Shown here: positions 1 through 64,000 of the stretch, one piece after another
Numbering within the stretch: position 1 is the stretch's first letter
Layout: every line of letters starts with the position of its first letter
Assembly: GCF_021869535.1 (NCBI RefSeq)
Contig: NW_026262581.1
Span: 115,568,001 to 115,632,000 of the forward strand
Source: Mytilus californianus
Lineage: Eukaryota
DNA length: 64,000 nt
Direction of reading: 5' to 3'
Position numbers and translations under genes: made by a program
The notes under the pieces: generated by a model
Database searches by the model: none
Seen by the model: the letters and a program-made list of their open reading frames with translations, nothing else
Told to the model about the DNA's origin: nothing

Positions 1-1075
1 AAAAGTAAAATAACAAAAATACCGAACTCCAAGGAAAATTCAAATCGGAAAGTCCCTTATAAAGTGGCAAAATCAAAAGCTCAAACACACCAAACGAATG
101 GAAAACAACTGTCATATTCCTGACTTGGTACAGGTATTTCCTTATGTAGAAAATGGTGGATTAAACCTGGTTTTATAGCTAGCTAGACCTCTCACTTGTA
201 GGACAGTCGCATAAAATTCCATTATATTGACAACAATGTGTGAACAAAACAAAAAGAAATAATAGGTAAAAATGTCAAAAATAGGGGTACAGCAGTCAAC
301 ATTGTGTTATTATCTTAATCTCTATAAAAACAAAAAAATATGTCAACAAAGAAAAACAAAATGGCATATAGAAATAGCACATAAGCAAAAATGAAAGACA
401 AGAATACAAAAATTGACCACAGCACAAATACACATTGGCGGGATGCATAATTACCGAGCCACGCCAAAAGGATATTACCAAAAATGGACTAAACAGTAAA
501 GGTTAATAATTTACAAAGACAAATAAAAGAACACTTTAACACGTAATTAAGATGATAAACAACGTCAGTACATAGAATCTATACTTCAAGACCATCATGT
601 GTTATTTGTGAAGTTGATACAGAATATTTATCAACAAGGTCTTGGTATCTTCCGATGAACTTTTAAAAAAAAGGACGAAACGTTCTTTGACATTACCCTG
701 GTTCATCAACTTTCTGCTCAGACACTGGTGACGTTTTATAAAGTTTGGGTAGCAACTGCAAGATCTTGAATACCGAATGAGTTGGGAACTGTATATCCCA
801 TATGCAGGTGAAGTTGGTATATTGCTACTAAGGTGGGGGAAATTGATAATTTCAAAATTAAAATCGTCTCGTTTGTCATAGATTCTGGAACTTAGATGAC
901 CGCTCATGTCAAATTCGAGGTATAAGTCTGAAAATGAGGCGAAGGAAGCCGAGTCTGTTGTTTCTTTAATGTCTAGTTCTAGAGGATATATTGATGGAAC
1001 CCAATCAGAAAAGTTTGGATTGTTAATGGAAAGAACATCATCAATATATCTAAAATACACTGATTTGGAAAAAGT
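1..1075 (-). mobile_element. 5'-truncated Penelope-like retroelement fragment (RT remnant plus 3' terminal region), inside an SLC6 intron
   Basis: ORF 602..1060(-) reads FRYIDDVLSINN...IYDKRDDFNFEIINFPHLSSNIP...AYGIYSSQLIRY, the YIDD palm and thumb region typical of PLE reverse transcriptases. The adjoining 1..300 segment recurs at 15744, 51822 and (inverted) at about 51570-51755. Confidence 0.75.
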
Positions 1076-2271
1076 ATTGCCCTACTCATACATATAGTTC
1101 CCGCTCTGAGACAACCAGTCTGTGTTCAAAACCTGAATGCCAATAACCTGGTAAAGCGACAACAAGTCCAAATTTGAATTAATCTTTGGTTTGAGCAAGC
1201 TACCATGAGATTAAGGTGGTTATTAATAAAAGACAAATCATAAATGTGCTAGGGAGGAACATAAGAAGAAGCTCAACATGCTCTGAACAGAATAAAATTT
1301 ATTGAAAGTATAATATTGAATTTAAAGCAGAAAATATTCATTTTTCATCAAAATTAACTTATAAACTTTTTAAACCGTATTTAGACAAATAAGTCAATGT
1401 CTTAGTCTAAAACATAAAACAGTGGCACGAAATTATTAAATAAGTAGCACAAAATAATTAAATATATGAGCGTAATATGATTTCATGTATTTTTTTTTTT
1501 ATCTTGTGCATGTATAAATAGTGCAAAAAATGAATTAAAACAATTATTGTATATAGTTCATAGCCTTTACAAATTAAATTTAATATGGTATTTTCTAAAT
1601 TAATCAGTAAGAAGTGTTCTTTTCCATCTGATTTCATTTATTTCCCAAATTATATAAATGAGACTTGTCTTACAATGTTTTAAAAATTGATCGTCAACTG
1701 ATACAAAACTGCATTGCGCTTCAATGAAACGATTCTTTTGTATGTAATGGATAAAATAGGTCTTTCGTTTATCCCATATATTGTAGCCTTCCTTAAAGTT
1801 ACTATTCGTTTTAATTCTTTTCCATCGTATAACCAATCTAAAATTCCTTCACCACAAATTATTCCCAAACGTTCGTGAAGATTGGATTTGTGTTAAAATT
1901 GTTTGAAGCAAGTATGTTTTCTTATATTTTTCAATAGTTTAGATTACAAAATAACCTTTTTTCAAGAGACACGTAATGTCAAAAATAATTTGATAATCTT
2001 CCAGACTTGAATGCAACTAAAAACATAATTCCAAGAAGTACAAAAGGAAGTATTGTTATGATGATTCACTCTACGGTTTATTGAAATTCCCTTACAAGTT
2101 GCGGAAACTTGATACACTCCCAAATAAAGAAAAATAAATAGTTCATATTTTGCAACAATACTTAAATTTTTTTTACAAAGTCAGCGTGTTCAACTTTGCA
2201 GGATTTGTGTACAAAAAGCTTATTGTTATACAATGTAAAATGTGTATGTTCAGGGTTTGCTATTTCTCAAG

Positions 2272-2277
<6 letters not shown>

Positions 2278-2314
<37 letters not shown>

Positions 2315-2332
2315 TGATTATTATTATTATTA
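2278..2332. repeat. (ATT)n microsatellite
   Basis: Directly visible ATT run with one interruption. Confidence 0.95.
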
Positions 2333-2525
2333 TCTTTAATGATAAAACAGAATATTTAAAATATCAAAACGTACTAAAATTCTAATAATATTTCAATGAA
2401 ATTATCAATTTGGAAAGGAAGGGGTTATGCTTAATGCTCACTTTAAGGATAACACCGGCAAATGGAAAAATGATATACATTTCGATTCGCTGAGTCGAGA
2501 AATTGTGTTATCGGGTAAAACTTAC

Positions 2526-4735
2526 ATTCAGTATTCCACTCTGGATTATTACAGTCAGCCCAGGGTAGATCACTCGTGAATGAAACAAACAGATAGTAAT
2601 ACGACCAAGCTAAGATCATGTTGTAGTATAATGATGTAAAACCAGAGACCAATACCATCGCAATTCCAACACCTTTAAACATAGGTGCAAACTTCCAGCA
2701 TGTCATTGGTCCACTGCTACAGAACTGACCAAGAGATGCCTCCATAAAGAAAAGGGGAACACCGATCAATCCCATCATCAAAACAAACGGAATAAGAAAG
2801 GCACCACCCCCGTTCCTGTAGCACAAGTAAGGAAAACGCCACACATTTCCAAGGCCGACAGCATATCCAAGAAGTGAGAGAAGGAAATCAAATCTTCCTG
2901 ACCAGTTTCCACGATCTTCATTTTCATCTTTTCCGAATATCAGCTTTTTGCTGTCTGTTGTTTCCACTGTAACCCCTGTACCCTGTTTAAATAGATCATT
3001 TATATCTATTATAATCTTCTAATGGCATGTTAAATGATTGAGTTAAGAGTGTAATTAAGAATTCTATACGAACTAGTATCAAGAAAGACATGACAAAAAA
3101 TAAAATGCATATAGGCTTGTTTTTATACGAATGAATAATTGATGCAAGGATAAAGCGTGGCATGTCTGATAATCAATTCATTAGTGTGTCCATCTATCTG
3201 AATGCGTCTCGCGATAATTTTACTTCAATTGAACTTTTGATTTGTTTTATAAAATATTTGGTGCCATAAAGTCTGGCTCTATTCAGATTTGCTGTTTTAT
3301 TACACTCTAATATCGGCCGTTGTTCTTCCAAGTAAATTTTAGGCAGCCACGTCATGTATAATCGAATACATTTGACCACAACATAAAAATACAGAACAGA
3401 AAATAATTTCTAGTCGTATTTCAAACTGCAAATGAGTGCGTCGACATAATCTCCAAAAAGTGGTTCAATGATTTCATAAAAGCATCAGAGATACAAACTT
3501 ACCGTAGAAGGTGTCCTGGAATATCCCCTTTTGTCATCGTAGATGCCAGAGTCCCGGGAAATTCTTATTTGTTTGCTGTCTACAGAACTTTCCTCTGAAT
3601 CATAATAGTCTCGTCTGGCCTGAGTAATCATAAAACTAAGTTTATAACAAAACGCCAAGAGAAGACAAAACAATCATTGAACATAGTATTCGCTGGATAT
3701 CATGATACCCGAAAGAGTGAGTTTAAACAAACTTTCAGTTTCATTTTATGCCCATATCGACTAACTGTTTGATTGGTTTATTTCTTATGCCAAATGAACG
3801 GTCCATGAAATCAAATATGGAAGTATCCCTGGTAGTTCAAACATAGTTACTGTTCAAAGCAAGGACAAAGAGACCAGACACAAGTCTCGTCTCTATAGCG
3901 GTAAAAGTTACATACATATTAGTTTTCCTTGCATTATACCCCTTGCCATACACTAATTTATAGTGGACTTTTTTACTTTTATTTTATTTTTGGACGGTTC
4001 TTCGAGGAAAATAATAGCTGGAAATTAGTCTTTACTTTTTGTACAGACTCTTTTTTTAAGTTTTGAACGACAGAACTCTTAAATATGATGGCTCAATTGT
4101 ATCTCGTTTTGAACCAGGAAGTTCTTCATTTATATTGAATTATTGACAAAACCTCCTAATATACATTCTCAAACAGATAGAATCTTGCAAATTCTAGAAA
4201 ACGGTATGCCAATTTTTGATTGATTGCTTAATTGGTTGATTATTTCATAACGCCAGTCAGCCCGAAACTGCTATATCACGACGTGAATATACAACAGCAT
4301 GGTTTACAAAGAAATATATGTTTAATGTATGAACAAATGATATTGCGTAATTAAAAAAAAATGGACAATTCTTTTATTAATAACTCATAAAATCAGGTTT
4401 TAGTTATTATATGTATCCGTGTTTAAAGGTTTTTCCTATGACAAACCACATTATCCACTGATCCATGAAGATTGACATATTTTAGTCCATGTTTACAATA
4501 CATGTCGTTTTCTTTAACAAAATATGTACCTGATATTAAATTTAATCAATGGAATGTATATACTTTGTTGTTATTTTTTACCTTAATTCATAAATGTACT
4601 TTAACGTTTTGTATACAATTTAACTATCTACAGATCTCATATGATAGCTAATTCAGTTGCATAAAGGTAATATAACAAATTACTTAATTAAAAATAACTT
4701 ACGCCTCCTTTAAGTCCAGGTTTTGTATTTGACAT
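2526..4735 (-). CDS. SLC6 Na+/Cl--dependent transporter (GlyT/PROT/ATB0,+ subgroup-like), 5' part; exons 4735..4703, 3619..3503, 2982..2526; continues beyond position 1
   Basis: Exon 2982..2526 encodes [43 protein letters not shown]...GQF...YYNMILAW...LPWADC (SLC6 TM1-TM3 signature), with acceptor ttaaacag| and donor |gtaag. The upstream exons join in phase 0 ([11 protein letters not shown]|[11 protein letters not shown]...RTPST|GTGVTVETT). The 33-nt first exon is less certain; ATG 3631 is an alternative start. Confidence 0.88.
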
Positions 4736-4863
4736 ATTCAAGTTTATAAACTAATAATTTTTAAATCTGTAGCCATTTTCTACCCATGCCACCCGAATAA
4801 GGAAGCAGTCATGTTTTAAAGCAAGCGCTTCATCTTGTTTATATGTCCATTCACCTGGCAAAC

Positions 4864-4873
4864 GTCACGTGAC
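4864..4873. promoter_or_regulatory. Perfect palindromic GTCACGTGAC E-box (CLEAR/MiT-TFE or USF type) about 130 bp upstream of the putative SLC6 start
   Basis: Sequence aacGTCACGTGACagg is seen directly; function is inferred. Confidence 0.4.
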
Positions 4874-6991
4874 AGGATTTAAACTAGGTAAAAAGATTCC
4901 ATAGACCACTTAGCTTGCATAACTATATAAGGTTTATTGTTTCCAAAATTAAGGTTAAATAATAAAAAAAAATCTAAGTCCCTCGTATATATTATTATAT
5001 AAAGATGAGTTGAGTTTTCCGATGATTATTTCCTACCAAAAATAATGTTGGAAACAAACAATGTAGAAAAATCAGACCGCTGAAAAGAAAGATCAATAAA
5101 TATAACAGGTAACTTTTGATTGCAGACAATTCCGTTCTAGAATTGTGTGCGATTGATCGATGAAATGTGATAACAATGTAGACATACGTAACCAGATACA
5201 AAATCAAATAGAGTCAATAGTTTATGTTTTAGCAGACCTTAGAAGTATGTCGATCACGCAGTCTGGCTCATCAGATATATTGTTCATGTTCTAACATACG
5301 TGCATCTTTAAAAAAAAAAGATAACGTTCAGCCAATAACATTAGTTCAAGGTGGTAAACAAAATCGAATTTAAAAAACGGCAAACAACGACATGGCCCAA
5401 ATTTAAAAGTTGAAAAGGCAAAAAACTGCCATTTCACACAACACTTAACAGATATTTAATGATTGAGCAACAAGAGAACCATTCAAAAAGAAAACACACA
5501 AACAAACAAACAACACCAAAACATCAGGTGAAAAAGTAGTATTTGTTGTTGCACCAGTCTACACCTTATGTTAAGCTCTAAGTCTCCTTTAGTAGGGACA
5601 TGTGGATACATTTTCATTATAACAGAGACTATGAAACATATTTTGCTTATATACAAAAATGCTGTGCAGTGTAAAAAAAAATAATATACTATATGCATAT
5701 AAACAACATCTGAACCTAGTACTTTTAATATCTATTGTGGATCGAGTAAATTACAGGCATCATGGGCATTGGGCTATCTTATAACTCATCCTTCTGTATT
5801 GAATCAAGCATAAACGAAAATCACGGAAGACACAAGAATCACATAAAAGTTTACCCAAATCTTGATAATGTAAATTTATATATATTTATTCTGAGCATCA
5901 ATTAAAATTAGCAGCTTACTCTGAAGGCAAAGGAACAGAAAAAACAATTTGTGAAAATCACAACTGCCATAGAGATATTTAAGTACTTAGGTATTAACTT
6001 AACCATTGTGAAGTATCTGTGTCACAGATTATCATGGATATGCTCCAATTGTCGTAGCCAAAATCGTTTGCTCATTCCTCGATTATAATGACGTAGGGTG
6101 CCACTGGCGGTGCCGGACCTTCCTATCGTTTCGGAGCACCCACGGACGTTTTTCTTTTTTGACAATAGTGGTGTAAGTTTTTCTTTGACATGATTGTCCT
6201 CTTGATATCTTTTGGATTTATTTTCTGTGAACCAATGAATAACGTTTAAACTGTGTTCTTTGAAGCCCGTCGTGATTTACATCTGGCCAAGCATTAAATA
6301 ATGGTATACTTGATACACGTTCTTATTATAAATTCAATTTCTTTCCAGTACTAATAACTTCGAGGACGATGCATATCTTTACATATCTTGTAATAGAAAT
6401 CTTGATAAATTAAGAAAAAAATACTTCCAATATAATATATAATCTGGTATTAAAATTGTCTACCTTTTTTCACCATTGACCATAGCAAAACAAAGCATTA
6501 AAGTAGTAGTATGTGTATGTTGAAGTCAATTATCACATTGACATCAGTGAAAATGTAATTACATATCATTTGAATGCCAAAGGGGTAACTATACTAACAA
6601 ATATACCATATGTTGAAGTGAAATAATAGTAAAGATAATAGGATCAATTTTCCAATTTTTGTATATAAAAACATAGTCAAATTTAACACAAACAGCTACA
6701 AATTAATCAGTTCATATGAGTATGCTTTGATACAAAATCAAACTGCTGAAAATCAGTATTTTTTTCCAAAATTTTAATGAAAAACTGAAAACTTTTTGTA
6801 CATAAAACTCCACTAAAAATTGTTTCTTTTTCGGATTTTTAAAATAATAATAATTATGTACATAGTGTATCTGTTCTGTATGTTTTTTTTCTGATCTAGC
6901 ATTTTCGCACTGACCCTCACTAGCACAGACAGATTCTTTGACACGATCTCCTATATTTATTTACACAACGCTGCAGAATTAACACATGGTT

Positions 6992-8499
6992 TTAATTTAT
7001 ATTTTTTTTGTTCAGTCTATGACTTTGAATATGGTGCTTCTTCGCTCTCAGGTTCTTATGTTTCATTCTTCTTTTATGTTTATTACGCATTCTCTTTTCC
7101 AGTCGTTGTTTTAATGTTTCATTGGCTCTGTTCTTTTCCCTCTTTCGGTTTAAGGCACCCGACTGGCGAGATAACTCCTGTTTCGCGGTCTTCAAATCAA
7201 TATTTCTATCTAAATGTCCATGAAGTGCTTTAAAATGCCTTTTCTGTGTTCCTTTAAGGTAATTCAAATTTTTATTTCTATTTCTCTTAATTTTGTGAAC
7301 GTTCGAAGGTATTCGTTTTACCCTTTCAGATCGTTTCAATCGCTTGACTAGGGAAAGTTCAATTGTATTCGGATCATGAAAACGTTTTACTCTTGAAAGA
7401 TCCTTTGCATGTAATGAAAATTCAACCGATCTTTGAGAACGCTTCATTCTAGACAAGCTCGGTTCGTAATGATCGACTGTCAAAGTTTTATATGGGGACC
7501 GTTTTAATCTTTTGACACGAGAGAGCATAAAAGAGTCCACCTCAAGATCTTTAAAACGTTTTGCTCTTGAGAGTTCTGGTAAAACTAGTTCACTGGCTCT
7601 TTTTGTCCGTTTTACACGTGATAAACCAGGTTTTAATGAGCGTTTTAAACGCTTAATTCTCGACAATTCACGTTCAGAGTGTTCGTCTCTTTGCATACGC
7701 TTTACTCTGGGAAGCACTGCATCTGTATCCTTCAGTCTCTTAACCCTTCTTAATTCATTTTCAAGTTGTAGTTCTGAAGGTTTTTCTGCTTCTCTTTTGG
7801 TGATTGTATGACTCTAAAAAACATAAATACAAAACTTATTTAAAGTAATAAAGCAACTGATTCAATGACATTAGCATAGTTTAGACTACAGGAGATAGAT
7901 CTAAAGAAAAATCAATCCCTTTGAAATACTGTATGTTAACAAAGCTTTCCAAAACATTGGTGTCGTAACATATACTATAATAGTCTGGATAAAAACATAT
8001 CAGTCGTCTCGTTGTTGTTTTGCATGACTGGATTGCCAAATTCTAATCAATTACTTGGATTTGGTTTGAATCTCGTTTTAATTTACCCTCTCTGTATCCC
8101 GTTTCCCCTCTTACATCATTGCATTATGCTGCTGTTTATTCTATGTTAAAAGGCAGTTTACAACAATCGAACTGACATTTAAAAGATATTTTGCAACCTC
8201 GAATTATGCCAAAATCACCTCATTAATTAAATAGTTTAAACATTAACGTTTGCATGTGTGCCCTTTATTATGTATCCATATTTACAAGATTTGAAATAAA
8301 TGTAGTCAATTGCAGTAACTTTCCTTTTTCTGAACAGACATAGTATTCATAAAAAAAAACGGAAAAATTAGTCAATCCAATGACGACGCAATACTCAATA
8401 AACTGTTTTTTTAGAATAATGAAAAAAATGTCTTACCCTTACTGTCTCTGTTAATGTCGAAAAACAGAATACAAGAACCAGAAACACAGGTACCACCAT
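6992..8499 (-). CDS. Secreted multi-basic-site precursor protein, 294 aa, unassigned family; exons 8499..8437 and 7813..6992
   Basis: Exon 1 encodes the hydrophobic signal-like MVVPVFLVLVFCFSTLTETVR and ends |gtaag. It joins in phase 0 to ttttag|AGT CAT..., an 822-nt open exon with 13 R-X-K-R motifs and a very basic K/R/H/N C-terminus. The ORF-track start at 7717 is an internal GTG. Confidence 0.8.
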
Positions 8500-10456
8500 G
8501 ATGCAGAAGGAATGAAATTTAAATTACATAACAACTGATTCAATTCTAAAATGTTAACAAACAGGCGATCAATAACAACAGCATCAACCCGCAAGAAAAT
8601 CTAATGTCGTCTGGCAACATAATCACGTGGTTTGATGTTATTAAAATCGATATATGGACAGCCGAGATTGTTGTAATGTATTGAATATATCAAGCCGTAA
8701 TTGTAAAATTTCATCTGAAAATCATTTCAATGAGAATATACAACTGCAAATTATTGCAGTTTTTTTATTTGGAATAAAAACATGTCGGCTGATTATAGAT
8801 TGATGTTTTGTTTATAAGGTAAAGAAAATGGATGGTGTTAGATTATTCAAACAACTCGAACATATTGATTTTAACTGGAATTTAAGAATTCAACTGATTT
8901 TGTTTTGTATATTTATGACTGAAAAAAATCTCTAAATAGACGAATAGTCTCTACAGAAAGTGAATCAGTGAAAATGATTTCGACATATACGCCTATTAGA
9001 CATTAATACCGGCTCTGTAACGCTCCTGGATTTGACAATAGCTATTACATATGAATTCGAGATCAAATGATTGGTGAAGCTGACAAAGCATACGCTACTA
9101 TCCTTGATGACGCAAGTGACAACCATTGAAGGTCATCTGTTTACTTTGATCTATGTTAGTCAGTTTTTACTGAATTCAAACTAGAATCTATGACAAATTT
9201 GATGATTTCAACTCCCCATTTTCCGACTGTGCACTTTTCCCGATTGTGTCATTTTGATTGAAGCTCAGATTGAAGGTGGATTTGCATTGGCGTACTCTGT
9301 CGACGCACACGATCTCGGTCTATTAGTTCATGAAATTCCCGCAGTTTTGGTTTGTTACCTTGATTTTTTCTTCTAAATTGATTGATGAGATTTGAACATC
9401 AGTATATAACTTATGCCTTAATTTACCTTCTATTTTTGCAAAAAAATGCGACATGATAGGTTTCGTAAAAAAAAATTAGCTTAGTCTCAATGGGCATAGA
9501 AAAAATTGTCACAAAGCAGACATCTCCACATTGAAACAATACTTTAGACAGTCGTACCACAACCTCGAAGATTTCAATCGTCCTGAACATGCATGTAATA
9601 TTTACCACTGGACGTTAAGCAACCAACAATCAATCAATCGAAAACTTCAACAACATGAAAGTTCTATTGATTGAACAGAACAGTCACTATAATGGTACCA
9701 TGCGGGAGGTTTAAGAAAGATTTTTGATAAAGGAACTTACATAACGTCCTTCATCAAGATGGACTAAACAGAAAGGAATAGCTAGGGTTTTTAGACGAAA
9801 TCATGCATCATTGGTATTTTTTATGTGAATATATTTTTTTTACATTTAGTCCTAGTATTACATTTTGAGATATTAGGATGATCATGTATAAGTACGCACT
9901 ATATTGGGACGTATATTGGATGTATAAGTACACACATACACGTATAACATACAAATGATTTTACTTTACATATCTTTTCATTTGAAAAAAAAATATTGAC
10001 ACTGTTTTATAATAATAATAATTAAGTATTAATTTACACTCTTTCTTTTAGTTCTTTTGACTTGATGCCCAAAATAGTACACCAAATATCTAAGAATAAG
10101 ATATTTAGATAGTTGTCATGTTTGCGATCATGCCACATCTCCTTTTTTTCATATATGTGAAACAATTTAAATGGAAAAAATAACGGGCTGATTTATGACA
10201 AAACACTAAACGAAGTACAAACATGACAGGATACAACCAACGATATCCACTGAATTACGGGCTCATGACTTGGGACAGGCACACCACTTGGTAACGAAGA
10301 TAAAGAAAATCCAAGTTAACCAGTGAGATGCAGTCTTAGTAGTATTCTGCACAGAAAAACGTTATTTTGTCCGAGTTGTCATTCTGTTTATAGAGAGTTG
10401 ATAGTACTCCAGTTAAATGTACATCTTTGACATCATGTTGAACTGGATATAGTTAA

Positions 10457-10770
10457 ACTCTTCATAGATACCAGGATAACAATTTTGTAAGCCAGACGCG
10501 CTTTTCGTCTACAAAAGACTCATTAGTTACGCTCAAATCAAAAAAGTTAAAAAGGCGAAATAAAGTACGAAGTTGAAGATCACTGAGTATCCAAATTTCC
10601 AAAAGGTTTTGCCAAATACAGCTTAGTTAACCTATTTCTGTGATAGCTTTGTAAACAGTTGATTTATAATTATGACCATATCAATGATAATCCATTTTAA
10701 CACAGAAGTGCTGACTACTGGGCTGGTGGTACCCTCGGGGAGAAATCCTCCACCAGCAGTGGCATCTGAT
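10457..10770 (-). mobile_element. Interspersed repeat (PLE/retrozyme-like) carrying a degenerate hammerhead ribozyme
   Basis: Same family as 22100..22410 and, in the opposite orientation, 27165..27450. Minus strand 10491..10533 reads gcgtaa-CTAATGA-gtct-tttgt-agac-GAAA-agcgc-GTC-tggc. Confidence 0.65.
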
Positions 10771-11015
10771 ATCCTAGTAAATATCTTCTATTATTTTTGT
10801 TCGTATAGACCTTCTTTCGAAAATCTATACATTTAAATTATTCGTTAAGATATCCCATGTAAATAGAAAAAAATAATACTTTTTCATTTGAAATGCTATT
10901 TTTCTACACGCACACATTCAATTTGTATGTCTTATTTAGATAGATTTCTTATTTTTGGTGTTATGATTTAATATTTTGGTTTTCATGAAACTCACTATAA
11001 CGACTATATTATTTG

Positions 11016-11813
11016 CGGCGTTTTGCATTTGCGCCGATCTGCATTTCATTTGCGCCGATTTTTTCTTTCATTTGCGCCGATTTCTTTTTTCATTTGCGCC
11101 GAATTTTTTTTTTCATTTGCGCCGATGTTTTTACAGGTAAATTACAGGTGAATGTTATTTTTCATTTATCATTATAGACCTCTTCCGTTCGCCAGCTGTA
11201 CAAATGTTATGAATTGTCAATCATAACATGTATATAACTGTTGTCCTCTACTCACCACGGGGAGGTGGAAGTAGGATTTTGAGCAGGATAAGTCAATTTA
11301 AAAGCACTATGTTCACATACTTTAAAATCAAGAAGTAAAAACCAATGATAAAAGCACTCTGTGTTTACTCTGTTTATACTAAAATGACGAATTAAAATTC
11401 TATTTACAACATTAAAATCCATAAGAACGGAATACATTAAAATCATAAATCTGTTCTTGCCGAGTATTTATAGGCAACACATCTAATATATTCCTTTCTT
11501 GTGATTTCGTCTCTATATTTGTCGTAATTGTCAATAACGAAGTCCATCTTTTCTTTCTCTGGCTAACGTACTGATGCGGGCATTTCTAGAGTTCGCATTT
11601 TAACATACGTAACGACCTGGATTTTCTTAACTTAAACATAAGTGAACAATGTTTATAACCAGATTTTACCAATATACATTCAAGGAATAGTACACGTACA
11701 AATATTTACTCACCTGTGTTAAACTGTAAATGCAATTAGGAGCAAATATAAAATGGGTGCAAATGAAAAAATGAAATGAACATTTTAAAAATGGGCGCAA
11801 ATGTCATACGCCC
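11016..11813. mobile_element. 798-bp MITE / non-autonomous DNA transposon with imperfect 20-bp TIRs and an 8-bp TSD
   Basis: TSD attatttg at 11008..11015 and 11814..11821. TIRs cggcgttttgcatttgcgcc and ggcgcaaatgtcatacgccc match 16/20. Subterminal tandem copies of tttcatttgcgccga are present. Confidence 0.75.
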
Positions 11814-12654
11814 ATTATTTGTAATCAACGGCAAATAAAAAGGCGTTAAAAAACATGATTAACCCCGCCACATTCTATATGTGCCTGTTCCAGGTTATGA
11901 GCCCGTAATTCAGTGGATGTCGTTGGTTGTTGCCTGTCATGTCTGTTTTTCGTTTATTTTTTTGTCATAAATCAGCCGGTTATTTTGGTCCCTTTCAATT
12001 GTTTCACATATATGAAAATAAGGAGATGTGGTATGATCGCAAATAAGACAGCTATCCACGGCAGTTGTTGTCTTGTCTGGCCTTTTATAACTGATTACAT
12101 GGTATGGGTTTTTCTCATTGTTGATGGTCGTACGTTGACCAACAATTGCTACAAATCTCCTTCATTTTTACTCAGTTGGAAAGTTGTCTTATTTTCAATC
12201 ATACCCCATCTCCTTATCTTATATTATGAAAAACTTTCTTACAATGAAATACATCAGAATTAGAACGACATTGACAGATTAGAAGAAATTTCAATAACTT
12301 CTATAAGTCTATACATATTTTATCTAAAATTGTTTTAATATGATCTCATTAAAGCTTATTGGGTGAATTTGCCGCCAAAACTTCGCATCAGACAGTTAAA
12401 TACAATTCGTTATGTATCGGCCAAAATTTGCAAGGTTTAAGACTTTGTTTTTACGGAATTTGCTAATGAGAGGAAACTTTCTCTGTGTAAAAGAATTATA
12501 AATATATTTCCTTGAGTCAAATAAGGAGTTAGATAGAGAAAGTATGAAATTAGTTAATAACTTTTCTCTTCCTGCTGGTTTGAAAAGAGACAAAACAACT
12601 AAAAAACATCATATATAAGTAGTTATAATGGCTTTTCTGTAACAAGTTCAAAAC

Positions 12655-26600: not shown

Positions 26601-29249
26601 AAATAGCTTAACTCAATCAAAGGACATATTAACACCAGTGAACATACACTGAACAAATAAATTTGACCTATGATACAATGTAAATACAAAATAAATAAAC
26701 TAAGGGAAGAATAATAAAAGTAACATGTTATATCGGTATGAAATGTTAAACAGTTTAAGAAAAACAATATGCTCGAACAAAAATATCAGCCATTTGCAAT
26801 TACTTTAAACACAGGTAAATGAAAATAATTTTGTTGTTTGGTATACGTGTACAGTTCCAATAGAGAAAGGAAATATTTTTACAAAATAAATAGTTTTGAT
26901 GTTCTAGCTTGATAATACAATTAATTATCTAATTACTACCACAATTGTATATTAATAAGTATTGTAATTTTCATTGTTATTAATACATGTTATATCGGTA
27001 TTACAAACCTAATCTTGAACTCTATCCTATTTTTTGGAAATTTATAGAAATTTATATGTGACGTCACATTGTGCGTCGATCTCTTCGGCTAACATATAAT
27101 ACGTTGTTCGGCTGTGCTGATTTAGGTTGTTTTACGTATTTGTTTTTATTCTGTAGTAAGTCACCACTTCGGTGTTAACATGTATATCTATTATATAGTC
27201 ATTTTTATAAATTTACTGTTTGCAAAAGTATGAATTATTCTAAATACTAAGGATTTTCTTATCCCAGGCATATAACCTTAGCCGTATTTGGCACAACTTT
27301 TTGGAACTTTTGGTCCTCAATGCTCTTCAACTTTGTAATTTGTTTTGGTTTTCGAACTTTTTTTATCTGAGCATCACTGATGGGTCTTGTGAAGACGTAA
27401 CACGCGTCTGGCGTATTAAATTATAAGCCTTGTACCTTTTGATAGCTATTATTTGTGTATGTGTCTGTCCTGTATGTTCTCCCATTTTTTTGTATTGTAG
27501 TCCTGTCATGTAATCTTGTCATTTTAATGTTATATTTAACATTGCCATAAAAGCGGGAGGTTTGGCTAGCCACAAAACCAGGTTCAACCTACCATTTTTT
27601 CTTAAAATGTCCTATACCAAGACAGGAAAATGGCCATTGTTATATTATAGTTCGTTTCTGTGTGTGTTGCATTTTAGTGTTGTGTTTCTGTTGTGTCTTT
27701 GTTCTCTTATATTCGATGTGTTTCCCTCAGTTTTAGTTTGTAACCCGGATTTGTTTTTTTTTTCTCAATCGATTTATGAGTTTCGAATAGCGGTATACTA
27801 CTGTTGCTTTTATTTGAATCAGAAAGTTAAACTTTAAATACAAAACATCGGCAATTACCTCGGATCTTTTCCTCACTACTCGTGCAGAAAAAAACACGGT
27901 GACGAGTGTTACCCGCCCATATTGTGTTACCATTGTTCTGTATCTTCTTATATAAAAAAATTGGCATTACACAAGCCATCTTAAGACGACGATGTCTTAG
28001 ACTTAATCTTTACTTTAATGGATTTCGAAAAAAATGCTGATCTTAATTTTTTATATTCTGATTGTTTTCTTTGGTAGTTTAAAGTTGTATATGCTTTATA
28101 AAGTAAATCAGTTTATATTTTACCTCCATACAACATCCAGTTATTTTTCGATAATCCAAATAATGTTAAACTTGCGATAGAGGACACAAAACCAATTGAT
28201 ACAATCAATTCGTCTGTAATATTTTTGAAGCATATCTGTAAAACTTTAAGAATTATTGTTCCGCCTACAAACACTACAATATCATTGCAACCACTAAACC
28301 AACCGATATATTCTGAAGACCAACAAAATGGTGAACTCAATGTATATATCATTCTTATAGAGCTGCTTGCAGACAGTGACATCATATTAATAAAGAATAT
28401 TAACAAATACATCAAAACGTAATTTACACTGCGGGTTATATTTTCACTTCTGGTACACCAGGAAAATATTTCTCCGGGAGATATTGACATTTGTGTTTCT
28501 TCATTTTTTTTCCAAGTCTCATTTAAAGTGAATACCACTAAAATTACTAAGAAGAAAATAATCCCCCCTGAAATAGCGAAAGGATACATATAACCTGCAA
28601 AGTCTATCAGATATCCCGTACTTATATAAGAAAAGAAAATTCCAAATCCTAGTGATGCATCATATATAGCTAAAACAATCGTTCTTTCTTTTCCTTTTGA
28701 TGTTCCGTCTGCTAACAGTGACACACTTGCAATGTGGAAAGTATTGTATGTACCAGAAAGTCCTTCAACTGCAAATCCAAATAAAAAGTAATACAAATTA
28801 AGATCAAAGTAAATAGCTACCGCCTTCATTGCAAAGGAAATTGCCATAACTGTTAAATTCCATAGCAAAATCTTTTTCCGTCCTATTCTATCTACCATAG
28901 GTCCAACGAAAATAATAAATGGAATAGCAATTCCGTATTCGGCTAGTGTAATATACCATACCCAGTCGGACGCTATGGCCTGTATGTCATCGTCGGAAGT
29001 GCCATTTACAGTACAACTCTGAGATACAATTTTCGAATGATTCTGATTTGAATTCCCCATCGAATTTTTTGCAGAGTCGTGACTTTTAACGTAAGCATAA
29101 ATATATTGTGTCGTTGCGGAGCCGGAAATGGCCAAACCAAGAGTATTTATTATCACATATATCATAACTTTCCAGCGTGTACTTATCCATGTTGATTTTT
29201 GCTGTTGCCGAAGCTGTTGCTCATACAATAGCGGTTTGTGTTCCTCCAT
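23603..29249 (-). CDS. SLC46 family MFS transporter, copy B, 486 aa; exons 29249..28124, 25633..25550, 24555..24396, 23693..23603
   Basis: Motifs GPMVDRIGRK, EGLSGT, LLADGT and PFCWSSE. Exon phases match copies A and C; total 1461 nt open. Confidence 0.9.
25230..25563. repeat. Degenerate 26-bp minisatellite derived from the exon2/intron2 junction of SLC46 copy B
   Basis: 13 units of consensus tgtaccacttaccttgtttatcttga; the last unit (25538..25563) is the real splice junction. Confidence 0.8.
26212..26700. repeat. Interspersed repeat, same family as 48636..49090
   Basis: Shared ggtcaaagtacggtcttcaacacggagcctt...cctgacttaggacaggtgcaaacaaatgcagcggg...catagaaagacacactataaaatatcaa. Confidence 0.85.
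27165..27450 (+). mobile_element. Third copy (opposite orientation) of the hammerhead-bearing repeat
   Basis: Plus strand 27369..27414 reads gagcatca-CTGATGG-gtct-tgtga-agac-GTAA-cacgc-GTC-tggcgt. Confidence 0.6.
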
Positions 29250-29842
29250 TTTCAGATATAACTTTCACTCAGACCATATTAAGATGCTATAGTGAAATAA
29301 TATAGATGTGTTTGGTATCATTTCATATATACCCGTTATAGGTCAATTAAATCAACCTGTATAAAACAAATAAACAGATTGGTCAATGTTCGATTACTTA
29401 TGCAAGAATTTTCATATCTTCTGAACTTGTGGTTTGTAAATATAATCATAGCAATAGTCAAAAGAGGAATAATAGTACAGCTAAGAATGAAATATAACGT
29501 AAGGAAAATAGTACATAACTAATGCGTACAAAAATTGTTTATGCATATAAATGAATATTACCGACAGGAATAAACTGAACATGAATAAATATCATTTATT
29601 CAAACACCCAGTTGGTTATGGCACATAGTGATCATCTACCAGAAGGCTCTATTAGGTCATAAAGACATATTTGTACATGATTCAACTAAAATATTACTTG
29701 TACAACGAAATCATTGGTGCACAATAAAAAACAATAATATTGAAACCTTGGCTATTTTGAAAAAGTATATTTTTTTTCCAATTTTTTGCTGAATGACTAT
29801 TGTATGTCACGATGAACCTGCTTCACTTTACCAAAAATATCG

Positions 29843-32800
29843 CAAAGTACAACGGATCAACTCAGCCATCAATAACCAACTCCTCTGACAAAATAGACAC
29901 AAAGTACAACGGATCAACTCAGCCATCAATAACCAACTCCTCTGACAAAATAGACACAAAGTACAACGGATCAACTCAGCCATCAATAACCAACTCCTCT
30001 GACGAAATAGACACAAAGTACAACGGATCAACTCAGCCATCAATAACCAACTCCTCTGACGAAATAGACACAAAGTACAACGGATCAACTCAGCCATCAA
30101 TAACCAACTCCTCTGACAAAATAGACACAAAGTACAACGGATCAACTCATCCATCAATAACCAACTCCTCTGACGAAATAGACACAAAGTACAACGGATC
30201 AACTCAGCCATCAATAACCAACTCCTCTGACAAAATAGACACAAACTACAACGGATCAACTCAGCCATCAATAACAAACTCCTCTGACGAAATAGACATA
30301 AAGTACAACGGATCAACTCAGCCATCAATAACCAACTCCTCTGACAAAATAGACACAAAGTACAACGGATCAACTCAGCCATCAATAACCAACTCCTCTG
30401 ACAAAATAGACACAAAGTACAACGGATCAACTCAGCAATCAATAACCAACTCCTCTGACGAAATAGACACAAAGTACAATGGATCAACTCAGCCATCAAT
30501 AACCAACTCCTCTGACATAATAGACACAACTCCTCTGACAAAATAGACACAAAGTACAATGGATCAACTCAGCCATCAATAACCAACTCCTCTGACAAAA
30601 TAGACACAAAGTACAACGGATCAACTCAGCCATCAATAACCAACTCCTCTGACAAAATAGACACAACTCCTCTGACAAAATAGACACAAAGTACAATGGA
30701 TCAACTTAGCCATCAATAACCAACTCCTCTGACAAAATAGACACAAAGTACAACGGATCAACTCAGTCATCAATAACCAACTCTTCTGACGAAATAGACA
30801 CAAAGTACAACGGATCAACTCAGCCAACAATAACCAACTCCTCTGACAAAATAGACACAAAGTACAACGGATCAACTCAGCCATCAATAACCAACTCCTC
30901 TGACAAAATAGACACAAACTACAACGGATCAACTCAGCCATCAATAACCAACTCCTCTGACGAAATAGACACAAAGTACAACGGATCAACTCAGCCATCA
31001 ATAACCAACTCCTCTGACAAAATAGACACAAACTACAACGGATCAACTCAGCCATCAATAACCAACTCCTCTGACAAAAAAGACACAAAGTACAATCGAT
31101 CAACTCAGCCATCAATAACCAACTCCTCTGACAAAAATGACACAAAGTACTATGGATCAACTCAGCCATCAATAACCAACTCCTCCGACAAAATAGACAC
31201 AAAGTACAACGGATCAACTCATCCATCAATAACCAACTCCTCTGACAAAATAGTTACAAAGTACAACGGATCAACTCAGCCATCAATAACCAACTCCTCC
31301 GACAAAATAGAGACAAAGTACAACGGATCAACTCAGCCATCAATGACCAACTCCTCTGACAAAATAGACACAAAGTACAACGGATCAACTCAGCCATCAA
31401 TAACCAACTCTTCTGACGAAATAGACACAAACTACAACGGATCAACTCAGCCATCAATAACCAACTCCTCTGACAAAATAGACACAAACTACAACGGATC
31501 AACTCAGCCATCAATAACCAACTCCTCTGACAAAATAGACACAAAGTACAACGGATCAACTCAGCCATCAATAACCAACTCCTCTGACAAAATAGACACA
31601 AACTACAACGGATCAACTCAGCCATCAATAACCAACTCCTCTGACAAAATAGACACAAACTACAACGGATCAACTCAGCCATCAATAACCAACTCCTCTG
31701 ACAAAATAGACACAAAGTACAACGGATCAACTCAGCCATCAATAACCAACTCCTCTGACAAAATAGACACAAACTACAACGGATCAACTCAGCCATCAAT
31801 AACCAACTCCTCTGACGAAATAGACACAAAGTACAACGGATCAACTCAGCCATCAATAACCAACTCCTCTGACAAAATAGACACAAACTACAACGGATCA
31901 ACTCAGCCATCAATAACCAACTCCTCTGACAAAATAGACACAAAGTACAACGGATCAACTCAGCCATCAATAACCAACTCCTCTGACGAAATAGACACAA
32001 AGTACAACGGGTCAACTCAGCCATCAATAACCAACTCCTGTGACGAAATAGACACAAAGTACAACGGATCAACTCAGCCACCAATAACCAACTCCTCTGA
32101 CGAAATAGACACAAAGTACAACGGATCACCTCATCCACATTAACAAACTCCACTAACAAAATAAACACAAAGTACAACGGATCAACTCAGCCATCAATAA
32201 CCAACTCCTCTGACAAAATAGACACAAACTACAACGGATCAACTCAGCCATCAATAACCAACTCCTCTGACAAAAAAGACACAAAGTACAATCGATCAAC
32301 TCAGCCATCAATAACCAACTCCTCTGACAAAAATGACACAAAGTACTACGGATCAACTCAGCCATCAATAACCAACTCCTCCGACAAAATAGACACAAAG
32401 TACAACGGATCAACTCATCCATCAATAACCAACTCCTCTGACAAAATAGTTACAAAGTACAGCGGATCAACTCAACCATCAATAACCAACTCCTCTGACA
32501 AAATAGACACAAAGTACTACGGATCAACTCAGCCATCAATAACCAACTCCTCCGACAAAATAGACACAAAGTACAACGGATCAACTCAGCCATCAATAAC
32601 CAACTCCTCTGACAAAATAGACACAAAGTACAACGGATCAACTCAGCCATCAATGACCAACTCCTCTGACAAAATAGACACAAAGTACAACGGATCAACT
32701 CAGCCATCAATAACCAACTCCTCTGACAAAATAGACACAAACTACAACGGATCAACTCAGCCATCAATAACCAACTCCTCTGACAAAATAGACACAAACT

Positions 32801-34493
32801 ACAACGGATCAACTCAGCCATCAATAACCAACTCCTCTGACAAAATAGACACAAAGTACAACGGATCAACTCAGCCATCAATAACCAACTCCTCTGACAA
32901 AATAGACACAAACTACAACGGATCAACTCAGCCATCAATAACCAACTCCTCTGACAAAATAGACACAAACTACAACGGATCAACTCAGCCATCAATAACC
33001 AACTTCTCTGACAAAATAGACACAAAGTACAATGGATCAACTCAGCCATCAATAACCAACTCCTCTGACATAATAGACACAACTCCTCTGACAAAATAGA
33101 CACAAAGTACAATGCATCAACTCAGCCATCAATAACCAACTCCTCTGACAAAATAGACACAAAGTACAACGGATCAACTCAGCCATCAATAACCAACTCC
33201 TCTGACAAAATAGACACAACTCCTCTGACAAAATAGACACAAAGTACAATGGATCAACTTAGCCATCAATAACCAACTCCTCTGACAAAATAGACACAAA
33301 GTACAACGGATCAACTCAGCCATCAATAACCAACTCTTCTGACGAAATAGACACAAAGTACAACGGATCAACTCAGCCAACAATAACCAACTCCTCTGAC
33401 AAAATAGACACAAAGTACAACGGATCAACTCAGCCATCAATTACCAACTCCTCTGACAAAATAGACACAAACTACAACAGATCAACTCAGCCATCAATAA
33501 CCAACTCCTCTGACAAAATAGACACAAAGTACAACGGATCAACTCAGCCATCAATAACCAACTCCTCTGACGAAATAGACACAAAGTACAACGGATCAAC
33601 TCAGCCATCAATAACCAACTCCTCTGACGAAATAGACACAAAGTACAACGGATCAACTCAGCCACCAATAACCAACTCCTCTGACAAAATAGACACAAAG
33701 TACAACGGATCACCTCATCCATCAATAACAAACTCCACTAACAAAATAAACACAAAGTACAACGGATCAACTCAGCCATCAATAACCAACTCCTCTGACA
33801 AAATAGACACAAACTACAACGGATCAACTCAGCCATCAATAACCAACTCCTCTGACAAAAAAGACACAAAGTACAATCGATCAACTCAGCCATCAATAAC
33901 CAACTCCTCTGACAAAAATGACACAAAGTACTATGGATCAACTCAGCCATCAATAACCAACTCCTCCGACAAAATAGACACAAAGTACAACGGATCAACT
34001 CATCCATCAATAACCAACTCCTCTGACAAAATAGTTACAAAGTACAACGGATCAACTCAGCCATCAATAACCAACTCCTCCGACAAAATAGAGACAAAGT
34101 ACAACGGATCAACTCAGCCATCAATGACCAACTCCTCTGACAAAATAGACACAAAGTACAACGGATCAACTCAGCCATCAATAACCAACTCTTCTGACGA
34201 AATAGACACAAACTACAACGGATCAACTCAGCCATCAATAACCAACTCCTCTGACAAAATAGACACAAACTACAACGGATCAACTCAGCCATCAATAACC
34301 AACTCCTCTGACAAAATAGACACAAAGTACAACGGATCAACTCAGCCATCAATAACCAACTCCTCTGACAAAATAGACACAAACTACAACGGATCAACTC
34401 AGCCATCAATAACCAACTCCTCTGACAAAATAGACACAAACTACAACGGATCAACTCAGCCATCAATAACCAACTCCTCTGACAAAATAGACA
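29843..34493. repeat. 57-bp minisatellite array, about 81 units, 4.65 kb, with higher-order block duplications
   Basis: Unit acaaagtacaacggatcaactcagccatcaataaccaactcctctgacaaaatagac. Diagnostic variant blocks recur at offsets of about 1.2, 1.6, 2.55 and 2.78 kb. Confidence 0.97.
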
Positions 34494-34700
34494 TGCACAT
34501 TAAAGACAAACAACACTCGGTCCATATGTACCGAAAAGGCACATGCAATAAATGTAATCTTCGAACAAATATTTTTATTTTTAAATAAATATAACAAAAA
34601 AAGATTTATATATGAATTCAAAACATTTAAGTCTATTACAAGGAGAGTTATTTTTGCCAATTATAAAATAATCTGAAAATCCGACTTTTTCATAAAGTTG

Positions 34701-37700
34701 TCAAGATGGCGTATCGGAATTTTGTATTTGCGGATTATCGATGTCTAACTCGATTGGATCTTTTGTCGAATTTGTCTTGCATGTTACAAATCTGAAATGA
34801 CATAATTAAAATCGTTCAAATATTTCAACATACATGTGCATCTAGATGCTGTGGATTCATAATACCTCCATAATACATTATTATGTATGTTGTACACAAA
34901 GATGGTAACGCAACGTTCTCATAAGTACATAAAACTGATTTGTAAATAAGTATATTAATATAAAATTTTAACAACTAAAGAAAGAAGCGTTTGTTTTTTT
35001 TTTTTTATCTTTCTCAAGAACTTGTATCAAAGCTAACATTATTCATAACACATTCTATACAAATGTGTCGTTACTATGAACAAAAGGAGAAATGGGATAG
35101 GAGCCAAAACATGTCTAGAGGTCGACCATATTCTAAGGTCGACAAGAAACAAATGTCTATGCAAAATATGTCAAGCTCTAAATTTTCTCGAATGTAGAAA
35201 AGATGCGAATGCTTTTAATGATAAATCTAATATATTCGGTAAAAAACTCATCAGAGCTTATGTTTGTATGTTTCATGCTATGCCGAATCAAAATAAAATT
35301 GTCTATGACAAAAAAAATCAAGTCATAATTAAAGACATGAGACATGCACATATACTACTCATGACCCACTCACTGTTAATTTCCCATGTAATCAATCAAA
35401 CATGCTATTTAAGTTCCTTTGACAGTGTCATTATTTTTAATCATAAGACTATTTTCTCAACTTAGAATGATTCTTAAAGTTAATTCCAGTATCTTTTTAA
35501 CATCTTCGTTTACTGTGATTTGTGATGTCAACGCACAACTGTTTTTTTTTATATAAACTTACATCATCATAACAAGAGCTATGAAAGGAAATCCTGCCAT
35601 TACAAAGAATACAAATCCTTTGTGTAATGTAACTGTATGATGATAGATGTTATTAAATATGGTAGATCCAAAAATTGTACAAATTGTATCTAACAGATAT
35701 ATATTTGAAAAAAGTGCACCTGAAAGTAGAAAATAAAGAATTGTATTAGTATTGTAACCTATTGACAGTAATGAAATGTAGGAAAACTGTGTTCTTCCAG
35801 CAAGAAAGTCTAAGCCAAGGAGGAATAAAGTAATCATTATTCAATCAATAGTAAAATTGACCTATTTTTGATATGACTATGGAATCAGCTGACTTGTAAA
35901 TAATGCTTTACAGGAGATGTTAACTCTATCGACGCACCAAGGTTCACTTCTGATAGGGTTTATGTGGTACCAATTATTTTCACCCCATGTTTGTTTTTTA
36001 TATTTAGTATTTCATTTGAAATGATGTATTAATACCATCTTCATACACTTGTTATAAAATGTAACTTAAAGATGAGGTAGAGATATTTTTACGTAACATT
36101 TGAAATTTACGAACTGTTTTAACATAAACAAAAAAAAACATTTGTTTGTCGTTTTTTTTTTTATATAAAATTTACAATGTGCATTGTCGCATTTGTTCTT
36201 ATACTTTATGTTACCTTGTTTATCTGGATGCACAGCTCTGGATAAAATGGCTTTGATCAAAGGTATTGGAAGAATCTTTAGAATACCAACTGCTGCAGCT
36301 ACAAACATGTAGAAAATAAGAAACCAGTTGAAATATATCAATGTTTAAAGTTTGACAAGACTACGTGTCGAAATAATGTATCGTACTCAAAGCAATTTTA
36401 GGATTTCTAACAAAATAATCGCATAATTTGTTTTACACTAATTTTCAATGTGCTAGTATACATTTTATACGGGAAGGACACAGTGTAAATATATTTTTAA
36501 AGATAAAATCTTAATGAAAAGACATTTTGTATTCCGTTTATGAAAGAAGGACTTCGTAACCAATGATCAAACAAATATTATACCTTTGATTTAAATAATC
36601 AAGAATTTTCTAATTATACCACAGACATTTACCCAATGGACTTGACATTCCATAAACCTAAAATGAACAACACAATTGTCCTTTTCTAGATTTTGATACT
36701 TCAGTTTTATAAGACTAACTCTATTACGACAAAAAGACGATCTTTCCTTCTTTTTTTTTTACTTAATTCCTTTGATCTGTTCTTACGGTTTGCATCTTTT
36801 CCAACTCGGTCGCTTTGTCCGTATCTGTAGTTATGTCTTTGAAATCTATGTATAATTTATTTTAACTGGTAAATCATTAAGTTATGGATGTTATTACCAC
36901 AAATTACTAAAAATCTTTACCTTTTAAATCATTTAATGAATACAATGATTTCCTTTGACTGTAGAAATCTTACCTCAGACGGAATTTCACATGCAGATTT
37001 AGCTTATTTAAGCTTCTAGCCCCGGTTTTTGATGGGGTTCGTGTTGCTCAGTCTTTAGATTTCTGTGTTGTGTTTTGTGTACAGTTGTTTGTATTTTTGT
37101 AGGTTTTTTTTTTTTGCCCTGGCGTTATCAGTTTATTTTCGACTTGTGGTATCTTTCGCATCCGTTTATAAGCCGTAATTTAAGATACTTTTTTTTCTTT
37201 TGTACGCCGTAATTTAAGACACGTTATTTTTTTTTCTTGTAGTTAGAACTGTGAAATTGTCTGTAAGAGTACTAAAATTAATTTCATTTTTTAAAGATAA
37301 ATATATAACTAAACACACATTGCTATTTGGTTATAAAAGCCTTATTATCTACGATTTTAACAGTATAATTTGAAAAATTACAGGAGGGTTGTTAATTCTT
37401 CAAACTTTTACAAGAATGGAATATTGAATAATGATTCACTATTAACAATCAGTATGGTTACATTTTTTTTTTTCAAAATAAGATAAAAAAAAAACAAACT
37501 TCCCTGCTACATTCTCATTACAATGCAAGCAATTACGTCACACTGGCCAAGTTCCCTAAAACCACGTTTCATTGCAATAGCTCCAATTACGTAAAACTAT
37601 GTTGGTTTAGTGGAGTATCGCCAATTTATTGGATATCTCTTATTCACTAAACCTAATGTGGCGTATCACTTACATTCATATATCATCCAATCATTCGTAG

Positions 37701-38808
37701 ACAATCCGAAGAGTATGTAACTCGCAACAGATGATAATAAACCGAATATTACAACCAGTTCATCAGTAATATTTTTGAAACATATCTGCAAAATTTTGAG
37801 AATAACTGTTCCACCTACAAACACTAAAATAGAACTACCAGCACTAAACCACCCGATGTGTTCCGAAGACCAACAAAATGGTGAACTCAAAGTAAATATC
37901 GTTGTTATAGATCCTGACGATGGCATATTATAAATTAAGAATATTATTAAATAAATTAAAATATAACTAACACCACGGCTTATGTTTTCTACATTTGTAA
38001 ACAAGGAAAATATTTGTCCTAAAAACGCCGACACTTTTATTCGACTTTCCGTTTCATGATGCACCAGAGATTCGTCTAAAGTAATTGCTACTAAAATTGT
38101 AAAGAAGAAAAATATTCCACCTGAAATAGCAAATGGATAAATAAAACCTGTGAACTCTATTAAATATCCTGTCCCTATAAAAGAAACGAAAGCTCCTAAT
38201 CCTATTAGCGCATCATATATCACCATAACAATAGTTCTATCTTTTCCTTTCGATGTTGTATCCGCTAGTAATGCACAACATGCTATACTGAATATGGAAA
38301 ATGTTCCAGAAAGTCCTTCAATTGCGAATCCAACTAAAAAGTAATACAAGTTCAGTTTCAAATAAATAGTAAGTGTTTTAACTGCAAACGAAAGAGTCAT
38401 AAGTGATAAATTCCATAGTAAAACTGGTTTACGACCTATTCTATCTACCAAAGGTCCAATGAAAACAATAAATGGAATTGCAATTCCGTATTCGGCTAGT
38501 GTAATATACCATGACCAGTCGGCCGATATCGCTTGTATTTTATAGTCGGAAGTACCATTTGCACTACAACTCTCATTTTTTGAAAAACTGTTATTTGAGT
38601 TCGTTGCCGAGTTATTTGCAAAGTCGTGACTTTTTACATATTCATAAATATATTGTGTTTGTGCTGAGCCTGCAATGAGTAAAGCAATCGTATTGATCAT
38701 CGCATATATCATCACTTTCACACGTGTGCTTATCCATTTTGGCTTCAGCTGTTGTTCGATCTGTTGCGCTTTCAGTAGAGGTTCGTGCTCATTTCCGCGG
38801 AACTCCAT
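34701..38808 (-). CDS. SLC46 family MFS transporter, copy C, 488 aa; exons 38808..37674, 36298..36215, 35719..35563, 34791..34701
   Basis: Motifs GPLVDRIGRK, EGLSGT, LLADTT and PFCWSSE. Exon 2 (84 nt) and exon 4 (91 nt) have the same lengths as in copy B. AATAAA on the minus strand at 34574..34579. Confidence 0.9.
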
Positions 38809-39539
38809 TAAGATAAACTTTCCTTTGTAAAATATAGACCTAGATTATACACATATGTCCGGTCAATGAATGTTTACCTGTATCGACGGTATTTAAAATC
38901 CTATATTTAATAATTAATAGAACTGGTCAATGCATAGGTCACATTTTCGAACATATTCGGAATTACATGTCCTACATTTTAAACTTGTTATATGATCAGT
39001 ATTAAAGCATATCATCTGTTTAAAAAAAAATCAATATGGACGTTACACCTGGAATGTTTAAAGATAGTTGTGAACGGAGCCATGAATAAATGTGTATACT
39101 GATAATTACATGTACACATACTTATTATATACTACTACATGTAGAGCATTATTTTTATACTTGTAAATAGATTGTAAATCAGAAAATCGTATACCAGCGT
39201 CTTGTTACTCTAACTAGGTTAATAAATATCAATTATAATGTCCCTCGAGATAAAAAAAATAAACGTTAACATGATACTACGATGAAAATAAACACATTTT
39301 GGTGAGAATTGCACAAATGAACGTCCCTACTCACGCCCTATTAATATTGGACCTTTTCAACAATTGTCTACACCTACAGTTGACAACGACTACGACAGGT
39401 AAGATGTTAGGGGTCGTCTCAAAGTAATAATGGTTGTATATAATGGTTACAAGTAACTGAGTTGAAAGGAATTGGTTTTTTTTTTGCCTATATGTATTTA
39501 CCACAACGATATTTTTCTTTTTTTGAATTAAGTATATAA

Positions 39540-39737
39540 GAGGGTCTGGATGGGGTTTACAGAATAGACATAAATGGATCAATACTACAGAATCATGGGC
39601 AAAAAAATAAGGAGTGGGGAACAATGGGGTGCTAAATTATAAAGAATAGAGAATAATGGGCAAAATAATTAAGAATAGAGAAAAATGGCTTAAAAAGTAA
39701 GAGAATACAGAATTGAGGGATCCCCATCCAGACCCTC
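39540..39737. mobile_element. 198-bp MITE with perfect 16-bp TIRs
   Basis: gagggtctggatgggg at 39540..39555 and ccccatccagaccctc at 39722..39737; no TSD recognised. Confidence 0.7.
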
Positions 39738-41232
39738 AGGAATGAATAAAAGGGAGATCTTCTATATTCTATTCAATATTTTTAGAAGATGAGATTCAAG
39801 CTACTTTAAACTAGCAAAAGGAAAAAAATAAGTAGTACATATTTAAACAGACAATTGTTTTATGTCTATTGACAAGGGCGGCATATGTCTATACAAAGTC
39901 CGTTATGTTTGACCTCAGATTCCTTCGTAATGTACTTTATACTTAGTAGTTTTTTTTTTTATTTCACTCATGTTCAATTTAAATCTGTATTCAGTGACAA
40001 TTTGTAAATAATATTTAGATAAAGCGAATTTTTTATTTCCTATTTTGGTTATATTTTGTTTTTAATTCCAATAGCACAAAACAGACTTTGACTATAGTGA
40101 GACAAGTCAAGCACGGGCAATGGACACGGCACGAATAAAGCATAAAATCACACAATGCAACACATAAAACAGACATTCAGAGTTACCGCGTGATCTGCAA
40201 TACTGTCTGGTAATCATTACCAAGTAGCGAGATCTGATCGGCCCCGATAAAAAAAGAGATCAAATCCAATGCCGCAGCATAATATAATTGTAAAATAAAA
40301 AATTCTTCCAAGAAAAGAATATACCATTGACCAACATATTCCGGGGTTGGAACAGGCGCATAAAATATGCGGCGGTGGTTTTACTTATATAATTGGATCC
40401 AAAACCTCCCTCTATGTTTGGTCAGAGGTGAAATAAAAAAAGACCATTGGGACGCATAGTAAAACTAGATAAGAGTAGAAAACTGAAGCGTAGATCAACA
40501 AAAGGGAAAATCAAGAAACAAAAACTAATCCGGAGACAAGAGAAAAAGGGCAATTTTCTCATAGAAAACCAAAGATATATGAGAAAAAAACTGACTCCGT
40601 AAACTGGGATGAACGCAAGTGCTCCAACAGGGTAAGCAGTTCTAGCTTCTGACAAGACACTAGACGTGTTCCTCGTAAAGGTTATGCCCGGTAACGAAGA
40701 AAATGTATCAATTACAAAAGGACAACTTTTAACAGTCAATTATATATATTCAATATGTACAACAGGTATAGTGAAGATCTGTTGAGAAACGCAACTTCTA
40801 CGATGTCCACAAGTGCGTTACGGACAGACAGATAGTCCCGTTACAATGTCCTATCCGTAACTTAATTACTATGGGGATGATAAAATGTAGTCATAAAATA
40901 ACATTCCAAAAACGAGTTAACGGCTATTGGCAAACGGTGCGGTCTTTCATGGAAAACTCGTACAACTAAAAATTAATAATCATATTACCGAAGAATCAAT
41001 GGATTCGGATGTGAATAGATTGCCAATTTTTTTTTTTTGATTTATAGAATTGAACGAAAATTGATTTATAAATAAATGTTTACATATAATAACTAAATAA
41101 GTATTACGGTATATGAAAGAAAGGGAAAAAACACAGAAAATCCACAATAGCTATATTTGCTCAATATCCGTTCTTTTTCAAAATAATACCATTCAAATCG
41201 AATATGTACGTATATGTTACATGCATGTTATA

Positions 41233-42954
41233 GAGGCTTGTATTGGGTATATTGGGATACGGGATATTTGCCATTTTAATTTTAGGAATATGGGATATTT
41301 GTCCTAAAAATAAATGGGATATGGGATATTGATACATTTTTAGGGATATTGAATATTGGACATGAAAAAAAAAGTGTGGAATTCAAAAGTTAAGTACAGA
41401 AATAGTTACATCTCACTTGATAAAATTGCCAAAAATAGGCCGTTAGTTTTCTCAGCAATCGAATTGTTTCATATTTTTCATGTCGGGGCCTTTTATAGCC
41501 GACTATACGGTATGGTTTTTTCTCATTGTTGAAGGCCGTACGGTTGCCTATAATTGCTTACATCCACTTTATTTGAACTTATACCTCATCTCCTTATTTT
41601 TTTAAGGGTAAAAATGATAAGCATGTTAAGATTTATCTGCCACGTAATTTTTCAAACCAATTGGACAACCCTTTTTGCAGTTATTGTATCTGGAATTATT
41701 AATTTTACGAAATATCTCGGTTTTTTTTGGGTTTTTTTTGGTTATTATTATCTTAAGTGCTGATAAAGAGAAATTTTGAACAGCAAAAATGACCAGGAAG
41801 TTGAGATCTACAACTAAGTTAACTGACCAAAATTGTAAATTTATCCCTTATAGGAGTTATTGGCTTGAAAAGCAATTTTTTTTTAATTAAATTTTCAAGT
41901 TTTTTTTAAGAAACTATAATAGATGAAGGGAAACTTTAAGTTACAAAAATGTTCAACAAAATTAGATCTATGAATAAGTTAACATGACCAAACTGGTCAA
42001 CTGATCCTTTATAGGAGTTCTTGCCCTTGAAAGATTACTTACCAAAAGTTTAAATCTTTTGGAGAAACTATGTTGGACATGGATAAACATTAAATGGCAA
42101 AGATCTTTAGTAAAATAGGACCTACAAATAAGTTATCATGACCGAAATTGCCAATCGAGCTCTCAAAGGAGTTATTGCCCTTGTTTGACATATCCTTGCC
42201 ATTTTATTTTTCAAATATAGGAGCTAGATTAAAAGCTTAATTTGGGAAAATGATCAACATGATGACAAGTATCCACCCTGAAAATTTTCGAAAAATCTAA
42301 CCACATTTTTTTGAGTTATTGCCCCTGAAATGTCTATTTTTATAATTTTTAGCAGTTGTTGGCTGTTATCATGAAAACTATATGAGCTAGATTAAAAGTG
42401 TAAGTAAAAAAAATAATAATCAGCATAACAAGACCTATTTACTATGATATTTTTGGCAACAAGTTTTAGAAGTATTCTCCCTGAAATGTTGATTTTTTAC
42501 TGTTTTTGAAGTTTTGGCTTTTGATTTCTAAAAACCTATAAGAGCTAGGTTAAACATGTAAATTGCAAAAATGATCAGCAACAGAAAGAGTAACTAAATT
42601 ATGTGCATATCAAAGTCCTCATTAGCAAACTGGCGATTTTTTTTTTCATCAGGTGAGTGATAAAGACAAAGTTGTGCCTCTTGTTTATATGTCAAATAAA
42701 TAATTAACTTTTCTCTGTGAAAAAGCCCACATCCTTACTACAACGCATACAACATGTATTTACGAAAGTTGTATACAAAAATGGGTTTGTGTGAATTAAT
42801 GATTTTTTTGGATATTTCAAAATAGTTTTAGGGATACGGGATATTTGTAAAAAATATTTATTGGGATATTAGGGGTAAACATTATAGGGATATGGGATAT
42901 TGGGACAAAAACTTAATGGGATATGGGATATTGATATCCCCCCTAAACAAGCCT
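41233..42954. mobile_element. Non-autonomous TIR element (gaggcttgt...acaagcctc) with gggatat subterminal repeats and nested repeat insertions
   Basis: 9-bp inverted termini; gggatatgggatatt motifs cluster at both ends. An internal segment at about 41445-41600 belongs to another repeat family. Confidence 0.5.
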
Positions 42955-43076
42955 CGTTATACCTGAATGATTTTTACATTGGATGATCGTAAGGGCGTTC
43001 CGTAGTATTGTTGCCATAGACATTTCTACCCACGTGACTTTCGTTTTTGACTGATAACCGAACGCAAAATAACATT

Positions 43077-43675
43077 CCTTATCGCTTGTTATATATCAAT
43101 TTCATCAATAAATATTAATGTAAATAATTTTTAAGAACATAGATAAATGATATGAAAATGTTTTGTCGTGAGAAATATATATATCAAATAATAACAAATC
43201 AAGAATACCGAAAATTTGTGTTAACGCATGCGGAAGAATATCTCAAGAACGTTTTGCGGGAAAATACGAATGCCTACTCAAATCCAATCTATTAGAAAAA
43301 TCGAATCGTTACAGAAGAGTGTCCACCATGCACTTGTCTTGCACTATTATTAGAATAGTAGAATAGAATGATATACAAATGGACGAAAATTATATATACA
43401 TGTAACTGTTATATACAAATATTAATATAATATATAACAACAAACCAGAGTATACTGATTTGTATCACTACGATATAATAGTTATTACGTTGAGGTTGAA
43501 TTCCCTGTCATTTTATTCATCATCCACGCACGAACTTGTCTCAGAAAAAAATATATCTATGTACCTTAACCTCACTTTAAGGTATAAATATGTGATTTTT
43601 TTTCTGAGACAAGTGCTTGTGACCATCCACAAGAACTTGCGGTCATCCGATGTTCAGTACTTCAGTACTTTGATT
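43077..43675. repeat. Inverted copy of the 18526..19144 repeat
   Basis: Reverse-complement match to 18526..19144. Confidence 0.8.
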
Positions 43676-45252
43676 ATCTTTGATACGACCCTACTATTTT
43701 TCCTGTAAACTGTAGGTGTCAATAATCGGTGTCGAGAGTTGTTGAAAAGGTCTAATACACGCTATCGGTATGGCAGATACAATAGGATCTATGTTCCCTT
43801 TTGCTATTAAAAGCATTGTATTTGCTATCGTGGAAAACAGATTCATGTCTGCGTTTTTGATTGCCATTGCCATACAATTGATTTTACAATAGATCTATGT
43901 TACCTATTGCATTTTGTAATAGGGTGTTTAATTCAAATGTCAACGTTCCAGATGTTGTTAATATTATATTCTACGTGAACTCGCATAAACTTGAAAAGAA
44001 GTCAAAGTTTTATTTCAACTTCTGTTCTTGGTTTGCTTAAGTTCTCCGTTTGCTTCCCGAGTGATATTTACACAAACCTTTTCAATACACACATGACCGA
44101 ACAGCGGAAATCACTGTCAATGCTTATGATTTAGACCAGTCACATTAAAAAGATTTCTTAGCCAAAAATGGGAGAGGATGTATTTAAAGATATGAGTAAT
44201 TTCAAAAGCGCAAAACACATCTTTTATACAGTATCACGGGCTTTTAAGTTGTATTGGTGAGTCCCATGCATGTTTAAGCCTAAAACGTATAAATTTAAGT
44301 CACAATGTGTAAAAAGTAAACACCAAGTTGCTTTCTTTAAAAAAAGAAATGCAATCGTAAACCCAAATGCTTGTTTGGCATTAGATATAAGATAATTGTT
44401 TTAAAAAAAAGATTTATTGTTTTATATCATTTTTGTTATGTAAGAATTAGAAACTGACAGTGACTGTTTACTTAAAATAAATACTGTTCAATGTGGGGTG
44501 AAATATTCTTGTTAAAGGAATATTTTTTTCTCTCCTCTCTCCCAAAAGACATCATGTTAAGTCACCCACTTGATGCTCCATTCTAAGATGCTGGTTTTTG
44601 TTTTTAAATTAGAGTTAGTTTTTAGGCTAAAGTTCAAATGCAAATGTGAAGAAATTTAATCAATTAATGATTATATGTGTTTAAGAAATGCAATACGTGA
44701 ACCTGTAAAATAGCCGTTTTTATTGGAATTTGAGATATGTTCATGGTTATTTGAACAATGGCTTGATATTGATCATTATTAAGATCCTTACACCTGCTCT
44801 GCAAGGTTTTTTTATGCTTAGGGTAGCAAGAATTGGCAATTTTAAGTTCTGTGCTTTGTGTATGCTCTTAAAAGTTTTAGATGACAAACCTCTTTTGTTA
44901 AAAACAAACACTTTTAAAACCTTTAACTCGCTTTGAAGATATTTTCCGGATGTCCCATTTTATTTTGATGTTTTCTTATATTTTAAATTGTGGGTCATGA
45001 AAAAAAGGCCTGCAAGTTTAATTGTAAATATATACAATTTGAATCGCACTGTATCCTCTTCACCTTGATGACCGAAACCAATTCATTAAAAAAAAAACAG
45101 CTTACACCATGTACTTATAAACAAACAAACAAAATTGAAAACAACAAAAAAACTAACATGGTCAAACCTGAAATTACCACTGATCAGTATACCCATCACC
45201 TAAATATGAGTTTGTTTAAAGGTCACATTTATGAACTGTTGTAAGGTGTTCC

Positions 45253-46110
45253 TTTTTGTCGAGCCTTCGACTTTAGTCGAAAAAGCGAGACAAAGCGATT
45301 CTACATTCCGTCGGTGCCGTCGGCGGTGGCGTCCACAAATATTCACTCTGTGGTTAAAGTTTTTGAAATTTTAATAACTTTCTTAAACTATTCTGGATTT
45401 GTACCAAACTTGGACAGAAGCTTGTTTATGATCATAAGATAGTATCCAGAAGTAACTTTTGTAAGAATAAAATTCCATTTTTTCCGTATTTTACTTATAA
45501 ATGGACATAGTTTTTTCTGCTGGGAAACAATACATTCACTCTGTGGTTAAAATTTTTAAAATTCTAATAACATTCTTAAACTATCCTGGATTTGTACCAA
45601 ACTTGGACAGAAGCGTGTTTATGATCATAAGATAGTATCCAGAAGTAAATTTTGTAAAAATGAAATTCCATTTTTTCCGTATTTTACTTATAAATGGACT
45701 TAGTTTTCTGCTGGGATACAATACATTCACTCCGAGGTTAAAGTTTTTTTTAAATTTTAATAACTTTCTTATACTATCCTGGATTTGTACCAAACTTGGG
45801 CAGAAGCTTGTTTATGATTAAAAGCTAGTATCTAAAAGGATATTTTTTGTTAAAATTTTGTACCTGTTTATCTGTATTTTACTTATAAATGGACTTAGTT
45901 TTTCTTCCAGTTAACATTACATACAGTCTGAAGTTAAATTTTTTAGATTTATAAACTATCCTGGATTTTTACCAAACTTGGACAGAAGCTTCTTAAAATA
46001 AAAAAAAATAGTATTGAGAGGAATATTTTTATTGATGTTTTCCTCATTTTTGTTGAGCCTGCGATTTACAGCAAAAGTAGGCGAGACACTGGGTTCCGCG
46101 GAACCGTTAC
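45253..46110 (+). mobile_element. Helentron-associated non-autonomous element (HINE/CvA-like) carrying about 3.5 tandem 190-195-bp units
   Basis: T-rich 5' end ttttgtcgagcct...gcgagaca, then a GC microsatellite-like tract, tandem units (ttcactctgtggttaaa...accaaacttggacagaagc...), and a 3' ttgagcct...gcgagaca followed by the perfect palindrome ggttccgcggaacc (46092..46105). A truncated copy lies at 55621..55745. Confidence 0.7.
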
Positions 46111-46556
46111 GATTTTTTTTATCTGAACACGATTTTTTCATTAAATATTAAAGGGTGTCTTTTACATGGTAAAATTACACTACTGTCTTATGGTATGTAT
46201 GTAAATTCTTTTAAACCAGGTGTATTCATAAGCACATGTCCCAAGTCCGAAGCATGTTGTTTAGTGGTTGTCTTTTTTAGGTGCAGTTCATATTTGCTTT
46301 TTGTTTCTGGTTTGAAGTTAAATTAGATCTGTTTGTTTTTCCTGTTTAAATTGTTTTATAACAGTGTTTTGGGGCTCTCGGTAGGATGCTGTCCAATGTG
46401 AGCCAAGCTTTTGTGTTGAAGGCTGAATTATAACCTATAATTGCTAAATTTGACTACACTGTGTTTTGATGGAGAGTTGTCTTCCTACCACATTTAAAAA
46501 GATATTCCCTGACATTTGACAAATCCATTAGAATAATCGAGATATTGAAATTGAAC

Positions 46557-48513
46557 TGAAGTTGCCTAGTAGGTTTCTTACATTGACCCGGCTATCCTTT
46601 TTCTCTCTTGCTGGATAGTTTTATACTGGTCATTTGGGGGCACTGTGTAGCCTACTGATCAGTGAGATGGCTCAAAATCTTCTTACACTATTTTACATTT
46701 TCGTACTTAATATATTAAAACCGAAAATTCATCATCTGATCGTCTTTATGAAATAATAATTATTTATTTTTATTTTGACGAACATTTTGAGGAGCATTAA
46801 TTACTACAGGCCGAACATATAGTTAGATAATCTGTTCCCTGACCAAGATAACTATAAATAGAAATACATTTTTCTTATCTCTGCCTGCATCTGTCATCAC
46901 TCGGTGTCTATTAATTAATAGACATTTGATAAGGAAATAACGTTGCAATATTTAAACAAAGAAAATTGCAATTTTAAAGAAAATAAAAACTATTCAAGGA
47001 CGTATATCAATTTAGATTATATACGTCCTTGGTCTATCCTAGACGTAAAATTTCAATAAAGTGCAAGAAAGACTTCATTTTAATTTCAGTATTGTCCTTT
47101 AGTTAGTCCCACAAGGACGTTGAGGTATGAAAATTATGAAATAGCCTGCTTCGTACATTATGTACATTTTCCCTAGACTCGGAATCTTAAGTGAAATGCT
47201 AGTAATACTTCTTTTATAGATTTTAGTTTTAACATGGAAGTCAATATAATACTTCCATGGTTTTAACAAATCTCGTTTCGAATATAAATCGCATTGTTTA
47301 CGTGAAATCTTATCTCATATCTACACACACAGCTGGTTTCAACGTTTGACTCTAATTAGAATAACTACGCGTATATGTAAGGTAAATATTAGCAGCTTGT
47401 AATTGCGTGCAAGGAAGTATTCAAATGCTTATTAAAGTAGCTTGCGTCATAATAAATTTCGCATCATATGTAACATATCTCTATAGCAACTTTAAGATGC
47501 TAATGATTCAACAGGTCAAATAATAAGCTATTGCTTGAAGTTGCCTAGTAGGTTTCTTACATTGACCCGGCTATCCTTTTTCTCTCTTGCTGGATAGTTT
47601 TATACTGGTCATTTGGGGGCACTGTGTAGCCTACTGATCAGTGAGATGGCTCAAAATCTTCTTACACTATTTTACATTTTCGTACTTAATATATTAAAAC
47701 CGAAAATTCATCATCTGATCGTCTTTATGAAATAATAATTATTTATTTTTATTTTGACGAACATTTTGAGGAGCATTAATTACTACAGGCCGAACATATA
47801 GTTAGATAATCTGTTCCCTGACCAAGATAACTATAAATAGAAATACATTTTTCTTATCTCTGCCTGCATCTGTCATCACTCGGTGTCTATTAATTAATAG
47901 ACATTTGATAAGGAAATAACGTTGCAATATTTAAACAAAGAAAATTGCAATTTTAAAGAAAATAAAAACTATTCAAGGACGTATATCAATTTAGATTATA
48001 TACGTCCTTGGTCTATCCTAGACGTAAAATTTCAATAAAGTGCAAGAAAGACTTCATTTTAATTTCAGTATTGTCCTTTAGTTAGTCCCACAAGGACGTT
48101 GAGGTATGAAAATTATGAAATAGCCTGCTTCGTACATTATGTACATTTTCCCTAGACTCGGAATCTTAAGTGAAATGCTAGTAATACTTCTTTTATAGAT
48201 TTTAGTTTTAACATGGAAGTCAATATAATACTTCCATGGTTTTAACAAATCTCGTTTCGAATATAAATCGCATTGTTTACGTGAAATCTTATCTCATATC
48301 TACACACACAGCTGGTTTCAACGTTTGACTCTAATTAGAATAACTACGCGTATATGTAAGGTAAATATTAGCAGCTTGTAATTGCGTGCAAGGAAGTATT
48401 CAAATGCTTATTAAAGTAGCTTGCGTCATAATAAATTTCGCATCATATGTAACATATCTCTATAGCAACTTTAAGATGCTAATGATTCAACAGGTCAAAT
48501 AATAAGCTATTGC
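46557..48513. repeat. Head-to-tail tandem duplication, period 979 bp (46557..47534 and 47536..48513)
   Basis: No differences found between the copies by eye; junction ...aagctattgc-t-tgaagttgcc... Confidence 0.92.
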
Positions 48514-49629
48514 GCATGTATATGAAAGGTGGCCATAGAAAGAAACAGATGCATTCCGAATGACATCCGGTGTTCCGAAAGACTACGGACATCGTCCAAT
48601 ATATACTGCGTAAACCCTCAGGGGTTTACGCAATTATAGGTCAAAGTACGGCTTTCAACACGGAGCCTTAGCTCACACCGAACAACAAGCTATAAAGTGT
48701 ATTAAAATGACTAGTGTAAAACAATTCAAACAGGAAAACCAACGGTCTAATCTATTTAAAAATCGAGAAACACTTAAGAACCACATCAACAAACGACAAC
48801 CACTGAAACAGGTTCCGGACTTAGGACAGGTGCAAACAAATGCAGCGGGTTTAAACGTTTTAACATGCGCCAACCTTCACCCTAACCTGAAATAGTAGTG
48901 CAACATTACAACATAGAAAGACACACTATAAAATATCAATTGAAATGGCTTAACTCAATAAAAAAGATATATCAACAAAAACAAGTAAACATATGAGTTG
49001 TCTCATTGGCACTCATACCACGTCTTCTTATATCTATACACTGAATGAATAAATTTGATCTATGACACAATATAAATACAATATTAAATAAAAAAAGGGG
49101 GATTTAAAATAATGAAACCTATTAAAGCCAGCTACCAAAGATTGTAGGAAATGGTCCTTCTTCATAAGCAACGTCAATAGACCGGAACAAAACTGCCTCC
49201 GGATACAACCACAGCAAAGTCATTTGGAGAAATTCGCAAGTGACCAACAGTCCTAACTAACCAATTCAACAATATTGTTTTAACCAGTTTTTAATGATGC
49301 GCAAATTGCCAGAATATTTAACATTTTGAATGGGGGTAGTAGTATATGGAAGAAGAAGATTTCGAACAGGCAATACTAAAACCAATAGATACAAAAAGTA
49401 TAATACCAGTAAAGAAAAGAAAGAAGTATACGGAAATCACAAAACAGGAGCATATCAAATGTGAAATGAAGTATTCTAACTTTCTGGCGTACTGTTTGTT
49501 ATAACATTATAATGTAAAATTGTTGACAAAAAAAGAAATTTGAAAATGGAAATTATACAATTTGTCTTTAAATGGTTTTCATGTCCCTTCTTCAGTTAAA
49601 GTAATGAGAATATAAAATACCATGTGGAG

Positions 49630-49716
49630 TACTCGATGTACTCAAGCAGAAGTAACGATGTACTCAAGCATAAGTATCGGTGTACTCAAGCATAAGTACC
49701 GATGTACTCAAGCATA
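49630..49716. repeat. About four copies of a 21-22-bp unit (gatgtactcaagcataagtacc)
   Basis: Directly visible. Confidence 0.8.
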
Positions 49717-52700
49717 AATAAATGATCCATTGCAGTTAATAAAATGGCACGAGAACACAGTTATTTCGTAGTGCATTTCTTTTAGACAATAAATGAAAAT
49801 AAAAAAAAATCCCACCTGCGCTTTCTCAATAATATTTTTACAGTGTGGTGTACTACTTTTGGGAAAAATTATATCAAAATTATAGAACACTTCGAATTTA
49901 TCAGCTCTAACTCAAAATATGGACAGTTTTATGTTAATGGGGGTCTTGAATACTTTATAAAGCTTCAGACATATTAATTTTTAACCTTTTTCAGCTGGAC
50001 CAAATCACTACTTTACTTTGAAATTCATGACCCAAATTTTTTCACAGTGTAATTTCATCCCCTTACTTGCTATTTGAGGCATAAAACATGAAGAAATAAA
50101 TTTGGAAGGGGTATGAAAAAAATTTCAACTAATACACTGTTCACAGTAGGGACTATATTTGTAGACAACGAAAATCAAAGTACAATCCATTTGTTATATA
50201 AGAAAAACATTGCCACAGTCCAAGCAATGATTTATATGTCGTCACCGTGAAAGATTTGTTACTTCGATTGAATTTTTTTTTTACATTGAGCAGATGATTT
50301 ATAAGATCTTCCAGATTATTTCCGGCGTACTCGCAATACGTAATATTGTTTTTTTTAAATTTTCTGTATACAGCTCTTGTCTTAAATAAAACAAAATGAA
50401 GACCAGTTTAGTGTTCAATAATTACAATGATTTCCTGTCAACTCTGTCTACCAATGTTCCAATTTAAAATTAAACACGAAGCGCAACTACATATTTCTAT
50501 AATGATGTATACTATACCAATTCTAACTAGAAGTAAGTTCTTGAAGTTAATCTTTTCATTCAAGAATTTCTTTTCTCGAACAGTTCCTTTTGGTGATTGC
50601 AAGAAATATTGATATTGTAGTGGTCTTCAGCAAAAACCCTTTTGTTTCAAGCGCTGTGTGCGTGTATTTATATTTCTTGATCATCGTCTCAGAAATTTAC
50701 CATCCATTTCGTGTTGCTATCTATTATAAATATACATGTCGGCAAGAAGAGGTGCGCAGTGTAGTCCCATGGGAGCACCGAAATAATTCTTGAGACTATT
50801 TAAAAAGAATTTTTCAGCTGTTATTAAAGAACCAAAACAGAATGGGTGTAAATTACACATAAGTTACTTTTATCCTGCCAGGGTCCAAATTGCGATTGTA
50901 CAATGACACTGCTATAGGCTGGATATATCTACTACGTATAAAATGTACGCTTAAAATAAATGAACTACTGAACTGACCCAATATTATATCTAAAGAGAAC
51001 TCACATGACTAGAATTATGTAACTTGTGATATTTGCTTACTGCACATATATTAATATATCTTTTTTCAGTTAAAATGAAGTGTCGAAGTATTTGTTGTTG
51101 ATTTTCTAATGTTTATCTTCTTAGTGTATACGTTTTATCCTAAAACAAGTCATGCATAGATTTAAATAACCTCCTTTACCACGAGGTTAGTACGTTATTA
51201 TTTTTCTGTATTTTGACGGCTTTTTTCTCTGTATCTTGTTTGATGCTAACTTTGACTCCCGGAAAGATTGAATGTCTTATTTTCTTTCCTCACATTGAAA
51301 GCAGATATTAAGATGGCGTGATGTAAACAAATGAAACGATATCTCCTGAATCGATTTCATATTGGGAATTCGGAAAAATGAATATAAAAGTTCACTATCA
51401 TCGGTATTTATTTTTCACCTTTATGGAATGTCACGATACTTAAATAGAAGTTTCTTCATGATCAAGAAATAACATCTGATGTAAAATGTTGTTTTTTTTT
51501 GTCGTCTTTTGCTGTTACATTGTTGGTTTTTTTTTGGCAGTGAACATTGGGTTTTTTTATAACAACTGTGAGAGGTTTAGCTAGCTATAAAACCAGGTTT
51601 AACCCACATTTTTCTTCAGAAAATGCCTGTAGTACCAAATATGACAGTTGTTTTCCATTCGTTCCGTTGGTTGAAATAGTCGATTGTTTGACTTTGTCAG
51701 GTTTTATGGACTTCCCCCTTTTTTTACTTGGAGTTCGGTATTTTTGTAATACCTTTTACAATTTTACACGCAGGCAAGACACATGGTTTAGCGGAACCTT
51801 TTACGAATTTTACTTACAATAAAAAGTAAAATAACAAAAATACCGAACTCCAAGGAAAATTCAAAACAGAAATTCCCTTGTCAAATGGCAAAACCCATCC
51901 ACTGTCATATTCCTGACTTGGTACAGGAATTTCCTTATGTAGAAATTAAGCTTTGACATGACTACTGTTGCTTATTTTAAATATTTGAATGTTAGAAAGC
52001 ATATCACACACAAAACTTCATGCAGATACACCTGGATTGGTTCTAATTGTACAATATTAGAACTAATTTCGATATCATGCTCTGCTTATGATGTTACCAT
52101 ACACGTGCACGATGTTTACAAATACTTTCACTTTTGACTATAACGTTTATTTGATGTTTTTGTGAACCCATCTCCAGTTAACCTCTTAAGTAAAAAAAAA
52201 AGAAAATCAAGAGGTAAAATGAAATAAAACAACTAAACTACGTACATGTATGTAATAATAGATGTATTATTATTTTTATTATAGTAAATAAAAGACTAAA
52301 GCAACATTGAAGCAATACCATAATACCACTGGTGGGAAGCCATTGTAATAGTCTTTGATTGGCTTTAAAATATGGTCAAAGTAATGACTAATAAACATGT
52401 ATTAATAAAACAACATGTGAGGTATTTGTCAATAAGTTAAAAGATACAAAAAAAAAGACAAACTACGCATAAAGATCCAAAAACAGATTTCAACAATGTG
52501 TACATGTCTATAAAATATGTCAATCTCAATATCGCCCCGAGTCTAGAAAAGGTATGAATAAATTCAACAGAGACTATCAAAGAAATGTTCTCAACACGCA
52601 TTTTTCAAGTGGAAAAGACGAACATCATACTGAATCAATGCAGCTGTCAAAAATCAACTGGACGTGAAATGGAGTTTTCGGAAATTAAGCAAGTTGTTTC

Positions 52701-53792
52701 GACCATAAATGAAAAGTTTCCTTTAAGTTCAGATACAATTAGACCGTGCTTCTAATATTCTAATATTGAGGAAATATTGAGTTCATTATTCAAACCTTTA
52801 ACGCTAGGATGATCATAATGGGAAACCAGAACAGATGACCAATACAGGAAAAATATTTTTAACCACAGTAAAGAAAATATACAAATTATATGATACTTTT
52901 CGTAAATTTTCAATACCAGCTTCAAAATCTTACCAAAAAAAAAAGAAGCTTTCCTTTCCGTTTTGTCTTCACATAATGTAGTCTCGGCTTTGATGGAAAA
53001 GTATTTGATAAAGTAGATGGTTTAAATAATTTGGAAAAAACTTTCGCGAAGCATTTGACAGACCATTCAATATGACCTCTTGGAATGTATGCATCAAATG
53101 GACTGAAATAAAGCAACTATAATAGTGGAGCAGCTCGGGGGCCCCAAACTAGACAAAATTTGGAGCGGAATAGGTTAAAAGTCTAGATTAATCATTAATG
53201 TAACTCCATAAGGGGACGGGCAACCCGGCCTTCCTCCCCCTTCCCCATAAATCCGCTCAGATAGGTAGGCATTATATGTGTCAATATGTTTACACCGAGT
53301 GTCAGCGAGGTGTAAAATGTTGACAAACATATTGCCTACCATGTTAAAATGAGCATAAAGCATGACATTACAAAATTATTTCGATTTTAATAGGTAAATT
53401 CATAACTTTCGTACCTCGAAGCGGACCCATGCGACATTTGGAAAGGTAGCCAATTTGATTTAACGAAGCAAGAACGTTTTCAATAACCAACCCTTTCATG
53501 TTATCAAGAAGTGTACAAATGCATGTAAACTTATTTTTAGATGGATTTTTTTTTTAATTTCCTGGCGGACAACACCAAAAGAAAGGTCCATATTGATATC
53601 CAGCGTTGTTCAAAATACAACTGATGTTACAACTTTAAGTTTTACGTCATGCACGTGCACACCGTGTTCTATTTAACAACATGGCTTTATTTTTTCAAGG
53701 CAAAAGAAAAGTTTCATATTTAGAATTTCATTTTTCACACTTTATGAATTCATTTGAAATTGATTCATTTGGTGCTCATAGACGTATTACTG

Positions 53793-54591
53793 CTATATCT
53801 GACTAGTTTGAACACTCTTTACGTCGTTTCCAGTCGATGGAACCTGTATATCAGTCTTTTCAATCACTAACTCTTTCTGTATTTTTTTTGAATCGAAACA
53901 AGAAACAAATCTATAATGATACAGTCATGAAATACATAATGCATTGATCGTTCAACGTACAAAACGATGAATATTTCAGTATTTTCAGGACATAAACAAG
54001 TTCAACTTTAGGATAATTAAAGCTTAGATGCCTTTAAAATAGTAAGATACATTTAAAAAAAAAATAGTTTCAAATAACACAGACATAAATGATATTAAGA
54101 GGCTTTTAACCCATGTTCGTCCTTAAAATTATTGGTACAAACAATTGATTTCCTTTTATGTTCATTAGAAATTAGTAATCTGATTAGTGTAAAAAAAACA
54201 AACCTAAAATAACTGTTAACTTATTCACAGTAACAAAAACACAAGACAGCACGCGATCCCATCACAAATCATCAGCCTATTTCCAGCGTCGACAGTGCCA
54301 GTATTCTATTGAAAAACTCTCTAAGATTCGATATTTTTTCTTCTCTTACAATTTAACGTTAAAATCTTGAATAAACACAAACTTCTACCGAAATAACAAT
54401 GATGTGATAATAGTAATAATCATTTAATAATTACCCCATTAGTACAAGACCGCAAACTGGAAAGCCGGCCATTACAAAAAATATGAATCCTCTGTACATG
54501 GTCAAAGTTTGTCTATATATATTTTTGAAGACAGTGGATCCTGATAACATGCTCAATACTTCAAACATGTAGACATTGGAAAACATCACCC
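53793..54591 (-). CDS. SLC46 copy D, last two coding exons only (54591..54435, 53910..53793); exons 1-2 not found in the window
   Basis: Exon 3 reads GVMFSNVYMFEVLSMLSGSTVFKNIYRQTLTMYRGFIFFVMAGFPVCGLVLMG and is 157 nt, the same as in copies A and C. Exon 4 GFVSCFDSKKIQKELVIEKTDIQ... aligns with IFVTC.../IFIKC...EIVIERPNIQ of copies C and B. Confidence 0.8.
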
Positions 54592-54835
54592 CTTTAATAA
54601 AACAAAGATAATATATAATCAGTAAGTAAAATTATCTCCGACGACCCATAATCGCTCATCTGTGCAATTTGTTCATGCACTTTTATTGATATCTGATCTA
54701 TTTTTACAAGAATTCATATATACTAGAACACACCCGCGAAATCGCTGTTCCGTGACTGAATTAAAGTATCTACGCCTTATTTAAGCCAGGATTGTTGGTA
54801 TTCGAATTGTCATCTGATAAAATCATGCTGATTAC

Positions 54836-55320
54836 AGTGGCGTAGCTAGGCGGAAACTCGGAAGCCAAGGCTTCAACATCGTTTTGTCAAAAAATTAAAA
54901 ATAAAAACGAGCTAGAGGTATGAGAGAGAGGGAGGAGACTCCGAGTGAGAGAAAGTGAAGGGGAAAATAAATGGGCACTGTGCGGTTAAATAAACAAAAA
55001 GTTGTAGAAGTCAACTAGTCGATATCACTTCTCAGACTCCCGGCGTTCGTTCCAATCACCAGCGCGTTATTTCCCTTCTTTTTATAGCAGACGAATATTG
55101 TGTCTGCAGGGTGTTCTGCTATTTATGCAGAAAGAAAGACACAATGCAACACAGAATTGACAATGCCTGTGACCAATTCCACCGCTGAATCAACGCAGTT
55201 TCAGTGTCATGTGCCGGGTTAAAACATATCTGCGTTATACGATGACAACCGAACGACTATCGGGGCTATAGATGTATCCTTCACGCGTACAAGGAGACGT
55301 CCATTGATAAAGTAATTGAC
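54836..55320 (+). mobile_element. Decayed hAT-derived element with a transposase C-terminal dimerisation-domain relic
   Basis: Starts cagtggcgtagctagg. 55157..55320 reads LTMPVTNSTAE/RSFSVMCRVKTYLRYTMTTERLSGL*/ILHAYKETSIDKVID with a frameshift and a stop. Confidence 0.75.
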
Positions 55321-56153
55321 AGTAGGCTTGCTTTTTTTTTTGGTGAGAGAGATTGACTCTGACTCTTTTAATAATTCATATCCACACAAACAATTCAAAC
55401 GAGAAAACTAACGGCCTGATTTATGTGCAAAATAATGAAAGAAAAACAAATATGATACAGCAACAAACGACAACCATTACAATGACTTGGGACAGGCACA
55501 TACCGAATGTGGCGGGGCTAAACTAATTTGAAGGCGCCATCCTGTCCTAACCTGGGTACCCACTCTATTAACCTGAATATATTGTTTACATCTCATCTCC
55601 AAACAATTTTTAATGGTGTGGTTTTTGTCGAGCCTGTGACTTTTGTCACAAACGCGAGACATAGCGATCTTTACATTCCATCGTCGTCGGCGGCGGCGAC
55701 GTCCAGAAATATTCACTGTGTGGTTAAAGTTTTTGAAATTTTTTTTATGTCTCGCGTTAAAGTTTGGTATCATGTATCATGTTTTTTTATGTCTCGCGTT
55801 AAAGTTGAAAACGAGGTTCAATGGTGGAAGTTGGTTATTGGTACTCTCGTAAAATTTAAAGTTTTATTTAGTGAAAGGGGACTTCTAAAGTCCAATAAGT
55901 AGTGAAAAAACAGACAATTGACACTATCTAACACAATACATTCGAATTGCCCACACACAATTCCTAAATTATCATTATCCAGTATATAACAACGAGCCGG
56001 TAGGCAGGACCACTGACGAAGTTTCCCGCGCCATTTTGAATATAGGCCAAACATCAACAAAAACTTCTAAAGTAAACAATTCAATAATAAATATTAATAG
56101 AAATACACGCCCGCCTATCCCCTAACCGCGGTGAATTCATTTGAAATCCGCTC

Positions 56154-56885
56154 ATGTCAGAGAAGAAAATACGAGACTATTTACCAAAATCAAGACCGCC
56201 CTCAGTTGGCATAAAATCATTAACACCCGTCGTACTCTCCGACAGTAAAGGGGTCTATCTAAAGACCCAAGCCTATCATCCTGAAGACAAACAAATTATA
56301 TGGTGGAATAAAAGTGGAGCAAACATCAAAAACTCCCTACACTGGCTGGAGAGAAACATCAAAAGCAAAATAAAAGAATTGGGAAATATACATTTATACA
56401 TTTGGCTCGGAACATGCTACCTGACCTCAAAAAATAAAGACCGTACTATATCATTGGCAAGCCAACATTCTTCAGCAGCTAATAATATATTTGAAGATCT
56501 TAAAAAATTTCAAACACTAGTTCAACAATACCCAAACTCCAGATTAACATTCGTCGAAATTCCACACTATTCAATAACCAAATGGAACGCTCGAGCTAAA
56601 AACCCGTCTACTGAAGACCACATCAATCAAGACCAAGATTTACATGAACAGATAGTCGAAATAAATAAGAAAATTCAAGAACTGAACGCCTCCCTCAAAG
56701 TACAATCACCACTTCTTAATCTACACCTAAAAGCAAGTAAAAAGGTCAAAAGAGGCAAAGATAAACCGCGCAAGCAGTATATTAATTATCAGCTTTACCT
56801 CGATGGGATACACCCTAAGCCTATATTAGCCAAAGCTTGGCTCGCTGAATTCTCTACTCAGATCAGGACAGACTGTTGGCATTAA
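56154..56885 (+). CDS. SGNH/GDSL esterase-like ORF of the LINE, 243 aa
   Basis: Block I VVLSDS, block II SGA, block III IWLGTC and block V DGIHP in the expected order and spacing. Confidence 0.8.
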   Translation: MSEKKIRDYLPKSRPPSVGIKSLTPVVLSDSKGVYLKTQAYHPEDKQIIWWNKSGANIKNSLHWLERNIKSKIKELGNIHLYIWLGTCYLTSKNKDRTISLASQHSSAANNIFEDLKKFQTLVQQYPNSRLTFVEIPHYSITKWNARAKNPSTEDHINQDQDLHEQIVEINKKIQELNASLKVQSPLLNLHLKASKKVKRGKDKPRKQYINYQLYLDGIHPKPILAKAWLAEFSTQIRTDCWH

Positions 56886-57013
56886 ACAAAAACATAGTAT
56901 ATTTGGTGTGGATCAGAAGGCATGGGATGACCAAGCCACGCTGCTGAAGCACTAAGTATATTATTGAACATTTTCAACAGTCCGAACGAGAAACAACAAT
57001 CAAACGTATAAAC

Positions 57014-59025
57014 ATGGCTGCCCTAGTCGCTACAAGTAAATCACGTACTAGATCTAGAACCGTGGCAAATAAAGAATTTTGTATCCAAAATTACACCTTA
57101 AACATCACAAAGGCTATTAATAAAAAACTTGAGGCTACCAAAAGAAATATAAGTGTTGAATATAAACACACCAAAGGAGGGTTAGTACTAACGGCGGATG
57201 CGGTTACATTTGAATTGCTCAAACTAGCAACATTAAGCTACTTTGAAAACTTTGCCGAAAGCAAAGGCCAAGCAACCATCAGAGAAATAACAGATAGGTC
57301 ACAAACAACAGTAGTACAGCATATAGTCAAAGTGTCAGCAAATAAAGACAGCTATACAATTAACATATACAACACTACTAGCCGGCTATTAATTAATGGA
57401 AATGGTGCTAACAAATTCTTGGACAATGACATAAATAACATACATAACATTGTACTCAAAAGCCTACAAGAGCAAGGAGTTGAAGGACTGAGCACAGAAG
57501 AGCTGTATAGACAACTTGGCAACCAGTTGCAAAATCTTCTACACAAAGACAACAACTCAACCAACAGAAGAGAGACTAATGAAAAACTGGAAGTAGAAGA
57601 CGGCAATGAAACATGCACTAAATGCAATAAAAGATGCAAAACAAGGAGCACCTACTGTAATAAAGGAAGCCACTGGGTCCACTATAAGTGTCAAAAACTA
57701 AGTGAGCTGGAGATACAGAGAGCAGAAAACTCTAATGGTGATGAATATTATGAATGTAAACTCTGCATTGCTGCAAAATCAAATATACTAGCTCTAGAAG
57801 GAGGTACACAGAGCCACACAAATGCTCAGTTGCTGCTCGCAGAGGAAACTGAAGCTAAGAGAGGATACAACTCAGACGAGACACCCGACACACCTCCAGA
57901 AGAGCAAAATTGTACAGTATGTGATAATATACTTATGAATCCTGAATGGGATATATGCGAACAATGCAATAGCAAGTGCCACTTCAAGTGTATGACAGAA
58001 ATAAGCACAGCATACATATGCATACCCTGCATAATGATCCAAGACGAGTTACAACTTAAAACTCAAGAAAATGACAAAATCACAGCTAGTCCAAGTATAT
58101 GCAACAACACCTGCATTAAAAGCCCAATGAAATATCACGTAAACCAACGTCTGTGATAGCAACATCAACAACAAAGCCAAAACCAATACCAAAACCTAGG
58201 AAATTAAAACAAAATCAGAAAAGCTCTGAGCCTGAGGATGCAATCTTACCTAAACTGAGTGAATTAAGAGCAAGAGAACTCAAAGTAAGAAAAGCAGAAG
58301 AACAATTAAAAATCAAAGAGAAGTCCCTCAATGAGATACAAAATGATAGAGTACTATTAGAGTCCAGATGCCAACAGCTAGAGGCAAGAAACTTCGAACT
58401 AGAACAGACTGTTAAGCTGCTCAAGAGAAGAATAGAGTCGAATAGCAACCTAACTATACCGACATTGACCAACTCCAAGGAGTCAATGCAAGGCAACCAA
58501 GATAGTTTTCATAAAATGAAAGAGCAACTCGATGAAAAATTAGCAAAGCTATATACTAAACTTTCAAACATTGTGATAGATGAAATGGGTCGACAAATTG
58601 ACAAAATCAAGCCCTTTGATGACTGTCTACATACATCTGAAGAAAGATTAAAGGCAACCCAAGGGATGGAAGACGGAAACGTTCCTAGTAATATCAAAAA
58701 GCCTCAAAAGGAGAATATAGCAAATACATGTATCAGACAAGCAACACAACAGTTAACAGGACAACCCCTGATCTACAAACCACAAACGCCAAAACATCAA
58801 GGCCAGTACTATAACGCACCAGTATACATGCCAAGTTCAACAGTGGAAGCCCAAAAGAATGAACACCACGACGCTCGCCACATACAACCTTGGGCAAATA
58901 ACTGCTTGTACCCCCCAGTTCGTAATATGAATGTACAGAAACAAACAAGCCTAAGGAATACTACACAAACTCTAGTTCAACAGCCTTTTTTAGCAGTACA
59001 GAGCCTCAACCCAAGCCATATGTAA
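57014..59025 (+). CDS. LINE ORF1 (two PHD fingers plus coiled coil), split by a frameshift near 58118 into 57014..58156 and 58153..59025
   Basis: CTKC...C..C..WVHYKC...YECKLC and CTVC...CEQC...CHFKC...ICIPC are PHD patterns; LRARELKVRKAEEQLKIKEKSL...LEARNFELEQTVKLL is a heptad region. One extra A in attaaaagccc would fuse the two ORFs. Confidence 0.75.
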
Positions 59026-62000
59026 CCAACAAATCAAGCGTCAAAACACCAGAGAGTTCCCAACTGCATCTAATTTCATTTAACTGTAAAAACATAAAAA
59101 CCTGTGGTCCAATAATACACAAACTCCTACAATCTAACGACATAATTCTTATTCAGGAACATTGGCTATTTCAAACACAGATACATCTTCTTGGCGAAAT
59201 CCACGAAAACATAAATTACATAGGCAAAGGAGTTGATGTAAACGAACCACTGTTACCGATATGTATGCCCCGAGGATATGGAGGAGTGGCTATCTTGTGG
59301 AAGAGAGAAATTGACCACTTGATAAAGCCAATCGAACTAGGGTCAGAAAGGATACAGTGTGTGGAAATAAATGAAAACAACAATCCAAACATAATATTAA
59401 CATCAGTTTATCTGCCAGCAAAAGGGAGTAAAAATCATCTGTCTGAATACCAAGAAGTTATCGATCAATTATACGAACTATACCAAAAGTATAATGAAAC
59501 GCACAAAATCATCATAGGAGGCGATCTAAATGAAGATCTAAATATACAAACAGGCACGAAACGCAACCTCTATCTCCGTGATTTCATAAATGAATGCAAC
59601 CTGAAATACGACAATAGAGAAAGGACCTTTGTTAACTCACTTGGGCAGGAATCATCAGAAATAGACTATTTTCTGCACAAGCTGCCAGAAAATGAATTTG
59701 TCAACAAACAAGTACTCAACAACGTGACAGAAAACACATCCGATCATCACCCAATTCGTATGAGTACCAAATTCAGTTACGAATGCGCAAATATCAGTCA
59801 TGCGCAAGCTAGCAGCAAAATTGCAAAAAGGGTCAATTGGGACAAAGTAGACAAAGAATGGTATTCTGCTCACATCAACATGCATATAGACAGCCTCCAG
59901 ATAAGAGAAAATATGGAAGAAACATCAATTGAGCAAGCCACAACCAAATTATGTGAACTTCTTAGAGAAACAGCTAACCTAACATCATCATCAAAGGCAA
60001 AATTCAACGCAAAGCCGAAATTAAAAGTATGGACGCCCGAAATACAAGTAGCGTTGAAAATTGCAAGGCAAAAATATAATGTTTGCAAACATCACGGGAG
60101 ACCCAACAACAAAAGTAACGTAATGCTCCAGGAGAAAAATCAAACTAAGAAGAACGTCCGTCGGGCAATAAGAATAGAGATTGCTAAAATAAGAGACAAG
60201 GAGAAGGAAAATATTCTCGAAACAAGAGTAAAGGATACAAAAATGTTCCATAAACTCGTACGTAACAACAGGAAGAAAGGAAATGTAATCACGGAGCTAG
60301 AGGTTAACGGAGTCAAATACACAGAAAGTGAAAATATCATCACTGGATTTGAGGAACACTTTAGAAATCTAGCAACATTTAATAACCAGACAGACATAGA
60401 TAGCACATATCATAACCAAGTTGAAGATGATATTCAGAGTATAAACCGACTCGTGCAACGTAATAACATCAGAAACGTAACGCACAATGAAATTACAAAT
60501 GCAATCAGATCAATAAACAGAGGTAAATCTGCGGATTTCCAGGGCATAACCATCGAACATATTATCCATGCAGGATCCGACATAGAAACAACGTTAGTAA
60601 CACTCGTGGAATGTATCTTCAAGCACGGAATTGTATCAGCATCATTAAAAATGGGACTACTAACACCAGTTTTCAAAAATAAAGGAGCAAGACAGCAAGC
60701 TACCAACTATAGAGGAATTACAGTGCTACCAGTCATAGGCAAAATAATTGAAACCGTCATCAAAGAGCGTACGAATAACAAAGTATTAGAAACACAAAAT
60801 AAAAGACAGAGAGGTTTCACTGCAGGATCATCACCAATGAACTCAGCGCTGCCAATAGAAGAAAGTTACAGAGAATCCAACGACAACAACACAACTTTCC
60901 ACCTGGTACTCTTAGATGCCAAAGCAGCATTTGACACTGTTATTCATAGTCATATGCTCAGAAGAGTTTTTATGTCAGGAATTGATGATGGACACTGGGG
61001 ACTGATCAAAGATCTACATGAAAACGCTAAAAGTGCTATTAAATGGGAAGGAAACATCTCGCAGCCATTCAACGTTAACCAGGGAGTGCGACAAGGAGGT
61101 ATACTTAGCACCAATCTCTACAAAATATACATCAACCAGCTATTAAACATGTACGAAACAACTGAGGCAGGATATAGAATAGGAAACATAAGTGTAAATA
61201 GTACTGCATGTGCAGATGACATCGCACTAATTAGTGAAGAACCAGACCAAGCGCAACTGCTTATAAACATGGCATGTGATTATGCATATATGGAAGGCTA
61301 CCAATTACAACCTACCAAAAGTGTAGTCCTCAACGTAACCAACAGGAAGCGAAAACATGACCCCGAAACAACAACCTTTACTATGGGCCCCCACGAAATG
61401 CCATCAGTGAAGAGTGCCACACACTTAGGAATCATCAGAACCACGTCACTAAAAGAAAACATGACTGCTAACGTGGAGGAAAATATAAAAAAAGCAAGGA
61501 GAAGCGCATATAGCCTCCTTGGAAGAGGATTTCATGGTCATAACGGATTAGATGTAGAGACAATGGTGCATCTATACAAAATATATGTATCTCCAGTACT
61601 TCTCTATGGTCTAGAGCTAGTATTACCAACAGCAAGCTCATTAGCACTAGTCGAAAACTTCCAAAAAAAGCTACTTAAGCAAATACTTTCACTACCAACT
61701 TGCGTAGCAGATATAACTATTAACATCTTAACCGGAATACTACCAATAGAAGCCCAACTACATATCCGAGCACTTGGACTATTCAACAACATCTGTAAAC
61801 AGCCCGAAGAAAGCATAGAAAAATCACTAGCTAGACGACAACTTATCCTAAAAAACAACCAAAGTTCTAGTTGGTTTGTCGCTATAAAACATATGCTCAG
61901 GAAGTACGATCTACAAGAGGCTACATGGTATCTGGATAACCCCGTAAAAAAATCCTTATGGACCTCAAACATCAAGAGAACAGTACATAACTACTGGAGT

Positions 62001-62504
62001 AAACCAATAGTGCAACTACTGCCACTATATAATGGACTGGACCATCTCACAACAGGAAACCTGGAAAAAGGGAAAATTCATCCTCTGTTCAAAATTAACT
62101 GCCATTCAGCCATAGATACGACAACACTACCAGTTAAACTTAAGCTGCTTACTGGATCCTATATACTACAAAGCAAACGTATAAAAATGTACAAGGACGA
62201 AACCGATCCGAAATGCCTTCTATGCTCAAAGGATGACGAAACTGTGACCCATTTCATATTAAAATGTGAACAACTCCATAATGTAAGGAATAAGATACTA
62301 CTAGAAACAGGTGTTGTACTAGACAGTCTTGGAATCAAATTTAATGAACTTTTGGACAATGAAAAGTTGCAATTAATTCTGGACATCACACCGGTTGCAA
62401 CATCAAGAAAACTCTCTCCAGCCAGTGTAGCAAAAGTAGAACGCCTAACTAGACGCTTGATATACCAGCTACATATAGCCCGTTATAAGATAGTATGCGG
62501 TTGA
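58986..62504 (+). CDS. LINE ORF2: APE endonuclease, reverse transcriptase and C-terminal zinc knuckle; frame open upstream of the first ATG (59265)
   Basis: ISFNC...LIQEHW (upstream of ATG 59265), GGVAILW, GGDLN, IDYFL, SDHHPI; RT QRGF, LDAKAAFD, GVRQGGILS, CADD; CLLC...ETVTHFILKC. No stops over 1079 aa from ATG 59265. Confidence 0.92.
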   Translation, partial: FFSSTEPQPKPYVTNKSSVKTPESSQLHLISFNCKNIKTCGPIIHKLLQSNDIILIQEHWLFQTQIHLLGEIHENINYIGKGVDVNEPLLPICMPRGYGGVAILWKREIDHLIKPIELGSERIQCVEINENNNPNIILTSVYLPAKGSKNHLSEYQEVIDQLYELYQKYNETHKIIIGGDLNEDLNIQTGTKRNLYLRDFINECNLKYDNRERTFVNSLGQESSEIDYFLHKLPENEFVNKQVLNNVTENTSDHHPIRMSTKFSYECANISHAQASSKIAKRVNWDKVDKEWYSAHINMHIDSLQIRENMEETSIEQATTKLCELLRETANLTSSSKAKFNAKPKLKVWTPEIQVALKIARQKYNVCKHHGRPNNKSNVMLQEKNQTKKNVRRAIRIEIAKIRDKEKENILETRVKDTKMFHKLVRNNRKKGNVITELEVNGVKYTESENIITGFEEHFRNLATFNNQTDIDSTYHNQVEDDIQSINRLVQRNNIRNVTHNEITNAIRSINRGKSADFQGITIEHIIHAGSDIETTLVTLVECIFKHGIVSASLKMGLLTPVFKNKGARQQATNYRGITVLPVIGKIIETVIKERTNNKVLETQNKRQRGFTAGSSPMNSALPIEESYRESNDNNTTFHLVLLDAKAAFDTVIHSHMLRRVFMSGIDDGHWGLIKDLHENAKSAIKWEGNISQPFNVNQGVRQGGILSTNLYKIYINQLLNMYETTEAGYRIGNISVNSTACADDIALISEEPDQAQLLINMACDYAYMEGYQLQPTKSVVLNVTNRKRKHDPETTTFTMGPHEMPSVKSATHLGIIRTTSLKENMTANVEENIKKARRSAYSLLGRGFHGHNGLDVETMVHLYKIYVSPVLLYGLELVLPTASSLALVENFQKKLLKQILSLPTCVADITINILTGILPIEAQLHIRALGLFNNICKQPEESIEKSLARRQLILKNNQSSSWFVAIKHMLRKYDLQEATWYLDNPVKKSLWTSNIKRTVHNYWSKPIVQLLPLYNGLDHLTTGNLEKGKIHPLFKINCHSAIDTTTLPVKLKLLTGSYILQSKRIKMYKDETDPKCLLCSKDDETVTHFILKCEQLHNVRNKILLETGVVLDSLGIKFNELLDNEKLQLILDITPVATSRKLSPASVAKVERLTRRLIYQLHIARYKIVCG

Positions 62505-63546
62505 TAATAATAAGGATAATGACTTTAAAAGGAAAAGCTAACCACTACCATAACAGAAGAAACAATACCTTAGCCACAAAACTCATATATACTAGTCAAT
62601 TTACAGAGTGTAACATAATGAACCTATTTTACCATATATACATACTAGTGGTGACACTTTACTAAAGTGTGCGATCTTATATCGAAATTATCTTAAATTA
62701 TATATAGCCAACAGAATTTTAAGCAATATATGGATTATATAAAGGACTTTTTAGAAGAACCGAATATAACTTTTAGACAATACTTTACTATATATCTTTT
62801 AAATCATGAGGAAGAGGCACTCATTCTTTTATCATCTTACCGTGATAGGAAAACAAATGATAATGTTATTGATATCTTACAGAAATGAGTTATACTTTTA
62901 AAGCATATCTAGCTACGTATACAAAACGGTTAGGGTAACCGAAAACAAATGTGTAACATGCGTGTATATATATATAAAGAAAGAAAGGAATTTTATATTA
63001 TATAGTGACTGGCTTTTAACCACCGTATGATAGGCACAGAAACATTTTAATTATAAAACAAAGGATTTTTAATATAAGTGTGTGTGGGTAGGATTTCACT
63101 GTAAATATAGAGCACTGCAACATATTGGTGGAGGCATCACTGTACATAGAAATTGCGGATCACAAGTTCTACATACTAGCGTATGGTTCCTCTACAAAGG
63201 GGGTTAAAGATACAGAGGTAAGGTAAGGTTAATATTAATTATGTGGAAAACAAACGGGCCTGGAATGGTGTAATTTTTAATCAACACCATTGTCCTATAT
63301 TAGTTATATATAAAGCTGAATTCTTTGATTCGTCGTTTTTACGTCATGCCGGCTAACAAATTGGGCCTCGTTATTTTAGTAGTATAGACTAGAAAAAGGG
63401 TTGAAGACTACTTGAAATGTTTATGGTGATACACAGGTTGGGTTCGTGTTTCTCAAACTGTTTTTATGCACTGGTGCATTATGTTGATAGTTTTGATTAG
63501 TTTGTCATTTATTCTTCCATAGGAGTTTGAATGTCCAATTAGTAGC

Positions 63547-63960
63547 TTCTGTCTCGGTGTTACACAGGTGCTCCTAGAACGGAGGAAATAACTCAGAGAA
63601 GAAGAAGACAACCTAGAACACTGATTATAAAACATTTCTCAGTGGTGCTAGTTTGTAGTATTTCTTTTTTTTTTTCGAAAGGTGCGAGTCAAGTTCTGTC
63701 TCTATGAGATACAGGTGCTCCAAGAACGGAGGAAATAATAAACAGAAGACAATTTAGAACTCTCTGATTATTTAAAACATTTCTTCAGTGGTTCGAGTTT
63801 GTAGAATTTTTTTTTCCGAATGGTGCGAGTTCTGTCTCTGTGTGACACGGGTGCTCCGAGAAAGGAGGAATTTAGTAAGAGGAGAAGAAAACAATCTAAT
63901 GATTAAACACATTTCTTCGAATTTGTTATATTTCTTCTTTTTTTTTTGAATGGTGCGAGT
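63547..63960. repeat. Three diverged tandem units of about 135-145 bp
   Basis: Each starts ttctgtctc...caggtgctcc.agaacggagga and ends ...gaatggtgcgag. Confidence 0.75.
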
Positions 63961-64000
63961 TTGATAAAGTGATGTAAGTTGTAATAATAAGTGAGAGTGT

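Follow-up and report, generated by a model that had tools for sequence, protein, structure and literature searches.

A spliced and expressed mussel gene encodes a predicted secreted polyprotein conserved at its L-x-R-x-K-R cassettes rather than in its spacers

A minus-strand gene in a 64,000-nucleotide stretch of the Mytilus californianus genome (hereafter, the window) reads as a secreted polyprotein in which a short basic cassette, L-x-R-hydrophobic-K-R, recurs between spacers, and it raises the question of which part of such a protein matters to the animal: the peptides that cutting would release, the basic tail behind them, or the cut sites themselves. R-x-K/R-R is the furin consensus, and exposed sites of this type in secretory proteins are normally cut. 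A first-pass annotation had proposed the gene from its sequence and recognized no known molluscan precursor in it. Here, we ask whether the gene is real and expressed, to what it is related and where in the protein selection has acted, and we weigh the candidate functions against these results.

Gene structure and expression

The RNA evidence comprises one raw stranded run (X24) and contigs from three other studies (X1, X5, and X7), aligned to positions 6600-8800 of the window. Fifty-seven X24 reads with 35 different start positions skip exactly 7814-8436, a joint (7813|8437) that reads CT..AC on the plus strand, that is, GT..AG on the minus strand; one contig each from X1, X5, and X7 contains the same joint. 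Coverage spans about 8600 to about 6760, and the RNA depth over 6600-8800 is zero in the intron and on the opposite strand. The gene is thus real, transcribed from the minus strand and spliced once. The first-pass annotation had staked its two-exon model on the joining of 8437 to 7813, and that model was right in its coordinates and strand, with the ATG at 8499, exon 2 beginning at 7813, and the stop at 6992.

Exon 1 (about 8599-8437, minus strand) carries a 5'UTR of about 100 nt and 21 codons of the putative signal peptide (ATG 8499 to 8437). RNA depth begins near 8599-8610, and orthologous transcript contigs from M. coruscus align over 8579-8437. The 623-nt intron (7814..8436), of phase 0, lies immediately behind the signal-peptide codons, with its donor GT at 8436-8435 (sequence GTAAGA) and its acceptor AG at 7815-7814 following a pyrimidine-rich tract. 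The coding part of exon 2 (6992..7813) consists of 273 codons and a TAA stop (6994-6992), so that the two exons together encode 294 residues (21 + 273). The 3'UTR (6760..6991) is delimited by the RNA depth profile and contig ends; transcript ends are scattered over about 6760-6830, the orthologous contig L001 aligns down to 6831, and an ATTAAA is present in the sequence read.

Among 10.3 million sampled X24 reads, 555 match this ≈1.2-kb mRNA, corresponding to ≈54 reads per million, a rate that marks solid expression. The M. coruscus transcript contigs align as the same two exons, full-length spliced contigs are found in at least 15 M. coruscus runs, and full-length contigs recur in runs of several studies and in two species. 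The M. coruscus genomic gene measures 1489 nt for a coding sequence of 885 nt, and the two-exon layout is therefore common to both species.

The gene has no paralogue detectable by tblastn within the 64-kb window and is single copy there. Its neighbors on the minus strand include an ORF at 2443-2967 that matches the sodium:neurotransmitter symporter family (SNF, E = 5e-60) over its first 131 positions and is probably the first coding exon of a neighboring transporter gene, as well as three paralogous MFS_1 ORFs of 378-400 aa (20145-21347, 28113-29249, and 37666-38808) that form a tandem transporter cluster. A minisatellite at 29843-34493 contains about 81 copies of a 57-bp unit with 89-96% matches and has a very strong strand skew (GC skew -0.48 to -0.50, AT skew +0.45); its unit length is divisible by three, and long ORFs consequently run through it on both strands. 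A LINE-type retroelement occupies 56154-62504 on the plus strand, where three ORFs without Pfam matches precede a 1079-aa ORF with endonuclease, reverse transcriptase, and zf-RVT domains, and where the AT skew is raised. None of these neighbors suggests a function for the cassette gene.

Signal peptide, cassette array, and basic tail

We infer that the N-terminal 21 residues act as a signal peptide because they contain a 12-residue hydrophobic core (V-V-P-V-F-L-V-L-V-F-C-F) followed by small residues at -3/-1 (T-E-T), and because canonical signal peptides occupy the same place in the distant relatives P0035, P0041, P0044, P0045, P0048, and P0055 (see below). A hydrophobic N-terminus is kept in the homologues. 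The secretory character claimed in the first-pass annotation is therefore in line with what looks like a conserved signal peptide.

A recount of the 273 residues of exon 2 yields the motif numbers given before, namely 13 R-x-K-R sites, six of the form LSRxKR, no Cys, and no Gly amidation donor (no G-[KR]-[KR]); it further gives 20 KR pairs, eight L-x-R-x-K-R cassettes, and no Trp. These numbers far exceed what composition provides. Over 5000 composition-preserving shuffles, R-x-K-R occurs 0.98 times on average (maximum, 6) versus 13 observed, and L-x-R-x-K-R 0.12 times (maximum, 3) versus eight observed. A recent tandem DNA duplication was considered as the source of the cassettes and rejected: Tandem Repeats Finder (TRF) reports no tandem repeat, matches between copies are only motif length (≈20 nt), and the six LSRxKR copies differ in synonymous codons, so that the cassettes are not a young DNA repeat.

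Exon 2 begins with a conserved N-terminal piece (7736..7813), S-H-x-I-x-K-R and then an acidic stretch ending in L-x-L-E-N-x-L-R-R-V-K-R, which is kept in mytilids, the scallop, Gigantopelta, and unnamed relatives. All 13 R-x-K-R sites fall within the cassette array (7313..7753), where the eight L-x-R-x-K-R cassettes are joined by a copy decayed at P4 (LSLVKR). Many sites are doublets, with a hydrophobic residue behind the first site and Ser, Asp, or Ala behind the second x-K-R; four of the R-x-K-R sites are the second half of such x-K-R doublets, and two more follow-on sites read x-Q-R. Behind the array lies a tail of 106 residues (6995..7312), the K/R/H/N-rich C-terminus already remarked on in the first-pass annotation, with 35 Lys and Arg, nine His, 14 Asn, a pI of 12.0, and a hydrophobic fraction of 0.25. 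It holds no R-x-K-R, an absence that is not significant, as 69% of shuffles also lack the motif there. Near its end, a His-rich element (7004..7042) reads K-K-H-H-I-Q-S-H-R-L-N-K-K, a nonapeptide between dibasic pairs; it is the most conserved element outside the cassettes and is invariant across all mytilid homologues, and K-H-H-[IV]-Q-x-H is found again in the scallop protein P0044 and in P0055/P0056, in each case at the C-terminus or close to it. The A8 run at 7001-7009, which encodes the C-terminal N-K-K, has an extra A in 21 of 86 X24 reads. The extra base would shift the frame of the last few codons and may be a heterozygous allele or homopolymer slippage.

Relatives of the mussel protein

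The closest relatives are orthologues in other Mytilus species, of 294 and 293 aa and annotated as "uncharacterized": P0001 from M. coruscus (294 aa, 92% identical), two from M. edulis (86% and 83%), and one from M. trossulus (85%). By these identities, M. coruscus is the nearest of the three to the species of the window. Searches with exon 2 also retrieve unnamed transcripts that are 43-50% identical and belong to less closely related mussel-like animals; some of these transcripts come from metagenome collections. The family was assembled by searching proteins three times with a word index and once, exhaustively, with a profile against 1.84 billion representatives. The profile search adds a protein of the gastropod Gigantopelta aegis (XP_041348496.1, auto-named "trichohyalin-like"), the scallop Mizuhopecten yessoensis LOC110456206, and several unnamed ENA/Logan proteins; further searches add P0054-P0056. 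It also returns, at E = 3e-5, a protein of the hemichordate Ptychodera flava auto-named "ATRX homolog," to which hhalign assigns a probability of 95% with a score resting on the repeated motif alone, and which is a possible homologue. Within this set, P0055 and P0056 are compact Logan transcripts of 222-224 aa with about five cassettes and a clear K-R-H-H-V-Q-H-H-R; their cluster comprises 48 member sequences and thus represents a well-sampled animal.

Several matches are fragments that lack one end, and the family plan was read from the full-length members. It consists of a signal peptide, a K-R and an acidic stretch ending in L-x-L-E-x-x-L-x-R-V-K-R, a variable number of units (E)-(P)-E-L-x-R-[V/M]-K-R, to which x-[K/R]-R is often appended, and a long, basic, His-rich tail that in bivalve-type members has K-H-H-[I/V]-Q-x-H near its end. 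Outside the mytilids, the tail is only loosely alignable. Copy number has expanded inside the precursor in Gigantopelta, P0040, and P0046. In the Gigantopelta protein, an 11-aa unit, [G/R]-D-[D/E]-x-E-L-S-R-V-K-R, recurs about 17 times in near-identical form, an array with the classical sequence look of a multicopy peptide precursor.

That this was no known molluscan precursor, as first supposed, is borne out by the Pfam, protein, profile, and literature searches, none of which leads to a characterized family. An hmmscan of exon 2 against Pfam-A matches no family at E up to 10, and no member of the family contains a Pfam domain. The relatives returned by the word-indexed and profile searches are only unnamed or auto-misnamed ("trichohyalin-like," "ATRX homolog"). 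A feature-based search of the ESM Atlas with exon 2 and with full-length P0001 provides nothing to follow, its highest score (0.78) falling on an unrelated chordate cluster, and the literature search found no paper with the motif strings, predicted peptides, or accession numbers of the family. Judged by these searches, the proteins form an undescribed family whose conservation extends over at least four species of Mytilus and to molluscs more remote from them.

Distribution of selective constraint

Measured against the transcript of M. coruscus, cassette codons have a dN/dS of 0.10, spacers one of 0.46, and the tail one of 0.14, values that rest on small numbers of nonsynonymous changes (1, 13, and 8, respectively). 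In a comparison with four distant mytilid sequences, identity is 91% at the basic cassette residues and 100% (30/30) at the P6 Leu; it is 44% at P5, 42% at P3, 44% in the spacers, and 46% in the tail. A logo of 162 primary sites from 16 members has Leu at P6 in 74% of sites (33/44 in mytilids, 87/118 in other relatives) and little information at P5 and P1'. Behind the second x-K-R, mytilids have Ser, Ala, Gly, or Asp, and the other relatives have Asp, Ser, or Ala in 26 of 38 cases. An amphipathic-helix reading of L-x-x-V-x-x-L (P6, P3, and P1') as a family feature was discarded, as relatives outside the mytilids lack a hydrophobic P1'.

The variants present among the RNA reads agree with a cassette-centered pattern. 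At position 7693, where the reference encodes M-Q-R, all 73 reads and all orthologues have M-K-R; the sequenced reference individual therefore carries a less canonical second site. At position 7399, 20 of 38 reads turn the P6 Leu of K-D-L-S-R-V-K-R into Phe (heterozygous), and M. coruscus has Phe at P6 of a different cassette, so a Leu/Phe exchange at P6 is tolerated. The remaining polymorphisms lie in spacers or in the tail.

By these sequence comparisons, purifying selection falls mainly on the L-x-R-x-K-R(-x-K-R) cassettes and the basic tail, and not on the spacers. To the question left by the first-pass annotation, whether LSRxKR or the spacers are conserved, the alignments thus answer that the cassette, with P6 Leu, P4 Arg, P2 Lys, and P1 Arg foremost, and the tail are, and that the spacers are not. 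Such a pattern is consistent with released peptides that share a C-terminal L-x-R-hydrophobic end, and it is equally consistent with selection on convertase recognition itself.

Predicted structure and candidate functions

An AlphaFold2 model was built for the 294-aa orthologue P0001 as a full-length proxy, using a 20-sequence alignment, and has an overall pLDDT of 56 and a pTM of 0.20. pLDDT is below 50 over most of the cassette array, which is probably disordered, although helices are drawn over some cassettes; in the tail, one basic helix is predicted with pLDDT 79-92 (residues about 250-280). The helices over the cassettes, together with the charge pattern that the NCBI auto-name "trichohyalin-like" of the Gigantopelta member reflects, would fit a protein that stays uncleaved and whose alternating acidic and basic blocks form extended charged helices, as in a structural or adhesive secreted protein. 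The low model confidence in that region speaks against this, as does the difficulty of seeing how thirteen exposed furin consensus sites would escape cleavage, and the invariance of exactly P6, P4, P2, and P1 would go unexplained. We consider an uncleaved protein highly improbable.

Our preferred reading, to which we assign a probability of roughly 0.5, is that furin-type convertases cut the polyprotein into short, nonamidated peptides with an L-x-R-hydrophobic end and a basic tail. Furin-type cutting is suggested by established convertase biology applied to a disordered secretory protein with 13 R-x-K-R sites. The 21-residue signal peptide would route the chain into the secretory pathway, in the late part of which the disordered N-terminal two thirds would meet furin-type proprotein convertases and be cut at R-x-K-R. 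Carboxypeptidase trimming would then leave about ten nonamidated peptides with the shared end (E)-L-x-R-V/I/M; K-K/K-R cuts could further free the conserved H-H-I-Q-S-H-R-L-N from the tail, and the peptides, the tail, or both would act outside the cell. Cleavage and trimming in silico give about ten peptides of 9-18 aa with net charges of -2 to +2, ending in L-x-R-V/I/M/A; the x-K-R doublets yield single residues in addition, and a tail of ≈100 aa free of R-x-K-R remains. Since R-x-K-R sites need no neuroendocrine convertases, such processing would be possible in any secretory cell.

The processing model draws together the splice joint and solid expression, the excess of motifs over chance, the cassette-centered selection, and the predicted disorder of the array, and the ≈17 near-identical units of Gigantopelta resemble a multicopy peptide precursor. 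Other observations weigh against it. An amidation signal is lacking, and conservation of the spacers is poor, an unusual state if the spacers were the active parts. Hydrophobic P1' residues, which are unfavorable for furin cleavage, follow many of the first sites. Conserved P6, P4, P2, and P1 with free P5 and P3 are also what protease docking alone would select, and the released peptides therefore need no sequence-specific function.

A rival reading, raised in the first-pass annotation, in which the gene is a classical neuropeptide or pheromone precursor of neurons or neurosecretory cells and the (E)-L-x-R-V/I/M-OH peptides are ligands of a dedicated receptor, seems unlikely. A predicted signal peptide, multiple dibasic-flanked units with a shared C-terminal motif, and copy-number expansion within the precursors of Gigantopelta, P0040, and P0046 speak for it. 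However, the sites are of the furin type R-x-K-R and not plain KR, amidation is lacking, and P5 and P3, which would lie within the supposed pharmacophore, are no better conserved than the spacers. Moreover, the motif strings of the scallop relative are absent from the supplementary text of a 63-gene scallop ganglion neuropeptide catalogue, and those of the oyster relative from the supplements of an oyster ganglion neuropeptide catalogue, as far as the portions of these two sources consulted extend; these absences count against the processing model too.

The conservation of the tail raises another possibility, that the array is a disposable pro-region and the ≈100-aa C-terminal polypeptide, or pieces of it, is the cargo, binding metals or polyanions (microbial surfaces, mucus or matrix glycans, nucleic acids) in a host-defense or matrix role. 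Favoring this are the low dN/dS of the tail (0.14), the K-H-H-[IV]-Q-x-H element that is invariant or common across the family, the confidently predicted basic helix, the position of all 13 R-x-K-R sites upstream of the tail with none inside it, and the recurrence of full-length contigs across several studies and two species. Yet a hydrophobic fraction of 0.25 is low for a membrane-active peptide, the absence of R-x-K-R from the tail is what most shuffles also give, the tail aligns only loosely outside the mytilids, and the invariant P6 Leu of the cassettes is left unexplained. We regard the tail as cargo as an unlikely alternative to the processing model.

In a further reading, the cassettes are tight-binding pseudosubstrate heads through which a PC1/3- or PACE4-like convertase of the secretory pathway would be buffered or inhibited, making the protein a multiheaded invertebrate analogue of proSAAS. 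L-[S/x]-R-[V/I/M/A]-K-R is present eight times in exon 2 and conserved, and LSRVKR differs only at P5 from the proSAAS-derived hexapeptide LLRVKR, an inhibitor of PC1/3 with nanomolar Ki. Variants at P5 (LMRVKR, LKRVKR, and LYRVKR) have been reported still to inhibit PC2 with sub-micromolar Ki, and RVKR peptides extended by Leu inhibit PACE4. Conservation of the P6 Leu equals that of the basic residues, with P5 and P3 left to vary; docking of P6, P4, P2, and P1 into the S6, S4, S2, and S1 pockets would thus keep these positions invariant while the released stretches drift. P1' is often Leu or Phe, and in proSAAS, RVKR is likewise followed by Leu. A secreted, disordered protein of ≈290 aa would also resemble both 7B2 and proSAAS. 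Set against this, the mussel protein has no sequence relation to either: exon 2 matches neither the ProSAAS family (PF07259) nor the 7B2/secretogranin V family (PF05281) in Pfam-A at E up to 10, and no vertebrate proSAAS is among the matches of the profile search (1.84 billion representatives). A molecule with nine or more heads and adjoining, well-cleavable x-K-R-Ser sites looks more like a substrate, and the likeness rests on a six-residue motif that is simply a good cleavage site too. A regulatory role is, in our estimate, decidedly unlikely.

The endogenous convertase regulators described so far are 7B2 for PC2, which is ancient, and proSAAS for PC1/3, reported only in vertebrates. The conserved unit of the cassette gene and the inhibitory hexapeptide of proSAAS are a single residue apart, and the gene therefore offers a well-expressed and easily synthesized candidate for PC1/3-type control in invertebrates. 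If the gene instead encodes a plain precursor, it would define a new molluscan family of nonamidated peptides with an L-x-R-hydrophobic end, together with a conserved His-rich C-terminal peptide, a family that is not listed in the consulted portions of the bivalve neuropeptide catalogues and that is directly searchable by mass spectrometry. The pattern also shows that conservation in a repeat protein can lie at the cut sites instead of in the products.

Comparison with known systems

Multicopy invertebrate neuropeptide precursors of the FMRFamide or pedal-peptide type have a signal peptide and many short units between dibasic sites. The mussel protein follows the same unit plan, with an N-terminal signal peptide by sequence features and repeated units flanked by mono- or dibasic convertase sites, and in both cases copy number varies between species. 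It differs in lacking a Gly amidation donor, in conserving the cut site and P6 and not the peptide body, in its full furin-type R-x-K-R sites, which are often doubled, and in its long conserved basic tail. Outside the nervous system, furin- or kexin-type processing of repeat proteins is known from Drosophila Baramicin, honeybee apidaecin, and fungal KEX2-processed proteins, in which the repeated peptides are conserved and active. The mussel protein would share with these a secreted repeat architecture, R-x-[KR]-R or KR sites, many small (putative) products, and possible production in non-neural cells; it has no sequence relation to them, and its spacers diverge. With linear cationic antimicrobial precursors, the comparison turns on the tail, with its pI of 12.0, low hydrophobic fraction, and single confidently predicted basic helix.

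Among convertase regulators, 7B2 (SCG5) is likewise a small, disordered secretory protein cut by furin (putatively so in the mussel), and it occurs in invertebrates. 7B2 has a dibasic-containing, convertase-inhibiting C-terminal peptide of its own and an architecture without repeats, and its Pfam family is not matched by the mussel protein. proSAAS (PCSK1N) is closer in outline, being secreted, largely disordered, about 250-290 aa long, and cut by furin-type enzymes (again putative in the mussel), with L-L-R-V-K-R where the mussel protein has L-S-R-V-K-R, often then Leu. The two differ in that proSAAS has one inhibitory hexapeptide and the mussel protein eight or more cassettes, and they have no detectable homology; proSAAS has been reported from vertebrates only (PMC7481362). 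The mussel family sits within the known class of convertase-processed secretory repeat proteins, and what is unusual about it is that conservation falls on the cut-site cassette and not on the products.

Follow-up and report, generated by a model that had tools for sequence, protein, structure and literature searches.

A conserved in-register slippery heptamer at the ORF1/ORF2 junction of a mussel LINE and its clade is probably a programmed -1 frameshift signal

Introduction

The retroviral pattern is to produce one fusion protein through frameshifting or readthrough. A slippery heptamer alone usually gives poor shifting; a stem-loop or pseudoknot 5–9 nt 3' of the slippery site is usual, though not universal, and the HIV-1 shift site has a 3' stem-loop. 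At the HIV-1 gag-pol junction the slippery heptamer is U_UUU_UUA (PMC5009743), and in barley yellow dwarf virus (BYDV) the shift region base-pairs with a 3'-distal sequence at a distance of 4 kb (PMC5009743). Among APE-type non-LTR retrotransposons, ORF2 of Dictyostelium TRE5-A and TRE3-A needs a -1 frameshift according to the legend of a review, the corresponding passage of which gives no slippery site or stimulator; these amoebal elements belong to a different lineage from the one described here (PMC5911963). Mammalian L1 and silkworm SART1 are likewise LINEs with a bicistronic RNA from which little ORF2 product is made; both produce a separate ORF2p by termination-reinitiation (PMC5972666). 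Elements of Paramecium reportedly need a +1 shift, reinitiation or readthrough.

Few LINEs have had ORF2 translation worked out, and those that have reinitiate; a conserved signal of the retroviral type changes this picture. The word 'frameshift' does not occur in the main text of a study of bivalve LINEs that includes Proto2 elements (PMC10294476), and our literature search, the scope of which excluded most subscription papers and Repbase Reports, returned no account of such a signal, either for Proto2 and RTE-X or for any other LINEs of animals. Here we follow up the original prediction, made from the DNA sequence alone, that a LINE of Mytilus californianus probably uses a programmed -1 frameshift between ORF1 and ORF2.

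Organization of the mussel element

The element is a mussel LINE of roughly 7 kb located on the forward strand of the window, i.e. the whole stretch of 64,000 nt of M. californianus DNA that was analysed, and comprises three ORFs. ORF0 (56154..56885) is a separate ORF predicted to be SGNH/GDSL-esterase-like from its fold. Sequence searches against Pfam and the PDB gave no esterase-family match and only the fold search was informative, with an AlphaFold model of pTM 0.80 and 63 matches to GDSL/SGNH hydrolase folds at E≤0.001. In 7 loci, a homolog of ORF0 occurs 5' of the endonuclease. Passages of PMC3905857 on CR1, RTEX and Penelope elements report an esterase encoded by an ORF of its own in these groups.

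ORF1 (57014..59025) is distributed over two frames in this copy and appears to encode two Cys-rich PHD-like fingers, the Pfam matches of which fall under the cut-off, and a coiled coil. The ORF1 of the window copy ends early because one base is missing at 58132. The extra base is present in contigs from runs X4 and X9, and the M. edulis protein models P0301, P0308 and P0312 run uninterrupted across this position. Since ORF1 is broken upstream of the junction, the window copy itself would not frameshift from the normal start. The break had been overlooked in the original prediction.

The ORF2 frame (58926..62504) encodes a linker, an APE endonuclease starting at 59073 (Pfam Exo_endo_phos, 1.8e-10), a reverse transcriptase (RT) at about 60684–61334 (RVT_1, 2.5e-21) and a C-terminal CCHC finger at 62214–62267. 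It is followed by the 3' UTR and element end (62505..63229), with 715 nt of 3' UTR up to two AAGGT repeats at 63220–63229; the 3' end matches that of a relative, L004, at 78% over 66 nt. The element thus displays the APE endonuclease, RT, C-terminal finger and short 3' tandem repeats of an APE-type non-LTR retrotransposon. A search for a target-site duplication around the window copy found none. The top protein match is from M. edulis (90% identity). As judged by eye, the closest RT in the alignment of PMC10294476 is B.platifrons_109_LINE, which is about three quarters identical and labelled Proto2 in Table S7 of that study; three further look-alike RTs in the alignment are all labelled Proto2, and the study reports some discordance between Proto2 and RTE-X labels. 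The closest classified RT therefore appears to be Proto2 (RTE superfamily), a match made by eye and not by tree. The first 354,000–377,000 characters of two files of the same study contained none of three short motifs.

The ORF1/ORF2 junction

The slippery heptamer U_UUU_UUA is located at 58986..58992 on the forward strand, in the X XXY YYZ register of ORF1. The ORF1 frame reads CCT TTT TTA at 58984–58992 and the 3' end of ORF1 is CAA CAG CCT TTT TTA GCA ... ATG TAA (59025), which places the A-site codon TTA (58990) 11 codons upstream of the UAA stop, itself followed by C (59023..59026). Within both pieces of ORF1, TTTTTTA at 58986–58992 is the only slippery heptamer in register, and it also constitutes the only run of at least six T on the A-rich forward strand between 57013 and 62504. 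The ORF2 frame is -1 relative to ORF1 and is open for 1192 codons (58926–62504). Its first ATG occurs at 59265, 3' of the endonuclease motifs ISFNC (59073) and LIQEHW (59148). Re-reading of the sequence confirmed the heptamer coordinates, register and stop distance of the original prediction as well as the lack of an earlier ATG in the ORF2 frame. The start of the open frame, given there as about 58927, lies at 58926, and the transframe peptide QQPF(F/L)SSTEPQPKPY had been correctly derived.

The junction can also be read in the element's own family. The main family contig (run X4, depth 261) spans 58380–59700 with 6 differences in 1321 bases and no gaps; of the three differences that are listed (58589, 58949 and 59249), none hits the heptamer or creates an ATG. 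Three M. edulis protein models cross the junction, all without Met before the endonuclease. An in-frame ATG before ISFNC, which according to the original prediction would speak against frameshifting, was accordingly not seen among the listed contig differences and the three models. The junction peptide is AFFS in one model and ALFS in the other two; the first slippery base is therefore altered in these two, as read from protein and not from DNA. Raw RNA run X22 yielded 0 reads in the roughly 6% of it that was covered, which has no bearing either way.

Conservation of the site in related elements

An endonuclease alignment of 34 sequences was used for a search that yielded 9 loci from genomes and 44 from metagenomes. 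After 4 loci had been left out as too short, 50 rows entered a quick tree, which placed 37 of them in one clade (SH-aLRT 99) and 13 outside. Three rows of the clade lack the junction. In 29 of the 34 readable junctions, T TTT TT occurs in register; three are degenerate (L001, L002 and L009) and two have an in-frame UAG (L027 and L035). Among the 13 rows outside the clade, a run of at least six T occurs in L034 only (nine T). Before counting, we removed L016 (seven T, one stop, family of L010), L023 (a near-duplicate of L049) and the outgroup L034, whose nine-T run covers an in-register position. The resulting 27 distinct elements have a median endonuclease identity of 37%, with 4 pairs above 70%; since they share ancestry, the following counts do not represent independent events. 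Two scans of viral contigs revealed no relatives.

All 27 elements have a run of exactly six T; the next base is A in 23 and G in 4. Each of these 27 runs, identified within the 300 nt 5' of the endonuclease, is in register, over 17 different linker lengths (42–201 nt); length changes always comprise whole codons. Other runs of at least six T are rare in these elements (6 in 107,123 nt, or 0.017 per 300 nt). Selection for the peptide xFL alone would yield nnT TTT TTR with a probability of about 0.07 per element, and the pattern was seen in all 27, so that conservation at the nucleotide level exceeds that of the encoded peptide. Between site and endonuclease the ORF2 frame has no stop in 733 codons, compared to 57 expected from the upstream density; 405 of these codons lie inside ORF1, where 31 stops would be expected. 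Upstream of the site, the same frame contains 202 stops in 2619 codons and meets the first of them at a median distance of 8 codons. An AUG before the endonuclease is missing in 22 of the elements, and nine have none of ATG, CTG, GTG, TTG or ACG in this region; reading in the -1 frame can continue past the site as far as the downstream domains with no need of an initiator. Among 103 ORF1 protein matches, some of which overlap the loci, FL occurs in the last 25 residues in 26 and exactly 12 residues from the end in 16.

The heptamer and the -1 overlap, whose conservation the original prediction had proposed as a check, are thus retained across these divergent relatives. As the heptamer is kept in register and most elements lack an ORF2 AUG, an ORF1-ORF2 fusion is likely. 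We regard the site as a clade-wide nucleotide signal, for which a programmed -1 frameshift is probably the best explanation. Some ribosomes at U_UUU_UUA would slip one base back into the ORF2 frame and yield a fusion protein with endonuclease and RT, as in retroviral gag-pol, presumably at a low ORF2:ORF1 ratio. The retrovirus-style fusion of the original prediction is supported by the conservation, the open overlap and the absence of AUG, and is probably correct.

Alternative explanations

The translation mode of L1 and SART1 (PMC5972666) suggests an alternative in which ribosomes that have terminated at the end of ORF1 reinitiate on ORF2 independently of an AUG, as has been proposed for mammalian L1, and the T run owes its conservation to something else. 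L1 tolerates sense changes or loss of its ORF2 AUG (PMC1965478), in the window a CUG (59064) sits just 5' of the first endonuclease strand, and close relatives appear to have moved to an AUG. However, reinitiation would leave unexplained both the open ORF2 frame inside ORF1 (0 stops compared to 31 expected) and the exact register of the six T. There is also no conserved near-cognate start, and nine elements are devoid of all five codons; we consider this explanation unlikely. About as unlikely is the sequence ttttttag as a splice acceptor joining an upstream exon to ORF2, an alternative already raised in the original prediction and disfavoured by our data. Splicing would likewise predict a frame open from the run onward, and an AG directly follows the run in 17/27 elements, with a CAG 10–15 nt from the run start in 8 more. 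In the remaining 10, however, AG directly after the run is missing; in L010 the first 25 nt are free of AG, and L006 offers AAG only. The phases vary (0, 1 and 2), and no TTC, CTA or TTTCAG variants occur among the elements. The 14 nt upstream have a pyrimidine share of 0.466, equal to background, i.e. no tract, and contain an AG in 24/27 (background 0.63). The invariant YAG, the pyrimidine tract and the lack of a close upstream AG that characterize a 3' splice acceptor are thus not found. None of the 7 joints listed from 169 contigs is bounded by GT..AG or terminates at 58993, although contigs can show presence and not absence of a joint. Taken together, splicing is unlikely.

RNA polymerase slippage that adds a U, giving in-frame fusion transcripts, would accommodate the seven T of L016 and the protein P0052, in which, unlike in its relative P0242, ORF1 continues directly in the frame of ORF2 where the run lies. 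Such RNAs, once copied back, would leave elements with seven T, but of the 29 runs 27 have exactly six; moreover, an A or G invariably occupies position seven, a restriction relevant to tRNA re-pairing and not to polymerase slippage. Slippage of this kind is very unlikely. Even less probable is that the site is functional in the clade and vestigial in the window's own family, with copies relying on the ORF2 protein of other families. The ALFS peptide in two M. edulis copies, the loss of the heptamer in the nearest families (L001 and L002) and the broken ORF1 of the window copy point in this direction; on the other hand, the 1192 codons of ORF2 are intact, the main family contig differs at just 6 of 1321 bases, and no AUG has been gained in the family as represented by the three M. 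edulis models.

Programmed -1 frameshifting, the reading we prefer, is likely to set these elements apart from the LINEs in which ORF2 translation has been tested, which reinitiate; the mussel ORF2 also overlaps ORF1. With HIV-1 gag-pol the junction shares the same heptamer in the same register, and likewise a structural ORF1 would be joined to an RT-bearing ORF, with a Phe/Leu mix predicted at the junction (PMC5009743). In contrast to HIV-1, the mussel element is a non-LTR retrotransposon in which the Pfam search gave no protease domain, the clade lacks a conserved 3' stem-loop, and the distance to the zero-frame stop is short. The predicted fusion would tie the RT to the ORF1 particle. Gene callers mis-model such elements, and the shift may be 'corrected' away when a consensus is built.

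Candidate stimulators of frameshifting

Folding of the window sequence 3' of the site gave a z-score of -2.8 for 58993–59080 and of -0.8 for 58993–59140. In the 27 elements, pseudoknot-free folding of this region gave mean z-scores of 0.04 to 0.37, with at most 2/27 below -2, and the usual stimulatory stem-loop 5–9 nt downstream was not found. The statement in the original prediction that no convincing stem-loop is present largely holds, as there is no conserved fold. The missing local structure would make this clade a natural case for another kind of frameshift stimulator.

The position of the ORF1 stop provides the lead candidate. The stop is located 11 codons after the A-site codon (12 from the P-site codon) in 14/27 elements and never closer; in the other 13 the spacing exceeds 12 codons (13–24). 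It is always UAA or UAG, never UGA, and C is the next base in 20/27 (background 0.24). Three ORF1 proteins have FL near the expected place with shorter spacing (9, 11 and 11). Ribosome queues at stop codons repeat every 11 codons (bioRxiv 710491), and collided ribosomes are 10, sometimes 11, codons apart (bioRxiv 2023.02.01.526718). As the 11-codon stop spacing equals that of queued ribosomes, a queue may act as the stimulator: slow termination at the UAR-C stop would make the following ribosome wait over the slippery heptamer. The longer spacing in 13 elements and the shorter spacing in the three proteins speak against this idea. Frameshifting in SARS-CoV-2 is also affected by stop distance, by a different proposed route (PMC8168617).

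Other candidate stimulators are a factor that binds a GCCU motif and base pairing between the shift region and the 3' end of the element. In the window, GCCUC (59003..59007) begins 10 nt after the heptamer, and GCCT occurs at +17/+18, 10–11 nt after the site, in 14/27 elements (background 0.38 per 10-nt window). No local pairing partner for this motif is shared among the 27 elements. In arteriviruses, a protein-bound motif (PCBP) is found at comparable spacing. With respect to the 3' end, 63178–63220 can pair with 59002–59024 in a predicted duplex of -21.4 kcal/mol (shuffle p 0.015), and three helices are predicted between 59002–59024 and the last 45 nt of the element. Predicted pairing with the own 3' end is strong in the window, L004 and L009, the possible counterpart to BYDV in 3/12 elements, and weak in the other 9; for L046, the junction was paired against the 3' end of its near-identical family member L024. 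Permutation of own against other 3' ends in three sequence windows was not significant (p 0.32, 0.55 and 0.13). Against shuffled ends, Fisher's test gave p 0.006 for a sequence window chosen afterwards and 0.075 for single helices, with 0.54 and 0.08 in control windows. Furthermore, the LINE site is without the bulged stem-loop of BYDV. We did not adopt this pairing as the mechanism.

Lineages without the site

In the sister pair L027 and L035, a UAG separates the upstream ORF, called ORF1 by position only, from ORF2 in the same frame. L027 carries a hairpin 8 nt after the UAG (-39 kcal/mol, z -4.6) that has no counterpart in the decayed L035. A Met lies 5–15 residues before the endonuclease in all four families whose site is degenerate (L001/P0099, L002/P0098, P0097 and L009). 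It is present in L002/P0098/P0100, in P0099/P0106/P0321 (L001 itself has Ile there), in P0097 and its cluster, and in L009. A Met before the endonuclease thus occurs in 4/4 degenerate-site compared to 5/27 site-bearing families or elements (Fisher p 0.004, or 0.05 when counted as two events). We tentatively propose, as a possible though doubtful overall scheme, a clade-wide -1 frameshift free of structure in which a ribosome terminating slowly at UAR-C serves as a roadblock, and in which sister lineages switch between frameshifting, UAG readthrough and AUG reinitiation. If true, the roadblock would stand 11 codons, the length of one ribosome, beyond the slippery codons and ORF2 output would follow ribosome load, and the clade would offer natural switches among three modes of ORF2 expression.

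The FL peptide is decayed in the three degenerate-site families with a readable ORF1. As FL decays where the site is lost, its presence elsewhere appears to be a side effect of the RNA signal. L001 and L002, the nearest relatives of the window element, have lost the site and kept the 12-codon spacing and GCCT; both features may therefore serve another purpose.

Junctions between ORF1 and ORF2 in related LINEs

In the sister loci L027 (556-645) and L035 (759-850), a single UAG is located between the upstream ORF and ORF2, both of which are in the same frame. In L027, a hairpin of -39 kcal/mol starts 8 nt 3' of this stop, which is a likely readthrough signal in this sister lineage.

Within another related LINE, L016, the T run of the slippery heptamer is longer by one T (4349-4355), which directly places ORF1 and ORF2 in one frame. 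Among the protein matches, ORF1 of P0052 is continuous with the ORF2 frame at the run, in contrast to its relative P0242. The extra T in L016, and the continuous reading of P0052 compared to P0242, may reflect assembly error, decay or slippage.

Flanking features and origin of related elements

The window LINE carries a separate esterase-like ORF0 (56154-56885), with 128 nt between ORF0 and the ORF1 ATG (stretch 56154-57016); an esterase-like ORF also occurs 5' of ORF1 in several relatives. At the 3' end, seven related loci (L012, L014, L024, L045, L050, L051 and L053) share, as judged by eye, the order hairpin, GGTG, second hairpin and short tandem repeat, a layout that is probably an RT recognition signal.

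Near-whole animal-type LINEs (L045-L053) were found on contigs assigned to Sedimenticola and Thiodiazotropha MAGs, probably representing host DNA inside these bins. 'Bacterial' RT entries matching these LINEs are present among the protein matches to the window LINE.

Elsewhere in the window, 80 copies of a 57-bp unit (29843-34493) form an array with strong strand skew, which may be a repetitive coding exon since 57 is a multiple of three. Approximately three copies of a 193-bp unit occur at 45341-45950, and the segment just 5' of the LINE (55623-55743) matches 45253-45372 at 85%. To the right of the LINE, several diverged copies of an approximately 130-bp unit were recognized by eye (63520-63990).
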